Shown here: piece by piece, positions 1 to 64,000 of the stretch | Layout: every line of letters begins with the position of its first letter | Position numbering within the stretch: the first letter of the stretch is position 1 | NCBI GenBank assembly: GCA_050742455.1 | Contig: JBOGIG010000076.1 | Span: forward strand, 20,204 to 84,203 | Direction of reading: 5' to 3' | From: Acidimicrobiales bacterium | GTDB lineage: Bacteria; Actinomycetota; Acidimicrobiia; Acidimicrobiales; JBOGIG01 | Length of the DNA stretch: 64,000 nt | The notes under the pieces: model-generated | What the model was told of the DNA's origin: nothing | The model's input: only the letters and a program-made list of their open reading frames with translations | Database searches by the model: none | Translations under genes and position numbers: made by a program

Positions 1-300
1 AAATCCACCGGTGGTGAGGACCACATCAGGCCGCAGACGTCGCAGGGCGATCAGAGCCTGAGCCGTGCCCACCAACGACTGGAGGCACGAGCTCGCCATC
101 TTGACCGGCCCCTTGCCTCTGACCGCCCCGGCCCGGACGCCAAGAAACTCCACCTCACGGGACCGGACAAGACCCTCTTCCATGCCCCCCGAGCACCCCA
201 TCCACCATACCTGGGGCCCGGGCGAGGGCCATTGTTCGATCAGGGCCAAGCCGGGGAAGACATGACCCGCCGTGCCCCCCCCGCCGATCACGAGCCTCAC
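1..300 (-). CDS. MurG-like glycosyltransferase family 28, first 100 codons (partial, continues past window start)
   Basis: Absent from the ORF track because it runs off the window. Manual minus-strand translation from GTG 300..298 gives VRLVIGGGGTAGHVFPGLALIEQ...FLGVRAGAVRGKG...ALIALRRLRPDVVLTTGGF. This matches the MurG G-loop (GGTGGH.FP.LA) and the PDVV..GG segment. The GTG overlaps the RidA stop (GTGA). Confidence 0.6.
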   Translation of the reverse strand, partial: MRLVIGGGGTAGHVFPGLALIEQWPSPGPQVWWMGCSGGMEEGLVRSREVEFLGVRAGAVRGKGPVKMASSCLQSLVGTAQALIALRRLRPDVVLTTGGF

Positions 301-668
301 GGGTTGGACGATGCCCCGGGAACTCGGGCCCAGGCTTCGATCTCGACGCCGGCTCCGAGTGGCAGGGCGACCACGGCGATGGCCGACCGGGCAGGCCGGT
401 GGTCGCCCAATGCTGCGATGTAGGCCCGGTTCATTTCGTCGTAATGGGCAATGTCAGTAAGGAAAACGGTGGTCTTTACCACGTCGCCCAAGCTGGCGCC
501 GAAGGGGGCCAGCAGATCAGAGAGATTGGCCATGGCCTGGGTTACCTGGGCGCCCACGCCACCGTCGACCAGCACACCGCCGCTCGCTCCCAATTGGCCC
601 GAGCACACCAGCCAACCGCCGGTGCGCACTACCGGGGAATAGGGACCTGCGCTATCTGCGAGCGTCAT
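297..668 (-). CDS. RidA/YjgF family reactive-intermediate deaminase
   Basis: C-terminal 123 aa of ORF 297..974 starting at ATG 668 (MTLADSAGPYSPVV..LVCSGQLG..TTVFLTD..EMNRAY..PARSAIAV..LP.GA.VEIEAWA) fits the RidA pattern. ATGA overlap with the upstream gene stop at 665. Confidence 0.85.
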   Translation of the reverse strand: MTLADSAGPYSPVVRTGGWLVCSGQLGASGGVLVDGGVGAQVTQAMANLSDLLAPFGASLGDVVKTTVFLTDIAHYDEMNRAYIAALGDHRPARSAIAVVALPLGAGVEIEAWARVPGASSNP

Positions 669-2320
669 TTTTCGCCTGCTCCTTGTCGTGTGGGCCAGAA
701 GCCGGTCAGGCCCTCGGCTATCCATACTGCACCGGCCACCGCCGCCATCACCGCATCGGAGCCGTTGACGGGCTCGGCCGAGGAGTCCTCGAACTCTACG
801 TCGATGCAAGGGGTATCCACCGCCCGAAGGATTCCCCACGATCGGATGGTCAAGTCGACCGGGTCCTGATCTGGACCTAGTGCAACCCCTTCCGATCGAA
901 CCAGACCGAGCGCCATATGGGCTGCTCCCAGGCAATAGGACCTGAGCACCACCTGGTCCAGAATCCTGCCGCACGTCACCTGGACCCTGATTCCCTCGCC
1001 ATCTACCTGAGCCACAGCCCGGGCACCCTCCGGCGAGACAACCTCAACGGCAGGGCCCGTGGCACGCAACGCGCCCAACATCGCCGCCGCCTCCACCCAC
1101 CCGGCGCCTCTGATCAGGGGGGATACCGGCGGACCGGAACCGGTGACGAACTGGACAGCCAGCCCCGGGGCAACCTTGGCCACCCGTTGGCGAAGCCCAT
1201 CCCATTCAATGTCTGGCCGAGGAGCCAAGACCCGCATTACCCCTCGCCCGTCTTCGTCCACGCCGATGGCCACCGGGGGCCTCTTGGGTCCCATGCGCAC
1301 CACGTCCTCGCGGTCGAACAGCACCCGCACTGCTCGACCATGCCTGTCGGCCAATTCCCGAGCGGCGCTAGCGACCGGCGACGAGGCCTTCCCTCCAAAC
1401 GCCCCCCCATTGGCCAGAGGCGACGAGGGCTCACCACCAGGCTCGCACCATGATGCATCCGGCTCCAGGTAAGCGGGCTCGACCCAGGTCGTCCTGAGGG
1501 TCAGGGCCCATGTTCCTGGAGCAACTTCAAGTGGCCAGGTGAGATCGACGGTGGATCGACGGCCTTGAACCTTTCCCATTTGTTCTCGGGCCTGGGCCAG
1601 CGACTCGGCTACCACCCACCCCCCAGCACCGTCGGGCAGAGCCACCAGGCATCCGGGCGGAGCCCCGTCATCGGAGAAGCCCCCTTGGCCCATGGCCACA
1701 TGGGCGCCAACCTGTTGAGGGCTCCTTCCCTCCAACTCCGCCCGGTGCGCGGCAGCCACAAGATCCCGAGGAATCGATGATGAACCGGGGTCGGAGCAGG
1801 CTGCCTCCAAGATGCTGCGCCACCCGGTGCATCGGCACAGGTGTGCCCGCAACGCCCCGGCGACGGCATCGGCACTGACGTGAGGGCCGGGCCAAGGCGA
1901 CAGACCGGCCAGGCGCATGATGATACCTGGAGTGCAGAACCCGCATTGGCTGGCGCCGTGGGCCACGAAGGCCTCGGCCCAGGCGGCGCGGCTGGCGGGA
2001 TCCAGACCGTCGATGGTGATCACGCTACGACCGGCCACTCGCCGAACCGGTGTGACGCAAGCCACCCGGGGCGATCCGTCGATCCAGACTGTGCAACAGC
2101 CGCATTGCCCCTGGGGGCTGCAACCGTCCTTGGGGGATCGAACGCCAACCTGCTGGCGGAGCACCTCAAGCAAGGAGGACCCGTCGTCGGGAACCTCTAG
2201 GGCCGCTCCGTCGACGGTGAGCGAGATGGTGTCCTGAGTCAGGTGGCCAAGCTCAGCTGAAGGAGGAACCGCACCCGCAAGTATGGGTGGCGTTGGGGTT
2301 CTTGATGGCAAAGCCGGCAT
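665..2320 (-). CDS. Fusion of a [2Fe-2S]-binding xanthine-dehydrogenase small-subunit domain with a short molybdopterin-subunit-like domain
   Basis: Two 2Fe-2S motifs (CSPQGQCGCCTV, QCGFCTPGIIM...CRCTGW) are followed by XDH large-subunit-like motifs (AYLEPDA, GGAFGGK, FDREDVVRMG.KRPP) in only about 370 aa. Start is uncertain: ATG 2320 overlaps iscA by 68 nt; a CTG at 2242 or ATG 2386 are alternatives. Confidence 0.7.
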   Translation of the reverse strand: MPALPSRTPTPPILAGAVPPSAELGHLTQDTISLTVDGAALEVPDDGSSLLEVLRQQVGVRSPKDGCSPQGQCGCCTVWIDGSPRVACVTPVRRVAGRSVITIDGLDPASRAAWAEAFVAHGASQCGFCTPGIIMRLAGLSPWPGPHVSADAVAGALRAHLCRCTGWRSILEAACSDPGSSSIPRDLVAAAHRAELEGRSPQQVGAHVAMGQGGFSDDGAPPGCLVALPDGAGGWVVAESLAQAREQMGKVQGRRSTVDLTWPLEVAPGTWALTLRTTWVEPAYLEPDASWCEPGGEPSSPLANGGAFGGKASSPVASAARELADRHGRAVRVLFDREDVVRMGPKRPPVAIGVDEDGRGVMRVLAPRPDIEWDGLRQRVAKVAPGLAVQFVTGSGPPVSPLIRGAGWVEAAAMLGALRATGPAVEVVSPEGARAVAQVDGEGIRVQVTCGRILDQVVLRSYCLGAAHMALGLVRSEGVALGPDQDPVDLTIRSWGILRAVDTPCIDVEFEDSSAEPVNGSDAVMAAVAGAVWIAEGLTGFWPTRQGAGEK

Positions 2321-2612
2321 CTTGGAGGCCGTCCTTGTAGTCCAGGGTGGAACCCTTGAGAAGATCGGCGCTGGCCGGGTCGACAACCAGCCTGACCGAT
2401 CCGAACGTGCTCAACACATCGTCCTCGGCCACTTCCGCATCGAAGAACATCTCATAGGAATAGCCCGAACAACCACCGGGCCGCACCGCCACTCGTAGGG
2501 CCAACTGGTCGTTGCCCTCTTGGGCGATGAGGTCGGCCACCTTGGCAATGGCGGCGTCGCTGGGAGTCACGGGGCTTGGCTTCCGGCCGATGGCCACTGA
2601 CGTCATGCTCAT
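2253..2612 (-). CDS. IscA/HesB/ErpA-type iron-sulfur cluster insertion protein
   Basis: 119 aa with LRVAVRPGGCSGYSYEMFFD and C-terminal CGCGSSFS, the hallmark HesB/IscA cysteines. SD-like GAGAGG lies upstream of the ATG. Confidence 0.9.
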   Translation of the reverse strand: MSMTSVAIGRKPSPVTPSDAAIAKVADLIAQEGNDQLALRVAVRPGGCSGYSYEMFFDAEVAEDDVLSTFGSVRLVVDPASADLLKGSTLDYKDGLQDAGFAIKNPNATHTCGCGSSFS

Positions 2613-2659
2613 GGTGTTACCTCTCTCATGTCCGCTGATCTCATGTCCGCTGATCTCAT
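2609..2659 (-). other. 16-codon upstream ORF (MRSADMRSADMREVTP) built from 15-bp repeats, with its stop overlapping the iscA ATG (ATGA)
   Basis: Manual translation of the minus strand. Three in-frame ATGs are spaced 15 nt apart, and TGA 2611..2609 overlaps iscA ATG 2612..2610. Translation is not demonstrated. Confidence 0.3.
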
Positions 2660-2698
2660 GTCCGTGGGTCTCCCACCGCTGCTCTCTGTCCGTGGGTC
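2625..2698. repeat. 15-bp direct repeats in the iscA/mrp divergent spacer: CTCATGTCCGCTGAT x2, CTCATGTCCGTGGGT x1, plus a degenerate copy at 2684-2698
   Basis: Read directly from the sequence. Three units are head-to-tail at 2625-2669, immediately upstream of the iscA start. Confidence 0.9.
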
Positions 2699-2804
2699 CT
2701 CAGCCCCGGTCCCCACCACTTTACCGGCTCATTAGACCCTTGCCGGTTGGACGCCTTTTCGGGACCCGGGTCAGGGCAATCATGCTCGCCGGTAGCATTG
2801 AGTT

Positions 2805-4076
2805 GTGACCACACCCGGCCCCGCCACAAGCGAGGAGTCCGTCAGGGGGGCGCTCTTGGGCGTGATCGATCCTGAATTGGGCGACAACATCGTGGACCTG
2901 GGAATGGTTCGCTCGATCGTGGTTGAACCTAACGGCGATGTGGTAGTCGGCATCGCCCTGACAATCGCCGGATGTCCGCTCAGAACCCAGCTGAATACCG
3001 ACATAAGGGGGCGAATCTCGAGCCTGCCCGGCGTGGGCAAGGTCGAGATCGAGATGGCAGAGATGAACCCCGACGAACGCCAGGCGGTCATGGCCCGGGC
3101 CCGATGGAAGGCCCGGGAGTCTGCACCAACTACGGACATCCCTTCCACGGCCCGGGTGGTGGCCATCGCCTCGGGCAAGGGTGGGGTCGGCAAATCCTCG
3201 GTAACGGTCAACCTGGCCGTCGCCCTCGCTCGCCGGGGGCTCACCGTTGGCCTCCTGGATGCTGACATCGGAGGGTTCTCAGTACCCCGCATGCTGGGCC
3301 TGTCCGGAGAGATCCAGGCCCGGGACGGCAAGATGCTCCCTCTTGAGAAGGTGGTCCGCCCCGGCCTGGTCAAGGTCTTGTCAATGGGATTCTTGGCCGA
3401 GGAGGACTCGGCCATCATGTGGAGGGGCCTCCTCCTCAATCGAGCCGTGCAGCAGTTCCTCGAAGACGTGTGGTGGGGCGAAATGGACTATCTCCTCATC
3501 GACATGCCGCCTGGAACGAGTGACATCCAAATGGGTTTGGCCCGCATGCTGCCCCGCACCGAGATGATCATCGTCACCACACCCCCCCTGGCCGCCCAGA
3601 AGGTGGCATCCCGCACCGCCGACATGGCCCGCAAGGGCTACTTGAGGGTGGCCGGGGTCATCGAGAACATGAGTTCGTTCGTGTGCGACCACGGCGACTC
3701 CTATGAACTGTTCGGCTCCGGGGGAGGACAGCGCCTGGCCGACGACATCGGAGTCCCCCTGATCGGCTCCATACCGATCGACCCGGCCCTGGCCCGTGGG
3801 GGAGACTTGGGCCGTCCCTTGGCCGAAGGGGATGGTCCAACGGCCCAGGCCTTCGCGGCGCTGGCCACCCGGCTCGTTACCGAGATCGCCCCGCTGGTGG
3901 AAATGTCCGGCTGTTCGGTCCGCCTCCTCGAAGCAGTAGACCGCGCTGTTGGTTCCCTCGACAGTCACTCCCCCCTCGCCGAGGAAACCACGGACGGCAA
4001 CGGTCGCCGTGTCGAAGGGGAGAAGCGTTCAGTCCATGCCCACGATGGGCCGGTTGAGGTGGATCCCTCCCGCTGA
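2805..4076 (+). CDS. mrp: Mrp/ApbC/NBP35-family Fe-S cluster carrier ATPase (DUF59 N-domain + ParA-like P-loop)
   Basis: N-terminal LGVIDPELGDNIVDLGMV (DUF59), deviant Walker A SGKGGVGKSS, and DMPPGTSD. Confidence 0.9.
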   Translation: MTTPGPATSEESVRGALLGVIDPELGDNIVDLGMVRSIVVEPNGDVVVGIALTIAGCPLRTQLNTDIRGRISSLPGVGKVEIEMAEMNPDERQAVMARARWKARESAPTTDIPSTARVVAIASGKGGVGKSSVTVNLAVALARRGLTVGLLDADIGGFSVPRMLGLSGEIQARDGKMLPLEKVVRPGLVKVLSMGFLAEEDSAIMWRGLLLNRAVQQFLEDVWWGEMDYLLIDMPPGTSDIQMGLARMLPRTEMIIVTTPPLAAQKVASRTADMARKGYLRVAGVIENMSSFVCDHGDSYELFGSGGGQRLADDIGVPLIGSIPIDPALARGGDLGRPLAEGDGPTAQAFAALATRLVTEIAPLVEMSGCSVRLLEAVDRAVGSLDSHSPLAEETTDGNGRRVEGEKRSVHAHDGPVEVDPSR

Positions 4077-6008
4077 TCCGAAGAACCCGGCGTCGCCGAA
4101 GCTGAATATGCCTCCGTCGGATGCCACCAACCAGTAGCCCCCGCCGTCGGGGGTCGAGGCGATCCCCACGATGGGTTGGTTGAGATGAATATTGCCGGTA
4201 GAGCCGAAGAACCCGGCGTCACCGAAGCTGAATATGCCTCCGTCGGAGGCCACCAGGTGGTAACCCCCCGCCGCTACTCTGGCTATGCCGGTCCCCCAGT
4301 TCCACGGCTGGTCCCCGACCGGGAGCGTTGCCGAGCCCGCGAACTCGGCCCCCACCCAGACCGATCCGGGATTGGTCGGATCCGGGCTCGAGGCGGAGTA
4401 GTCGCCGAATCGGGTGCCCCCGTAAGTGGCCTGCCCAGCAAACAGCGTCGTGGCCGGGCCCGGAGCGGCCGCCCCGGGAGCCTCAATGGCCACTTCGGCA
4501 CTGGCGAAGCGGGTCGATGACGAGGCCGAAAAGGAGACAAACATGTCACCGGCCGAGTCCGCCACTACCGAGGGGTAGTACACGTAGCCCCCGGCTTGGC
4601 CGTAGTCCGAATCCTGGAGAAGCCTCGGCCCCGATGACGTCAGGGCCACCTTGATCAATCTCAGGCACGAGCGAACAACGCTGTCACCGGCGGGAGTGCA
4701 CTGATCAGTGGCCGCGGTCCAAAGCTCCCCGCCGGCCTGAACGGCACTGACAAGCCGGTCGTCGCCGGTGTCGATGGGTGGGCTGGAACTCAGCAGACTC
4801 CCGCCGGGCTGGGTGGCCGTGGGCGACGAAAACGCCGCGGTGGGAGTGATGGCCAAGTCCGTCTCGACGAGGCGAATGCCGAGCGGGGGTGAGCCGGTCA
4901 CCGCCACCACACCGAGGAAGCTTCCGCCGTTGTACACAAAATAGCTGTCCGGTCCCGCCGACGATGCCACGGGGACGTAGCCAAAGGAAGTGGCGTCCGG
5001 GCCGTGCGAGTAGGTAAAGGCCCTGCCCCCTGACAGGAGAGGGCCCTTGGCCATGATTCGAATATCATTTCCAACGAACTTCCCGGATGTGTCGAACTGG
5101 CTCCAGGCCAAGAGGACCTTGTCCGTCGTCAGCCCCAGCTTGGGTTGATCGTCCAGACCAGCGGTATTGCTGTCGACGCTGTAGACGTACCAGCCCCCGG
5201 TGGCGTCAGGGCCGGCTGAGACGGCCAAGTCCACTTCAGAAGCACTGGGGGAGGGACCCGAACCGGCGTCTGAGGTGGTTGAGGCAAACCACCGCCCTGA
5301 ATTCGGGTCCCACAGAACCCAGGGATCGGTCTGGGAGTAGGCGGGGGGGAATCCGTAGAAGATGTTCAAGTCCTTGGCTAGGAGCTGGTGACCTGAGCGG
5401 TCGAAGACGGCCAGAGTGGAGTTGACCATCTCAACGATCTGGTTGGGTCCGACCGCTACCTGGGTATCGGGCGGTTCGGTGGCATTGCCCCCCTGGGCAT
5501 TGAACTGACCGGCCTCGGATATGCCGCCGAAGGCCACCTGCACGTGGGCCGCCGTCCGTGGCGATGCCGTTCGAGTGGCAAGTTCCCGAGGAACCACCGC
5601 GCCACCGGGACGGGGGCCTGACCCGGGGCGGCGCAATCGGGTGGACGACTCAACGCGATGACCCGCGATCCCAGACCCGTTGGGCAGGGCGGCCACGTTG
5701 ACCGCCCGGGCCGGTCCCAGAGCCTGCACCCGGCCGGCGCTCAGAGCCCGGGGGCTGGACTCGACCGATGCAAAGGCGGCCCTGCTCGGGCCAGCCACGG
5801 CCACCGCGCTGGTCGGGGAGGCCGCGCTGGTCGGGGAGGCCGCGCTGGCCGAGGAGACCGCGCTGGTCGGGGAGGCCGCGCTGGTCGGGGAGGCCGCGCT
5901 GGCCGAGGAGACCGCGCTGGCCGAGGATACTGTGCCGGCGACGGACACCGTGGCAATCAAGGCGCCGGCCAGAGCCCCGAATCGCCGCCGCCTTCGGTTG
6001 GCCTTCAC
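4029..6008 (-). CDS. Secreted repeat protein of unknown function (signal peptide, Ser/Ala/Pro tandem repeats, C-terminal GGYxLVASDGGIFSFGDAGFFGS repeats)
   Basis: N-terminal MKANRRRRRFGALAGALIATVSVAG is signal-like. It is followed by the SSASAASPTSA repeat region, a large central domain, and two 42-aa C-terminal repeats. Confidence 0.7.
   Translation of the reverse strand: MKANRRRRRFGALAGALIATVSVAGTVSSASAVSSASAASPTSAASPTSAVSSASAASPTSAASPTSAVAVAGPSRAAFASVESSPRALSAGRVQALGPARAVNVAALPNGSGIAGHRVESSTRLRRPGSGPRPGGAVVPRELATRTASPRTAAHVQVAFGGISEAGQFNAQGGNATEPPDTQVAVGPNQIVEMVNSTLAVFDRSGHQLLAKDLNIFYGFPPAYSQTDPWVLWDPNSGRWFASTTSDAGSGPSPSASEVDLAVSAGPDATGGWYVYSVDSNTAGLDDQPKLGLTTDKVLLAWSQFDTSGKFVGNDIRIMAKGPLLSGGRAFTYSHGPDATSFGYVPVASSAGPDSYFVYNGGSFLGVVAVTGSPPLGIRLVETDLAITPTAAFSSPTATQPGGSLLSSSPPIDTGDDRLVSAVQAGGELWTAATDQCTPAGDSVVRSCLRLIKVALTSSGPRLLQDSDYGQAGGYVYYPSVVADSAGDMFVSFSASSSTRFASAEVAIEAPGAAAPGPATTLFAGQATYGGTRFGDYSASSPDPTNPGSVWVGAEFAGSATLPVGDQPWNWGTGIARVAAGGYHLVASDGGIFSFGDAGFFGSTGNIHLNQPIVGIASTPDGGGYWLVASDGGIFSFGDAGFFGSAGGIHLNRPIVGMD
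4032..4268. repeat. Coding tandem repeat, about 126-bp period x2 (C-terminal DGGIFSFGDAGFFGS modules)
   Basis: CCGAAGAACCCGGCGTC.CCGAAGCTGAATATGCCTCCGTCGGA recurs at about 4079 and about 4205. Confidence 0.8.
5806..5931. repeat. Coding tandem repeat, 18-bp units arranged AAB-AAB-B' (54 bp x2 plus one unit)
   Basis: GCGCTGGTCGGGGAGGCC / GCGCTGGCCGAGGAGACC units read directly. They encode the Ser/Ala/Pro/Thr repeats just after the signal peptide. Confidence 0.9.
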
Positions 6009-6049
6009 GGCACTAGGCCTTCGCTCGACCGATATGGATCGTGGCCGGA

Positions 6050-7801
6050 CTACTTGGAGGCACGGCGGCGCTGAGTCGGAACAGCCAGGCAGAACGAGGG
6101 CCGGTCCCCTTCACCCTCCTCGTACCACAGCCTTCCCCCCATCGCCTGCATCAGATCTCTGGACAGTACCAACCCCAGCCCCCCCGAGCCGGCCAGTGCC
6201 TCACTCCGGCCGATCAGGCTACTGGGTCGGGCGAACAAATCCTCGGCTGCAGCCGGGTCCAGTCCGGGGCCGGCATCGCTGACTTCCACCTCGATGAAGC
6301 CACCGGTGCGCATTGGCCGCATCCTCACCGACACCGGCGGACCGCCATGCTCCAAGGCGTTCGAAACCAAGTTGGAGATGACCTGCTCCAGGCGATCAGG
6401 ATCGGCCCAGACCAGCGTCTCGGGCCCCATGCTGACTTCGATGCCGCCCTCGACCCCGGCGAGGGAGCCGGCCAGGGCGACAGCTTTGCCGGTCACCGAG
6501 GCCAGGTCCACAACCTGGGGGGCCAGGAACAGCTGGGATGACTGGAGGCGACTGATATCGGAGAGTGACTGGGCCATCCGCCTCATCCGATCCGTCTGAG
6601 CCGCAATGGCATCAGAAGTCCGCAGCACCTGGCGGGCCGACACTTTGGGCTCGGCCGTCCGGGCCTGGTCATCGAGGGTCGCGATCAGGGAGGCAATGGT
6701 GGCTAAGGGGCGGCTCAATTCCGAGGTGACGTGGGCCAGGAACCGGTTCTTGTCAACCTCAAGTCTCACCGCCGCGGATACATCCGCGAAGACCCACTGG
6801 TACCCGGTGACCGAATCGCCCTGACAGCGGGGATGGACTCGGACATCGAGGGTACGGACCACGCCATCGGGCCGCAAGATGCTCAGGCGGTGCACCTGAT
6901 CGGGAGAACCCACGGCGGCGCTCACGAATTCGGCTCGGGTTGTACCTATAGGAGCCAGCACGCTGCCCAGGGATGCGCCTTCCAAGTCGATCCTGGACAG
7001 GCCGAATATGACGGACAGCGCAGCATTGGCGTAACGAAGGGTTCCTTCCAGATCGACCTCGCAGATGCCGTTGAAGGAGCTCTCCACGAGGTCTTCGAAA
7101 CGGGTCCTGGACTCGGCGTCCCGGCCCACCACCGCGCCCCAGTACCCCTTGGCCAGGGCATCAGTGAGACGGTCCATGGCGGGCAGCACCCTTTCCAAGA
7201 GCAACGACAGCGCCAATCCCCAGTGACGACCCCCGGCTTCGGCCAGTTCAACCGCGCTTTGGACCACGAGATCGCGCGAAATCCGGAGCATGACCAGTAG
7301 CTGGGGCAGCGGGGATCCGGCCCAGGCCGCCGCAGCACCCACGTCGCACAGGTCGGCAACCAGGGTTTCGTCAGCCTCGGCCCCCTGCCCAGTGACAGCC
7401 AGGATGGCCTCGAATCGGGCACTGGCCTGCTCGATGAACCCGGCCCGCTCCGACAAGGACCACGCCCGGGCCTCGGGGAAGGCCGCGGCAAATATCTCAT
7501 AGGCACGGCGGGCCATTTCGTCCGAGCGACCTTCCAGAGCGTCCAGCAGGCTCTGGGGATCCACGCTTTCGGGTCCAAGATCCAAAACGTTGCCCGCGCC
7601 ATTGTCGGCGTTGCGGGCCAAAAATGCCTTGAGGGACACCTGGTTGAACTCGGGACCCTTCGCGCCCTTTGCGTCGGCGTGAAGGAATCCGGCCCCCATC
7701 AGGGCCAGGACGACATCTTCGGACAAGCTCAGGTATGCCGCTGCGCCCTCGACGTCAACGAGAGCCTTGCGACCGGTGTCTTTCTCGGGCATTCCGGACA
7801 T
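6050..7801 (-). CDS. Cytoplasmic PAS-domain sensor histidine kinase with atypical H-box (orphan, no adjacent response regulator)
   Basis: N-box LVSNALEHG, G1 DAGPGL, G2 GSGGLGL and a PAS-like segment (NGICEVDLEGTLRYANAA). The H-box reads FLAHVTSELSRPL. No transmembrane segment is evident. Confidence 0.8.
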   Translation of the reverse strand: MSGMPEKDTGRKALVDVEGAAAYLSLSEDVVLALMGAGFLHADAKGAKGPEFNQVSLKAFLARNADNGAGNVLDLGPESVDPQSLLDALEGRSDEMARRAYEIFAAAFPEARAWSLSERAGFIEQASARFEAILAVTGQGAEADETLVADLCDVGAAAAWAGSPLPQLLVMLRISRDLVVQSAVELAEAGGRHWGLALSLLLERVLPAMDRLTDALAKGYWGAVVGRDAESRTRFEDLVESSFNGICEVDLEGTLRYANAALSVIFGLSRIDLEGASLGSVLAPIGTTRAEFVSAAVGSPDQVHRLSILRPDGVVRTLDVRVHPRCQGDSVTGYQWVFADVSAAVRLEVDKNRFLAHVTSELSRPLATIASLIATLDDQARTAEPKVSARQVLRTSDAIAAQTDRMRRMAQSLSDISRLQSSQLFLAPQVVDLASVTGKAVALAGSLAGVEGGIEVSMGPETLVWADPDRLEQVISNLVSNALEHGGPPVSVRMRPMRTGGFIEVEVSDAGPGLDPAAAEDLFARPSSLIGRSEALAGSGGLGLVLSRDLMQAMGGRLWYEEGEGDRPSFCLAVPTQRRRASK

Positions 7802-7824
7802 CTACTTCGCCACCCAGGGCTCGC

Positions 7825-8676
7825 TTACCTGCGGGTCCCGGTCCATCGGTCCGTGTCCGAGACCCAGATAGAGGCCACGTCGTCGACGTTGGAGGCTTTG
7901 GCCCTACCTTCCTGGGCCAGCTTGCGCAGGTGAGCCCACACCGAGAACCGAGCGATCGGGTGCAGGACCGGCGCTACATCGGTGTAGACCGCTTCGACCA
8001 ACTGTTCCACGGTGGCTGGCCCGATCCGGGCCAGGGCATCGGCAATGGCTGATTCCCTTGCCCGACGATGGGTGAGGTAATCCGAAACAGCAGCCGCCGG
8101 ATCGTCGATGAACGGGCCGTGACCGGGAGCCATGCCGCTCACCGGGGGGTGCAGATCGGCCACGCGCCCGAGGGCCTGGAGGTAAGCAGCCATGTCCCCG
8201 TCGGGAGGAGCGATCACCACCGTTGAACCGCTCATGACGTGATCGCCGGAGAACAACCAACGGGTCGGATCCAACAAATAGCACAGGTGATTGGCGGCAT
8301 GACCCGGAGTGTGCAGGGCGGTGAGGCAAAAGTCGGGGCCGGCCAGCTCGTAGCCGTCGCCGATCACGGTATCGGGGGCGAATCCGTCCCGGGCCGAGAA
8401 CCCGAGAACTTCGGCTCCGGTGCGGACCTTGAGCCCGTCAGCCCCAGGGGAGTGGTCGGGGTGGGTGTGAGTGACCAGGATCCAGCGAATGCGACCGTTA
8501 CCGGCTTCCGCCAGGCGGTCCAGATGATCCTCGTCGGGCGGTCCGGGATCGATGACGGCAATCTGTGAGTCGCCGATGAGGTAGGAGTTGGTGCCGGGTC
8601 CGGTCATGACGGACGGATTGGGGGCGAGAACACGCCGCACCAGCCCGGACAGGCTGACCACTTCCCCCGGCGCCAT
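7825..8676 (-). CDS. MBL-fold metallo-hydrolase
   Basis: HTHPDHSPG metal-binding motif. Start chosen at ATG 8676 (MAPGEVVSLSG), downstream of the NUDIX gene stop at 8747. Confidence 0.8.
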   Translation of the reverse strand: MAPGEVVSLSGLVRRVLAPNPSVMTGPGTNSYLIGDSQIAVIDPGPPDEDHLDRLAEAGNGRIRWILVTHTHPDHSPGADGLKVRTGAEVLGFSARDGFAPDTVIGDGYELAGPDFCLTALHTPGHAANHLCYLLDPTRWLFSGDHVMSGSTVVIAPPDGDMAAYLQALGRVADLHPPVSGMAPGHGPFIDDPAAAVSDYLTHRRARESAIADALARIGPATVEQLVEAVYTDVAPVLHPIARFSVWAHLRKLAQEGRAKASNVDDVASIWVSDTDRWTGTRR

Positions 8677-8746
8677 CGACCGCTCTGAGAGCCTCGAACC
8701 AGCACTGTCGCTCGACGAAACAATTGCATGGCCCGATGTGGACGGA

Positions 8747-9643
8747 TCATTCAATTTCGGGACCTCCCGGCCGGCCCGGTAGGGGCATCCCCTGGGGCAT
8801 GACCCCGGATTCCAGGGCCTGGTCATAACCTAGGTCCCCGGGAAGCAGGATTCTCACTCCTTCGCCTGTGCCGCTGATCCGTGGGGTAATAGTCGGAACG
8901 GACTCGATCGCCTCGGCGGCCGACAGAAGATCCTCGCTCCGTTCGAAGCGACCAATGGCCTCCAGGTTCTTGATGGTGGGCAGGATCAGATCCAACTCCC
9001 CCCCGGCGTGAAGGGCCAGGGCATCGTGGGGCCGCACCCACATGTTGGCGACTGTCTCATAGTCATCGTGAAGCGCCACTTGCTCGGGCGGGGCCGCGGC
9101 CACGAAGAACCGGGTGTCAAAGCGGCGGGGAGCCCCCCGAGGCGTGATCCAATGGGCAAAATAATGGATCCTGTCGGCAGAGATAATCAGGTCCTCCTGC
9201 CTACACATGTCCAAGAGCCCAAGCTCGGAGGCGTTCAGTCGACGGCGATGGGCGGCGAAACGCTCGGCGGTGGACGGATCGGAGAGCGAGATGACCGGTG
9301 GCCGTCCCCCCCCTCTGTGCGAGGCAAGCAGGACCCCGGCTTCCTCGAAGCACTCGCGTACGGCGGCCACCCAATAGGCCAACCCTCCCCACTCGATCCC
9401 CAGGAGACGGCTGGCCCCGGCATCGGTGCGACCCGAGCAGATGTCACCAAGATCGTCGGCGCGGTCCGAATCGTCAACCTTGCCCCCGGGGAAGACGTAG
9501 GCCCCACCGACAAAGTCGGAATTCAGGTGTCTTTTCAGCATGAAAACTTCCATGCCCCCGGTTGGCCGATCACGCACCAGCATCACCGTGGCCGCGTCCC
9601 GTACCGGTTGCGCCGGTCTGTTCATAGTTGTCACCCTAGACAT
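8747..9643 (-). CDS. NUDIX hydrolase
   Basis: Nudix box-like GGKVD....VRECFEEAGVLL within a 298-aa ORF. Confidence 0.85.
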   Translation of the reverse strand: MSRVTTMNRPAQPVRDAATVMLVRDRPTGGMEVFMLKRHLNSDFVGGAYVFPGGKVDDSDRADDLGDICSGRTDAGASRLLGIEWGGLAYWVAAVRECFEEAGVLLASHRGGGRPPVISLSDPSTAERFAAHRRRLNASELGLLDMCRQEDLIISADRIHYFAHWITPRGAPRRFDTRFFVAAAPPEQVALHDDYETVANMWVRPHDALALHAGGELDLILPTIKNLEAIGRFERSEDLLSAAEAIESVPTITPRISGTGEGVRILLPGDLGYDQALESGVMPQGMPLPGRPGGPEIE

Positions 9644-9724
9644 CCTGGCTCTGTGGTCTGGGCCACTGGCCTCCGCCTACTGCCAGCGCGGGCCGGGAGC
9701 CCAACGAGGCTATTTTTGCGGCCT

Positions 9725-10651
9725 ATGCCCTCAGAACCAGGCGAAGACCGACCGGAAGCACCCAGGCCCAAGATCCTGCCCCGGAGTGCGTTGGGAATCA
9801 CCGTGGTCATCCTGGCCTTGGCCGTGGGGGCAGCGTTCAGCGGAACTGTCCTTTATGCCTACTACTCATACCGTCAGACCCAGGCCGAGTCGGCCGTGTC
9901 GGGCTACGTCAATGGGTTCGACAAGCGCTACCAGACCGCTCTGGCCACCATCAAGGCCGACGCTGCCAACGGAACCACGGCCATCCAGGCGGCCCTGGCC
10001 CCCCTGCTCAAGGTAAAGGCCCAAGGAGGGGCCCTGGCCGGGATTCTCCAACATGCCGCTCCGGCCCTGTGGTTCGTCCACACCACCGACTCCAACGGCC
10101 AACCGGCCGCCGGCTCGGCCTTCGCGGTCGCCTCCGACAGTCACCAGACCCTACTGGTCGCTTCATACTCCACCATCGCTGCTGCCACCCACCAGCCAGG
10201 TCCGGCCGTGTTCGTCCGCAAGAGAGGCCAGGACACCCAGGTAACGCTGTGGAGTTGGGACCAGGGCCGAGACCTGGCCCTGCTGATCATGAACAAGGGG
10301 AATCAGCCCACGTTGGGCTTTGCTCCTTCGGGCAGCGCCCCCCGAATAGGTGATCAGGTCTATGCCTTGTCCGGCCTGGGCGGATCGGGGGGAGCCATCA
10401 CCGCCGGGCAGATCGCCGACGTGTCGAGCGACACTATCCAAACCGATGCCGCCATCGGGGTCTCGTTCCAGGGCGGCCCATTGGTCAACAGCCAGGGCCA
10501 GGTGGTGGCCGTGGACTCCCGCAACTACGCCCCCTTGGGCTTTTCCTCCACCGGTGTCTATTTCACCGTGCCGGTGGGTGACGTATGCCAAAAGATCCTT
10601 CGTTGTCCCGGAGGCACGACCCCGGCCAGCCCGGGGAACAGGGGTGGCTGA
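9725..10651 (+). CDS. Membrane-anchored trypsin-like (S1/HtrA-fold) protease homolog with degenerate catalytic motifs
   Basis: ATG 9725 (MPSEPGED..) is followed by the TM segment ITVVILALAVGAAF. The fold motifs GSAFAV, RDLALLIM and IQTDAAI....GGPLVN are present. ASYSTI replaces TN.HVV and VSFQGG replaces GNSGG. The ORF-track N-terminal extension (9008-9724) is antisense to the NUDIX gene. Confidence 0.75.
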   Translation: MPSEPGEDRPEAPRPKILPRSALGITVVILALAVGAAFSGTVLYAYYSYRQTQAESAVSGYVNGFDKRYQTALATIKADAANGTTAIQAALAPLLKVKAQGGALAGILQHAAPALWFVHTTDSNGQPAAGSAFAVASDSHQTLLVASYSTIAAATHQPGPAVFVRKRGQDTQVTLWSWDQGRDLALLIMNKGNQPTLGFAPSGSAPRIGDQVYALSGLGGSGGAITAGQIADVSSDTIQTDAAIGVSFQGGPLVNSQGQVVAVDSRNYAPLGFSSTGVYFTVPVGDVCQKILRCPGGTTPASPGNRGG

Positions 10652-10726
10652 TCACGCCACAGCGTTTGACGTTCCTGGTGTGTCTGAGGCCCGGTTCACC
10701 CGCTGGTGCGCCATCCCGACGGTGAA

Positions 10727-12961
10727 CTAGTGGTGACGAAGAAAGCCCGGGGGGGGATTGGGTCCGGTAGTGGGGGTCGGAAAGGTAGTCGGGGTCGAGG
10801 TGGGAACGGTGGTAGTCGTGGTGGTGGGGGCGACGGCCACCGGGGGGGGTGGGGTAACGACGTAAGGCCCACCGGGAGGAATCGGATCGGGCGTTTGACG
10901 CGGCCCAGGATTGATGCCATGTCGTTGCTGTTGGGCCAAGACCTCGGGAGGCACGCTGAGCGGTGGTGGTTGGGAAAAGTCGGTGACGGGGACCTTGCTC
11001 AAGGCCTGGGTCATGAAGTCGTGCCAGGTGGACGCCGGAATAGTCCCGCCATAGACCTTGGACACGCCTTTGATCCCGAGCAAGGGACGGGATTCAGAGT
11101 CGGCGTAGCCCATCCACACCGAGGTGGACAAGGTGGGGGTGTAGCCGACAAACCAGGCATCGTGGAAGTTCTCGGTCGTCCCCGTCTTGCCGGCCGCGGG
11201 CCGACCCAGAACGGCATTGGGGTAACCCGTTCCGTGCTGGATGACTCCCTGGAGAATGTTGGTCACATTGTCCGCCACCGCCTTGGAAATCACTTGAGAA
11301 CCATGGGGGTGTGAGTCGTCGAAAATCATCTTGCCGTGAGAATCAGTGACACGGACCACGGGGGAGGGACCGATTCGCAGGCCCTGATCGGCGAAGGTCG
11401 AGTAGGCCGAGGCCATGTCCAGCGGCGACACCCCAATGACGCCCAAGGCGTAGGTTCCACTGCAGGTCTGGACCTGGGGGCTGTACCAGGCCGAGGTGAT
11501 GCCGAGCTTCTTGGCCATCTGTCCGGCATTGGGACAGCCCACCTGGCGCACCACCTGGGCGTAGACGGTGTTGATCGAGTCCACTGTGGCCCGGCGCAGG
11601 GTGGCCGATCCTCCCCCGCCCCCTTCGGCATTGTGGATGAGGCACCCGTTGGCGTTTCCACCCACACATCCGGGGACCTGGAAGACGTTGGGCGCGGAGT
11701 AAACGGTGTCGGGCGATATGCCCTGGGTGAGGGCGGCGGCCAGGACAAAGGGCTTGAAGGACGATCCCGGTTGGCGTCCACCTCCACCCCCTGAGACGCT
11801 GCCGCCCGACCAGCAGGTGGCCGCCACCTGAACTTCGATTTTGGGGCTGGTGGGTTGGGTCGGACAACCACCCAGAGCCAGGTTGACCTGGGATGTGGCG
11901 AAGTCCCTTCCACCCACCAGGGCCTTGACGTACCCGGTAGCGGGCTCCACGCTCACCAGGGCCATGTCCAGGGGGGACCTGGTCCCGGACAGAGACTTGT
12001 TTACACTGGCCAAGGCCTCGTTCTGCAAGGTGGGATCCAGGGTGGTTTGGATGCGCAATCCACCGCTGGTCAACTGCTGATCGGTGAGCTTGGTGGCGAG
12101 GAACCTGCGCACGTAGTCGACAAAGTAGGGATAGGTCGGCTGGGCGGCCTGGGGAGGAAACACCACTGTGGCATTGGCGTCGGCACCGGGGTGGCCTGCC
12201 ACCACTACGTGCTCTGCGATGGCCCGGTTGTAGGTGGACTCGTCGATGTAGTGCTGGGCCAACATCAGACCGAGGACGTGGCGGCGCCGAACCTCTGCGA
12301 TGTCGGGGTTGACCAGCGGGTCGTACACGCTTGGGGCCGGAATGAGCCCGGCCAGTAGGGCGGCCTGGGAAGCGTCGAGCTTGGCCACGGGGGTCCGGAA
12401 GTAGACGTTGGCCGCCGCCCCCACGCCGTAGGCGCCCTCGCCGAAATACGTAGTGGAAAGGTAGTCGTACAGGATTTGCTCCTTGGACACCGAGCGGCTC
12501 AGCTCGCTGGCCAGGATGGCCTCCTTGACCTTGCGGTACAGCGTCCGAGACCCTGAGGTGTAGGCCTCCTTCACATACTGCTGGGTGATAGTGGAGCCTC
12601 CCTGAACCACCCCATGATTGGTGACGTCGGCCAACAGGGCACGCAGAGTTCCACGGACCGAGATCCCTCCCTCGTGGTAGAAGTTGCGGTCCTCGGAGGC
12701 CACCACGGCGTTCTTCAGGATGGCCGGGATGGCGGAATCGGGCACCGGTATGGTTTCCGACGCCCCGGAGAACTGGCCAATCTGTAGCCCGTTGGCGGCA
12801 TATATGTAGCTGATTTGGGGGGCGGGGGAGTAGTGGGCCGTCGGGACAGCCGCAGGCAGGGGAAGGTAAAGGAAGGTGGCCAGAGCCGTCCCCATAACGG
12901 CCAGGGGAACGCCGATGGCCGACATGACCACGATCGCCAGGACGCGCAGTGTCCCCCTCAT
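10727..12961 (-). CDS. ponA: Class A penicillin-binding protein (PBP1A family: GT51 transglycosylase + transpeptidase) with Pro/Thr-rich tail
   Basis: GT51 motifs EDRNFYHEGGIS and GGSTITQQYVK, SxxK-type PGSSFKP, and KTGTT. Start set at ATG 12961 (MRGTLRVLAIVV.. TM segment); it could be further upstream. Confidence 0.85.
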   Translation of the reverse strand: MRGTLRVLAIVVMSAIGVPLAVMGTALATFLYLPLPAAVPTAHYSPAPQISYIYAANGLQIGQFSGASETIPVPDSAIPAILKNAVVASEDRNFYHEGGISVRGTLRALLADVTNHGVVQGGSTITQQYVKEAYTSGSRTLYRKVKEAILASELSRSVSKEQILYDYLSTTYFGEGAYGVGAAANVYFRTPVAKLDASQAALLAGLIPAPSVYDPLVNPDIAEVRRRHVLGLMLAQHYIDESTYNRAIAEHVVVAGHPGADANATVVFPPQAAQPTYPYFVDYVRRFLATKLTDQQLTSGGLRIQTTLDPTLQNEALASVNKSLSGTRSPLDMALVSVEPATGYVKALVGGRDFATSQVNLALGGCPTQPTSPKIEVQVAATCWSGGSVSGGGGGRQPGSSFKPFVLAAALTQGISPDTVYSAPNVFQVPGCVGGNANGCLIHNAEGGGGGSATLRRATVDSINTVYAQVVRQVGCPNAGQMAKKLGITSAWYSPQVQTCSGTYALGVIGVSPLDMASAYSTFADQGLRIGPSPVVRVTDSHGKMIFDDSHPHGSQVISKAVADNVTNILQGVIQHGTGYPNAVLGRPAAGKTGTTENFHDAWFVGYTPTLSTSVWMGYADSESRPLLGIKGVSKVYGGTIPASTWHDFMTQALSKVPVTDFSQPPPLSVPPEVLAQQQRHGINPGPRQTPDPIPPGGPYVVTPPPPVAVAPTTTTTTVPTSTPTTFPTPTTGPNPPPGFLRHH

Positions 12962-13048
12962 TGCCCTGCCATCCTGGCACGGCTCGACCGTAGGACTCAC
13001 TTCGGCCTCGACCCGGCCGGATCGCCCAATGCCCCATAGGCTGGATCC

Positions 13049-14380
13049 ATGTCCGAACCCCCCGGCCTGGAGGGTCGACCCCGGCCACCATCGGTTGACG
13101 CCCTGGCCCGCCGCTTGGCCGACTGCGGGCTGCCCCATCGGCTACTGGTCGAGGTGGCGCGAGCCTGTATCGAACAGGACGACGTGGCTTCGGCTCCCGC
13201 CCGGGCCCAGGCCCTGGCCCGGTCCCTGCTCGGGCCGGTCATCAATGCCACCGGAGTCCTGTTGCACACCAATCTCGGTCGTGCCCCAGTTGCATCCCCG
13301 GCCCGGCCCGGCCGGGACGCGCCCTGCTTTCGTTATTCCAACCTGGAGTTGGACATGTCCACGGGTAGGCGGGGATCGCGTCGAGACCCCGTGGGCGCTC
13401 TCCTGGCCCGGGCCGGTGGCGCCGAGGCCGCCCTAGTGGTCAATAACGGCGCGGCAGCCGTGCTCCTGGCGCTTACGAGTCTGGCCAAGGACCGTGAGGT
13501 GATCGTCAGTCGAGGGGAGTTGGTCGAAATAGGCGGCGGGTTCCGCATTCCAGACGTACTTGCCGCCTCAGGTGCCCGCTTGGTCGAGGTGGGCACCACC
13601 AACCGGACCAGGCCGGCCGACTACGCCCAGGCCGTCGGTCCCGACACGGCCATGGTGCTCAAGGTCCACCAGTCCAATTATCGGATCGTGGGCTTCACGG
13701 AATCCGCCTCGGTGAGCGAGCTATCACTTCTGGGACCCATCCTGGTGGCCGACATCGGTTCGGGGCTGCTCGACGAGACAACCCCGTGGCTGGATGGCGG
13801 TCCACCGGCCTGGTTGCACGGTGAGCCGGCGGTGCGCCAAACGCTGGCTCAGGGAGCAGACCTGGTGTGCTTCTCGGGCGACAAGCTGTTGGGAGGTCCC
13901 CAGGCCGGGGTGATCGCCGGTCGGCGCGATCTCATCGACTCCTGCGCCGCCCACCCTCTGTACCGGGCCCTGCGACCGGGTGGAATGGTGCTCACCGCCT
14001 TGGAAGATGTGGCCCTCACCTACCTTCGAGGTGACGGGTCTTCCCTGCCCTTGTGGCGCATGGCCAATGCCCCCCTCGCCGCCCTTCAAGCCCGGGCGGG
14101 CGCCCTCGGCGTAGGCGAGGTGGTGCGCTGCGTCTCGGTGCTCGGGGGCGGATCGATCCCCGGCGCCGAGATCGCATCAGCAGGGGTAGCCATCGACGCC
14201 GACTTGTCTTTGCCCCTGCGCCACGGCGATCCGCCAGTTGTCGCCCGAGTCCAATCAGGTAGAACCATCATCGACCTGCGCACGGTAGATCCAGCCGACG
14301 ACGAGACTTTGGCCAAGGCCGTCATGGCGGCGATGTCTCAGGCGCCAGGCGAAGGCCCCGATCGCAGCGAATTCTCCTAG
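13049..14380 (+). CDS. selA: L-seryl-tRNA(Sec) selenium transferase
   Basis: N-terminal PSVDALAR, then VINATGVLLHTNLGRAP and FSGDKLLGGPQAGVIAG (PLP-lysine region), typical of SelA. Confidence 0.9.
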   Translation: MSEPPGLEGRPRPPSVDALARRLADCGLPHRLLVEVARACIEQDDVASAPARAQALARSLLGPVINATGVLLHTNLGRAPVASPARPGRDAPCFRYSNLELDMSTGRRGSRRDPVGALLARAGGAEAALVVNNGAAAVLLALTSLAKDREVIVSRGELVEIGGGFRIPDVLAASGARLVEVGTTNRTRPADYAQAVGPDTAMVLKVHQSNYRIVGFTESASVSELSLLGPILVADIGSGLLDETTPWLDGGPPAWLHGEPAVRQTLAQGADLVCFSGDKLLGGPQAGVIAGRRDLIDSCAAHPLYRALRPGGMVLTALEDVALTYLRGDGSSLPLWRMANAPLAALQARAGALGVGEVVRCVSVLGGGSIPGAEIASAGVAIDADLSLPLRHGDPPVVARVQSGRTIIDLRTVDPADDETLAKAVMAAMSQAPGEGPDRSEFS

Positions 14381-14396
14381 ACGCCCATGGGCCGGG

Positions 14397-14468
14397 ATGC
14401 ACATAGTGGCCCAGATGCACATAGTGGCTCCCAGATGCACATAGTGGCTCCCAGATGCACATAGTGGC
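14397..14468. repeat. Tandem array (18+20+20 nt plus partial) of the selB start region, ATGCACATAGTGGC x4
   Basis: Copies start at 14397, 14415, 14435 and 14455. The last is the selB initiation codon. Confidence 0.95.
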
Positions 14469-16242
14469 CACAGCCGGTCACGTGGACCACGGGAAGTCCA
14501 CCCTGATCAAGGCCCTAACCGGCACCGATCCGGATCGCTGGCAAGAAGAGCGTGATCGTGGTCTGACCATCGACTTGGGCTTCGCTTTCGCTTCGTTGGC
14601 TTCGGGTCGGCCGGTCTCCTTCATCGATGTACCAGGCCACTCCCGCTTCATCGCCAACATGCTCGCCGGGGTCGGGTCAGTAAATGCCTGCCTGTTTGTG
14701 GTAGCCGCCACCGAGGGCTGGAAGCCCCAGTCCGAAGAACACCTTCGCATCCTTGAGCTGGTGGGCCTGGATCGGGGGGTGGTGGCCCTGACGAAGACCG
14801 CCGGCTTGGGCTCCGGTGAGATCCAAGATGCCGAGCGGGCGGTCCGAGCCCACCTGGCCGACACCTTTCTCGACGGAACCGAAGTGATCCCGGTCGACGC
14901 CCCGCGGCACTTGGGTATGGCCGATCTCGACGCCGGCTTGGACCGGATGCTGTCCGACGCCCCCAGGGCGGCTGACCGCCACAGACCGCGCTTGTGGGTA
15001 GACCGTTCCTTTTTCATCCGGGGCGCCGGCAATGTGATCACCGGGACACTGAGTAACGGCAGCCTGACGGTGGGAGACGACATGGTCGTGGTGGGGCCGG
15101 GCTATCCCCGCCGGGGTGCACCGGCCCGTATCCGGTCGATTCAGACCCAGGGACTGTCGGTGGGCACGATCGGCCCTGGCCACCGGGTTGCCGTCAACTT
15201 GACCGGGATGGGCTACCGGGTGCCCAAGCGAGGCGACGCCCTGGTCCGAGACAGCCAGTGGGAGCCGTCCGCCACCCTCGATGTCGCCTTGGAGGTGCTC
15301 GCCGGCCTCGATCACCCGGTCAGCAGGCGGGGGTCCTTCCAGATCCACATCGGTTCCGCCGAACTCTCCGTGCGCCTGCGGGTTCTCGGGCCCGATCGAA
15401 TAGCGCCAGGTGAGCGCCGACCGGTGCGGCTGCACCTGGATCAGATCCTGGCAGTGGCTCCCGGCGATCGCTTCGTCATCAGGGAGTCCGGGCGAGCCGA
15501 GACCATCGGAGGTGGTGAGATCCTCGATGTCTCCCCTGTCCTTCCCGCCTCCCGTGCCAACCCCGATCGCAACCTTGATCGGGTCGTGGAGGAGAGGGGC
15601 TGGATCGAGCCTGACCACCTGACGCGCCTGACCGGCGAGCGCCTGGCCCCCAATGTGGCTGGACGATGGATTGCCAGCCCCGGGGCGCTTTCGGATGTCA
15701 CCACCGCCCTGGGTTCGGCCCTGGACAATGCCGGGCCAGGAGGATTGGACCTGGCTCAATTGGATGGCCGCCAGAGAGCCATCCTCGCAGAGTGGGCGGA
15801 GTCGGGGGTTGCCACGATCCGGGCAGGCCGGGCTTGGGTTCAGGCCGGTTCGGACCCCGGGCCGGACAAGGAATTCGGGCCGGACAAGGAATTCGTGGCT
15901 GCCATCGAAGCATCGCCATTTGCACCGCCCACCCCCGAGGAAATGGGCATCTCTCGGGCAGATGTTCGCCGGTTGGTTGCGGAGGGAGAGGTGATAGAGC
16001 GAGATGGGCACTTCTTTAGCCCCCAAGCCGTGGCCCAGGCGGCCCGCGTGGTGGCCCGCCTGCTGTCGGAGAACCCGGATGGGATAACGGTGGCGACTTT
16101 GCGGGACGAATTGGCCACTTCGCGCAAGTTCCTGCTGCCTCTGCTCAACTATCTTGACGCCGAGGGCGTCACCCGCAGGCGAGGCGATCGGCGCGTGGCC
16201 GGACCCCGCCTGCCCCGCAGCGACACAATGGGCGGCGTATAG
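14455..16242 (+). CDS. selB: Selenocysteine-specific translation elongation factor
   Basis: MHIVATAGHVDHGKSTL (G1), DVPGH (G3), an EF-Tu-like domain set, and a long C-terminal winged-helix region (about 595 aa). Confidence 0.9.
   Translation: MHIVATAGHVDHGKSTLIKALTGTDPDRWQEERDRGLTIDLGFAFASLASGRPVSFIDVPGHSRFIANMLAGVGSVNACLFVVAATEGWKPQSEEHLRILELVGLDRGVVALTKTAGLGSGEIQDAERAVRAHLADTFLDGTEVIPVDAPRHLGMADLDAGLDRMLSDAPRAADRHRPRLWVDRSFFIRGAGNVITGTLSNGSLTVGDDMVVVGPGYPRRGAPARIRSIQTQGLSVGTIGPGHRVAVNLTGMGYRVPKRGDALVRDSQWEPSATLDVALEVLAGLDHPVSRRGSFQIHIGSAELSVRLRVLGPDRIAPGERRPVRLHLDQILAVAPGDRFVIRESGRAETIGGGEILDVSPVLPASRANPDRNLDRVVEERGWIEPDHLTRLTGERLAPNVAGRWIASPGALSDVTTALGSALDNAGPGGLDLAQLDGRQRAILAEWAESGVATIRAGRAWVQAGSDPGPDKEFGPDKEFVAAIEASPFAPPTPEEMGISRADVRRLVAEGEVIERDGHFFSPQAVAQAARVVARLLSENPDGITVATLRDELATSRKFLLPLLNYLDAEGVTRRRGDRRVAGPRLPRSDTMGGV
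15859..15894. repeat. Perfect in-frame 18-bp tandem duplication inside selB (GPDKEF GPDKEF)
   Basis: GGGCCGGACAAGGAATTC x2, read directly. Confidence 0.95.
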
Positions 16243-16333
16243 TCAGGGAACCATCTAAGGGGCCGGCACCGTTGAGACCGGGACGATCGACGCTCAACTA
16301 GCGCACATACCCGGCCGGAAGGACTATCCAGAC

Positions 16334-17293
16334 ATGGCGGACGCCACCAGATCAGGGCGAAGCCCAAACACGCCAGGGCGAAGCCCCGGTTCCCAGGGCA
16401 AGAGATCCAAGGCCAAGGGCAAGGGCTCCAACCAGAAAGGCCGACGCAGACGATCGAACAGCTCCGCTGTCATCGTTACTTCCTCCGCGTTGGTTGTCGT
16501 AGCCGTGGTGGCGGTCCTCATTGTGGTGAACCTGACCAGGTCCAAGACGGCGGCCTCCTCGACCACCGGGGCCCAGCCCAACGTCGTGGCGGCCACGACG
16601 GGGCTGACCTCGTCCCAACTGAGCAGCGCCGGAGTGGGCTCCGGAGCGGTCTCCCCGCCTGTGGCCACCAAGGGCGCCACCCCCCTGGTCTCCAATGGAA
16701 AGCCGGAGGTGCTCTACATCGGCGCCGAGTACTGCCCCTATTGTGCGGCCGAACGCTGGCCCATGGTGGTGGCCCTCAGCCGCTTTGGGACCTTCTCGCA
16801 CCTGGGCCAGACCGAGTCCTCCACTACCGACAAGTACCCCGGGACCAAGACCTTCAGCTTCTACGGATCTACCTACTCCAGCCGCTACCTGACCTTCACG
16901 CCGGTGGAGACCCAGACCAATCAGCCGGCCAAGAGCGGCGGCGGCTATGTCACCTTGCAGACCCCCACCCCGGCCCAGCAGAAGCTCCAGCTCAAATACG
17001 ATGCGGCTCCGTACACCACGTCGCCCGGCATTCCCTTCATAGACTTCGGGAACAAGTACCTGGTCCTCGGGGCCAGCTACAACCCATCAGTTCTCCAGGG
17101 CCTGTCCATGGCCACCATCGCCGGCAGCCTGAGCGACCCGTCCAGCCCTCCGGCCAAGGCCATCCTGGGCACGTCCAACCTTCTCACCGCAGCTATCTGC
17201 AAGATGACGGGTGAAATGCCCGCCTCGGTGTGCGCCACTCCATCCATCACCAAGGCCGAGGCGGCCCTCAAGCCGCCGCCGGCCGGCGCTTAG
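16334..17293 (+). CDS. DUF929-type membrane-anchored thioredoxin-fold protein (CPYC motif)
   Basis: Basic N-terminus, one TM segment ([12 protein letters not shown]), and [27 protein letters not shown], typical of DUF929. Confidence 0.8.
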
Positions 17294-17322
17294 TGCTCGG
17301 GCGCAGTCCGGCACGGGCATAG

Positions 17323-17829
17323 ATGGAGAGTCGGACGGATCTGAAAGGCAAGCCTGCCGACGTCGTCGCTTCGGGCTATGGGTGGCTGCCCACGGCGGCG
17401 TGGCTGGTGTCACTGGCCGGTCTGGCCGTGGCCACGTATCTGACGATCGCCCACTACGACACCCACGTCCACCTGGCCTGCAGCTCCAGCGGTCTCATTA
17501 ATTGCGAGCAGGTGACAACCAGCCCCCAGTCCGTGATCTTCGGCATCCCAGTGGCGGTCCTGGGACTGGCTTACTTCACCGTCATGAGCGTGCTGAACGC
17601 ACCCTTGGTGTGGCGTAGGGCGCCGGCTCGGGCGGGCATGGTCCGGTTGGTCCTGGCCATGGGGGGCATGGGCTTTGTCCTGTACCTGGTCTACGCCGAG
17701 TTGGTTCTCATCAATGCCATTTGTCTGTGGTGCACTACTACCCACGTCCTGGCCTTCGGCCTGTTCATCTTGGTTCTGTTGGGCAGCACCCGGATGCAAT
17801 GGTGGCCCGGGGCCGAAGAGTCCGATTAG
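17323..17829 (+). CDS. Vitamin K epoxide reductase (VKOR) family protein
   Basis: Four predicted TM segments, loop cysteines LACSSSGLINCEQV, and the active-site CLWC in the last TM region. Confidence 0.85.
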   Translation: MESRTDLKGKPADVVASGYGWLPTAAWLVSLAGLAVATYLTIAHYDTHVHLACSSSGLINCEQVTTSPQSVIFGIPVAVLGLAYFTVMSVLNAPLVWRRAPARAGMVRLVLAMGGMGFVLYLVYAELVLINAICLWCTTTHVLAFGLFILVLLGSTRMQWWPGAEESD

Positions 17830-17835
17830 GCCTGG

Positions 17836-17876
17836 CCACCACTGGCCCCAGCCCCACCACTGGCCCCAGCCACCGC
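17836..17876. repeat. 17/18-bp tandem repeat (CCACCACTGGCCCCAGC x about 2.4) in the VKOR/whiB convergent spacer
   Basis: Read directly from the sequence. Confidence 0.8.
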
Positions 17877-17915
17877 TATGCGATCCCCTCAGCCAGACTG
17901 GCCACTGGGTGGCGG

Positions 17916-18179
17916 CTAGACCGCCTGCTTGGCCAGGCGGGCCTTGCGCTCGGTCTCGTTGAGCCCTCCCCAGATACCGTGTGGCTCTCGTATGGCCAGC
18001 GCGTAGTCCAGGCAATCGGCCCGTACCGGGCAGGAAAAACAGATGGCCTTGGCCTTGTTTTCCCTGCTCGCCTTGTATTCCTTGCGTTCAAAATGGGACG
18101 GCGGAAAGAACACGGCGGCCTGGGGCCCACGACACGCGGCCCGGTCCTGCCAAAGTTCCTCGATTCTCTGAATGCTCAC
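17916..18179 (-). CDS. whiB: WhiB-family Fe-S transcriptional regulator
   Basis: The four Cys pattern C..(n)..C..C.....C (AACRG...ICFSCPVRADC) plus GIWGG. GTG start preceded by GGGGGAG. Confidence 0.9.
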   Translation of the reverse strand: MSIQRIEELWQDRAACRGPQAAVFFPPSHFERKEYKASRENKAKAICFSCPVRADCLDYALAIREPHGIWGGLNETERKARLAKQAV

Positions 18180-18234
18180 TGCTCCCCCTTACCCAAGGCA
18201 GGCTAGTTCCGGGCTTCCGACCGCCACAAGGGCC

Positions 18235-18263
18235 TTGAGCAGGTATTTTGTCCAGCATACTAT
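18235..18263 (+). promoter_or_regulatory. Candidate sigma-70-type promoter TTGAGC-N17-TACTAT upstream of the first ArsA-like gene
   Basis: Hexamers at 18235-18240 and 18258-18263 with a 17-nt spacer, in the only visibly AT-richer patch of the whiB/arsA divergent spacer. Sequence pattern only. Confidence 0.3.
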
Positions 18264-18341
18264 GCCATTTTCTAACAGAAGACCCCTTGGCGCCCCCCGG
18301 TCCAGCGCGCCGGGAGGACCAAGCCGTATTATTCGCCGGGC

Positions 18342-19304
18342 ATGAACGTAGCCACCTTCTGCCGGCAAAGCAGAGTAGTGATAGTGGCAGGCAAGGGGGG
18401 CGTGGGGAAGACCACGGTCACCGCCGCCCTGGCCCGCATGGCAGCCCAAGCGGGCCTGGACGTGTTGGTGTGCGAGCTGGAGGGCAAGAGCGGATTGGCC
18501 GGCGCCTTTGGCCTCGATGAGGAACTGGGCTACCGGGAGGTGGAACTCTGGTCCAACGGAGCCTCGGTGCCCGGCACGGTTCGGGGCCAGGCCCTTACAC
18601 CCGACGACGCTCTGATCGAGTACCTCAACGATCACGGTCTCAAGCGAGTGTCCAAGCGCCTGGCGGCGAGCGGAACCCTCGACGTGGTAGCCACAGCGGC
18701 CCCGGGAATCCAAGACATCCTCGTTCTGGCCAAGATCAAGAGCCTGGCCAATAGCGGGCAGGTCGATCTGATCGTGGTCGATGCGCCGGCAGCCGGGCAT
18801 GCCGTGACTTTCCTGACCAGCGCCCACGGGCTGTTGGACTCGGTACGGGTGGGCCCCATCCGCGCTCAGGCCACCGACGTGATCGACATGTTGAGCGATC
18901 CGACCCGATGCCAGGTCCTGCTCGTGACCCTGCCCGAGGAAACGCCGGTCAATGAGGTCACCGACACCGCCTTCCTTCTCGAGGACCGGGTGGGTGTCAG
19001 TCTGGGACCGGTGGTGGTGAACGGCGTATACCCGGTGCTGACCGGCCTGGAAGTCGATCCCATACAGGCCGCAGCAGACCTCAACGAGCGCCTGAGCGCC
19101 CCCATGGCGCAAAGCTTGGCTGCTGCGGCCCGGTTCAGACTCCAACGCCAGGAGCTCCAGGCCACCCAGATACAACGGCTGACTCAGGCCCTGCCCCTGC
19201 CCCAATTGGCCATCCCCTACTTGTTCCACCCCCACATGGGACCGCCTGAGATTGCCACCCTGTCCTCCGCCCTCGCCGACTGTGTGGAGGGGCTGGCCGG
19301 ATGA
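18342..19304 (+). CDS. ArsA/Get3-like P-loop ATPase (first of a pair)
   Basis: VIVAGKGGVGKTTVTAALA deviant Walker A and VVDAPAAGH. It is paired with a paralog next to whiB, as I recall for actinobacterial Rv3680/Rv3679-type loci. Confidence 0.85.
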   Translation: MNVATFCRQSRVVIVAGKGGVGKTTVTAALARMAAQAGLDVLVCELEGKSGLAGAFGLDEELGYREVELWSNGASVPGTVRGQALTPDDALIEYLNDHGLKRVSKRLAASGTLDVVATAAPGIQDILVLAKIKSLANSGQVDLIVVDAPAAGHAVTFLTSAHGLLDSVRVGPIRAQATDVIDMLSDPTRCQVLLVTLPEETPVNEVTDTAFLLEDRVGVSLGPVVVNGVYPVLTGLEVDPIQAAADLNERLSAPMAQSLAAAARFRLQRQELQATQIQRLTQALPLPQLAIPYLFHPHMGPPEIATLSSALADCVEGLAG

Positions 19305-19391
19305 TCCCGGCCGACCGTGTGGAGGGGCTGGCCGGATGATCCCGGCCGACCGTGTGGAGGGGCTGGCCGGATGATCCCGGCCGACCGTGTA
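19282..19391. repeat. Perfect 35-bp tandem triplication (GTGTGGAGGGGCTGGCCGGATGATCCCGGCCGACC x3 plus partial) spanning the stop of the first ArsA-like gene
   Basis: Units 19282-19316, 19317-19351 and 19352-19386 are identical. Each contains an ATGA. Confidence 0.95.
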
Positions 19392-19405
19392 GCGGAGCCC
19401 CGCCG

Positions 19406-20503
19406 GTGAACTTGGCTGAGCTGGTCCGAGACCGCGCCATCATCGTGTGCTGCGGCTCCGGAGGGGTGGGAAAGACGACCGTCGCCGCCGCCTTGGCCGT
19501 GGGGGCGGCGGAGCGGGGTAGGCGGGTGTGCGTAGTAACCATCGACCCAGCCAAGCGCTTGGCCGACGCCCTGGGACTGGGATCACTGACCAATGAGCCG
19601 GGCCGGGTGGCAGGTGATTGGTCCGGCGAATTGTGGGCGCTGATGCTGGACACCAAGGGAACCTTTGACTCCCTGGTCACCCGCTACGCAGCCAACCCGG
19701 CCCAGGCGGAATCGATCATCAACAACCGCCTGTACCGCAATATCTCGGGCGCCCTGTCGGGTACGTCTGAATACATGGCGATCGAGAAGCTGTACCAGCT
19801 TCACGACGAGGGCGGCTTCGACCTGATCGTCGTCGACACGCCCCCGACCCGCAACGCCCTGGATTTTCTCAATGCTCCCAAACGCCTGACCCGGTTCCTG
19901 GACAATCGAGTCTTTCGTCTTCTCATCACCCCTACCCGCGCCTACATGAAGGCGGTCAGTGTGGCCACCCAGGCCCTCCTACGCACGATGTCCAAGGTGG
20001 TTGGAACCGAAGTGGTGCGCGACACCATTGCCTTCTTCCAGGCCTTTGAGGGTATGGAACAGGGTTTTCGGGACCGGGCTTCGCTCATGCTCGAGTTGCT
20101 CGGTCAAACCGACACGGCGTTTGTCCTGGTGACGTCGCCCCGCCCCGACGCCATCGAGGAGGCAATGTACTTCGCCGACAAGCTGGCTCAATCGGAAATG
20201 TCGTTTCAAGCCTTGGTCGTCAATCGACTCCACCCCCGATTCGGGAGCGAAGACGTGCCCCTCCCACCTGGGCCGGAGGGGCCCGCCACCTCGCCTGACA
20301 ATCCTGTTCTGGCAACGCTGCGCACCAACCTGGCCGAGCTGCGCGGCGTGGCAGTGCGCGAAGAGGCTCAGTTTGCCGAGGTGGCCGACAAGGTGTCGCC
20401 CGCCCCCGTGGCAAGGGTTCCCTTCTTGTCCTCGGACGTCCACGACGTCGCCGGGCTGGAGGAAGTGGCCACCCACCTATTCGCCACCGGACTCGTCGAA
20501 TAG
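19406..20503 (+). CDS. ArsA/Get3-like P-loop ATPase (second of the pair)
   Basis: GTG 19406 gives VNLAELVRDRAIIVCCGSGGVGKTTVAAALA; also VVDTPPTRNALDFL. The ORF-track start at 19352 lies inside repeat copy 3, so the exact start is uncertain. Confidence 0.8.
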   Translation: MNLAELVRDRAIIVCCGSGGVGKTTVAAALAVGAAERGRRVCVVTIDPAKRLADALGLGSLTNEPGRVAGDWSGELWALMLDTKGTFDSLVTRYAANPAQAESIINNRLYRNISGALSGTSEYMAIEKLYQLHDEGGFDLIVVDTPPTRNALDFLNAPKRLTRFLDNRVFRLLITPTRAYMKAVSVATQALLRTMSKVVGTEVVRDTIAFFQAFEGMEQGFRDRASLMLELLGQTDTAFVLVTSPRPDAIEEAMYFADKLAQSEMSFQALVVNRLHPRFGSEDVPLPPGPEGPATSPDNPVLATLRTNLAELRGVAVREEAQFAEVADKVSPAPVARVPFLSSDVHDVAGLEEVATHLFATGLVE

Positions 20504-20827
20504 CGACGCCGCAGCTTCCTCGATGGTTTCTGCCACGGTCACAATCCGGTCGAATCCGGTGGTCTTGAGCAACCGGGTCAACGTGGGCCGGCTACAGGTG
20601 ACGGCCACGTCTCCGCCCATTTCACGGGCTCTGCGTATACCCCCGATGAGAGCTCCGAGGCCCGCCGAGTCGACGAACGGCACCTCCGACATGTCGATCA
20701 ACAGTCTCGGGCTCGATGCCAGATCGGCCAGGGATTCGCGAAACTGGCTGACGGTGTAGGCATCCAGTTCCCCCACCGGTCGGCAGATGGTGTAACCCTC
20801 GGCCTGTTCGACCTCGACGCTGAGCAA
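20477..20827 (-). CDS. STAS-domain anti-sigma-factor antagonist (SpoIIAA-like)
   Basis: TTG 20827 is preceded by AAGAGGAGG. The product (LLSVEVEQAEGYTICRPVGELDAYT...MSEVPFVDSAGLGALIG) shows the STAS pattern with the DSAG phosphorylatable-serine motif. Confidence 0.8.
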   Translation of the reverse strand: MLSVEVEQAEGYTICRPVGELDAYTVSQFRESLADLASSPRLLIDMSEVPFVDSAGLGALIGGIRRAREMGGDVAVTCSRPTLTRLLKTTGFDRIVTVAETIEEAAASLFDESGGE

Positions 20828-20921
20828 GCGGACCTCCTCTTGGTTCGTCTGTTCCCGGACCAGATCTATCCAATCGCCCGGGGTCGTAACCGGAGCGGGA
20901 GACGCACTACCCTCTGGGGCC

Positions 20922-21365
20922 GTGCCGGAATTTCTGATCGCCAGCGACGAAGTTACCGTAATCGACGATATCGCCTCCGTCCTCGACGGGCCGGGGAACA
21001 CCGTGCGCCACGTAAAAGCCGGAGGGGCCGTTCTGGGTGAACTACAGGCCCGACGAGCCGACCTGGTGATCCTGGACATGCAAATCGGGAACATGGGAGC
21101 GATGGCGGTGTGCATGGACCTGCGCCTGGAGGAAGGGGCCGGTCGGGTGGAACACACACCGGTGCTGATCATGGCTGATCGCCGAGCCGACGTTTTCCTG
21201 GCCCGCCGTGCCGGCGCCGAGGGGTGGGTGGTCAAGCCCTTCGACTCCCTGCGGGTACGCCGGGCGGTGAAGGCCCTGCTGGATGGGGGCACGTTTCACG
21301 ACGCCTCCTACCGCCCGACGCCGGTGATGTCCGTGCCCGTCCCCGGCGACGGAGACGTCGAGTAG
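20922..21365 (+). CDS. Single-domain response regulator (CheY-like receiver)
   Basis: LIASDE acidic pocket, DLVILDMQIGNMG (phospho-Asp), and VVKPF (conserved Lys). No output domain. Confidence 0.75.
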   Translation: MPEFLIASDEVTVIDDIASVLDGPGNTVRHVKAGGAVLGELQARRADLVILDMQIGNMGAMAVCMDLRLEEGAGRVEHTPVLIMADRRADVFLARRAGAEGWVVKPFDSLRVRRAVKALLDGGTFHDASYRPTPVMSVPVPGDGDVE

Positions 21366-21402
21366 CATTTTGTGCCGACCGGTCCTTGTAGGTCCGGCCA
21401 TC

Positions 21403-21480
21403 CGGGAAGTAGCGCAGCTTGGTTAGCGCGCAGCGTTCGGGACGCTGAGGCCGCGGGTTCAAATCCCGCCTTCCCGACCA
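21403..21480 (+). tRNA. tRNA-Pro (anticodon CGG), CCA encoded
   Basis: Hand-folded cloverleaf. Acceptor CGGGAAG/CTTCCCG, anticodon stem CAGCG/CGCTG with loop TTCGGGA, and T-arm GCGGG-TTCAAAT-CCCGC. Confidence 0.85.
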
Positions 21481-21973
21481 GCAACATGCGGGTCAGGCCC
21501 TGTTTTTGTTATCCACAGGCTGGGGGCCGGCCCGACAGACCACAACACGGACCACATCCGCCTGGGGTCGGCGGCGGTTCCCACGGGCTGCTGAGAGCGC
21601 ACCACAGCACTGATCGATGCCCGGGGCGACAGTCTGTCCTGCCTGTGGGCTGCCTCGACCCCGACGAGGGACGCCGTACCCGTCTGATCTGGCCCCCCGT
21701 ACGCCTCACTGGGCGGCTATAGGCCCCCGTGCAGAACGATCCGTCTCAGGCTCCTCGTAGTGGTCGACGATCCCGCAGGGGCCATATGTTATTTAGGGTC
21801 CCGCCAGCGGGAATCAATTCGGACGGGTCTACTGGAACGCCTTCGCGACGGTGCAGGTCAGGGCCGTCCCGACGGGCCCATGTCCGTCCCGGTAGAGGTT
21901 CGGCCTACGGGAACATGGAGCGGTGGATCGATCACGGCGTCAATGATGGGAAACCGCCCGAAACGCGCTTAGG

Positions 21974-22227
21974 GTGGTGACGGCCAGCCACGGAGGTGCC
22001 ATGCCCAGCGCTCAGCTATATGACACCATTGGTGCCACCTACACTGCGACGCGGCGCACCGAGCCGCGAATCGCAGCACAGGTCTGGGCAGCACTCGGCA
22101 GCGCAAGGACCGTGCTGAATGTCGGGGCTGGCGCTGAATGTCGGGGCTGGCGCCGGTAGCTACGAGCCCCCCGACCGTGACGTCACAGCGGTGGAACCAT
22201 CAACGGTCATGCGCGGCGCCCTCAGGT
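21974..22227 (+). pseudogene. Class I SAM-dependent methyltransferase remnant, frameshifted by a 19-bp tandem duplication and 3'-truncated
   Basis: QLYDTIGATYTATRR...TVLNVGAGA is interrupted. The frame resumes as LNVGAGAGSYEPPDRDVTAVEPS after the duplicated GCTGAATGTCGGGGCTGGC. The rest of the fold is missing at the convergent APH gene. Confidence 0.6.
22114..22151. repeat. Perfect 19-bp tandem duplication across the SAM-binding GxGxG motif
   Basis: GCTGAATGTCGGGGCTGGC at 22114-22132 and 22133-22151. Confidence 0.95.
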
Positions 22228-23121
22228 TCAAGGTGCCAGTTCGATCACCACATCCCGAAGATCGGGCTGGTCGACGGACTCCTGGACGCAGCGGGCGAAG
22301 AGCCACTGCTGTAATCGTTCGGGGTCGAGTTCGAGGAGACTGGCCATGCGTTGGACAAACCCAACGGGGTCTTCCAGTAGACGATCAGGGAAGTTCAACA
22401 TGTGCTGAAGAGGGTCGTACGTCGGGTCGCCCAGGTACGGCTTGGGATCAATGGCGAGCCATGGTTCTCGCCTGGCGGCCAAGACGTTCCCTGAGTGCAG
22501 GTCAGTGCAGAGCAACACGGTCCGCTCGGCCGTTCCTGGCAGACTTCGAAACAGCTCCACGCCCGCCCGGCTGAGCCCCGGGTCCAACTGAACTCCCGCC
22601 TCGACGGCTGCGTACTTCTCTTCGTACTCGTCGGCCCACCAATCGCACATGCTCTGCAGTGTGCGGAACGGGTGGCCCCTTGGCGGCTCGATCCACAGTC
22701 GGCGCAGGAGGCCGGCGACGACGGCATCCTGCTCGTGGGGCGGCCTGTCTTGGGACAGGGCTCTACCCGGCTCGCAGATCTCAAGCAGCAGAGCACTGGC
22801 CGCGCCGATTACCACGGAATCGTAGAGTCGCACCGTGCCTTGGCCGTCCCACGCACGCAACCCGTCGGCCTCATGCAACGCCTCGTCGTGACACCAGCCA
22901 ACCTTGAGTACGACAAGCTCTCCCGTTTCGGTGTGGGCGGGGGCTACCCAGGACGCGACCCCACCAGGCTGAAACGGTCGGCCCAAGTCGAGCCGCCATC
23001 TCTTCGCCAAGTCATCGACAATGAGTGGTAACCGGGCCATCCATGCTTGACGCTGGGAACCAGGGGCTTCTCTGTCCGCTACCGCCCTCAAAAGATTCCT
23101 GGGCAGCTCGAAGGCGGACAC
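22228..23121 (-). CDS. Aminoglycoside phosphotransferase, APH(6)/streptomycin-kinase-like family
   Basis: LKVGW..DEALHEADGLRAWDG and CTDLHSGNVLAARREPWLAIDPKPYLGDPTYD resemble the APH(6) catalytic loop and WL.IDPK motif. Confidence 0.75.
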   Translation of the reverse strand: MSAFELPRNLLRAVADREAPGSQRQAWMARLPLIVDDLAKRWRLDLGRPFQPGGVASWVAPAHTETGELVVLKVGWCHDEALHEADGLRAWDGQGTVRLYDSVVIGAASALLLEICEPGRALSQDRPPHEQDAVVAGLLRRLWIEPPRGHPFRTLQSMCDWWADEYEEKYAAVEAGVQLDPGLSRAGVELFRSLPGTAERTVLLCTDLHSGNVLAARREPWLAIDPKPYLGDPTYDPLQHMLNFPDRLLEDPVGFVQRMASLLELDPERLQQWLFARCVQESVDQPDLRDVVIELAP

Positions 23122-23187
23122 CTCAGCATTCTTCTCGAAGCTGGCCGTGGGCCATGAAAGCGCGTCCTTTATCGCGACGGACTCACG

Positions 23188-24069
23188 CTATACAGGGCGG
23201 CCGAGCCGACCTATTTGGGCAGTCGCCGCCCGGAACAGCGGTAGCTCTTCAACCGCGCTTGGGTCCACGCGTGCATACTCGTTGAGGGCGACCAGCCTGA
23301 AGATGACCGCCCGTAGGAGAAGCTGCGTGGACTCCGAGTCTCTCCGGACGAGGTGCAGCACTTCGTTGGCAGCGTCGAACCACAGAAGGCCGTCCACGGC
23401 GGTGATGGCCTCGGCGTAGGTAGCCGGGCGCCAGTAAGGCGAAAAGTCGATGATTGCCGGGGGCAGCCCCAGGGCGAAGAGTACGTTGCCGCTCAGGTCT
23501 CCGTGCACGAGCTGGTTACGTTGCTCACGGACGGGCCGAAGGAGCCTGGTTAGATCCTCCAGCAGCAGAGCCACCGCCCCTACCGGCTCCACGCTCGCCT
23601 CACCCCAGGCGACCCGGTCGGCCAGCGCCCAGCGATGCGTGCGATGATCCAGGAAGGATGGACGGGACTCGCCCCGCACTGCCTTGTGGAAAGCTCGAGC
23701 AGCGCTGAGCAGCTCGCTCCAGCGGCCGGGAGGACCGCTACGGCCCTCGACCAGGGTCGTCGCCGCCCACCCGTCCACGACCCAGGAGCCGTTCGAAGCC
23801 CGCAGCGGGCGCGCCAGGCGGAAGCCATCCTCCTTCAGACGGGAAAACAGCTCGGCGCTCCAAGCGGCTTCCACCGGATCATCAACCGGCTTCAGCACAG
23901 ACCCTCCGATCTGCACGCTGGTGCCCTCACCTCCCGCAAGGGCTACTGGCGTCCCGGTCAGGCCGAACGCCTCCGTTACAGTGCGCGGGACAAGAGGCGG
24001 AACATTAGTCACGGGTAGATCATGCACGGCAACGGGAGCCTCCGGCAGGTGAGGGGCGCCGCCGGACAA
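23188..24069 (-). CDS. Phosphotransferase-fold (APH/choline-kinase-like) protein
   Basis: VHGDLSGNVLF...PAIIDFSPYWRP is the Brenner/kinase catalytic motif. 293 aa. Confidence 0.65.
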   Translation of the reverse strand: MSGGAPHLPEAPVAVHDLPVTNVPPLVPRTVTEAFGLTGTPVALAGGEGTSVQIGGSVLKPVDDPVEAAWSAELFSRLKEDGFRLARPLRASNGSWVVDGWAATTLVEGRSGPPGRWSELLSAARAFHKAVRGESRPSFLDHRTHRWALADRVAWGEASVEPVGAVALLLEDLTRLLRPVREQRNQLVHGDLSGNVLFALGLPPAIIDFSPYWRPATYAEAITAVDGLLWFDAANEVLHLVRRDSESTQLLLRAVIFRLVALNEYARVDPSAVEELPLFRAATAQIGRLGRPV

Positions 24070-24147
24070 CGCAGGCGATGTACCAGTGAAGGATCGGCTA
24101 CCGGCACTCGTGGTGTCGTGGTGTCGTGGTGTCGTAGCCGTGAAGTC

Positions 24148-24357
24148 GTGACTAGGCAGACGACCGTGCGGTTGCCCGAGGATCTTGCTAACCGGGCCGC
24201 GGCCGTGGCTCGGGTCCGTGGTGTCAGTGTCAACGCGCTGATCGTAAAGTCCCTCGCCGGCGAGATCGACCGGGTGGGGGCGGATAAGGACTTCACAACT
24301 CGCGCCCGCAAGCTGCTCGAACGTGACAAGGAGCTGCTCGACCGGCTCGCCCGGTGA
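24148..24357 (+). CDS. Ribbon-helix-helix antitoxin (Phd/CopG-like), partner of the degraded doc
   Basis: GTG 24148 gives VTRQTTVRLPEDLANRAAAVARVRGVSVNALIVKSL, an RHH beta-strand plus helices. The stop overlaps the doc remnant start. Confidence 0.65.
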   Translation: MTRQTTVRLPEDLANRAAAVARVRGVSVNALIVKSLAGEIDRVGADKDFTTRARKLLERDKELLDRLAR

Positions 24358-24636
24358 CTAGGTAAATCAGCCTGGCGGAGTACCTCTGGCTGGCCGAGCA
24401 GGTCACTGGCGTCGAAGCCGCCGTGCTCGTCAGGGCCGCCCGAACAGAGCTGGCAGACTCGGCGCTGCACGCTCCCGAGACTGCGTTCGGCGGCCACGAG
24501 TTTCTAAGTCGAGCAAGTCGACAAGGCGGCGGTGCTGGTCTGTCGGCTGGCGTGGAACCATCCGTTCCCGGACGGCAACAAGCGGGCCGCGTGGGCGGAG
24601 TGGCTTCGCTCCCTTGTGCGCTTCCCGGGTAGCTGA
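24354..24636 (+). pseudogene. doc: Doc (Fic-fold) toxin remnant with early TAA stop, internal frameshift and C-terminal truncation
   Basis: GTG ACT AGG TAA, then ISLAEYLWLAEQVTGVEAAVLVRAARTELADSALHAPETAFGGHEF in one frame. VDKAAVLVCRLAWNHPFPDGNKRAAW (Fic motif HxFxDGNKR) is in another frame. Confidence 0.6.
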
Positions 24637-24850
24637 TGCCCTCGCCGGGGTGGGTCGTGATCCTCAACGGGGCGCCACGCTCGGGGAAGTCGGCCATCGT
24701 GGAGGCCATCCAGGACAGCTTCGAGGGGACCTGGGTCAACCTTGGGGTGGACGTGCTCGCTGGCAGGGTCATCCCGTAGCGCTACCGGCCGGGGATCGGG
24801 TTGCGCCCCGGCGGCGAGCTCCCCGAGGTCGAGGCGGATCGCCCCATCCA
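24636..24850 (+). pseudogene. Chloramphenicol-phosphotransferase-like P-loop kinase remnant (in-frame TAG at 24777, truncated)
   Basis: MPSPGWVVILNGAPRSGKSAIVEAIQ..WVNLGVD, then TAG, then RYRPGIGLRPGGE. The family similarity ends shortly afterwards. Confidence 0.5.
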
Positions 24851-24911
24851 GATCGGAGACAACCATGCGCCGCTCATCGATCGGCTATCGAGATGTTGCC
24901 GTCTTGACGTC

Positions 24912-25217
24912 ATGACGGTGAAATGCGATCATGGCGGAGTGGAACGCCGGAAGACGACCGTCTATCTAGACCCCGACGTGTTGACCGCCACCAAGGTGCT
25001 GGCTGCGACGCGCCAACAGAGCGAGAGTCAGCTGGTCGAGGACGCGTTGCGCGCCTACTTCGACAGTGGCCAGCTTGAGGCGGCAAGAGCTGACCTGCGG
25101 GCACTGATGGAGCGGGTGGCGGCTCAAACCGATCTTGACGGCGACGAGGCCATGGCCCTCGCCGTGAAGGAGGTTCGAGCCGTGCGCTCTTCTCGCCGCT
25201 CCCGTCATACTGTCTAG
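24912..25217 (+). CDS. Ribbon-helix-helix antitoxin
   Basis: RRKTTVYLDPDVLTATKVLAATRQQSESQLVEDALRAYF. It lies immediately upstream of a PIN gene (TAG then TTG). Confidence 0.65.
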   Translation: MTVKCDHGGVERRKTTVYLDPDVLTATKVLAATRQQSESQLVEDALRAYFDSGQLEAARADLRALMERVAAQTDLDGDEAMALAVKEVRAVRSSRRSRHTV

Positions 25218-25218
25218 G

Positions 25219-25641
25219 TTGCCGGGGCCACGAGCGGTCGCTGATACGAACGTCTGGGTGGCCGCCGCAATCACGCCGGCCGGCGTATGCGGTCAGCTGC
25301 TCCAGGCGGTTATCGACGGCCGTTGGCATCCTGTGATCTCACCGCAGCTGGTCAACGAGCTGGAGGACGTGCTATCCCGCGCAAAGTTCCGGCGCTGGCT
25401 AACCCAGCAGGAGGCCGACAGGTTCGTCACCGACCTTAGGGTCCTCGCTGACGAGATCGACGATCCGCCGGCCATGGCCATCAGGCAGACCGCTGATCCC
25501 GATGACGAGTTCCTGTTAGCTCTGGCCGCCGCCGCCCGAGTCGAGGCACTGATCTCCGGTGACCCCCACCTCCTCAACCCGGAAGGCCTGGAGCCGCCCG
25601 TGGTGACCCCCGCAGCCTTCCTCGGCCGACTACAACGGTGA
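25219..25641 (+). CDS. PIN-domain toxin (putative toxin-antitoxin system toxin component, PIN family)
   Basis: AVADTNVWVAA...DPDDEFLLALAAAARVEALISGDPHLL, the typical acidic PIN residues. Confidence 0.8.
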   Translation: MPGPRAVADTNVWVAAAITPAGVCGQLLQAVIDGRWHPVISPQLVNELEDVLSRAKFRRWLTQQEADRFVTDLRVLADEIDDPPAMAIRQTADPDDEFLLALAAAARVEALISGDPHLLNPEGLEPPVVTPAAFLGRLQR

Positions 25642-25692
25642 CGACATGGGATCGCTGCGTAGCCAGACCGGTGACCGGCCGCCGCTTCGTCC

Positions 25693-26152
25693 GTGATCAG
25701 CATGACACGGTGGCATGCTGTCGACGTGGCGTCGGGATCACGTCGTCGCAGTCGACCCACGCCTACTGGAACCGCGTGGTTTGTCGTCGGGTATGCCGGT
25801 GTCGCCGGCTTCTTCGCCTTGGAGGCGCTGACCCGCAAGCCGGGGAATGCCTCCAGCCTGCACGCCGAGCCGCTGACCAGGGGACAACTCGCATGATCGC
25901 TGTCGCCTACGAGTTGGGCGCCGAGGTGCCCCTCCTACTGCGGCGCACCCCCTTGCCCGAGCTACCCCGCCTGGTAGCACCAGCAGGGCTGATCTTGCAG
26001 GCAACGGGCCTCGGATTGCGGGCCTGGTGGATGCGCTGCTTGGGCGAGTTCTATTGCCGAACCCTGCGGACCGATGGCTACTCCGCCGCGAGTTCCCCGG
26101 CTATGTCAACGACAGCGGCCGCACGAAGAAGTTCGTCCCGTTCGTCTGTTGA
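25693..26152 (+). pseudogene. Isoprenylcysteine carboxyl methyltransferase (ICMT)-family remnant with frameshifts and an internal deletion
   Basis: Family-like segments lie in three frames: FFALEALTRKPGNASSL; DQGTTRMIAVAYELG...GLRAWWMRCLGEFYCRTLRT; REFPGYVNDSGRTKKFVPFV. The central catalytic part is absent. Confidence 0.5.
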
Positions 26153-26260
26153 GGCCACGTCCCACACGTGGGCCGCCGCCCGGTCTAGCGGTCAGCCTCC
26201 GAGTCGAACGACTCCGCCACTTCTCGCGCTTGATGAGGCGCGGGCCTAGGCTGAGCGAGC

Positions 26261-26629
26261 ATGGAACTCCACGAGCCGACCCACGACTGGCCCCGTCCGG
26301 TAGTCCATTGGGAGATTGAGGCAACTGACCCCGAAAAGTTGAGGATGTTCTACTCCGACATGTTCCAATGGGACATCGGGGATGGGCCGATCAACCAGAT
26401 TGCACCGGGCATCGGAGGACCCGAACCCGGGCCCGGCGGCCACCTACGTCAGGGCGACCGCCCAGGGGTACGCCTCTACATTCAGGTGCGGGATCTGAGG
26501 TCGTCACTGGATCGGGCCACTTCTTTGGGCGCCGTGACAGTGGCCGAGCCCTTCGACGTCCCAGGCGGCCCGACGCTGGCTGCCATCGAGGACCCCGAGG
26601 GAAATCCCGTGGTCCTGGTTCAGCAATAG
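26261..26629 (+). CDS. VOC/glyoxalase-family protein
   Basis: 122 aa: VVHWEIEATDPEKLRMFYSDMFQW...YIQVRDL...GPTLAAIEDPEGNPVVLVQ, a typical VOC beta-alpha-beta-beta-beta pattern. Confidence 0.85.
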   Translation: MELHEPTHDWPRPVVHWEIEATDPEKLRMFYSDMFQWDIGDGPINQIAPGIGGPEPGPGGHLRQGDRPGVRLYIQVRDLRSSLDRATSLGAVTVAEPFDVPGGPTLAAIEDPEGNPVVLVQQ

Positions 26630-26687
26630 CCATGACAGGCCCATGGCCGGTCATGGGCACATGCCCATTCAGCGTCTGGCGTCCCAA

Positions 26688-26981
26688 TCAGTCGAGGGTA
26701 TCGTACGTCCGACGATCGACGGTCCCTGGTTCCATCGAGGCCATGAACTGGTGGAACAATCCGTCATCTGCTCCCAAGCGGGCCGACGAGACGGCATCGT
26801 CCTCGGATCGCCACAGGCTGACCACGGCCCACTCTCCCGACGCGCTCCGCATCGTTGTCCGGCGAAGGAAACCGGCGTGGTTGGGAATGAACTCGGTCTG
26901 CACCCGCCTGTCGAGTGCGAGGAAGTCCGTCTCATCCATCGCAACGCCGAGACGGAAGGTCAGGATCTCCATTGCAGCCAT
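26688..26981 (-). CDS. ABM (antibiotic biosynthesis monooxygenase)-like small protein
   Basis: Start at ATG 26981 (MAAMEILTFRLG...GFLRRTT..SASGEWAVVSLWRSEDDA), an ABM-like ferredoxin-fold pattern. Confidence 0.55.
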   Translation of the reverse strand: MAAMEILTFRLGVAMDETDFLALDRRVQTEFIPNHAGFLRRTTMRSASGEWAVVSLWRSEDDAVSSARLGADDGLFHQFMASMEPGTVDRRTYDTLD

Positions 26982-27039
26982 GGCCCCATCCTTGTCGAAG
27001 TAGCCAGCGGGTGACGACAGTCGAAGTTCAGGTCGCGGC

Positions 27040-28341
27040 GTGAGGACCGGGCTGCGCTTGTTGGCCTGCGCCACCGTGATCGGCATCGTGCTGGCCGGGT
27101 GTTCGTCCAAGGGGGCACTGGCCACAGGCAGCGACCCCAACGGTGTGGCCCGATCGGTAAACGTCAGTCACGATTACTCCGCCTTTTACCGAGTGGCGAG
27201 CCCGCTGCCCGCCGGAGCCCCGGGGAGCTTGATACGGGGCCAGGTCGTGACCGGAGTGCCAGGTGTCCCGGCCGGCGCCACGGCGTGGCGAATCCTGTAT
27301 CACTCGCGGTCCATCTACAACCGCGACATGGCCGTGTCCGGATACGTCATCGTTCCCTCTGGACCCGTCCCTCCCGGGGGACGGACAGTGGTGTCATGGA
27401 CTCATGGCACCACCGGGATAACACCGGAATGCAACCCTTCCCATTTCGACACAGGCGGGCCGAATCGCCCCTATCTTGTTCCCGATCTCGCCGCATTTTT
27501 GCGAGCCGGCTACATAGTCGCCGCCACCGACTATCCCGATCCGGGTGGCCTGCAGCCTTACCTGCTGGGAGAGTCCGAAGGTCGCAGCGTGCTCGATGCG
27601 ACCCGGGCATCCCACCATCTCCCTGCCGTGCATGCCAGTGCCACAACCCTGATCTATGGCCACTCCCAAGGGGGCCATGCCGCATTGTTCGCGGGTGAGA
27701 TCGCACCGACCTACGCCCCCGACCTCAAGATCGCCGGGGTCGTTGCCGCCGCACCGGCAACCAACCTGTCACTCATCCTGTCCCTCGTCGCCGGCCCCGC
27801 CGGGCAGGGCGCCCTGGCCTTCGAGATGTACGCGGCCTGGTCCTGGTCCCACACCTACAACGACTTGCCCGCGGCCGACTTCTTTACCCCGGCCGCATCG
27901 GCGCAAATGGGGGCCATCACCAGCGGGTGCCTGACCCACACCGTGAGCGTCATAGCCAAGGACCACCTGACTGTGTCCCAGGTCTTCGTGCCCAGCGCTG
28001 CCACCAACCCGGTCGTTGTGGCCCATGCTCGAATGAACGATCCGGGTCGCGTGCATACCGACGTGCCCATGCTCGTGGTGCAAGGAACCGCAGACACCAC
28101 AGTTCCCCCGGCTCTCACCGACCTATACGTCCAGAAGATGGCGTGCCCAATCGGGGACAAGATGGACTACCTCAAATTCCGCGGGGTCACACACGGGCAG
28201 ATCCCGACTGCGGCGGCCCCCACCATCCTGGCGTGGATGTCAGGCCGCCTTCACCCAGGGTCAGGCAGTCCCGTGACCTGCGGGCTACCGGGGGACGCTC
28301 GCACGGTTACACCAGGCAGCACGGTTACACCAGGCCACTGA
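27040..28341 (+). CDS. Secretory lipase family (alpha/beta hydrolase) lipoprotein
   Basis: Lipobox LLACATVIGIVLAGCSS, nucleophile elbow YGHSQGGHAALFAGE, and LIP-family-like architecture. Confidence 0.8.
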   Translation: MRTGLRLLACATVIGIVLAGCSSKGALATGSDPNGVARSVNVSHDYSAFYRVASPLPAGAPGSLIRGQVVTGVPGVPAGATAWRILYHSRSIYNRDMAVSGYVIVPSGPVPPGGRTVVSWTHGTTGITPECNPSHFDTGGPNRPYLVPDLAAFLRAGYIVAATDYPDPGGLQPYLLGESEGRSVLDATRASHHLPAVHASATTLIYGHSQGGHAALFAGEIAPTYAPDLKIAGVVAAAPATNLSLILSLVAGPAGQGALAFEMYAAWSWSHTYNDLPAADFFTPAASAQMGAITSGCLTHTVSVIAKDHLTVSQVFVPSAATNPVVVAHARMNDPGRVHTDVPMLVVQGTADTTVPPALTDLYVQKMACPIGDKMDYLKFRGVTHGQIPTAAAPTILAWMSGRLHPGSGSPVTCGLPGDARTVTPGSTVTPGH

Positions 28342-28506
28342 CCACGCTCAGCAACGTCTCAGGGGATAACGGTCATAATTTGGGAAAGGTAAGGCAGAAC
28401 GAGATTCCGCCACCACGGGGGGACTCCGGCGAACCTTCGGAGGCAATGAAAACTCCAACTCCGCTGATGCAAACGACCAAATATTGAACAACCAAATGAC
28501 GAACAG

Positions 28507-29817
28507 TTGACTTCCATTCCTGATCTGGCCGAACGTGACACCGTGGTGGGTACCTCCTCAACTGTCGCGACCAGAAACAGGCACTCCCTGAAGCGGTCGA
28601 ACCGCAGTCGCCGTTCCGATTCAGACCGCGCCACCACTGCCCAACGTCGGCACGTATTGCGATGGTGCGCCATCATCGTCCTCACCCCAATCCTGACCCT
28701 GGCCAGTTGGTCAGTGGTGGGCACGCTGTCCATGCCCGGTCACGATCCGCTCTCGGTGCGCTGGGTCGAATGGGTGAGAGGCCATGGCGGCTCGGGCGTG
28801 GTCCAACTTGCCGAGCAGTTCTGGTACTCCCACCACCAGCCGAGCACCCACGGCCGACCGGCTCCGGGACTCATCAAGCCGGTTGCCCCCAAGGGTCTGG
28901 TGGCCGCTCGCAGCGGTCATCTCGCCACCCCGCTTCCCGTGACTCCGCCCATCTCGCCCCCCATCGCCGGCGAAGGCGTATGGCGGCCGGCCGGGCGGAC
29001 GGTCAACGGTCTGCCGGCCATCTATACGACGACCTTGCGACCCGACCCCCAACACCCCAGCGTGGTGAGCGCCCTGGCCTGGATCGACCAGACCCTGGTC
29101 TCGGCCCAACTTTATGCCGGGGCATCAGAGCCAGGAGGATCGGGTTGGAAGTACACGTCCCCGATCCCCAATGCGCAGCGACCATCCCTGGTTGCCGCCT
29201 TCAATTCGGGCTTTCGCCTCGGCGACTCCCATGGTGGTTACTATTCCGAGTCCAGGATGGTAAAACCACTGGTACCGGGTACTGCCTCATTGGTGATCGA
29301 CAAGAATGGGACCGCTACGGTCGGCCAATGGGGAAGAGACGTGTCCATGAGCTCCTCGGTCTCATCCGTCCGCCAAAATCTTTACCTGATAGTCGACAAC
29401 GGGACCGTGGTGCCGGGACTGGCCAACGGCACTATCAAGAGGTGGGGGGCAACGGTGGGCAACAAGTTGTACGTGTGGCGATCGGGGGTCGGAATCACCG
29501 CCGGCGGAGCCCTGGTGTACGCCGCCGGGCCCGATCTGAGCATCTCGACCTTGGCCGACTCCCTGGCCCGGGCTGGCGCGGTGCGGGCCATGGAGCTCGA
29601 TATAAACACAGACTGGGTCAACTTCTATTCCTTTAACCAGGCTCCAGGCCAGCCGGCCAGCGCATCTAACGGCGCCAAGTTGCTTCCGGGTATGCACCGG
29701 GGAGTGGATCGCTACTTTCTGACCGATTCACGCGACTTCATCGCTCTTTCAGCTCGCGACAACGTCGGGTCAACGCCGGCCGGCGGGGCGGGCCACCGAC
29801 CGGGAATATTCCCGTGA
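28507..29817 (+). CDS. Membrane-anchored phosphodiester glycosidase (NAGPA/DUF2233) family protein
   Basis: N-terminal basic region plus TM segment (WCAIIVLTPILTLA), then AAFNSGFRL, GGYY, ALVYAAGP and ELDINTDWVNFY motifs. The stop overlaps the next gene (GTGA). The exact start is uncertain. Confidence 0.7.
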   Translation: MTSIPDLAERDTVVGTSSTVATRNRHSLKRSNRSRRSDSDRATTAQRRHVLRWCAIIVLTPILTLASWSVVGTLSMPGHDPLSVRWVEWVRGHGGSGVVQLAEQFWYSHHQPSTHGRPAPGLIKPVAPKGLVAARSGHLATPLPVTPPISPPIAGEGVWRPAGRTVNGLPAIYTTTLRPDPQHPSVVSALAWIDQTLVSAQLYAGASEPGGSGWKYTSPIPNAQRPSLVAAFNSGFRLGDSHGGYYSESRMVKPLVPGTASLVIDKNGTATVGQWGRDVSMSSSVSSVRQNLYLIVDNGTVVPGLANGTIKRWGATVGNKLYVWRSGVGITAGGALVYAAGPDLSISTLADSLARAGAVRAMELDINTDWVNFYSFNQAPGQPASASNGAKLLPGMHRGVDRYFLTDSRDFIALSARDNVGSTPAGGAGHRPGIFP

Positions 29818-30788
29818 CCCTGACCCCCGTCACCCCGAGCCCCGTGGCGAGGCCCCCGGCGCTCGGTGTCTCGGCCGTCGCCAATCCGCCGGCGACGCTT
29901 CAACCCGGTGGGTTCTCCCAAGTCCGGGGTCTGCTCATTGCCGCCCGCCCGCGCCAATGGGTAAAGAACCTGTTGGTGCTGGCTGCGCCGGTCCTGGCCG
30001 GGGTGGCCCTTCATCCCGGCCCACTCATGGCCTCCATTGGGGCGGTCTTGGCCTTCACCCTGGCCGCATCGGGCACCTATCTGATCAACGATGCCCGGGA
30101 CGTGGCCGCCGATCGACTCCATCCGGTCAAGCGAACCCGCCCCGTGGCTGCCGGGGTCGTCTCGGCGCGCATGGCCAGCTTTTCCGGCTTGGGGGCCCTG
30201 GCGATGGGATTGGGCCTGGGCCTGGCCATAGCCCCCATGCTGGGCCTGGTCATCGCCATCTACGGCGTCGTCTCCGTTAGCTACAGCGTTTGGCTCAAGC
30301 ACCTGGCCATCGTGGAACTGGCCATCGTGGTGTCGGGATTCATTCTTCGCACCTGGGCCGGGGCCGAAGCGGGCCGGGTCGGGCTCTCGAACAAATTCCT
30401 GGCCGTGGCCTGCGCCGGCTCGCTCTTTGTCGTGGTGGGAAAGCGATCGGCAGAACAGATCCAACTGGGCGCCCTGGCCGGCCAACACCGGCGTTCGCTG
30501 GCCGCCTACTCACCCCGCTTCCTGACCTGGTTGCGCCTGTCCGCCCTGTTCCTCACCATCGCCGCCTACGCCGCCTGGGCTGTGCTCAAGGTCACCCCGT
30601 CCGGTCACTCGCCCGTCTGGTTCGATCTTTCCCTCCTCCCCTTCCTGGCCGCCCTGGTCCGCTATGAATCCTGCGCCAGCAGTGGGAGGGGCGGCTCACC
30701 TGAGGAGATCATGCTGAGCGACCGATGGTTCGGCGTCTTCGGAGTGGCTTGGGCCTTCACGGTGCTCATGGGCCTGTATGGCCCTTGA
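29814..30788 (+). CDS. Decaprenyl-phosphate phosphoribosyltransferase (UbiA-superfamily DPPR synthase)
   Basis: RPRQWVKNLLVLAAPVLAG and YLINDARDVAADRLHPVKRTRPVAAGVV, matching the Rv3806c-type signature. Confidence 0.85.
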   Translation: MTLTPVTPSPVARPPALGVSAVANPPATLQPGGFSQVRGLLIAARPRQWVKNLLVLAAPVLAGVALHPGPLMASIGAVLAFTLAASGTYLINDARDVAADRLHPVKRTRPVAAGVVSARMASFSGLGALAMGLGLGLAIAPMLGLVIAIYGVVSVSYSVWLKHLAIVELAIVVSGFILRTWAGAEAGRVGLSNKFLAVACAGSLFVVVGKRSAEQIQLGALAGQHRRSLAAYSPRFLTWLRLSALFLTIAAYAAWAVLKVTPSGHSPVWFDLSLLPFLAALVRYESCASSGRGGSPEEIMLSDRWFGVFGVAWAFTVLMGLYGP

Positions 30789-32250
30789 GGTCCTCCAGGG
30801 TTGGGGGCACGTCACGGCCAGTGGGTCAAGGGTCTCGCGCCCGGTCGGCACCCAAGGGGCATCAGCGGTGGAGGATGCCATCAGGCGTAGCGGGGGGCGG
30901 GGCATCCTGGTTCGGGGCATGGGGCGAAGTTACGGCGACGCCGCTCAGTTGGCCGGGGGTGACGTCGTTGAGCTTTCGCAGGTTTCCCGGCTGGTCCGAA
31001 TAGACGACGAGGCGGCAACGGTCAGAGCCGGGGGCGGGGTCACGATCGACCACCTGCTCCGCCTCTTGGTGCCTCGAGGCTGGTTTCTGCCGGTCACCCC
31101 GGGGACACGCCATGTGAGCTTGGGCGGGGCCATCGCCGCCGACGTGCACGGCAAGAACCACCATGCCGACGGCAGCATCGGGAGCCACCTCAAGACCATC
31201 GAACTTGTGTCGCCCACCGGTCGGCACACGCTATTCCCCCAAGGCCCCAGTGCCGACGTCTTTTGGGCAACGGTGGGCGGCATGGGATTGACCGGCGCCA
31301 TCATCGAGGCCGAACTGGGTCTGATCCCTATCGAGGCCGCCTCCATGACGGTTCGTACCGAGCGCCTCGACGATCTCGACGACCTCCTGGGAGCCATGGC
31401 TGCCAGGAGTTCGGCGCACCGCTATTCGGTGGCGTGGTTGGACACTTTGGCACCCGGCGCCCGGCTGGGACGATCTCTTCTTTCCCTGGGCCATCACAGC
31501 ACCCAAGCCGAAGTGAAGGCCTTGGCCAGGGGATTGGTCCGGGCGAAACACTCCCAGCCCGAGCGATCATCGTCGTGGCAGGCGCCCCCATCATTGTCGT
31601 GGCAGGCGCCTACCAGCCTGCCGGTCCCCCGTCTCCCCGATCGACTTCTCAACGCCAGCTCGGCACGGGTTCTCAACGCCTGGCGCTTCCGTCGAACGCC
31701 AACCGGCCCTGATCCCAAGCTGGCATCGCTGAATGCCTTCTTCTATCCCCTCGATGCTCTGTCCAATTGGTTTCGCCTCTACGGACGGCGCGGCCTCCTC
31801 CAGTACCAGTTCGTGGTGCCCTTCGGGGCAGAGTCGGTGGTTCAGGATTGCCTGGAACAATTAGGTGGTGATGAGTTCCCGATATTTCTGGCCGTGCTCA
31901 AGACGATGGGGCCGCGGGACCTGGCACCCTTGTCATTTCCCGGACCGGGCTGGACACTGGCCTTGGACCTGGCCGGCGGCAATCCTGATCTGGGGCCGGT
32001 GCTGGATCGGATGGACCAGAGGGTGGCCGAGGCGGGTGGCCGCGTCTATTTGGCCAAGGATTGCCGTATGAGACCCGATTTGGTGTCTGCCATGTACCCA
32101 GGACTGGACCAGTGGAGAAGGACTCGGGCCGTGGTCGACCCCCTGGGGTTGTTTCGATCCGACCTGGCCCATCGCTTGGGCCTGGTTCCCGGCCCCACCC
32201 CCGAACCGCTGGATCACCCCCTGGGCGGAGATGGGAAGATGCGCCGATGA
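30778..32250 (+). CDS. dprE1: Decaprenylphosphoryl-beta-D-ribose 2'-oxidase (FAD-dependent)
   Basis: GWGHV..., VRGMGRSYGDAAQ, APLSFPGPGW and GGRVYLAKDCRM align with DprE1. It carries an extra SWQAP repeat insertion and overlaps both flanking genes. Confidence 0.85.
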   Translation: MALEVLQGWGHVTASGSRVSRPVGTQGASAVEDAIRRSGGRGILVRGMGRSYGDAAQLAGGDVVELSQVSRLVRIDDEAATVRAGGGVTIDHLLRLLVPRGWFLPVTPGTRHVSLGGAIAADVHGKNHHADGSIGSHLKTIELVSPTGRHTLFPQGPSADVFWATVGGMGLTGAIIEAELGLIPIEAASMTVRTERLDDLDDLLGAMAARSSAHRYSVAWLDTLAPGARLGRSLLSLGHHSTQAEVKALARGLVRAKHSQPERSSSWQAPPSLSWQAPTSLPVPRLPDRLLNASSARVLNAWRFRRTPTGPDPKLASLNAFFYPLDALSNWFRLYGRRGLLQYQFVVPFGAESVVQDCLEQLGGDEFPIFLAVLKTMGPRDLAPLSFPGPGWTLALDLAGGNPDLGPVLDRMDQRVAEAGGRVYLAKDCRMRPDLVSAMYPGLDQWRRTRAVVDPLGLFRSDLAHRLGLVPGPTPEPLDHPLGGDGKMRR

Positions 32251-33017
32251 ACGATGCCTTGGGCCATCCCCAGTCGGTATTGATTCTGGGCGGATCCTCC
32301 GACATCGGTCGGGCTCTTTTGCGGGTGCTCATTCCCCGGCGAACCAGGACCGTCATCCTTGCCGGGCGCGGAGTCGGGAGCGGGGGCGAGCTGGACCAGG
32401 CCGCCCAAGAAGCACGCCAACTGGGAGCCCATGCTGTAACCACGGTGGAATGGGACGCCACCGATGTCGAGCGCCACGCCTTGATTCTCGGCGAGATCCT
32501 GGGCCGGCACGACATCGACCTGGTGCTGATGGCCGTGGGCCGCCTCGGTCATCAAGAAACGGTGGAAATGCACCCTTCCCAGGCCCATGACCTGATCGAC
32601 GTTAATTTTGCCGGTCCGGCCGTGTCCTGCCTCATCGTGGCCAATGCCCTGAGGGCTCAGGGTCATGGCATCCTGGTCGTGCTGTCCTCGGTGGCCGGCG
32701 AAGTGGTGCGCCGGGATAACTTCGTCTACGGGTCGGCCAAGGCCGGGCTGGACGGGTTCGCCCTGGGACTGGGGGACTCACTGCGCCACTCCGGGGCCAG
32801 GGTCATGGTGGTGCGGCCGGGCTTCGTCCATACCCGCATGACAGCCGGGTTGGCCCCGGCCCCCATGTCCATCACAGCCGACGAACTGGCCCGCCACATC
32901 CTGGCCGGGCTGAGTCGGCGCCGGGTCGTCGTATGGGCTCCGCCCCGGCTGCGAGGGGTGATGAGCGTACTTCGACACCTGCCCCGCCGACTGCTCGCGC
33001 TCATCCCCCATCAGTAG
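32247..33017 (+). CDS. dprE2: Decaprenylphosphoryl-2-keto-ribose reductase (SDR family)
   Basis: ATG 32247 overlaps the dprE1 stop (ATGA). VLILGGSSDIGRAL (NAD-binding) and the YGSAKAG catalytic motif are present. Confidence 0.85.
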   Translation: MNDALGHPQSVLILGGSSDIGRALLRVLIPRRTRTVILAGRGVGSGGELDQAAQEARQLGAHAVTTVEWDATDVERHALILGEILGRHDIDLVLMAVGRLGHQETVEMHPSQAHDLIDVNFAGPAVSCLIVANALRAQGHGILVVLSSVAGEVVRRDNFVYGSAKAGLDGFALGLGDSLRHSGARVMVVRPGFVHTRMTAGLAPAPMSITADELARHILAGLSRRRVVVWAPPRLRGVMSVLRHLPRRLLALIPHQ

Positions 33018-33119
33018 CCTCCCCGCGACCGGCCCGGGGGGAATAGTTGAGACCTCAATTATGTTGACCGAAAGGCCGCCGCTTCAACCTGAGGCGGCCC
33101 AGAATAGACAGGAGGCTCG

Positions 33120-34115
33120 ATGCCAGCCGTAACCGCTGATCCTTTGACCCTTCCCAAGATCGATCGTCCCGGACCTGATGCCATCCAGCGACAGGTGCGC
33201 TCGCTGACCACCGCGCCTCGTGGGTTCGAGGGTGAAGGCTTCCCGGTGCGTCGGGCCTTCGCCGGGATCGATCTGGCCAGCCTGGACCCGTTCGTGCACA
33301 TGGACCAGATGGGAGAAGTCGACTACGCCCCAGGTGAACCCAAGGGGACAGCTTGGCACCCGCACAGGGGCTTCGAGACGGTCACCTACATGATCGACGG
33401 GACTTTCGCCCATCGGGACTCCAATGGGGGTGGCGGCCTCATAACCAACGGCGACACCCAGTGGATGACAGCCGGTTCCGGCATCTTGCACATCGAGGCC
33501 CCCCCGGAGGCCCTGGTGGTCTCGGGAGGCTTGTTCCACGGGATCCAGCTTTGGGTCAACCTGCCTGCCGCCAACAAGTGGAGCGCTCCCCGGTATCAGG
33601 ACCTGCGGGGCAACACCGCAGGACTGGTGGCCTCACCCGATGGGGGAGGCCTGGTGCGCATCATTTCGGGCCAGGTGTCGGGTCACGCCGGTCCGGGATC
33701 GACCTTCACCCCCATCACCTTGGTGCACGCCACCCTGAGCCCTGGGGCCGGGTTGGAGCTGGCATGGAACCCTGCCTTCAATGCCTTGGCCTACGTCTTG
33801 GTCGGGGACGGAACCGCCGGAATACCCAAGCGTCCGATCCGATCCGGGCAGCTGGCCGTGTTCGGTCCGGGCGACGCCATCACCGTGGGGGCCGACACCA
33901 GCCAGACCGACCATGCCCCCAATCTGGAGCTCTTGTTACTGGGTGGAAAGCCCATCAGGGAGCCGGTGGCCCACTACGGACCATTCGTCATGAACACTCG
34001 GGCCGAGCTGCAAGAGGCATTCGAGGACTACCAAGCCGGACGCTTGGGTGTGATCCCGGATTTGTCCAGCCCAATCGAGCCCAATCGATCCCGACCGGGC
34101 CTGCCGCCCACGTAG
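33120..34115 (+). CDS. Pirin family protein
   Basis: HPHRGFETVTYMIDG..H.DS.G cupin metal-binding motif; 331 aa. Confidence 0.9.
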   Translation: MPAVTADPLTLPKIDRPGPDAIQRQVRSLTTAPRGFEGEGFPVRRAFAGIDLASLDPFVHMDQMGEVDYAPGEPKGTAWHPHRGFETVTYMIDGTFAHRDSNGGGGLITNGDTQWMTAGSGILHIEAPPEALVVSGGLFHGIQLWVNLPAANKWSAPRYQDLRGNTAGLVASPDGGGLVRIISGQVSGHAGPGSTFTPITLVHATLSPGAGLELAWNPAFNALAYVLVGDGTAGIPKRPIRSGQLAVFGPGDAITVGADTSQTDHAPNLELLLLGGKPIREPVAHYGPFVMNTRAELQEAFEDYQAGRLGVIPDLSSPIEPNRSRPGLPPT

Positions 34116-34117
34116 GG

Positions 34118-35242
34118 CTACGCAGGGGTACAGAGTGCCCCGGCCAAGGAAGCCACGGCAGTGGTCCGGCGCCACTGACGCACGGCGTTGGCGTCCAAAC
34201 CGGCGGTGAAGAAGGCAAACGAGATGCCCGAATCGGGATCGGCAAAGGCAATCTGGCCCCCTGCCCCGTTGTGGCCGAACGTTCGAGACGACACGGTGCG
34301 GCCCATACCCCGCCGATGGGATTGCCCGTCGCCTCCGGCCATTACCAGTCCCAGTGTGCGGTTGGCCGGCACTCCTGTCAGGCGGTCGGGAAGATCGTTG
34401 CGCACCCGCGAGGTTGCGTCCGACAGTACGTTGGGGTCCCACAGGCCAAGGCTGTCGGTCAACAGGTTCTGGTAGAACAGAGCCAGATCCCCGGCCCTCA
34501 TGAACCCACCACCACCGGGTACTCCCACCTGCCGGGTACCCGGAAGGTTGAAGCTCAATAAAGCGGCGTCGGTGACCTCGGTTTGAGGTAGTTCGCGCAC
34601 CCCCAGCGCCGCCTCCAACTCATCGGGGGTCGAGGGCTGCCCCCGGGATTCGATGGTAGCGATGCCACCCTGTTCCCCAGGGGCCAGGCCCAGGACCCGG
34701 GGCAGGCCCAGGGGTGCGGTGATCCGGGACTCCAGGGCCGCGCAGTGATCCAGACCGGTAACCACGGCAATGACCTCGGCGAGGACCCAATGAGCCGAGG
34801 TCGGGTGGTACTCATAGGCGCTGCCGGGTTCCCAGTTGAGCCGCCAATGGGCAAATGCCTCCAAGCGTTCGCCCCGTTGCACCCACTGGGGAGGACCGAG
34901 CGGGGCATGGGGAAAGCCCGAGGTGTGCAGCATCACCTGCTCGAGGGTCACCGATTCCTTCCCCAAGGTGGCGAACCGGGGAATCCATTCGGCCACGGGC
35001 CTGGCCACGTCGATGCTCCCTTCGCCCATCAGCTGCCATATGACCGAGGCCACGAACGGCTTGGTCGCGCTGAAGACGGCGAAGCGGGTGTCGACGGAAC
35101 ACTGACCGAAGCACTCCTGGGCGACTATTTCTCCGTGTCGGGCCACGGCCAGGACCACGGCAGGCGACAATCCCTCCTCTACGTCACGCCGGGATCTCTC
35201 GACCAGGGCCTTGAGCCTCTCGGGGACGATTCGGGTGGTCAT
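34118..35242 (-). CDS. Serine hydrolase (beta-lactamase / EstB-like family)
   Basis: FAVFSATKPF (SxxK), a YEYH motif region, and HNGAGGQ near the C-terminus. Confidence 0.85.
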   Translation of the reverse strand: MTTRIVPERLKALVERSRRDVEEGLSPAVVLAVARHGEIVAQECFGQCSVDTRFAVFSATKPFVASVIWQLMGEGSIDVARPVAEWIPRFATLGKESVTLEQVMLHTSGFPHAPLGPPQWVQRGERLEAFAHWRLNWEPGSAYEYHPTSAHWVLAEVIAVVTGLDHCAALESRITAPLGLPRVLGLAPGEQGGIATIESRGQPSTPDELEAALGVRELPQTEVTDAALLSFNLPGTRQVGVPGGGGFMRAGDLALFYQNLLTDSLGLWDPNVLSDATSRVRNDLPDRLTGVPANRTLGLVMAGGDGQSHRRGMGRTVSSRTFGHNGAGGQIAFADPDSGISFAFFTAGLDANAVRQWRRTTAVASLAGALCTPA

Positions 35243-35324
35243 GAACCGCTCAGCCTAACCAGTGCTCCGCTCCAGGAGTTGGCCACCGGCACGGCCACAC
35301 CGGGTGGCCTTCGAAGATGAACGG

Positions 35325-36640
<1,316 letters not shown>

Positions 36641-36650
36641 TTAGGCCGAG

Positions 36651-37364
36651 GTGGCCTGGCCTCCGGTGAGCCAGACTGGAACCGTGAAGCCGTCGAACCC
36701 TGAGCACCAGCGAGGTCCCAGCTCGGGAGGATCGCCTAGTGACACGGCATTCGACCGGCGGGAACGGCTCAAGGTGGTATATCGCCAGGCCCTGGCCTGC
36801 GTCCGCTGCCCACTGTCCCAGACCCGCAACAAGGTCGTGTTCGGGGCGGGTAACGCCAACGCCGACCTCATGTTCGTCGGCGAGGCTCCGGGCGCCTCGG
36901 AGGACAAGGTGGGGCTCCCGTTCGTGGGGGCGGCCGGCAAGCTGCTCGACGAATTGCTGGGCGGGATCGGGATGGTCCGATCGGACGTGTTCATCGCCAA
37001 CGTTCTCAAATGCCGTCCCCCGGGAAATCGCGATCCTCGCCCCGACGAGATCCGGTCCTGTGAGTCCTACCTGCACTCCCAGGTGGCCCTGATCCAGCCA
37101 AAGGTCATCTGCACCCTGGGCAACTTCTCCACCAAGCTCCTGCGAGGCGACCCGACCGGCATCTCCCGCCTCCATGGCCGGGCCGAGCGCCTGGAACTCG
37201 GTTCATGGGCGGTTACCCTCTTCCCGATCCACCACCCGGCCGCCGCTCTCTACACGCCGTCCTTGCGCCAGACCCTGGCCGCCGACTTCTCCGCACTGGC
37301 CGGGTTACTGGCCGCCCCAGCGTCGGATCAGCCGGCGGGAGGAGACTCGCCGTTCGCGATCTGA
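36651..37364 (+). CDS. Uracil-DNA glycosylase, family 4
   Basis: CVRCPLSQTRNKVVFGAGNANADLMFVGEAPGASEDKVGLPFVGAAGKLLD and HPAAAL. Confidence 0.85.
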   Translation: MAWPPVSQTGTVKPSNPEHQRGPSSGGSPSDTAFDRRERLKVVYRQALACVRCPLSQTRNKVVFGAGNANADLMFVGEAPGASEDKVGLPFVGAAGKLLDELLGGIGMVRSDVFIANVLKCRPPGNRDPRPDEIRSCESYLHSQVALIQPKVICTLGNFSTKLLRGDPTGISRLHGRAERLELGSWAVTLFPIHHPAAALYTPSLRQTLAADFSALAGLLAAPASDQPAGGDSPFAI

Positions 37365-37416
37365 AGCCGCTATGGCTCCGGCGCCCCGCGCTCGCCACCC
37401 CAACCGTCGAAGGTGA

Positions 37417-37890
37417 TCAGCTCAGCTCGAAGGTGGCGTGCAAGGCCTGGACCGCCTTCTCGACATCCTTGATGGACACCACGCATGAGATGCGGATGGA
37501 CGAAGTGGAGATCATCTCGATGTTGATGTCGTTGGCGGCCAGGGTCTCGAACATGGCCGCGGTAACCCCGGGATGGGTTTTCATGCCTGCACCGACCAAC
37601 GAAACCCGGGCCACGCCCGCGTCCACGCTGACCTCGGCCCCACCCAGGTCGGGCAGCACCCGACGCGCCACCTCTTCGGATGTGGCCAGGTCTTCTTTGG
37701 GCACCGTGAAGGAGATGTCGGTGGTGTTGTGCACCGAGGTGTTCTGCACGATCATGTCCACGTTCACCTCCCGTTCGGCCAGGGCCCTGAACAGCCGGGC
37801 CGCGATCCCGGGTTGATCGGGCACGCCCCGGACTGTGACCTTGGCCTCGGTGGTGTCATGGGTCACGGCCGAGACAACCGCCTGCTCCAT
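37417..37890 (-). CDS. lysC: Probable in-frame aspartate kinase beta subunit (internal start)
   Basis: Internal ATG 37890 ([20 protein letters not shown]) is preceded by AAAAAGGAGG 8 nt upstream. The position matches the LysC-beta start described in Corynebacterium and Mycobacterium. Confidence 0.5.
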
Positions 37891-38628
37891 CAAGGCGTCC
37901 TCCTTTTTGACCCAGGTGCCTGGCTCCCAGGTGAAGCTCGATCGGACGTGGAGGTCCACGTCGTGATTGCGGGCGAACTCCACCGAGCGATGGACCAGGA
38001 CCCGGCCGCCACTGGATGATATTTCAAGCATCTCCTCGAACGAGACGACGGGTATGCGCCGGGCCTCGGGGACGACCCTGGGGTCGGCGGTGAACACCCC
38101 CGACACATCGGTGTAAATCTCGCATACCTGGGCTCCCAGCGCCGCGGCCAAGGCCACCGCTGTGGTGTCCGAACCGCCCCGACCCAAGGTGGTGATGTCC
38201 CGACCCTCCGATACGCCCTGGAAACCAGCCACAACGGGAACCTGGCCCTGGCCGAGAGCCAGGCGCAGCCGATCCCCCTTGACTTCGATGATCTTGGCCC
38301 TGGTGTGGACCGGGTCGGTGATGATCCCGGCCTGGCTCCCGGTGAATGAGGCGGCGGGCACGCCAAGATCGGCCAGGGCCATACACAACAGGGCCATCGA
38401 CACCCGCTCGCCCGAGGTGAGCAGCATGTCCAGCTCCCGACCGGGCTGGGTGGCGCTGACGTCATTGGCCAGGCGGATCAGGTCGTCGGTGCTCTTGCCC
38501 ATGGCCGACACCACCACCACCACCTGGTCGCCCCGTCTCACAGTACGAGCCACATGATCTGCCACGGCCCGGATCCGATCGGCATCGCCGACGGAGGTTC
38601 CTCCGAACTTCTGCACCAGCAGGCTCAC
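37417..38628 (-). CDS. lysC: Aspartate kinase (alpha subunit reading frame)
   Basis: [27 protein letters not shown], and two C-terminal ACT domains. Confidence 0.95.
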
Positions 38629-38652
38629 GCCCCAGACCCTACCGTCCCCCGG

Positions 38653-39849
38653 TCAGTGGCCGGAGAGTTGGCCAAGCGTCACATTTACGGTTCGATTGGC
38701 TCCAGAGGAATCGGTGATAGCCACCTTGACCACTTGCCCCGGTTTGAGTTCGGCCAACAAATCGGACAGCTCAGAGGTGGTCTTGACCGCCTTGCCGTTC
38801 ACCGACAGGATGACGTCGCCGACCTTGATGCCGGCCTTGGCCGCCCCCTGGTTGGGCAGGACGCTGCGCACGATCACCCCGGCGGGCTGGCCGTTCTGGT
38901 CGAAACCGGTGGCCACAACGACGCCGAGTGCGGCGCGACCGGAGTTCGTGACCTTGCCCGAGGCCACCAGCTGCGAGGCGATGAGCTTGACCGTGTTGGA
39001 CGCGATGGCAAAGCCGATGCCGGGTGCGGCGCCGCCTCCCAGCTGGGCGGTGGTCGCCACCAGGGTGGGAATGCCGATCACCTGACCGGCGATGTCGACG
39101 AGCGCGCCCCCGCTGTTGCCCGGATTGATCGAGGCGCTGGTCTGCACGGTGTCCGGCAGGGTCACGCCGTTGCGTCCCTCGCTCACGGTGCGACCCACGG
39201 CCGACACGATCCCACTCGTAACGCTGGACTGCAGACCCAGCGGGTTGCCCACAGCCAGGGTGATCTGTCCCACCTGGAGGAGGGAGGAGTCGGCGAACTT
39301 GGCCGGAACCAGCCCCGTGGCTCCCGTCACCTTGATCACGGCCAGGTCGTCGGGGGCAAAAGCTCCGACCAGCGTGGCCGGGAAGGTGTGGCCGTTGGGG
39401 GTGGTGACGGTGAAGGTGGAATGCCCGGCCACCACATGATTGTTGGTGACGATGTCGCCCTTGTTGTCATAGACGATGCCCGATCCCAAGTCGGTGTTGG
39501 TTGAGATCTCGACCACCGACGGTCGCACCTTGGTCACCACGGCTTCGTAGGCACTCTGGAGGGCCAGGGCCCCCGATGTTCCTGATAGGGCTGGGGCTGT
39601 GGTCGTGGGGACCGATCCGCCGGCCGGGGCCGGCGCGGTGGTGGAGGAGTGACTCGAAGCGGCAGAGGGCGTGGACGAACAGGCCGCGGCTACCACGCTC
39701 AGTACCACCAGGCTGGTCAGGGCCAGGCTTCGCCTGGACCTTCTCGAACGAGCCGGGGGCAAACCATCCGAGGATGGGCCAGACGGCCGGGCGGGAACTT
39801 GTCGCACGTGGATTGATATCTCCAGCCCCGCCACTGGTGAAACATGGCA
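38653..39849 (-). CDS. HtrA/DegP-family serine protease with PDZ domain (secreted or lipoprotein-like)
   Basis: Intact triad motifs IVTNNHVV, DDLAVIKV and INPGNSGGALV, plus the PDZ segment GVIVRSVLPNQGAAKAGIKVGDVI. N-terminal SLALTSLVVLSVVAAACSS. Start is uncertain (GTG 39849, 39831 or 39807). Confidence 0.8.
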   Translation of the reverse strand, partial: CHVSPVAGLEISIHVRQVPARPSGPSSDGLPPARSRRSRRSLALTSLVVLSVVAAACSSTPSAASSHSSTTAPAPAGGSVPTTTAPALSGTSGALALQSAYEAVVTKVRPSVVEISTNTDLGSGIVYDNKGDIVTNNHVVAGHSTFTVTTPNGHTFPATLVGAFAPDDLAVIKVTGATGLVPAKFADSSLLQVGQITLAVGNPLGLQSSVTSGIVSAVGRTVSEGRNGVTLPDTVQTSASINPGNSGGALVDIAGQVIGIPTLVATTAQLGGGAAPGIGFAIASNTVKLIASQLVASGKVTNSGRAALGVVVATGFDQNGQPAGVIVRSVLPNQGAAKAGIKVGDVILSVNGKAVKTTSELSDLLAELKPGQVVKVAITDSSGANRTVNVTLGQLSGH

Positions 39850-39931
39850 CACGGAATCCGGACCAGGGGTGAAACCTGGCCTGCCAGGCCGGGATGCGAG
39901 CAGGCGGGACCGTCCGATAGCGTGGGGTCCC

Positions 39932-40723
39932 GTGCCCACACCGAAGCGAGAACGCAAGAAGGCCGGGAAGATGGCGCGGCGGGCACAGTTGGAAGCCGCC
40001 CGGCGCCGTAAGGCCCGCCGCAGCCAGGGCGTGACCCTTGGGGTGATCGTGATCATCGCCGTGGTGATCGTCATCCTGGTGACCCAGGGGGGTTCGGGCA
40101 AGTCGAAATCAGCCGCTTCGTCCACGACCACCACGCCCAAGTCCACCACGACCAGCGCGGCCCCCACCGCCGTTGCCCCAACGTGTCCCAAGATCGACGG
40201 AACCTCACCGCAGGAACGCAAATTCACCGCCGCCCCTCCCGTATGCATCAACCCGGCCAAGCACTACACGGCCAACGTCACAACCGACGTGGGCAGCTTC
40301 GTGATCTCACTCGACTCGGCGGCCGCGCCCAAGACGGTGAACAACTTTGTCTTTCTGGCCCGGTATCACTACTACGACGGGGTCATCTTCCACCGCGTCA
40401 TCCCCGGCTTTGTCGTTCAGGGTGGGGATCCGACCGGCACGGGCCAGGGTGGTCCGGGCTATAAGTTCGCCGACGAGCTGCCCAAGGCCGGGGCCTACAA
40501 GATCGGTTCCGTGGCCATGGCCAACTCCGGGCCCAATACCAACGGGAGCCAGTTCTTCATAATCACCGGTTCCCAGGGCACCGCTCTTCCGCCCAAGTAC
40601 TCGCTGTTCGGTCAGGTCACATCGGGTATGAGTGTGGTGAGCAAGATCGAAAAGGATGGTTCGGCCTCGGGCACACCCACGGTGACCCACAAGATGATCA
40701 AGGTCACAATCACCCAGTCCTGA
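39932..40723 (+). CDS. Membrane-anchored cyclophilin-type peptidyl-prolyl isomerase
   Basis: Basic N-terminus plus TM segment (LGVIVIIAVVIVILV), then FHRVIPGFVVQGGDPTGTG.GGPGY.F.DE and MANSGPNTNGSQFFI. Start is GTG 39932 or ATG 39971. Confidence 0.85.
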   Translation: MPTPKRERKKAGKMARRAQLEAARRRKARRSQGVTLGVIVIIAVVIVILVTQGGSGKSKSAASSTTTTPKSTTTSAAPTAVAPTCPKIDGTSPQERKFTAAPPVCINPAKHYTANVTTDVGSFVISLDSAAAPKTVNNFVFLARYHYYDGVIFHRVIPGFVVQGGDPTGTGQGGPGYKFADELPKAGAYKIGSVAMANSGPNTNGSQFFIITGSQGTALPPKYSLFGQVTSGMSVVSKIEKDGSASGTPTVTHKMIKVTITQS

Positions 40724-40800
40724 GAGTTACACCGTCCTGAGAGCTACCCAGTCTCAAGAGTCGCCCAGTCTTGAGCCAACCAAGTCGAACAATCAGCCAA
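40713..40800. repeat. Decaying 17-bp tandem array (about 5 units) seeded by the last codons and stop of the upstream PPIase gene
   Basis: CCCAGTCCTGAGAGTTA / CACCGTCCTGAGAGCTA / CCCAGTCTCAAGAGTCG / CCCAGTCTTGAGCCAAC / CAAGTCGAACAATCAGC. Confidence 0.75.
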
Positions 40801-40832
40801 CTTCAGCCTATTTTGCGAAAGAGAGCGTTTCC

Positions 40833-41387
40833 ATGACCTCACCGTGTCCCGCTGCCGACGGCTCCTCGCCCCGTACCCAGAAGTTTGACGGTCCGCCACC
40901 CCTATGCATCGATGCCTCGGTGGCCTATACGGCCGAAATGACTACATCCATGGGGACCATGACCATCGCCCTGGACGCCCTGGCCGCCCCCAACACCGTC
41001 AACAGCTTCGTCTTCCTGGCCCGCTACCACTACTTCGAGGGCATCGTCTTTCACCGCATCATCCCCGGTTTCGTCCTCCAGGGTGGCGACCCGACCGGGA
41101 CCGGTACGGGCGGCCCGGGATACCGTTTTGACGACGAACTGCCCAGCCCGGGACGCTACGAGCTGGGCTCGTTGGCCATGGCCAACTCCGGCCCCAACAC
41201 CAACGGGAGCCAGTTCTTCGTCATCAGCGGACCCGATGGCATGCGCCTGCCCCCCCAGTACTCCCTGTTCGGCAAGGTAGTAGCCGGACTGGACGTGGTG
41301 TCGGCCATCGACGCGGTTGGAAGCCGCTCGGGAAAGCCGAGCCATAAGGTGACGATCGACTCGGTCACCATCAGCCCTGCCGACTGA
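40833..41387 (+). CDS. Cytoplasmic cyclophilin-type peptidyl-prolyl isomerase
   Basis: FHRIIPGFVLQGGDPTGTGTGGPGYRFDDE and MANSGPNTNGSQFFV. Paralog of the preceding gene, without the TM anchor. Confidence 0.9.
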   Translation: MTSPCPAADGSSPRTQKFDGPPPLCIDASVAYTAEMTTSMGTMTIALDALAAPNTVNSFVFLARYHYFEGIVFHRIIPGFVLQGGDPTGTGTGGPGYRFDDELPSPGRYELGSLAMANSGPNTNGSQFFVISGPDGMRLPPQYSLFGKVVAGLDVVSAIDAVGSRSGKPSHKVTIDSVTISPAD

Positions 41388-41408
41388 GCCCGGGCTCGAC
41401 CACCTGGC

Positions 41409-42164
41409 TCAATCGGAGCGCTGCAGGACCTCCAGCCCGGCGCGCTCGCCGTCCACGAAGACCTGGACCTGGCCTGCCCCCCGGGCCTTCCAGGTGCCAT
41501 CGGACTCCCGGATGAGCGCAGTGGCCTCGTCTATCCCCACCACCGGCAAGCCTCGGGAGGCCAGATTCAAGGTGCGGTGGCGGCGCTCTTCGGAGAAGGC
41601 GGCAAAATGCGGGATGATGGCCAACTGCTCGATCAGTCCCAGCCCCAGGGTAAAGGCGCCTCCACGGGGGTCGACCATGGGATCGGTGAGCACCATGGCG
41701 CCGGCCGAAGAACCGGCCACCACCGCTCCCGATCTCCACGCCTCCATGAGGGCCTGCCAGGTCGGAGTGGCCTTGAGCACGCTGCGCAAATGGAGTGGCG
41801 AGCCCCCGGTCAGGTAGATGAACCGGGCCGATCGAACGACCTCGGCCACCCCGGGGTCCTCGGCCTCGGAACGGGCCAGCACCATCAGGCCGTTGACCGC
41901 CACACCAAATTGGGCGAACCACTTGCGCGCCGTATCCACGGCACGACCGGGATTCTCGTAGGCCGCTGCGGTGGGCAGGACCACCACCTCGGATCCACCG
42001 ACCGCGGCCAACTCTGCATCGAAGTCGCATCCCGGGCCGAACTCTGCTCCGCCCACCAGAGCCACGATCCCAGCGCTGGCAGTGACATCAGGGCCAATCT
42101 GGCCCTCCGATGACAGCCCTTGGCCCTCGGACAGCAGGTCTTGGCCCTCGGGCGACATGGCCAT
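41409..42164 (-). CDS. Peptidase S51 / cyanophycinase-like (class I glutamine amidotransferase-like fold)
   Basis: VVLPTAAAY.....ARFIYLTGGSPLHL...GAVVAGSSAGAMVL (nucleophile Ser in GSSAGA). The N-terminus contains 21-bp x3 imperfect repeats; the start could be 42164 or 42233. Confidence 0.7.
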   Translation of the reverse strand: MAMSPEGQDLLSEGQGLSSEGQIGPDVTASAGIVALVGGAEFGPGCDFDAELAAVGGSEVVVLPTAAAYENPGRAVDTARKWFAQFGVAVNGLMVLARSEAEDPGVAEVVRSARFIYLTGGSPLHLRSVLKATPTWQALMEAWRSGAVVAGSSAGAMVLTDPMVDPRGGAFTLGLGLIEQLAIIPHFAAFSEERRHRTLNLASRGLPVVGIDEATALIRESDGTWKARGAGQVQVFVDGERAGLEVLQRSD

Positions 42165-42250
42165 GACCCTAATACGCGGTGCACGGCGCGGCGGAGCCGG
42201 CGCGGTAGGCAGTTGAGCACTCAGGGCGGCCACCGGTAGCCTTCCGGCCC

Positions 42251-43105
42251 ATGGAAATCAAACGGTTGGGAATTCTGGGGTCGGGCATCATGGGTTCGGG
42301 GATGGCCGAGTGTGCCGCCGTTCACGGCTTTGAGGTAGTGCTCCGTTCCCGCCAACAAAACAGTGCCGACGCCATGATGGCCGCCCTGGAGAAGTCCCTG
42401 GCCAAGCAAGTCGAGCGCTCCAAACTGAGCGAGGAAGAGAGCCAGGCCGCCCTGGGACGGGTGAGGGCCACGGCCAAGCTGGACGACCTGGCTACATGCG
42501 ACCTGGTGATCGAGTCGGTCGTGGAAGACCTCGACGTCAAGAAGCATTTATTCAACGAGCTGGATCGGATCTGCAAGCCCGAAGCCATCCTGGCCACCAA
42601 CACCTCGACTCTGGCCGTCATCGACATGGCCATGGAGACCAGCCGGCCCGACCGGGTGTGCGGCATCCATTTCTTCAATCCAGCGCCGGTCATGGCCCTG
42701 GTGGAGATCGTGGAACCGCTCACGGCCAGCTCCGAGACCCTCGAAGCAGCCCACGCCTTCGCGACCCAGTGCGGCAAGACGCCGGTGAGGGTCAAGGACC
42801 AGGCCGGGTTCATCGTCAATGCCCTTCTCTTTCCCTACCTGAACAACGCAGTGCGCCTCCTGCAGACGGGTGTGGCCGATGCCGAGGGCATCGATGCGGC
42901 CATGAAGGGCGGCTGTGGCTTCCCCATGGGGCCTTTGGCCCTGCTCGACCTGGTCGGGCTGGACACCAGTGTGGCCATTCTCGATGCCCTCTACAACGAG
43001 TTTCGGGACCCCAACTACGCCGCCGTTCCCGAGATGCGCCGGATGGTCTCCGCGGGCCGATTGGGCCGCAAGTCCGGCCAGGGCTTCTACGATTACCGGC
43101 GATAG
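42251..43105 (+). CDS. hbd: 3-hydroxybutyryl-CoA dehydrogenase
   Basis: LGILGSGIMGSGMA Rossmann motif, TNTS, HFFNPAPVM and GFIVNALL. Confidence 0.9.
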   Translation: MEIKRLGILGSGIMGSGMAECAAVHGFEVVLRSRQQNSADAMMAALEKSLAKQVERSKLSEEESQAALGRVRATAKLDDLATCDLVIESVVEDLDVKKHLFNELDRICKPEAILATNTSTLAVIDMAMETSRPDRVCGIHFFNPAPVMALVEIVEPLTASSETLEAAHAFATQCGKTPVRVKDQAGFIVNALLFPYLNNAVRLLQTGVADAEGIDAAMKGGCGFPMGPLALLDLVGLDTSVAILDALYNEFRDPNYAAVPEMRRMVSAGRLGRKSGQGFYDYRR

Positions 43106-43194
43106 CCGGTAATCGTTGGGGACGGGCAGGATATCCTGGTCGCCCCCAGTGGATCGATCTTGACCGGCGAGCTGGATAACGGGAGGGCTCGGAT

Positions 43195-45162
43195 ATGGCC
43201 GACAAGGCTTGGGTAATGAGGACCTACTCGGGCCATTCCACGGCTCGGGCCTCCAATGCCCTCTATCGCACCAACCTGGCCAAGGGTCAGACCGGGCTCA
43301 GCGTGGCCTTCGACCTACCCACCCAGATCGGCTATGACCCCGACTCCCCCGAAGCCGGAGGCGAGGTGGGAAAAGTTGGGGTCCCGGTGGCTCATCTGGG
43401 CCATATGGGCCAGCTCATGGACGGGATCCCGCTCGATGAGATGAACACCTCGATGACCATCAATGCCACGGCGGCGTGGTTGTTGGCCCTCTACATAGCC
43501 CACGCCGAAAGTGTGGGGGTGGACGCCTCGGCTCTGGCCGGAACCACGCAGAACGACATAGTCAAGGAGTACCTGTCGAGGGGTACCTTCATTTTCCCGC
43601 CCGAACCGAGCCGGCGCCTCATAAGCGACATGGTGGCCTACACGGTTCACCACGTTCCCAAGTGGAACCCCATCAATGTATGCAGCTACCACCTCCAAGA
43701 GGCCGGAGCAACCCCTACCCAGGAGGTGGCCTACGCCTTGGCCACGGCCATCGGTGTCTTAGATGCCGTGGCCGAGTCGGGCCAGGTGGCCCCACAAGAC
43801 TTCGCCCAGGTCGTGGGTCGGATCTCGTTCTTCGTGAACGCAGGGATCCGCTTCATCGAGGAGACGTGCAAGATGCGGGCGTTCACCACTATGTGGGAGC
43901 GGATCTGCACCGAGCGCTACGGGGTGAGCGACCCCAAACTGCGTCGATTTCGCTACGGGGTCCAGGTCAACTCGCTGGGCCTAACGGAAAGCCAGCCCGA
44001 GAACAACGTCCCCCGCATCGTGCTCGAGGCCTTGGGCGTCACCCTGTCCCGGGGGGCCCGAGCACGGGCCTTGCAATTGCCCGCCTGGAACGAGGCCCTG
44101 GGGCTTCCCCGGCCATGGGATCAGCAGTGGTCGCTACGCATCCAGCAGATCCTGGCCTACGAGACCGACCTGCTCGAATACGAAGACATTTTCGACGGAT
44201 CGGTGGTGATCGAGGGGCGAACAGCCGAACTGGTTGCATCGGCCACCGCCGAGCTGGACGAAGTTCTGGCCCTGGGTGGGGCTTTCGAGGCCATCGACGA
44301 GCTCAAGGCTCGCCTGGTCAGGAGTCAGGCCGACCGGGCCCGACGCATCGAGACCGGCGAGCTTTTGGTGGTGGGGGTCAACTGCTTCACCGACACGGCG
44401 CCGTCGCCCCTGGATCCGCCAGAGGGTGAGGAGGTCTTCTTGAGGGTCGACCCGGCGGTGGGGGCCGAGATGATCGCCGACGTCGTCGCATGGCGGATGG
44501 CCCGGGACAACGACTCTGTTCGGGCCGCCCTGGAAGAGTTGCGGCGGGTGGCGTCGACAAACGAGAACATCATGGTCCCCACCATCGCCCTGGCCCGGGT
44601 CGGGGGCACGACCGGCGAGTGGGCCGGCATCCTGCGAGAGGTATTTGGCGAGTACAGGGCTCCCACCGGAGTGAACGGGGCGGTCGGTCGCCGGGGAAGC
44701 GAGATGGCGGGCGTGCTGGCCCGGGTCCAGGCTCTCCCCGGGGGGCCACCCCGCATGCTGGTGGCCAAGCCAGGACTTGACGGCCACTCCAACGGCGCCG
44801 AGCAGATTGCCGTGGCCGCTCGCGATGCCGGATTTGAGGTGATCTATCAGGGCATCCGCCTGACCCCCTCCCAGATCGCGGTGGCGGCGCGGGACGAGGA
44901 CGTGGACCTGGTAGGGATCTCGATCCTTTCGGGTAGCCATCTGGAATTGATCCCCGACATCGTTCGCCTCCTGCGCGCCTTTGGGGTGGAGGCGCCGGTG
45001 GTGGCCGGAGGGATCATCTCGGGAACCGATGCGACCCGGCTGGCCAAGGCCGGGGTGGCTGCGGTGTACACCCCGAAGGACTTCGACTTCACCCGGATCA
45101 TGAACGATCTGGTGGACCTGGTGGCCGACCACCGCCTGGAGGGGGCCGTGGTCCATCCTTAA
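43195..45162 (+). CDS. ecm: Acyl-CoA mutase with fused B12-binding domain, ethylmalonyl-CoA mutase (MeaA/Ecm)-like
   Basis: WVMRTYSGHSTARASNALYRTNLAKGQTGLSVAFDLPTQIGYD and MNTSMTINATA resemble the Ecm/MeaA subtype more than MutB or IcmA. The C-terminal KPGLDGHSNGAE is the B12 DxHxxG-type motif. ccr and an epimerase are nearby. Confidence 0.75.
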   Translation: MADKAWVMRTYSGHSTARASNALYRTNLAKGQTGLSVAFDLPTQIGYDPDSPEAGGEVGKVGVPVAHLGHMGQLMDGIPLDEMNTSMTINATAAWLLALYIAHAESVGVDASALAGTTQNDIVKEYLSRGTFIFPPEPSRRLISDMVAYTVHHVPKWNPINVCSYHLQEAGATPTQEVAYALATAIGVLDAVAESGQVAPQDFAQVVGRISFFVNAGIRFIEETCKMRAFTTMWERICTERYGVSDPKLRRFRYGVQVNSLGLTESQPENNVPRIVLEALGVTLSRGARARALQLPAWNEALGLPRPWDQQWSLRIQQILAYETDLLEYEDIFDGSVVIEGRTAELVASATAELDEVLALGGAFEAIDELKARLVRSQADRARRIETGELLVVGVNCFTDTAPSPLDPPEGEEVFLRVDPAVGAEMIADVVAWRMARDNDSVRAALEELRRVASTNENIMVPTIALARVGGTTGEWAGILREVFGEYRAPTGVNGAVGRRGSEMAGVLARVQALPGGPPRMLVAKPGLDGHSNGAEQIAVAARDAGFEVIYQGIRLTPSQIAVAARDEDVDLVGISILSGSHLELIPDIVRLLRAFGVEAPVVAGGIISGTDATRLAKAGVAAVYTPKDFDFTRIMNDLVDLVADHRLEGAVVHP

Positions 45163-45164
45163 TC

Positions 45165-45857
45165 TCAGGCCGGGTCCGGACCGGACGTCCCGGCGGCGCC
45201 ATAGGTCTGCTCCAGACGTCGCTCCTTGCGCTTGTTGCGCAGGTAGGTGACGATGACCACCAGGGCGATCAGGGCCAGCAGGCCGGCCGAAGCGCTGCCT
45301 GCCACCTTCTCCGCCTTCTTGTAGGAGGCCCCCACCACGTAGCCGACCAGGGTGTAGCCACCGGCCCAGATGAGACCCCCAGCGGCATTGAAAATCAAGA
45401 AGCGGAAGTAGGGAATCCCGGACATGCCGGCCATGCCCGGCACCATGGCCCGCAAAAGGGCTGTGAACCGGCCGATGAACACGGCCCGACCGCCGTAGCG
45501 TCGGATGTAGCCCTGAGTGGTTGCCGCAGCCCGGGATGGGCGCGGGCGGAGGAACAACTTGCGTTTCAACAGCCATGGACCGAACTTCTTGCCTACCTCG
45601 TATCCGACCGAGTCCCCCACTATGGCCGACACGATGGCCACGGCCATCATGACCCCCAAGCTCACCCGGTGCTGGCTGGCCAATACCCCACCCAGGATCA
45701 CCGCGGTCTCGCCGGGCAGTATGAATCCCAGCATTACCGCAGCCTCGCCGAAGGCCAGGCCCCCCACCAGCAGATAGGCCACCAGCCCGTGGAGGTGCAG
45801 GGCCGAATCGACCAGGTGGCTGATCACCCGACCGTTCGGATCTGGCCCGGTGACCAT
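45165..45857 (-). CDS. DedA family membrane protein
   Basis: FGEAAVMLGFILPGETAVILGGVLA and RFTALLRAMVP. Confidence 0.85.
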   Translation of the reverse strand: MVTGPDPNGRVISHLVDSALHLHGLVAYLLVGGLAFGEAAVMLGFILPGETAVILGGVLASQHRVSLGVMMAVAIVSAIVGDSVGYEVGKKFGPWLLKRKLFLRPRPSRAAATTQGYIRRYGGRAVFIGRFTALLRAMVPGMAGMSGIPYFRFLIFNAAGGLIWAGGYTLVGYVVGASYKKAEKVAGSASAGLLALIALVVIVTYLRNKRKERRLEQTYGAAGTSGPDPA

Positions 45858-46079
45858 GGCGTCTGATTTCCACTGGACGCGGCGAAGTCCACAGCCGCAA
45901 TCCCAACCTTGTCCACAGGCTTATCCACAGAGAACCAAGTGAGCTCGTCCGCCGTAGCTGCACCTAAGGTCGCAGGTGAGGCTGGCAATATCATGATCCC
46001 CCCTCGACCTCGGGGCTCTTACTCCAGGTGACGCAATTGACGCGATGGGGATAATCATCACTAACCATGAGGCCTATCC

Positions 46080-46334
46080 TCAGCGAATGGCCGAGGACCT
46101 GTCCCGGCGGAGGGGGACTGGTTGCAGCCACCACCGCCCGGAGAAGCGCCACGGCCCGGGACCGGCAACCGAGCCTGCGGAGGACCCGGCGAGGCGCGGT
46201 CGCGGCCAGCACAGTTCCACCGCGGCGGCGATGGCAGCCACGGCTGCAGCATCATCGGCCCGGCCGGCATGGGATCTGGCGGCGCCATCACCGTGGAGTG
46301 GACCCTGAGAGAAAGAGGGGTCAGAGGGGGACAT
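46080..46334 (-). CDS. Possible acyl-CoA carboxylase epsilon subunit (AccE-like small protein)
   Basis: ATG 46334 overlaps the pccB 3' end. GRADDAAAVAAIAAAVE resembles the G.P..EE.AAL.AVL motif, and GPGPWRFSGRWW the C-terminal W..r...W pattern. Position directly downstream of the beta subunit is typical. Weak evidence. Confidence 0.35.
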   Translation of the reverse strand: MSPSDPSFSQGPLHGDGAARSHAGRADDAAAVAAIAAAVELCWPRPRLAGSSAGSVAGPGPWRFSGRWWLQPVPLRRDRSSAIR

Positions 46335-47880
46335 TGCCGTGCTTTCGCTTGGGCAAGTCCTCGCGCTTGGTCCGCAGCATCTCCAGGCTGCGGACAAGGA
46401 CCCGACGGGTGTCGGCAGGGTCGATCACGTCGTCTACGAAGCCCCGCTCGGCCGCCACGTAGGGGTTGGCGTATCTCTCGGTGTACTCCTCGACCAGCTC
46501 GGCCCGTCGGGCCTCTGGGTTGGCCGCTTCAGCCAGCTCCCGGCGGTTCACGATCTCCACCGCCCCCTGGGGACCCATCACCGCCAGCTCGGCCGACGGC
46601 CACGCAAAGGCCAGGTCGGCGCCGATGGACTTGGAGTTCATGACCACGTATGCACCCCCGTAGGCCTTGCGTGTGATGATCTGGATGCGGGGCACCGTGG
46701 CCTCGCAGTAGGCGTAGAGCAGCTTGGCTCCGTGGCGGATGATCCCGCCATACTCCTGGTCCGTACCGGGCATGAAGCCGGGAACGTCCACGAAGGTGAC
46801 CAGCGGGACGTTGAAGGCGTCACACGTACGAACAAAGCGCGCCGCCTTTTCGGCCGCGTCGATGTTGAGCACGCCGGCCAGAACCTGGGGCTGGTTGCCG
46901 ACCACGCCGACCACGTGCCCGGCCACCCGGGCAAAACCACACGTGATGTTGTTGGCCCAGTGAGGGAAGTACTCGAAGAACTCGCCATCGTCCACTACCG
47001 CAGAGATGACCTTCTTCATGTCGTAGGGCTGGTTGGGCGAGGCAGGCATGAGGTCGATGAGCTCGGGCGTGGCCCGATCGGGATCGTCGTCGCACTCCAG
47101 CGACGGTGGCATCTCCAAGTTGTTGGTGGGCAGGAAGCTGAGCAAGTAACGGACGTCGTCCAGGCAAGCCTTCTCGTCGGCCGAGACGAAGGTGGCGACC
47201 CCAGATTTGGTGGCGTGGCTCATGGCTCCGCCCAGCTGTTCGAGGGAAACGTCCTCACCGGTGACGGTCTTGACCACGTCAGGACCGGTGATGAACATGT
47301 GCGACGTCTCTTGCACCATGAAGATGAAGTCGGTCATTGCCGGCGAGTACACCGCCCCTCCGGCACAAGGTCCCAGCACCACGCTTATCTGGGGTATCAC
47401 CCCTGAGGCCGCCACATTGCGAAAGAAGATCCCCCCATATGAAGCCAGGGAGACCACTCCCTCTTGGATCCGGGCTCCGGCGCCGTCGTTGAGCCCCACC
47501 ATGGGAACTCCCACCGAGGAGGCCAGGTCCATGATCTTGTGGATCTTCTCGGCGAACACCTCGCCCAACGCGCCCCCGAACACGGTGAAATCCTGGCTGA
47601 ATACGCACACCCGGCGACCATCGATCGTTCCGAAGCCGGTAATCACCCCATCGGTGTAGGGACGGGTCTCCTCCAAGCCCAAACCGTGGGCCCGGTGCCG
47701 GGCCAGCATGTCCAGCTCCTGGAAGGAATCCTCGTCCAAGAGGTACTCCAGTCGCTCCCGGGCCGTCATCTTTCCCTTGGCGTGCTGGCGCTCAACGGAA
47801 CGGGGAGAACCGGCATGAAGTGCCTGTTCCCGCCGATGGGCCAGCTCTTGGAGTCGTTGGGTCATCGGGTGGTCCGACAT
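46321..47880 (-). CDS. pccB: Acyl-CoA (propionyl-CoA) carboxylase beta subunit / carboxyltransferase
   Basis: Start ATG 47880 (MSDHPMTQRLQEL..). GKMTARERL, FGGALGE, GPCAGGAVYSPA and RKAYGGAYVVM are present. Confidence 0.9.
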   Translation of the reverse strand: MSDHPMTQRLQELAHRREQALHAGSPRSVERQHAKGKMTARERLEYLLDEDSFQELDMLARHRAHGLGLEETRPYTDGVITGFGTIDGRRVCVFSQDFTVFGGALGEVFAEKIHKIMDLASSVGVPMVGLNDGAGARIQEGVVSLASYGGIFFRNVAASGVIPQISVVLGPCAGGAVYSPAMTDFIFMVQETSHMFITGPDVVKTVTGEDVSLEQLGGAMSHATKSGVATFVSADEKACLDDVRYLLSFLPTNNLEMPPSLECDDDPDRATPELIDLMPASPNQPYDMKKVISAVVDDGEFFEYFPHWANNITCGFARVAGHVVGVVGNQPQVLAGVLNIDAAEKAARFVRTCDAFNVPLVTFVDVPGFMPGTDQEYGGIIRHGAKLLYAYCEATVPRIQIITRKAYGGAYVVMNSKSIGADLAFAWPSAELAVMGPQGAVEIVNRRELAEAANPEARRAELVEEYTERYANPYVAAERGFVDDVIDPADTRRVLVRSLEMLRTKREDLPKRKHGNVPL

Positions 47881-47914
47881 TCCCCGCAGGCTACCGGGCG
47901 CCGAGGCCCAGGGG

Positions 47915-48805
47915 CTAAAGCCCCGAGGGATCGGTCCCTGAGCCAAGGCGCATCGCCCTTGTGGACAGGCCCGGCATGTCGAGGTGCTGGCACATCCGAG
48001 CAAAGCCCGGGGTGGGTCCCCTCCAAGCCAGCTCGTCGACACCGCCGAGGAGGGACCGGTCGATCCGAAGCGTAGCCAGGTCTCTGAACAGCATGGCCTG
48101 GTCCCGGTGGGCGGCAAGGGTGGCTGCCAGGGCCGCCCCGCCCCGCACGGTCAGCTCCCACCGACCGGGCTCATCGGGGATGTCCTCTAGGTGGGGGTAT
48201 ACGGACAGGACGGCCGAGGAGGATTTGGCTCCCCAGCCGGGCAGTCCGGGGAAGCCGTCGGCCGAATCGCCTACCAGGGCCAGGTAGTCAGGGATCGATT
48301 CGGGTCCGACGCCAAACTTCTCCTTCACCCCGTCCTCGTCTACGAGGCGACCGGCTCGACGGTCCAACTGGACGATGCGACCTCCCCGCACACACTGGGC
48401 CAGGTCCTTATCCGGAGTGCAGATCACCACCTGGTCCACCCTGGCGTCATCACCGGCCACCTCAGCCGCCGAAGCCAGTGCATCGTCAGCTTCGAGCTCG
48501 ACCATGGCCCACACCACCACCCCCATGGCCGCCAGAGCGTCCTCCAGCAGCTGAAACTGGGACATCAGGGCCGGCTCCACCCCTGCCCCCGTCTTGTAGC
48601 CGGGCCACATGTCATTGCGGAACGACTCCACCACATGGTCGGTAGCCACCCCCACATGCGTGACGCCCTCGGCAATCAGACCCAGGACCGAGGACAGGAC
48701 CCCCCTGGTAGCCGACACTTCCAGGCCCTGTCCGTTGATGTGCGACGGCTGGCCAAAATGGTGCCTGAACAACTCATAGGTACCATCAACGAGGTGGACC
48801 TTCAT
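47915..48805 (-). CDS. 5'-3' exonuclease (FEN / Pol I N-terminal domain family)
   Basis: Start ATG 48805 (MKVHLVDGTYELFR). VEADDALAS, TPDKDLAQ and LVGDSADGFPGLPGWG. Confidence 0.85.
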   Translation of the reverse strand: MKVHLVDGTYELFRHHFGQPSHINGQGLEVSATRGVLSSVLGLIAEGVTHVGVATDHVVESFRNDMWPGYKTGAGVEPALMSQFQLLEDALAAMGVVVWAMVELEADDALASAAEVAGDDARVDQVVICTPDKDLAQCVRGGRIVQLDRRAGRLVDEDGVKEKFGVGPESIPDYLALVGDSADGFPGLPGWGAKSSSAVLSVYPHLEDIPDEPGRWELTVRGGAALAATLAAHRDQAMLFRDLATLRIDRSLLGGVDELAWRGPTPGFARMCQHLDMPGLSTRAMRLGSGTDPSGL

Positions 48806-50128
48806 GGTGACCCAGAAGTTAGCGCCGTCGGGTCGGGTTCGGTCCTGCCCCGGGTCGTAATCGTCGGGGCGGGATTCGGGGGTCTGGCTGCCGTCAAGGC
48901 CCTCAAAGGGGCTCCCGTCGAAGTTGTGGTCCTCGACCAGAACAACTTTCACTCATTTTCGCCCTTTCAGTATCAGGTGGCCGCCGCCGAGTTGGACTCC
49001 GGCGAGGTGGCCCATCCGGTACGTGACATCCTCCGTCACATCCCCAATGCCGACTTCTGCTGCACCCGGGTGGAGCGCATCGACACCAAGCGGCGCCTGG
49101 TGTTCACCGCCGCGAAGGAGTTCCCGTATGACTATCTGGTGCTGTCACCCGGCAGTGTCGACAACTATTTCGACGTACCGGGGGCGCAGGACACGAGCTT
49201 CGGTATCAAGACCATGGGGCAGTCCCTGGCGCTGCGCAACCGGGTCCTGTCCCAATTCGAGCTGGCCGCCCGCAATGACGACGCGGCCGAACGTCGCCTG
49301 CTGACAAGCTTTGCAATCGTGGGAGGGGGTCCCACCGGTGTGGAGTTCGCCGGGGCCCTGATCGATCTGATTCGCCATTCATTGGCCGGGGATTTCAAGC
49401 ATCTCGACGTGACCGAGGCTCGTGTCACCCTCGTCGACGGGGTGGACCACCTCCTCGGGCCCTTCGCCCCCAGCCTGCGTCGGGCCGCGCTCAAGAGGTT
49501 GGGGGACTGGGGAGTCACCGTAAGGTTGGGGTCATCTGTGGCGGCAGTGACCGACTCGGGGCTCGAGCTGGCCGACGGGACCCGGGTCGAGGCCGCCACT
49601 GTCATATGGGCGGCAGGGGTCAGGGCCAGTCCCCTGGGGGCGTCCATAGGGGTCGATCTCCAGCGCAGTGAGAGGGTCTCGGTTTCACCCACGCTGCAAT
49701 TGGTCGACCACCCTGAGGTGTTCGTGATCGGAGACCTCGCCCATGTCGAGAGCGGTCAGGGAGACGGACCCTTGCCCATGTTGGCTCCCGTGGCCATCCA
49801 GGAGGGTCGCCACGCCGCCCAATCGATCGTGGCACTGGTGCGGGGAGAAACCCCCAAGCCCTTCGCCTACCAGGACAAGGGCATGATGGCGGCCATTGGG
49901 CGCAACAATGCCATCGCCCAGGTGGGACCGCTGCGCCTGACGGGCTTCCCGGGTTGGCTGGTCTGGGCTGTCGTCCACATCGTCTACATCATTTCCCACC
50001 GGTCGAAGGTTGTTGTGGTAATCAACTGGACCACCGCCTACCTTTTCCACAATCGTCCACTGCGCCTCATCACCGGGCCACTCCAGCCACCGGGACCAGC
50101 CCAACAAGGAGACCGAGACCATGATTGA
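48794..50128 (+). CDS. ndh: Type II NADH dehydrogenase (NDH-2)
   Basis: VVIVGAGFGGLAAVKAL and IVGGGPTGVEFAGAL dinucleotide motifs, and VFVIGDLA. The start is uncertain (GTG 48794 is the only canonical in-frame start before the first GxGxxG). Confidence 0.8.
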   Translation: MDLHGDPEVSAVGSGSVLPRVVIVGAGFGGLAAVKALKGAPVEVVVLDQNNFHSFSPFQYQVAAAELDSGEVAHPVRDILRHIPNADFCCTRVERIDTKRRLVFTAAKEFPYDYLVLSPGSVDNYFDVPGAQDTSFGIKTMGQSLALRNRVLSQFELAARNDDAAERRLLTSFAIVGGGPTGVEFAGALIDLIRHSLAGDFKHLDVTEARVTLVDGVDHLLGPFAPSLRRAALKRLGDWGVTVRLGSSVAAVTDSGLELADGTRVEAATVIWAAGVRASPLGASIGVDLQRSERVSVSPTLQLVDHPEVFVIGDLAHVESGQGDGPLPMLAPVAIQEGRHAAQSIVALVRGETPKPFAYQDKGMMAAIGRNNAIAQVGPLRLTGFPGWLVWAVVHIVYIISHRSKVVVVINWTTAYLFHNRPLRLITGPLQPPGPAQQGDRDHD

Positions 50129-50852
50129 GCCGTCAGCCACCGAGCCGTCAGCCACCGAGCCGTCAGCCACCGAGCCGGCGGGTGGCGGGCAGTCACCCGT
50201 CGTGGTCACCCTGTCCGCCCCTTACGGCGCCCGCGGCTCGGTCATCGGTCCGGCCGTGGCCGCCGAATTGGGTATCCCCTTCCTTGATCGAGCCATTCCC
50301 GTGACGGTGGCGCGCAATCTGGAGGTCCCCCTGGATGCGGTGGAAGCGCGTGAACGTGACGGCTCGTTCTTGGGTCGTTTCGTGGCCGCGCTAGCACGTC
50401 TCCCCGTGTCAGCGGGCAGCTTCGGCGTAATGCCCGACCCCGATGCCCTGACCGACGACAGAACCTACCGCTCCCAGATCGAGGAGGTGATCTGGTCGGC
50501 AGCCCGCAGCACGGGTGGAGTGTTTCTCGGCCGGATGGGGGCGGCGGTGCTGGGCAATCATCCCCGCGCCCTCCACGTTCGCCTCGACGGCTCCGTCGAA
50601 GCCAGGATCGCCCAGGCCCAGCAGGTCCAAGGGGTGGACGAAGAGGCGGCTCGTGAGGGCCAGCACCGCACTGACCAGGCCCGCCACGCCTATGCCCGCC
50701 ACCTCTACCACTTGGATCCGCAGGACCCGAGCCTGTATCACCTGATGATCGATTCGACCGTCATTCCGACCGATGTATGCATTGCACTGATCGTGGCCGC
50801 GGCCCGAGCTCGGGCAGGGTATCGGCGGGCTACTCCTGGACCAGCTCGATGA
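50121..50852 (+). CDS. Cytidylate-kinase-like family protein (P-loop NTPase-like)
   Basis: VVTLSAPYGARGSVIGPAVAAELGIPFLDRAI. The N-terminus carries an (EPSAT)x3 repeat. Confidence 0.65.
   Translation: MIEPSATEPSATEPSATEPAGGGQSPVVVTLSAPYGARGSVIGPAVAAELGIPFLDRAIPVTVARNLEVPLDAVEARERDGSFLGRFVAALARLPVSAGSFGVMPDPDALTDDRTYRSQIEEVIWSAARSTGGVFLGRMGAAVLGNHPRALHVRLDGSVEARIAQAQQVQGVDEEAAREGQHRTDQARHAYARHLYHLDPQDPSLYHLMIDSTVIPTDVCIALIVAAARARAGYRRATPGPAR
50127..50178. repeat. Perfect in-frame 15-bp x3 tandem repeat (GAGCCGTCAGCCACC) at codons 3-17 of the cytidylate-kinase-like gene
   Basis: Read directly from the sequence. Confidence 0.95.
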
Positions 50853-51246
50853 GCGTGCCAAATGCTCCCTTGGGATGGACGAATGCCACGGTGGTGCCCC
50901 GGGAACCGGGGCGGGGTTCGTCATCGATGACCCGACCACCGCTGTCCTTGACGGCTCGCAAGGCCAGGGCGCAATCGGCAACCCGGTAACCCACGTGATG
51001 GACTCCTTCTCCGTTGCGCTCCAGGTATTTGGCCACCGGGGAGTCGTCCCGAGTCGGGGTAAGCAACTGGATGTAGGAATCGGCCACTTTGATCAGGGCT
51101 TCCTCCACGCCATCGGAATCGATGCGTTCCCGGTGGGTCGCCACCGCCCCGAACGTGTCGCGGTAGTAGGACAGGGCCGCCTCCAGATCCTTGACGGCGA
51201 TGGCTACGTGGTCGATCTCGGTCAAGAGCATGGCGCCGGCCGTCAC
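50830..51246 (-). CDS. Methylmalonyl-CoA / ethylmalonyl-CoA epimerase (VOC family)
   Basis: IDHVAIAVKDLEAALSYY...GEGVHHVGYRV.D...RPGSRGTTVAFVHPK. 4-nt overlap with the ccr stop. Confidence 0.85.
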   Translation of the reverse strand: MTAGAMLLTEIDHVAIAVKDLEAALSYYRDTFGAVATHRERIDSDGVEEALIKVADSYIQLLTPTRDDSPVAKYLERNGEGVHHVGYRVADCALALRAVKDSGGRVIDDEPRPGSRGTTVAFVHPKGAFGTLIELVQE

Positions 51247-52598
51247 CCCGACCCCCTGGCGTCCAGATCGGATCGAAAGGCGCTGATCCGATCCTCTCCC
51301 ACTTTGGCCCGGAACTCCGGATCGTCGATGCCCAGACCCGCGGCCGGAGCCAGGGTGAGGACACCGATCTTGCCCTCGTGCAGATTGGCGTGGACCTGGC
51401 GGGCTGCCTCTCCTACTTCCTCAAGCGGGTAGACAGCCGACAACACGGGCTGGATCATGCCTTTGGCGATCAGCCGGTTGGCCTCCCAAGCCTCGCGGTA
51501 ATTGGCAAAATGACTGGACTTGATGGTCTTGAGCTTCATCCACAGGTGCCGGTTGTCGTATTCGATCATGTAGCCCGAAGTGGCAGCGCAGGTCATGATC
51601 AGACCACCTCGTTTGGCCACGAAAACACTGGCCCCCATGGTGGACCGGCCCGGGTGCTCGAAGACGATGTCGGGATCCTCTCCCACCAGGGCCCTTATGT
51701 CCTTGCCCAGGCGGCGCCACTCCCGCTCATCCTGGGTGTTGTCGTCGGACCAGAACTTATAGCCTGCGGCCTTCCGATCGATGACCGCTTCACAACCCAT
51801 CCGGTGCAAGAGGTCCGCCTTCCCGGGCGAGGACACCACCCCGACGGGTATCCCACCGCCGTTGAGGACGTACTGGACGGCGTAGCCGCCCAGCCCTCCG
51901 CTGGCCCCCCAGATCAACACAACATCACCCTGCTTCATGGCCGCCCCGTTGTGGCTGACCAGCATGCGATACGAGGTCGAATTGCACAGCGCATTGCATG
52001 CGGCTTCCTCCCACGACAGGTGGGCGGGCTTGGGCATCAACTGGTTGGCCTTGACCAGACTCAGATCGGCCAGACCACCGAAGTTGGACTCGAATCCCCA
52101 TATGCGCTGGTTTGAGGCCAGCATCGAGTCGTCATGCGCCGTCGGATCCTGATCGTCCACGTAGTTGCAGTGGACCACCACCTTGTCGCCCGGCTTCCAG
52201 TTGCGAACGGCCGAACCCACCCTGACCACGACACCGGCGGCATCGGAGCCCACCACGTGGTAGTCCAGATCGTGTCGGGCCCCCCACTTCCCCTCCCGAC
52301 CGAGACGTTCCAGGAAGCCAAATGTGGGCAGGGGCTCGAAGATCGACGTCCATACCGTGTTGAAATTGATGGCGCCGGCCATGACGGCCACGTAGGCCTC
52401 GTCGGGGGCCAGCTCTGGAACGGCCACGTCCTCGACGTGGAGCGACTTGCGGGGATCCTTGTCCGGCGAGGCCAGACCCTCGAACATCTTGATCTCGTCC
52501 TTGTGCACGGTGGCCGCCCGGTAGGCGTCGGGCAACGGCATGGAGGCGATGTCCTCACCCGAGGCGCCGTTGAGGATGGCATCCAAGAAGGCTTGCAT
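51243..52598 (-). CDS. ccr: Crotonyl-CoA carboxylase/reductase
   Basis: LPDAYRAATVHKDEIKMFEG, AINFNTVWTSIFEP.PTF, and NFGGLADLSLVKANQLMPKP. 451 aa, characteristic of Ccr rather than a generic MDR. Confidence 0.9.
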   Translation of the reverse strand: MQAFLDAILNGASGEDIASMPLPDAYRAATVHKDEIKMFEGLASPDKDPRKSLHVEDVAVPELAPDEAYVAVMAGAINFNTVWTSIFEPLPTFGFLERLGREGKWGARHDLDYHVVGSDAAGVVVRVGSAVRNWKPGDKVVVHCNYVDDQDPTAHDDSMLASNQRIWGFESNFGGLADLSLVKANQLMPKPAHLSWEEAACNALCNSTSYRMLVSHNGAAMKQGDVVLIWGASGGLGGYAVQYVLNGGGIPVGVVSSPGKADLLHRMGCEAVIDRKAAGYKFWSDDNTQDEREWRRLGKDIRALVGEDPDIVFEHPGRSTMGASVFVAKRGGLIMTCAATSGYMIEYDNRHLWMKLKTIKSSHFANYREAWEANRLIAKGMIQPVLSAVYPLEEVGEAARQVHANLHEGKIGVLTLAPAAGLGIDDPEFRAKVGEDRISAFRSDLDARGSG

Positions 52599-52681
52599 GG
52601 CCGAAAAGTTACTCGCCAGTAGGCGCGGACGGCCAGGGGAGTAATAAACTCAACGCACCCTTTGTCCTCGGAGGTCTTTTC

Positions 52682-53866
52682 ATGCCCGGTTCAGTCATCG
52701 TCGCAGGCGCCCGCACTCCCATCGGCAAGCTGTCGGGGGGGCTCGGCACTTTCAGCGCGGCACAGCTGGGAGGACGGGCCATTGCCGCCGCCCTGGAGCG
52801 GGCCGGGGTGCGCCCCGACCAGGTGGACTACGTGTTCATGGGCCAGGTTCTCCAGGCTGGGGCAGGCCAGATCACCGCTCGCCAAGCGGCAGTGGCCGGG
52901 GGGATCCCAATGACAGTGGCCGCCACCACCGTGAACAAGGTATGCCTGTCGGGACTCAACAGCATCTACCTGGCCGACCAGATGATCACCGCCGGTGATG
53001 CCGACATCGTCGTGGCCGGGGGGATGGAGTCCATGACCCAGGCCCCTTACCTCCTACCCGGGGCCAGGGCCGGATACCGGGCCGGGGACGCCACGCTGGT
53101 GGATTCCATGATGTACGACGGCCTCTTCTGTGCCTTTGACGCCGTGGCCATGGGGGCGGGCACCGAGCGCTATAGCCGGGCGGCCGACATCTCCCGCCAG
53201 GCCCAGGACGCCATCGCCGCTGCTTCGCACGAGCGGGCCGCGGCCGCCATCAAGGACGGTCGCCTGGCCCCCGAGATCATCCCGGTTGCAGTACCCCAGC
53301 GCCGGGGCGACCCGATCACCGTGGAGGTCGATGAGGGCGTGCGGCCCGAGACCACCACCGAGAGCCTGGGCAAGCTCAAGGGCGCATTCGAGAAGGAAGG
53401 CACCATCACCGCGGGCAACGCCAGCCAGATATCGGACGGGGGAGCGGCCGTGGTCCTGACCTCCCGGGCCACCGCCGATGCACTGGGAGTCCAGCCGCTG
53501 GGCGAGGTTGCCTCCTACGGCCAGGTGGCCGGCCCAGACGCATCGCTTTTGACGCAGCCTTCCCGGGCCACCCAGGCCGCCCTGGCCCGCATCGGACTCC
53601 AGGTCGGTGACATCGACCTGTTCGAGATCAACGAGGCCTTCGCCGCCGTCGCCGTGGCCTCCATGGCCGAGCTGGGCATCTCCGAGGACGTGGTCAACGT
53701 CAATGGCGGCGCAATTGCCCTCGGTCACCCCATCGGCATGTCGGGCACCCGACTGGCCCTGACCCTCCTGTTTGAGTTGGGCCGGCGAGGCGGCGGCACG
53801 GGGGTGGCCACTCTGTGCGGGGGCGGCGGCCAGGGCGACGCGCTGGTCGTCAAGACCCTGGGATAG
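52682..53866 (+). CDS. Acetyl-CoA C-acetyltransferase (thiolase II)
   Basis: VNKVCLSGL (active Cys), [14 protein letters not shown], and CGGGGQG. Confidence 0.9.
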
Positions 53867-53886
53867 AGGCCCCCCTTTACCCAGAC

Positions 53887-53983
53887 GGGCGCCTTCATCC
53901 CGGCGGGCGCCCTCATCCCGGCGGGCGGAAGGGCCATCCGGGCACCCCGGAACTCGGCCCCGGAACTCGGGCCCCGAATCAGG
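53887..53983. repeat. Two adjacent short tandem repeats filling the thiolase/recR convergent spacer (18 bp x2: GGGCGCC.TCATCCCGGC; 13 bp x2-3: CCCCGGAACTCGG)
   Basis: Read directly from the sequence. Confidence 0.85.
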
Positions 53984-54578
53984 CTTCGATCTCGCGCCGA
54001 CCCTCGAGAGCCCGTCCCAGGGTCAGCTCGTCGGCGTATTCCAGATCACCACCCACTGGGAGTCCGCTGGCAATACGGGTGACCTTGAGGCCCAATGGCT
54101 TGAGCAGCCGAGCCAGGTACATTGCGGTGGCCTCACCCTCCAGGTTGGGATTGGTGCACAAGATGACCTCGGTGATGGCCTCGGGATCGAGCCGGGCAAG
54201 CAACTCACGCACCCGGAGCTGGTCGGGTCCGATACCCTCGATGGGATTGAGCGCCCCCTGGAGCACGTGATATCGGCCTTTGAACTCGTGGGTCTTCTCC
54301 ACGGCCACGATGTCTCGAGGCTCCTCCACCACGCACACCAAGGTCGGATCCCGGCGGTCGTCGGTGCACATGGAGCACAGCTCGGCTTCGGCCACATTGA
54401 AACATCGGGCGCACAGCGCCGTCTTCTCCTTGGCCTGGATGATGGCATCGGCCAAGCGAAGGGCGTCCTCCTTTGGCACCTTGAGGAGGTGAAAGGCGAT
54501 CCTTTGCGCGGACTTCGGGCCTATCCCGGGCATACGGCCCAATTCGTCGATGAGGTCCTGAACCGGACCGGCGTACAT
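53979..54578 (-). CDS. recR: Recombination protein RecR
   Basis: Start ATG 54578 ([32 protein letters not shown]). Zinc finger CARCFNV....CSMC and a Toprim region. Confidence 0.95.
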
Positions 54579-54583
54579 GGCGC

Positions 54584-56467
54584 TCACGATTCGACCTCCT
54601 CGGCGCCCGGGAAAGCACACAGGAGCTGATCGGTGACCGAGGCCACCTCAGTTCCGGCACCTTTGAATTGGCGAGTACCGGGGGCATCGCCCATGGCCCC
54701 GTCCCATTCCTCCTGGGACGGTATCGACTCATCGACCGTACTCACCTGGGGGGTGGCGGCGGTCTCCACCACCAGCTCAAGCTTGAGGGGAGCTCCAAAG
54801 AGGCTCGAAAGGGCTGCGGCCACATCCGGTCGGGAGCCCTCGCAGTAGTTGCGATGAATGAGATTGGGAAGGGCAAAGCGCAGTGTCCGGCCGGCTTCAT
54901 CGACCGACACGAACTGTCCAGCCCGGTACCGGGATCGGATCTTCGGTTCCAGACCCATCAGGATCGACGACTTCCATATCGCGTTCAATTCGTCAGGCCG
55001 CGGCAGAGGAGTAACCCGATCCGGGTTGGGGGACGATTTTGTCTCCTGGCCATCACTGCGCTGGGGCAGGGAGGAGGCCGGGCCGGTGGTGTCGCCCCTA
55101 TTGGGCGCCCGGGACGGCGCCTGGCGCAACGCGCCGAGGGCCCGGCGCGGCCCAGGATCCGGTGGCACATCGGCCTTGGGAGAGTCGCCAGCCTGGGTAG
55201 GGACTGTGTCCGTTGTAGGGACTGTGTCCGTTGTAGGGACTGTGTCCGTTGTAGGGACTGTGACCTTGGGCGACTCCGGCGTCTTGGAAGCGTCCGGAGC
55301 CGCATTGGGACCTGACCCACGCCTGCCCGGTACGGGACCGGCAGGGGTGGGAGTGAGCGAGGCCAGGCGCCTTTCCAGCCGCTCGATCCGCTCCAGCAAA
55401 GCTCCAGGAGAGTGGTCCGTCTCGGGGCGGGCCAGTTGGATCAGCGCTACTTCCAGGCTGACCTGAGGGTCCAGCGCATCGCGCATGTCAACCTGGGCCC
55501 GACCCAACAGCTCCATAGCTCTGACCAGGCCGGCATTGCCCAGCCGGTGGGCCTGAGCCGTCGCCCGGTCCCGTTCGTTGTCGGCCAGGGCCACCAGTTC
55601 GGGGGCCATGACAGCCAGGAAGCCCTGGCGCAGGTACTCGATGAGGTCTGTGGTCAGGCGCTGGGGGTCCCGCCCCGCGGCCAGGGCGGACGCCACCGCC
55701 GTCAGGACTGCGCCGGAGTCGCGTTCGCAAAGAGCGTCGGCCAACTCGTCCAGCACGGCCACGTCGTCCTCGACCACGCCCGCCGCGGCCACCTGGTCCA
55801 GGATGCTCAAGGCGTCCCGGGCCGATCCGTGACCCCGCCTGACAGCCATGTCCCTGGCCTCGACCGCTACCTCCAGCCCAGCCGCCTGGTTGATATCCGA
55901 GAGGAGCTGGGAAAGAACCTCACCGGAGAGGAGGCGGAACTCGTAATGCTGGGTCCGACTTTTGATGGTGGGAAGGACCTTTTGGGGATCGGTCGTAGCC
56001 AGGACGAAGATCACGTGGCCGGGAGGCTCCTCCAAGGTCTTGAGCAAGGCGTTGGATGCAGCCGTGGACAGCATGTGCACCTCGTCGACGATGTAGACCT
56101 TCCACCGCCCCGGGCTGCTCAGGGCCACCTTGGAAACAAGGTCCCGCATGGCGTCAACCCCATTGTTGGACGCCGCATCCAATTCAAAGACGTCGAACGA
56201 GGCGCCCTGGGCCACTTTCAGACAGGACTCGCACTGGTCACACGGCTCTCCTTCAATGGGGGCAGCGCAATTCAGGGCCTTGGCCAGGATTCGGGCCGTT
56301 GAAGTCTTTCCGGTTCCTCTCGGTCCGCTGAACATGTAGGCATGAGCCACCGTGGCGCTTCGCACGGCCTTGAGCAGGCCGATGGTCACGTGATCCTGGC
56401 CCTTGACCTCCTCGAAACGCCGGGGGCGGAAACGACGGTAAAGGGACTGGTAGGGCGAGTCGGCCAC
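54584..56467 (-). CDS. dnaX: DNA polymerase III subunits gamma/tau
   Basis: GTG 56467 ([21 protein letters not shown]). [26 protein letters not shown], zinc module C..C..C, and [10 protein letters not shown]. The linker contains a TVPTTD repeat. Confidence 0.9.
55197..55263. repeat. 18-bp x3.7 in-frame tandem repeat (GTAGGGACTGTGTCCGTT) in the dnaX linker
   Basis: Read directly from the sequence. It encodes (TVPTTD)n on the minus strand. Confidence 0.95.
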
Positions 56468-56629
56468 GAGGGCCGAGCCTAGTGTCCCCGAGCGGGGCCT
56501 TAGGAGGGCATTGGGGCCATCGGAGCGACCCTGGCGCAACTCGGGACACTCGGCGGCCGCTGGGGGCGAAAGGTACGTCGCCGGGTCGGAAACCGAGGCC
56601 TGGGCGAGCTGCGACGCTCGGTGCGACGG

Positions 56630-56745
56630 CCAGGTTGACTGCGGCACACCGGCCACCCGCTGAGAGCTGCTGCCTTCCGGCCCTGACTCGGTTCACGGGC
56701 TGCCAGTTGCGCAGGACCCGGCCGCCGCACGGAACGACGGGCCGC
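56630..56745 (-). ncRNA. ffs: Signal recognition particle RNA (4.5S / small SRP RNA)
   Basis: The minus strand reads ..CCUGCGCAAC..GUGAACCGAGUCAGGGCCGGAAGGCAGCAGC..GGUGUGCCGC, matching the conserved domain IV of E. coli 4.5S RNA (GGUCAGGUCCGGAAGGAAGCAGC) with the GGAA tetraloop. The closing helix is GCGGCGGCCGG/CCGGUGUGCCGC. The classic position is upstream of dnaX. The ends are approximate. Confidence 0.7.
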
Positions 56746-56804
56746 ATGCAACGACCAGTTCCCGGAAACGGCAGCCTTGGCCCTAGGTTAGCCTTGGTCG
56801 ACTT

Positions 56805-56889
56805 GGAGGGGTGCGAGAGCGGCCGAATCGGCACGACTGGAAATCGTGTGTGGCGCAAGTCACCGTGGGTTCAAATCCCACCCTCTCCG
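56805..56889 (+). tRNA. tRNA-Ser (anticodon GGA), long variable arm, no encoded CCA
   Basis: Hand-folded. Acceptor GGAGGGG/CCTCTCC, anticodon stem CACGA/TCGTG with loop CTGGAAA, variable arm GTGGCGCAAGTCAC, and T-arm GTGGG-TTCAAAT-CCCAC. Confidence 0.9.
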
Positions 56890-56925
56890 CGGGGGTCCTC
56901 GAGAGACCGAGGCCCTAAAGGTAAA

Positions 56926-56972
56926 GAAACTCCTTGCCGGAAGCCGCCCCGTGGCCTTCGGCGAGGAGTTTC
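56926..56972 (+). terminator. Long hairpin downstream of tRNA-Ser(GGA), possible terminator
   Basis: GAAACTCCTTGCCGGA...TTCGGCGAGGAGTTTC forms about 16 bp including G-U pairs, followed by GATTTCG. There is no strong U-tract. Confidence 0.3.
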
Positions 56973-57027
56973 GATTTCGAGATCCACAAGGTATTTGGAG
57001 AACAGGCAGTTAGGCGGAGTCGGATGC

Positions 57028-57336
57028 ATGTCGGCCGCAGAACTCTCCTACTTTGGTAGTATGGTACCCATGCCTCGAGGCCGTCCATCGCCCAAACTTG
57101 CGATCACCGTTGATCCCGACGTCCACCAACGGGTGAGGGAGGCGGCGGCCGTGGAGCAGGTGAGCGTCTCTGCCTGGATGACGAAGGCCGCCCGGGCGGC
57201 CCTCACCGTCCGAGACGGGCTGTCGGCCGTCGCCGAATGGGAGGCGGAGAACGGGACGCTCAGCGAGGCCGAGCTGTCCCAGGCCCACCGCCGGGTAGCC
57301 ACCCAGCTCGGGTGGAGCACCCCCGCACCAGCGTGA
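57028..57336 (+). CDS. Type II antitoxin (RHH/VapB-like)
   Basis: PKLAITVDPDVHQRVREAAAVEQVSVSAWMTKAARAAL. The stop overlaps the GTG of the PIN gene. Start is ATG 57028 or 57061. The ORF-track N-terminal extension crosses the tRNA and ffs and is not coding. Confidence 0.6.
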   Translation: MSAAELSYFGSMVPMPRGRPSPKLAITVDPDVHQRVREAAAVEQVSVSAWMTKAARAALTVRDGLSAVAEWEAENGTLSEAELSQAHRRVATQLGWSTPAPA

Positions 57337-57710
57337 GGGTCGTCTATGACGCCAGCGTGCTAGTGAGCGCCGATCGCAGTGATCGGGCGGTCTGGGCCGA
57401 TCACCGAGCCCGCTTGGAGCTTGGGCTGGCCCCGGTGACCACCGCTCCCGTGGTAGCACAGGTGAGCCGCTCCCACAGCCAGGCCCAGCTGCGTCGTTTC
57501 CTCCGCGGCTGCGTGGTGGTCTCGTTCGCACCCGACGAGGCTCACGTGGTGGGCGCCCTTCTGGCAAAGGCCGGCAGTTCTGACGTGACCGATGGGCACG
57601 TTGTCACCGTGGCAGCGTCGGCCGGGGCTACTTTGCTCACCGCCGACGTGGACGATCTAGCGCGGCTCTCGGCCTGCCTCGACACCCCGGTCAACATCGT
57701 GCGGATCTGA
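57333..57710 (+). CDS. PIN-domain toxin (VapC-like)
   Basis: VRVVYDASVLV...VTDGHVV...ATLLTADVDDL acidic PIN residues. GTGA overlap with the antitoxin stop. Confidence 0.75.
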   Translation: MRVVYDASVLVSADRSDRAVWADHRARLELGLAPVTTAPVVAQVSRSHSQAQLRRFLRGCVVVSFAPDEAHVVGALLAKAGSSDVTDGHVVTVAASAGATLLTADVDDLARLSACLDTPVNIVRI

Positions 57711-57740
57711 TCGAGTCCCCGTCGGTGATGGGACAGCCCG

Positions 57741-58595
57741 GTGTGGCGAGCCTGGTCGGAGCTAGGTTTTGCCGTGGAGGCGCGCACGGTGAGCGAGAAC
57801 TCTCACAACCAGCACCCAAAATCCCCCCCGTCAGCAGGCGCGCGCCTTGCGTTGGCCCGCCTGGTGGGCGTGGTCGGTTTGGTGGCCTATAACTGGTGGG
57901 TGGCCGTGCCCTTCAAGCACGGACTGTTGACCTCCCCCGACGGCTTCTTCAGCGATCTGGAAGCCAACGGCCGGCCCTACTCGGCCGTGATGCAGCATCT
58001 TGACCTGGTGGCCGGCATCTTGTTGGTCATCGCCCTGGTGGCGCGAGGTGCGCAGGGTAGGGCCCGCCTGCGCCGGGAGTGGCCCTGGATGATCGCCTTC
58101 GCCGGGGCGGGCGTGGTGGGTGGAAAGTACTCCTATGCCTGCGCCGAAGGTCTGAGCACCAGCTGTCGTCATCTGGAGTGGCGCTTCCAACTACCGCTGC
58201 ACCACTACATTCACATCGCCGCCGGTGTGGTCGAATTCGCCACCATCACCATTGCCGTGTTGCTGGCCCGGCGCCAGACCCGAGATCTCTCGACGCCTGA
58301 AAGCCGGCTATTCAAGGGCCTGGTCGGCCTCTTCGTCGTGGGCTATCCCATCCTGGGCGCGGCATACCTGTCCGACCGGCTGGGTGCGGTGATCGAGCCC
58401 GTATTCTTCGTGGCCTTCAGCCTCATGGTCCTGGTCGAACTCTTCGAGCCCGCAACCGCGCTGGTGCGCGGTCCTATTGGTGGCCCCGAAGCTTCAGCCC
58501 GCAGGAAAAACCCGTCTTCAGCCGGAGACCACCAGCTCGCCGCCTCCTCGCCAACTGGCCGGACGGTCCCAGCCCCGCCCGAACAGCTGACGTGA
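57741..58595 (+). CDS. DUF998-like integral membrane protein
   Basis: Multiple hydrophobic segments. LVAYNWWVAVPF...FFSDLEA.G.PYS..MQHLDLVAG resembles DUF998. Confidence 0.6.
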   Translation: MWRAWSELGFAVEARTVSENSHNQHPKSPPSAGARLALARLVGVVGLVAYNWWVAVPFKHGLLTSPDGFFSDLEANGRPYSAVMQHLDLVAGILLVIALVARGAQGRARLRREWPWMIAFAGAGVVGGKYSYACAEGLSTSCRHLEWRFQLPLHHYIHIAAGVVEFATITIAVLLARRQTRDLSTPESRLFKGLVGLFVVGYPILGAAYLSDRLGAVIEPVFFVAFSLMVLVELFEPATALVRGPIGGPEASARRKNPSSAGDHQLAASSPTGRTVPAPPEQLT

Positions 58596-58744
58596 AAGCT
58601 CGCCGGCGCCGCTGAAAAGCGATCGACTGCGGTCATATTTCGACGAATCGCCAGCTCTTCCCTGCTTGTCCACGGTCGGGATTCCCCCTCCCCGAGGCGA
58701 CCGGCGCCAGGGCCCTATGGTTGGATCATGATCGGGCATAAGCG

Positions 58745-59224
58745 TTGGTGACCGGATCACCCCCCGAGGTCCTCAGCGACAGCCAGGCCATGGATCTGGC
58801 CCTGGTCGAAGCCCGACTGGCCCTGGCCCACGGTGACGTCCCCGTGGGCGCCGTGGTCCTGCGGGACGGTCGGATGCTGGCCCGACGGCACAACGAACGC
58901 CAGCTTCAGGCGGACCCCACCGCCCATGCCGAGGTACTGGCGTTGAGGGACGCCGCCCGCCAACTCGGATCGTGGCGCTTGGACGGCACGACCATGGTGG
59001 TGACCCTGGAACCATGCCTGATGTGCGCCGGCGCCCTGGTCAACTCCAGGGTGAACCGCTTGGTCTTTGCCACCCCCGACCCCAAGGCCGGTGCGACCGG
59101 CTCGCTGTACAACGTGCTGGTCGATCCGCGCCTCAACCACGAGGTATCCGTGTCGGTGGGACCGGGCGGCACCGAGGCAGCCGGGTTACTCAGGCAATTC
59201 TTCGCCGACCGGCGCAACCGCTAA
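58745..59224 (+). CDS. tadA: tRNA adenosine(34) deaminase
   Basis: HAEVLALRDA (HAE zinc motif) and TLEPCLMCAGAL (PCxxC). Followed directly by a tRNA-Ser gene. Confidence 0.9.
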   Translation: MVTGSPPEVLSDSQAMDLALVEARLALAHGDVPVGAVVLRDGRMLARRHNERQLQADPTAHAEVLALRDAARQLGSWRLDGTTMVVTLEPCLMCAGALVNSRVNRLVFATPDPKAGATGSLYNVLVDPRLNHEVSVSVGPGGTEAAGLLRQFFADRRNR

Positions 59225-59237
59225 CCTGACGGGACCG

Positions 59238-59322
59238 GGAGGGGTGCGAGAGCGGCCGAATCGGACGGTCTCGAAAACCGTTGTGGCGCAAGTCACCGTG
59301 GGTTCAAATCCCACCCCCTCCG
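59238..59322 (+). tRNA. tRNA-Ser (anticodon CGA), long variable arm, no encoded CCA
   Basis: Hand-folded. Acceptor GGAGGGG/CCCCTCC, anticodon stem ACGGT/ACCGT with loop CTCGAAA, and the same variable and T arms as tRNA-Ser(GGA). Confidence 0.9.
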
Positions 59323-59542
59323 CCGTTCAGGATGGCCTTCGGTTCGCCCCATGGTCTGGACCGAAGGCCATCCCTGCCTATGACGCCACAGGCCACCGTG
59401 ACCCCCGAACTAGGTGATCGCCCCGTCCCGCTCCTGTCCGCAACAGGAGATCTCTATGCCGTTAATGGTTCCCGTTGGCAGGGCCGTCGGGCGGCTACCC
59501 TGCAGGGTATCGGGCAGGAGGCAAAATATCCGGGCGGAGGAT

Positions 59543-60802
59543 ATGAACGAGCGAGCAGCTTGGGATAGGCCCGGCGCCGGGCCAGGGCCACTGACCGGCT
59601 TTCGGGTGCTGGATCTTTCGTCGGTGGTGATGGGACCCATGGCCACGTCCATCCTCGGCGACCTCGGAGCCGAGATCATCACCGTCGAAAGCGAGCAAGG
59701 TGACACCAACCGGGCCATGGGCCCCGGCCCGCACCCCCAGTTATCGGGCGTATCGCTAAACCTGTTGCGCAACAAGCGCAATGTCGACCTCGATCTCAAG
59801 TCTCACGCGGGAAAGGACCTCTTGTTGCGGCTGGCCGCGACGTGTGACGTCTTTGTCACCAACCTCCGGCCCGGTCCCCTGGCCAGACTGGGCGCCTCCT
59901 ACCCCGACCTGGTCGGGGTGCGGGGCGACATCGTCTACTGCCAGGCCCAGGGTTGGCCGTCGGACACCGCACGCGCCGATGACCCGGCCTACGACGACAT
60001 AATCCAGGCCGCCAGCGGGGTGGCCGACTTGACCCAGCGCATCGGGGGCCCGCCCTCCCTGATGCCGACAATTTTCGCCGACAAGGTAGCTGGGCTCACC
60101 ATCGCCTATGCCATCCTGGCCGCCTTGGTCCACCGGGAACGGACAGGCCAGGGTCAGCACATCGAGGTGCCAATGGTCGACGCCGTAACCGCCTTCCTGT
60201 TGGTCGAGCACGGAGCCGCCGCCATCCCGCGCCCGCCGCTCGGACCCGGCGGCTACCAGCGCATCCTGACCCCGCAACGCCGTCCCCACCGCTCCAGCGA
60301 CGGCTGGATCGCCATCCTTCCCTATTCGAAGGACAACTACGACACCTTGTTCAAACTCGGGTCACGCCATGATCTGATCGGGGATCGGCGATACAGCACG
60401 GGCAGAGCCCGCATAGCCAACTCCGACTTCTTGTATTCCCAGGTGCGCGAGATCGTGCTGGAGCGCACAACGGCCGAGTGGCTGGAGATTTGTACCCGCC
60501 ACTCCATCCCGGCCACCGAAGTGGCCCGCATAGACGACATCATCGAGGCGTTGCCCGATGCCGAGCATCCCGTGGTCGGTGCCTACAAGCTCATCCCGCC
60601 ACCGGTCAGGTTCGCCCGTACCCCAGCGTCGGTCCGCCGGCCGGCCCCGTTGATCGGCCAGCACAACCACGAAGTGCTTTCCGAGTTGGGCCTGACCGAC
60701 TCTGAAATCACCCACCTCGAAGCCACCGGAGTAGTGCGCACCCGCCTCGCCCCTGGCTCCGACCCCGGCCCTCCACCCACCCAAGCACAAACCGGGAACT
60801 GA
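59543..60802 (+). CDS. CoA transferase, family III (CaiB/BaiF)
   Basis: ATG 59543 is preceded by GGAGGA. GPLTGFRVLDLSSVVMGPMATSILGDLGAEIITVE is the typical family III N-terminus. Confidence 0.85.
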   Translation: MNERAAWDRPGAGPGPLTGFRVLDLSSVVMGPMATSILGDLGAEIITVESEQGDTNRAMGPGPHPQLSGVSLNLLRNKRNVDLDLKSHAGKDLLLRLAATCDVFVTNLRPGPLARLGASYPDLVGVRGDIVYCQAQGWPSDTARADDPAYDDIIQAASGVADLTQRIGGPPSLMPTIFADKVAGLTIAYAILAALVHRERTGQGQHIEVPMVDAVTAFLLVEHGAAAIPRPPLGPGGYQRILTPQRRPHRSSDGWIAILPYSKDNYDTLFKLGSRHDLIGDRRYSTGRARIANSDFLYSQVREIVLERTTAEWLEICTRHSIPATEVARIDDIIEALPDAEHPVVGAYKLIPPPVRFARTPASVRRPAPLIGQHNHEVLSELGLTDSEITHLEATGVVRTRLAPGSDPGPPPTQAQTGN

Positions 60803-60843
60803 CGGCTCGGTCGGCCTATGACCGCTCGGCAGACAACGACCAC

Positions 60844-62106
60844 TCACCACCCGCCGGTGGCGGCCACGTGGCGAAAGGGTCTGTCCCGGTCCGTGAACGG
60901 CTCCCTGGGCAAACCGAGGATGCGCTCGCCCAGGATGTTGCGCTGGATCTCATCGGTCCCCCCGGCAATGGAGACTGCCGGCACCGAAACCAAGACCTCG
61001 GTGATCGTGCCGCCCATTGGCCCATCGTCTCCGGCCAACATTCCCGACGCCCCGGCGATCAACGAATGGACCCGAGACGCGGCCCGGGCAATGTTGCTGC
61101 TGGCCAACTTGCCCAGCGAACCTTCGGGTCCGGGAGGCCGGCCCACGGCTCGGGCGGCAGCGGCCCGCTGGTTGGTCCATCGAGCCGACCAGGCCAGCGC
61201 CATTAGCGCGGCGATCTGCTGGCGCACGACCGGATCCCCATCCCGCCCCGTTGCCCGTGCTCGCTCGATGACGAGGTCAACCCGACCGGCTCGCTGCGGG
61301 TACCAGGAGTAGGGCTCGGCTACCACTGCTGCCTCAAACGCCGCCTCCCGTTGGACACGGCCTTGGGCCGGGACCGACGACACACGACGGTTGGAGGCCA
61401 GGCGGCGTTCGTGAGCCAAGGTGGAAAGAGCCACAGCCCAACCCTGACCCGCGCCCCCGACCACGTTGGCCGCCGGGACCCGGGCCTGATCGAGGAATAT
61501 CTCGTTGAACGAAGCGTGGCCGTTCATTTGGCGAAGCGGTCGGACATCGACACCCGGCTGGTCCATCGGCAGGACAAAGTAGGTAATGCCACGGTGCTTG
61601 GGCACGTCCCAATCGGTCCGAGCCAACAACAGCCCGAAGTCGGCGTGGTGGGCCGAGGTGCTCCACAGCTTCTGACCCGATACGACCCACTCATCCCCGT
61701 CCCGCTCGGCCGTGGTCCTCAATCCGGCCAGGTCCGAGCCGGCGTCAGGCTCGCTGAATAGCTGACACCAGTTGACTCGCCCGATCACCGTGTCCAATAT
61801 GAAGCGCTCCTTGAGCTCGTCCGAGCCGTGCTCAAGAATGGTCGGGGCAGCCAAGTTCATCCCGACCCCCTCGGCCGGTCCCACCGCGCCCATACGGTCG
61901 AATTCCGCCGTCACTATGCTGGCCGAGGCCACGGGAAGGTCCCTTCCACACCAACGCCGGGGCCAGGTGGGACAACCCCAACCGGACAGGGCCAGCTTGG
62001 TTCGCCACTCCGCCAGAGCCGCCTCCGGATCCCATTCGGCTTCCAACCAGGCGCGCGCGGCAAGACCCACGTCGATCCCGTCCTCGGGCACACCCACCAC
62101 CCTCTT
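60844..62106 (-). CDS. Acyl-CoA dehydrogenase
   Basis: CQLFSEPDAGSDLAGLRTTAERDGDEWVVSGQKLWSTSAHHADF and GGTDEIQRNILGERILGLP. Confidence 0.85.
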   Translation of the reverse strand, partial: KRVVGVPEDGIDVGLAARAWLEAEWDPEAALAEWRTKLALSGWGCPTWPRRWCGRDLPVASASIVTAEFDRMGAVGPAEGVGMNLAAPTILEHGSDELKERFILDTVIGRVNWCQLFSEPDAGSDLAGLRTTAERDGDEWVVSGQKLWSTSAHHADFGLLLARTDWDVPKHRGITYFVLPMDQPGVDVRPLRQMNGHASFNEIFLDQARVPAANVVGGAGQGWAVALSTLAHERRLASNRRVSSVPAQGRVQREAAFEAAVVAEPYSWYPQRAGRVDLVIERARATGRDGDPVVRQQIAALMALAWSARWTNQRAAAARAVGRPPGPEGSLGKLASSNIARAASRVHSLIAGASGMLAGDDGPMGGTITEVLVSVPAVSIAGGTDEIQRNILGERILGLPREPFTDRDRPFRHVAATGGW

Positions 62107-62210
62107 CATGCTCGATCGTCCCCACAAGGGTATTCCCGCCAAGCCGTTATCGTGCGAAGCGTCCCACCGGCCGCCATCCGACAGGTCGGCACTTCCTCAC
62201 GAAGTGAGAG

Positions 62211-63131
62211 CTATTTCGGGGCCAGGAACTGCGGGGGTCGACCGGCCTGGAAGGCCTTGACCCCTTCGGCAAAGTCGGGGGCCTCAACCATGGCACGCAT
62301 AAGATCCACGGCCCGGGCTGCGCCGGGGCCCACGTCGCCGCGTAGGTCGGCGTAGAGCTGTGCCTTCATGGCTGCCAGCGAAGAGGGTGCGATCTCGCCG
62401 GCCATCCTCTTGGCGTAGTCGAGAACGAATTCCATCAGTTCGGATCGCTCCACCACCTTGTTGATCAGTCCCATATTCTCGGCCTCCTCGGCACGCACGA
62501 CTCGAGACGAGAACAACAGATCGGCTGCTCGGGCCGGACCCACCAGTCGGGACAGGATCCAGCTCACCCCGTGCTCCGCCGGTAGTCCCAGGCGACCAAA
62601 GGACGTGGTCAGCTTGGCCCCCGCCGCGGCAAAGCGGATGTCGGCAAAACACATGAGCACGAATCCCACTCCGGCGGCCGGGCCGTTGACGGCGGCGATG
62701 ACCGGCTTGGACAGGGCCAGGGGAAAGCTGTGCTCGTTGTCCAGGTCTGGGTCCAGGCCCCGCAGCGCACCCTCGAACAGCGCCGACCCCGCCCTCGGGG
62801 CCTGTCCGAGCTCGGTCGTCTTGTCGCCGGCGCCGGATCCGGACCCGCCATCGACTCCGACTCCACCGTCATAGGAACCGGCATCGGCCATGTTGTCGAG
62901 TGCCTTCAAATCAGCGCCGGCGCAGAACCCGCGACCCGCTCCGGTTATGACGATGACCCTCACATCCGGGTCGGCATCCGCCCCCACCATCAGGGCCCGG
63001 TACTCCAGCGCCATCCGGGCCGTCCAGGCATTGAGCCGATCAGGTCTATTCAGAGTGATCACCCCCACCCCGCTGTCGACTTCGTAGATGGTGGTCCGCA
63101 GTTCCATGGTTGTCATTGTCCCTTCAGTCAT
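62211..63131 (-). CDS. Enoyl-CoA hydratase/isomerase (crotonase) family protein
   Basis: ATG 63131 (MTEGTMTTMELR..). VITLNRPDRLNAW, VIVITGAGRGFCAGADLK and AAVNGPAAGVG, with a Gly/Asp-rich insertion. The longer ORF-track version is an upstream extension. Confidence 0.85.
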   Translation of the reverse strand: MTEGTMTTMELRTTIYEVDSGVGVITLNRPDRLNAWTARMALEYRALMVGADADPDVRVIVITGAGRGFCAGADLKALDNMADAGSYDGGVGVDGGSGSGAGDKTTELGQAPRAGSALFEGALRGLDPDLDNEHSFPLALSKPVIAAVNGPAAGVGFVLMCFADIRFAAAGAKLTTSFGRLGLPAEHGVSWILSRLVGPARAADLLFSSRVVRAEEAENMGLINKVVERSELMEFVLDYAKRMAGEIAPSSLAAMKAQLYADLRGDVGPGAARAVDLMRAMVEAPDFAEGVKAFQAGRPPQFLAPK

Positions 63132-64000
63132 GGTGGAGATGCGAGTGGCCGGACCCGTCGCCTCCGGGTCCGGTGCCTCCGGGTCCGGCCGGCGGCGAAC
63201 CGTCGGACTGGACACGATGGGAATCGCCCGGACCGGCAGGGGTGGGGTTGTTCTTCTCCAACCACCGGCGGAACCCGGCGGCGTTGGAGTGGAACCCGTT
63301 GAGAGTCTCGAGCTTTTCCCGATGCTCGGGGTCCACGCCGTCCAAGTCCGCTCCAAATCGTGCCTCCAGGGCGACGGCGATGTCACGGTCCTCGCGCCAG
63401 GCCGCCTCCGCTTCCCCGGCCCAGGCCCTGAGCGTATCCTCGGCCTCGGCCAGGAGCTCCGCCGGTTCACCCAGTAATCCGTAGTGGGCCAGGGCCAAAC
63501 CAGTGGGCCGGCGGCCGGCGAACTTGTGGAGGGAGTCGACCGCCGCCTCCAGATCAAAGTCGGGAGGTGGCGTGGCCGGGCGCAGGATCCCGGCATCAGG
63601 AAGGCGCACCCCCACGGCATCACCGGCGAAGAGAATGCCGCTTTGCGAGTCATGAAGGCCCAAATGGTGCTGAGCGTGGCCGGGTGAATCGATGGCGGTC
63701 AAAGTCCTGCTTGAACTGATCACCAGCTCCTCCCCGTCTGCGAGCACGTGTATCCGTTCTGCAGGGGTGGGGTCCAAGCGGCCATAGAGGGTGTCCAGTA
63801 GGGAGCCGTAGACCCGGGAGGCCGAATCCACCAAACGGCTGGGGTCGACCAGGTGACGGGCCCCCCTCTCGTGCACATAGACGGTGGCGTTGGGAAAGGC
63901 CCGGGCCACATCCCCCACCCCACCGGCGTGATCCAGGTGGATGTGGGTCACCACCACTCCGGCCAGGTCATCGGCGCCTACCCCCAGATCGTCCAGGGCG
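63124..64000 (-). CDS. MBL-fold metallo-hydrolase (partial, N-terminus beyond window end)
   Basis: VVTHIHLDHAGG motif near 63950. The reading frame stays open to position 64000 (..ALDDLGVGADDLAGVVV). The stop overlaps the crotonase start. Confidence 0.75.
   Translation of the reverse strand, partial: ALDDLGVGADDLAGVVVTHIHLDHAGGVGDVARAFPNATVYVHERGARHLVDPSRLVDSASRVYGSLLDTLYGRLDPTPAERIHVLADGEELVISSSRTLTAIDSPGHAQHHLGLHDSQSGILFAGDAVGVRLPDAGILRPATPPPDFDLEAAVDSLHKFAGRRPTGLALAHYGLLGEPAELLAEAEDTLRAWAGEAEAAWREDRDIAVALEARFGADLDGVDPEHREKLETLNGFHSNAAGFRRWLEKNNPTPAGPGDSHRVQSDGSPPAGPGGTGPGGDGSGHSHLHHD

What the first reader, a model, noticed from the sequence alone, without database searches (positions are those of the whole stretch)
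19276..19409. Perfect 35-bp triplication forms a relay of stop-start overlaps between the two ArsA/Get3-like ATPase genes
Seen in sequence:
- The first ATPase gene ends at TGA 19302-19304, and that stop is embedded in ATGA (ATG 19301-19303).
- That ATG opens a 12-codon mini-ORF (MIPADRVEGLAG) ending at TGA 19337-19339.
- This TGA is again embedded in ATGA (ATG 19336). A second identical mini-ORF ends at TGA 19372-19374, embedded in ATGA (ATG 19371).
- A third mini-ORF (MIPADRVAEPRR) ends at TGA 19407-19409, embedded in GTGA. That GTG (19406) is the best start for the second ATPase (VNLAELV..GSGGVGKTT).
- The repeat unit is exactly 35 nt, i.e. 12 codons minus the 1-nt backward step of an ATGA overlap. 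Every duplication therefore keeps the relay in register.
- The three units are identical, which suggests a recent event or one kept homogeneous.

Inference: the ancestral junction already had one relay mini-ORF. Copy number may tune termination-reinitiation efficiency and hence the stoichiometry of the two subunits. I am not aware of a described case of tandemly amplified coupling mini-ORFs.
Basis: partly seen in the sequence, partly recalled or inferred. Interest (0 to 1): 0.7.

Follow-up and report, generated by a model that had tools for sequence, protein, structure and literature searches.

The report
Variable 35-bp repeat bridging two ATPase genes
A 35-base repeat between two paired ATPase genes of a soil actinobacterium is real, occurs in one, two or three copies in near-identical strains, and each copy adds a tiny stop-start-linked reading frame, much as the known MIRU repeats of the tuberculosis bacillus do.

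Summary
A perfect period-35 run covers 19282-19390. It forms three 12-codon mini-ORFs chained by ATGA/ATGA/ATGA/GTGA overlaps between a BagA-like gene (stop 19302-19304) and a BagB-like gene (GTG 19406).

Two other assemblies, 99.8-99.9% identical in the flanks, carry one and two units. This is therefore a strain-variable minisatellite, and an assembly artefact is unlikely.

The closest distinct relative (76% BagB identity) and 120 of 144 surveyed Acidimicrobiales loci have a direct RTGA stop/start overlap. The mini-ORF is therefore derived.

The array grows by slippage between 11-bp direct repeats (GCCGACYGTGT) 35 bp apart. Each unit copies the ancestral GGAGG-N10-ATGA junction. Because 35 = 36-1, every copy automatically adds one relay ORF.

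About six lineages evolved single relay mini-ORFs at this same junction; one shows a clear duplication footprint and another a suggestive one.

The relay probably keeps ribosome hand-over intact across a spacer that would otherwise be too long for coupling. That would explain why the expansions are tolerated. Nothing shows that copy number is selected to tune subunit ratio.

There is a published precedent: MIRU-VNTRs, for example the senX3-regX3 spacer with 1-7 × 77 bp plus one 53-bp unit. I rate this a new variant of a known kind, of moderate interest.

The parts
18342..19304 (+). bagA-like ArsA/Get3-family ATPase gene (320 aa). Its last 9 codons and stop lie in repeat unit 1.
   Evidence: Pfam ArsA_ATPase 5e-20. 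Best NCBIfam hit is BagA NF053622 at 147.7 bits, below the cut-off of 400. The C-terminus aligns to the end of the closest relative's BagA.
19275..19309 (+). Repeat unit A1: GCCGACTGTGTGGAGGGGCTGGCCGGATGATCCCG. It carries the bagA stop and ATGA.
   Evidence: T at 19281 gives Cys314. The two-unit allele L083 has C there, giving Arg.
19310..19344 (+). Repeat unit A2, an extra copy that is absent from L001.
   Evidence: The alignment of the window with L001 shows a 70-nt insertion. The unit has 0 mismatches to the consensus.
19345..19379 (+). Repeat unit A3, an extra copy that is absent from both L001 and L083.
19380..19414 (+). Diverged unit B: GCCGACCGTGTAGCGGAGCCCCGCCGGTGAACTTG. It is 22/35 identical to unit A, carries GGAG and the GTGA bagB start, and is present in all three alleles.
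   Evidence: Beyond the shared 11-mer the similarity is weak: 12/24, p about 0.02-0.14.
19301..19339 (+). Mini-ORF 1: MIPADRVEGLAG*. Its ATG overlaps the bagA TGA, and its TGA overlaps the next ATG.
19336..19374 (+). Mini-ORF 2: MIPADRVEGLAG*.
19371..19409 (+). Mini-ORF 3: MIPADRVAEPRR*. Its TGA overlaps the bagB GTG. It is the only mini-ORF in the one-unit allele, where it reads MIPADRVAEPCR*.
19286..19290 (+). GGAGG Shine-Dalgarno-like motif 10 nt upstream of ATG 19301. It is repeated at 19321-19325 and 19356-19360. The same GGAGG-N10-ATGA geometry is seen in the closest relative L084.
   Evidence: Read directly from the sequence.
19394..19397 (+). GGAG 8 nt upstream of the bagB GTG 19406. 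In the predicted fold it pairs with GGGGCU of the last A unit.
   Evidence: MFE -38 kcal/mol, z -1.68, not significant.
19295..19312 (+). Hairpin GGCCGG-AUGAUC-CCGGCC with the AUGA in the loop. It is repeated at +35 and +70.
   Evidence: The whole-region z-scores are not significant.
19406..20503 (+). bagB-like ArsA/Get3-family ATPase gene (365 aa).
   Evidence: NCBIfam BagB NF053621 at 1e-109 and 367 bits, below the cut-off of 521. Pfam ArsA_ATPase 4e-33. Source annotations call the same 365-aa product.

Best explanation
This is a strain-variable 35-bp minisatellite (VNTR) sitting exactly on the cistron junction of a bagA-bagB-like operon in an Acidimicrobiales bacterium.

Shown:
- Three near-identical assemblies carry 1, 2 and 3 A units, each followed by one diverged B unit.
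- Both genes stay intact in every allele.
- The added units take the C of the downstream 11-mer GCCGACCGTGT and then the body of unit A. This is the footprint of slipped-strand mispairing or unequal exchange between the two 11-bp direct repeats 35 bp apart.
- Relatives have a single RTGA stop/start overlap at the homologous position.

Inferred:
- The one-unit state arose earlier, by a 35-bp duplication of that ancestral overlap.
- Each unit copies the ancestral GGAGG-N10-ATGA module, and 35 = 12 codons minus the 1-nt back-step. Each copy therefore automatically creates one more 12-codon ORF, starting on the previous stop and ending on the next start.
- This chain probably lets ribosomes that finish bagA reinitiate step by step. 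It probably also unfolds the structure that pairs the bagB GGAG. Coupling would then survive a 31-, 66- or 101-nt spacer that would otherwise be too long.
- The relay is therefore best seen as the reason such expansions are tolerated, not as a device selected for tuning.
For: Repeat and ORF anatomy:
- establish the repeat and the mini-ORFs.

Copy-number alleles:
- L001 has 1 unit and L083 has 2 units.
- Flanks are 99.8-99.9% identical, with no other indel in 3.7-7 kb.

The mini-ORF is derived:
- L084, at 76% BagB identity, has a direct ATGA overlap.
- Window BagA residue 319 aligns with L084 residue 274 of 275, and window BagB residue 2 aligns with L084 residue 3.
- 66 of 79 GTDB loci and 54 of 65 metagenome loci have an in-frame RTGA overlap.

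Recurrent origin:
- Single relay mini-ORFs of 11, 14, 14, 17 and 38 nt spacing occur in other lineages.
- L065 has 15/17 nt duplicated around both GTGA, and L024 has 10/14.
- The 17-nt relay is kept in two species that are 84% identical.

The junction is a duplication hot spot:
- In-frame tandem repeats occur in the tails of both proteins in relatives.

Literature:
- Coupling is best at -4 to +3 nt and is largely lost beyond 30-40 nt. A short ORF can deliver ribosomes to the next gene. MIRU ORFs couple at -4 nt (PMC12548453).
Against: - No expression data exist for this uncultured organism, so translation of the mini-ORFs and any coupling are inferred.
- bagB has its own GGAG and could initiate independently.
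- Predicted RNA structures are not better than shuffles (z -0.4 to -1.7).
- The old A/B duplication is only weakly supported beyond the 11-mer (12/24).
- Only three alleles are known, and reads were not available to confirm copy number.
- RTGA-linked mini-ORFs arise by chance 64 times in this window.
Confidence: 0.68

Rival explanations
1. Adaptive rheostat. Copy number of the relay units is under selection and sets the BagA:BagB translation ratio, acting like a contingency locus.
For: - Copy number varies (1, 2, 3) among strains that differ by only about 0.1-0.2% in the flanks.
- The register, SD and ATGA are kept in every unit.
- Every added -4 junction is a step at which hand-over can be lost, so output should depend on copy number (PMC12548453).
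- BagA and BagB act together in mycobacteria (PMC10597346).
Against: - The units are identical because they are recent copies, so their conservation says nothing about selection.
- None of about 144 related loci has a multi-copy relay.
- The bagB initiation region, formed by the last A unit plus B, is the same in all alleles.
- There is no phenotype or expression data.
Confidence: 0.12
2. Assembly or sequencing artefact. The extra units were created, or collapsed, by the assemblers.
For: All three sequences are metagenome-assembled, and no reads could be inspected. Tandem repeats are a known source of assembly error (general knowledge).
Against: - Three assemblies give three different clean integer copy numbers with exact 35-nt units.
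- The T/C pattern is a consistent slippage footprint.
- The whole array (116 nt) is shorter than typical reads and than the final k-mers suggested by the contig names of the same submission series (k127/k141).
- L083 does not break at the repeat.
Confidence: 0.05
3. Inserted mobile element. The 35 nt between the two RTGA came from a MIRU/MITE-like element that targets start codons and duplicates the RTGA as its target site, and was later amplified in tandem.
For: MIRUs are described as apparently mobile, inserting at start codons with tetranucleotide direct repeats (PMC12548453; PMC3184786). The unit contains a G+C-rich palindrome.
Against: - No other copy of unit A, unit B or the hairpin core is found in the 64-kb window or in the loci held at the time of the search (L001-L165), with up to 6 substitutions allowed.
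- A 24-mer of the unit is absent from the JGI metagenome contigs.
- Unit A is simply the orthologous 3' end of bagA: 23/30 identical to L084 by my own count.
Confidence: 0.05
4. Frameshift remnant. The single mini-ORF of the one-unit allele is the former N-terminal extension of BagB, which once started at the ATGA and was cut off by a 1-nt deletion. BagB now restarts at GTG 19406.
For: Many relatives start BagB at the overlap and have 10-20 extra N-terminal residues, with the P-loop 27-39 residues from the start. Mini-ORF plus BagB would give about 28.
Against: - GTG 19406 aligns within one codon of the start of the closest relative and of many others whose start lies in the RTGA overlap.
- It is itself embedded in GTGA. 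A duplicated junction explains this; a random frameshift does not.
- The peptide shows no similarity to the relatives' extensions.
Confidence: 0.08

Closest known systems
MIRU-VNTR loci of the Mycobacterium tuberculosis complex, especially the senX3-regX3 spacer (ETR-D / MIRU04)
   Same: - Both are tandem units between two co-oriented operon genes.
- Each unit carries a small ORF whose ends overlap the neighbouring stop and start at -4 nt (PMC12548453, PMC3184786).
- Copy number varies between close strains: 1-7 × 77 bp plus one shorter variant unit of 53 bp (PMC2453075, PMC4213456).
- Here there are 1-3 × 35 bp plus one diverged terminal unit.
- Unit lengths 77, 53 and 35 are all 2 mod 3 (my arithmetic).
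   Different: - MIRUs are a dispersed family of about 40-50 loci, thought to be mobile, 40-100 bp long and found in mycobacteria.
- This unit is 35 bp and is found only at this locus in the sequence available.
- It is visibly a copy of the gene junction itself; unit 1 encodes the BagA C-terminus.
- It lies in Acidimicrobiales.
- Sequence relatedness to MIRUs was not tested.
Ordinary -4 nt (NTGA) translational coupling by termination-reinitiation or RNA unfolding
   Same: All four junctions are NTGA overlaps preceded by an SD-like motif. This is the commonest coupled spacing in prokaryotes and the state of this gene pair in 83% of relatives (PMC12548453).
   Different: Here the hand-over would need one to three intermediate 12-codon ORFs instead of a single overlap. 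Dependence of bagB on upstream translation is untested.
Synthetic bicistronic designs and leader 'nonsense' ORFs used to boost or standardise translation
   Same: Both use a short, non-functional ORF with an internal SD whose stop overlaps the start of the target gene and delivers ribosomes to it (PMC12548453 ref 78; PMC13255528 abstract).
   Different: This case is natural, tandemly iterated and variable in copy number. It lies between two genes rather than at a 5' end.
BagA/BagB (Rv3679/Rv3680) paired Get3/ArsA-like ATPases of mycobacteria
   Same: The flanking genes give best NCBIfam hits to BagA and BagB. They are adjacent and co-oriented. bagAB is implicated in protection from glycerol and nitric oxide toxicity (PMC10597346).
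   Different: Scores are below the equivalog cut-offs. The organism is an Acidimicrobiales MAG, and function is not tested.

Membership tests
MIRU-VNTR | Tandem unit whose copy number differs between closely related strains | tested here: met
   1, 2 and 3 A units in L001, L083 and the window, with flanks 99.8-99.9% identical.
MIRU-VNTR | Lies between co-oriented genes of an operon, in one orientation | tested here: met
   It lies between the bagA stop and the bagB start on the + strand. No terminator-like or sigma-70-like site is found between them.
MIRU-VNTR | Unit contains a small ORF whose ends overlap the stop and start of its neighbours (-4 nt) | tested here: met
   ATGA, ATGA, ATGA and GTGA at 19301, 19336, 19371 and 19406.
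MIRU-VNTR | Interspersed: the same unit family occurs at many loci of the genome | tested here: inconclusive
   No other copy is found in the 64-kb window or in the loci held at the time (L001-L165). However, only 64 kb of this genome is visible, and at MIRU density fewer than one copy would be expected there.
MIRU-VNTR | Unit of 40-100 bp, related in sequence to the MIRU consensus, in Mycobacterium | not tested
   The unit is 35 bp. The organism is Acidimicrobiales according to the record titles of relatives. No MIRU sequence was available to compare.
-4 nt translationally coupled gene pair | Stop of the upstream ORF and start of the downstream ORF overlap as NTGA | tested here: met
   This holds at four successive junctions. 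A direct overlap is present in 120 of 144 related loci.
-4 nt translationally coupled gene pair | Translation of the downstream ORF depends on translation of the upstream ORF | not testable with these tools
   This needs reporter fusions, toeprinting or ribosome profiling.
BagA/BagB ATPase pair | Proteins reach the NCBIfam equivalog cut-offs for BagA (400 bits) and BagB (521 bits) | tested here: not met
   147.7 and 367 bits. These are the best hits, but both are below the cut-off.
BagA/BagB ATPase pair | Two adjacent co-oriented ArsA/Get3-fold P-loop ATPases | tested here: met
   Pfam ArsA_ATPase matches both genes. The arrangement is conserved in about 144 loci.
Phase-variable contingency locus (repeat-driven ON/OFF switch) | A change in repeat number shifts a reading frame or alters a promoter, so that a gene is switched off | tested here: not met
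   bagA (320 aa) and bagB (365 aa) are intact in the 1-, 2- and 3-unit alleles. In L083, bagB is cut only by the contig end. The only coding effect is BagA C314R.

The most novel reading that the evidence does not exclude
Duplicating an overlapping stop/start junction may be a general way in which MIRU-like 'coupling mini-ORF' repeats are born. In this lineage the resulting 35-bp VNTR would then be a selected, rapidly mutating rheostat that sets the BagA:BagB subunit ratio through the number of termination-reinitiation steps.
Probability: 0.12. Interest if true: 0.7.

Novelty: new variant of a known kind. Interest (0 to 1): 0.4.

Why it matters
The locus shows, caught in progress, how a tandem array of stop-start-linked mini-ORFs can arise from nothing more than slippage at an ATGA gene junction. 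It also suggests why such arrays would be tolerated: a unit length of 2 mod 3 keeps the ribosome relay intact.

That gives a simple origin model for MIRU-type intercistronic repeats outside mycobacteria. It also provides a natural allelic series (0, 1, 2 and 3 relay steps) for measuring how efficiently ribosomes are handed on at -4 nt junctions, which is still debated between the reinitiation and RNA-unfolding models.

Practically, the locus is a ready strain marker for this uncultured Acidimicrobiales population.

Tried and rejected
- Unit in public metagenomes: an exact 24-mer scan of the JGI contigs found nothing, so no further alleles were obtained that way.
- Known RNA families: Rfam at a permissive threshold over 17800-20600 gave only two sub-threshold hits outside the repeat.
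- Internal promoter or terminator: none was found, but the scan covers only the sigma-70 consensus.
- RNA structure: hairpins with the AUGA in the loop, and a fold pairing the bagB GGAG, are predicted. The z-scores (-0.4 to -1.7) are not significant, so structure is kept only as a weak inference.
- Dispersed copies: none were found.
- Wider indel comparison between strains: one exact-protein look-up found nothing and another returned only a 5-kb contig. The statement 'no other indel' therefore rests on 3.7-7 kb.
- Is the A/B similarity proof of an old duplication? The 22/35 identity is rare in the window (6e-5), but it is driven by the 11-mer. The remainder is only marginal.
- Alternative bagB start at GTG 19352 (the longest ORF): rejected. 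It has no SD, its peptide is unlike the relatives' N-termini, and it lies in repeat DNA.
- M. smegmatis gene-number gap (MSMEG_6194 between bagA and bagB): this is a beta-lactamase-like gene, not a mini-ORF.
Full report
**1. What is in the sequence**

Tandem Repeats Finder reports one array at 19275-19390: period 35, 3.3 copies, 98% matches. Self-comparison at lag 35 is perfect from 19282 to 19390, which is three complete identical units plus four bases. In the TRF register, the first unit has T at 19281 where the later units have C. The unit with up to three mismatches occurs three times in the window and never in 100 shuffles.

- Gene 1 ends at TGA 19302-19304, inside ATGA.
- ATG 19301 and ATG 19336 each open MIPADRVEGLAG*.
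- ATG 19371 opens MIPADRVAEPRR*.
- That ORF's TGA (19407-19409) overlaps GTG 19406.

The frames step back by one at each junction: bagA, then -1, -1, -1, into bagB.

**2. The flanking genes**

Both genes carry the Pfam ArsA_ATPase domain. Their best NCBIfam hits are BagA (147.7 bits, cut-off 400) and BagB (367 bits, cut-off 521). They are therefore BagA/BagB-like, not certified equivalogs. bagAB (Rv3679/Rv3680) is implicated in protecting M. tuberculosis from glycerol and nitric oxide toxicity (PMC10597346).

A whiB gene lies divergently upstream at 17916-18179. Titles of related records place the organism in Acidimicrobiales.

**3. The repeat is a copy-number polymorphism**

An exact look-up of the BagA protein returned contig CDAOJQ010000059.1 (GCA_973994725.1; L001). 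There bagA's stop and bagB's GTG are 31 nt apart instead of 101. The alignment shows a clean 70-nt gap, so L001 has one A unit.

A partial but identical BagB led to JBOGII010000054.1 (GCA_050744925.1; L083), which has two A units.

The flanks of the three sequences are 99.8-99.9% identical, with no other indel over 3.7-7 kb. In every allele the A units are followed by the same diverged unit B (GCCGACCGTGTAGCGGAGCCC[C/T]GCCGGTGAACTTG). Both genes stay intact.

Three different integer copy numbers in three assemblies make an artefact unlikely, although no reads could be checked.

**4. How the array grows**

The one-unit allele already has two 11-bp direct repeats 35 bp apart: GCCGACTGTGT at the end of bagA and GCCGACCGTGT in unit B. 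The extra units in the window begin with the C-type 11-mer and continue with the body of unit A. That is what mispairing of the downstream 11-mer on the upstream one would produce.

L083 has the C-type 11-mer in its first unit as well, which turns BagA Cys314 into Arg. Exchange within the array therefore also edits the BagA C-terminus.

Each unit contains the palindrome GGCCGG-ATGATC-CCGGCC. This may favour slippage, but that is inference.

**5. The mini-ORF is derived, not ancestral**

The closest distinct relative (L084, 76% BagB identity) has bagA and bagB overlapping by ATGA. Window BagA residue 319 aligns with residue 274 of 275 of L084 BagA. Window BagB residue 2 aligns with residue 3 of L084 BagB. 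The stop and start that form one ATGA in L084 are thus 35, 70 or 105 nt apart in the three alleles.

The wider survey gives the same picture:
- Among 79 evaluable species-level genomes, 66 have an in-frame RTG overlapping bagA's TGA. By my count of that call's listing, 47 of these have the P-loop within 25 residues of that start.
- Among 65 evaluable metagenome loci, 54 have such an overlap.

The conserved BagA C-terminal 'VEGL' codons supply GGAGG 10 nt before the overlapping start in L084, exactly as in every A unit. Unit A is therefore the ancestral junction module.

The one-unit state is best explained by an older 35-nt duplication of that junction. A and B share 22/35 positions, which is very rare in the window (6e-5). 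The signal is mostly the 11-mer, and the rest (12/24) is marginal. I treat this step as inferred.

**6. The same solution evolved repeatedly**

Among the loci without a direct overlap, several have a single mini-ORF that starts on bagA's RTGA and ends on bagB's RTGA:

| Locus | Spacing (nt) | Mini-ORF | Note |
|---|---|---|---|
| L003 | 11 | VMRS* | |
| L024 | 14 | VSGHR* | identical genome to L137 |
| L045 | 17 | MNVGAV* | |
| L133 | 17 | MNVAAA* | 84% nt identical to L045 |
| L065 | 38 | VTGSACAGHQEAQ* | |
| L120 | 14 | VRAGR* | |

L065 shows 15/17 identical bases around its two GTGA, and L024 shows 10/14, which are duplication footprints.

A rough chance expectation for such a two-sided relay at a gapped junction is about 3% per locus. 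It is the product of R before TGA (0.52) and A after RTG (0.22), both, with spacing class (1/3) and no in-frame stop (about 0.8; my own estimate). The observed count is eight of 24 non-overlap loci, representing about six lineages.

All gaps longer than 10 nt are of the relay type, but the numbers are small. In relatives, the tails of both proteins also carry in-frame tandem repeats of 6-30 nt. The junction is thus a duplication hot spot:
- Periods of 0 mod 3 become protein-tail extensions.
- Periods of 2 mod 3 become relay ORFs.

None of the other loci has a multi-copy relay.

**7. How it probably works**

According to a recent review, coupling is most efficient at -4 to +3 nt, falls 3-10-fold by about +40 nt, and is nearly absent beyond 30-40 nt in the latest systematic study. 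A short ORF can serve solely to deliver a ribosome to the next gene (PMC12548453).

Spacers of 31, 66 or 101 nt would therefore uncouple bagB from bagA unless they are bridged. Each A unit offers GGAGG-N10-AUG on the preceding UGA. The last A unit plus B can fold so that bagB's GGAG is paired (-38 kcal/mol, z -1.68, not significant).

My best reading is that ribosomes are handed on ORF by ORF, and that they open this structure. On that reading the expansions do little harm, which would let them persist. This is inference; no expression data exist.

Because bagB's immediate initiation region is identical in all alleles, any copy-number effect would come only from the number of hand-over steps.

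RTGA-linked mini-ORFs also arise by chance 64 times in this window. The pattern alone proves nothing.

**8. Comparison with what is known**

The closest precedent is the MIRU-VNTR class of mycobacteria:
- They are tandem intercistronic units with ORFs whose ends overlap the adjacent genes.
- They are coupled at -4 nt.
- They are thought to insert with minimal effect on expression (PMC12548453; PMC3184786).

The senX3-regX3 spacer has 1-7 copies of a 77-bp unit plus one 53-bp variant unit in different members of the complex (PMC2453075; PMC4213456). The lengths 77, 53 and 35 are all 2 mod 3.

The differences here are:
- The unit is 35 bp.
- It is not found anywhere else in the sequence available.
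- It is visibly derived from the junction itself.
- It lies in a different actinobacterial class.

I therefore call it a new variant of a known kind. It works like a MIRU-VNTR, but I do not file it as a member of that family.

**9. Verdict**

The single-relay allele and the register-keeping copy-number variation are real. The tuning hypothesis is untested and not favoured (about 0.12). The novelty claim is overstated.
- Interest is moderate (0.4). This is a clean natural example of how coupling mini-ORF arrays arise, with a ready-made allelic series for experiments, but in an uncultured organism and with a known analogue.

Noticed in passing
L003 2490-2504; L024 1329-1346 (= L137 1487-1504); L045 2484-2504; L133 1083-1103; L065 2448-2489; L120 1331-1348: Single relay mini-ORFs (RTGA...RTGA; spacings 11, 14, 17, 17, 38 and 14 nt) bridge the bagA stop and the bagB start in about five other Acidimicrobiales lineages. 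L065 has a 15/17-nt duplication footprint. The 17-nt relay is kept between two species that are 84% identical, while its peptide changes.
   Followed up: partly
L012 1913-2001; L014 2457-2500; L036 2444-2490; L074 2435-2477; L079 2446-2494: The BagA C-terminal tail and the BagB N-terminal tail of relatives carry in-frame tandem repeats (periods 6-30 nt). In L079 the repeat spans the junction. The region is a general hot spot for tandem duplication.
   Followed up: partly
window 19281 (L083 2911): The two-unit allele has C instead of T in the first unit, changing BagA Cys314 to Arg. Exchange within the repeat therefore also alters the BagA C-terminus.
   Followed up: partly
window 19400 (L001 3990, L083 2997): There is a C/T SNP in unit B between the GGAG and the bagB GTG. 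It changes the last mini-ORF peptide (Arg to Cys) and turns a G-C pair into G-U in the predicted fold that pairs the GGAG.
   Followed up: no
window about 20477-20827 (-), against the bagB stop at 20501-20503: The 116-aa STAS-domain gene called in L001 (5066-5416, minus strand) overlaps the 3' end of bagB convergently by about 27 nt. The 271-aa ORF listed mechanically here is probably an over-extension.
   Followed up: no
window 17868-17917 (-): Weak Rfam match to COG2908 RNA (21.2 bits against a gathering score of 58.7, E 0.021), next to the 3' end of whiB. It is probably chance.
   Followed up: no
window 16334-21365: The gene order DUF929 - VKOR - whiB(-) - bagA - bagB - STAS(-) - response regulator is shared by the window and L001; L083 and the 76%-identical relative L084 each show part of it.
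   Followed up: no
window 14455-16242 (+): A 595-aa ORF has a translation-GTPase N-terminus (GHVDHGKST) that resembles selenocysteine-specific elongation factor. This was judged by eye only and not tested.
   Followed up: no
window 19189-19203: There is a small perfect hexamer repeat, CCCTGC × 2.5, inside bagA. It is also present in L001, L002 and L014, so it is probably just the codons of a conserved LPLP motif.
   Followed up: no
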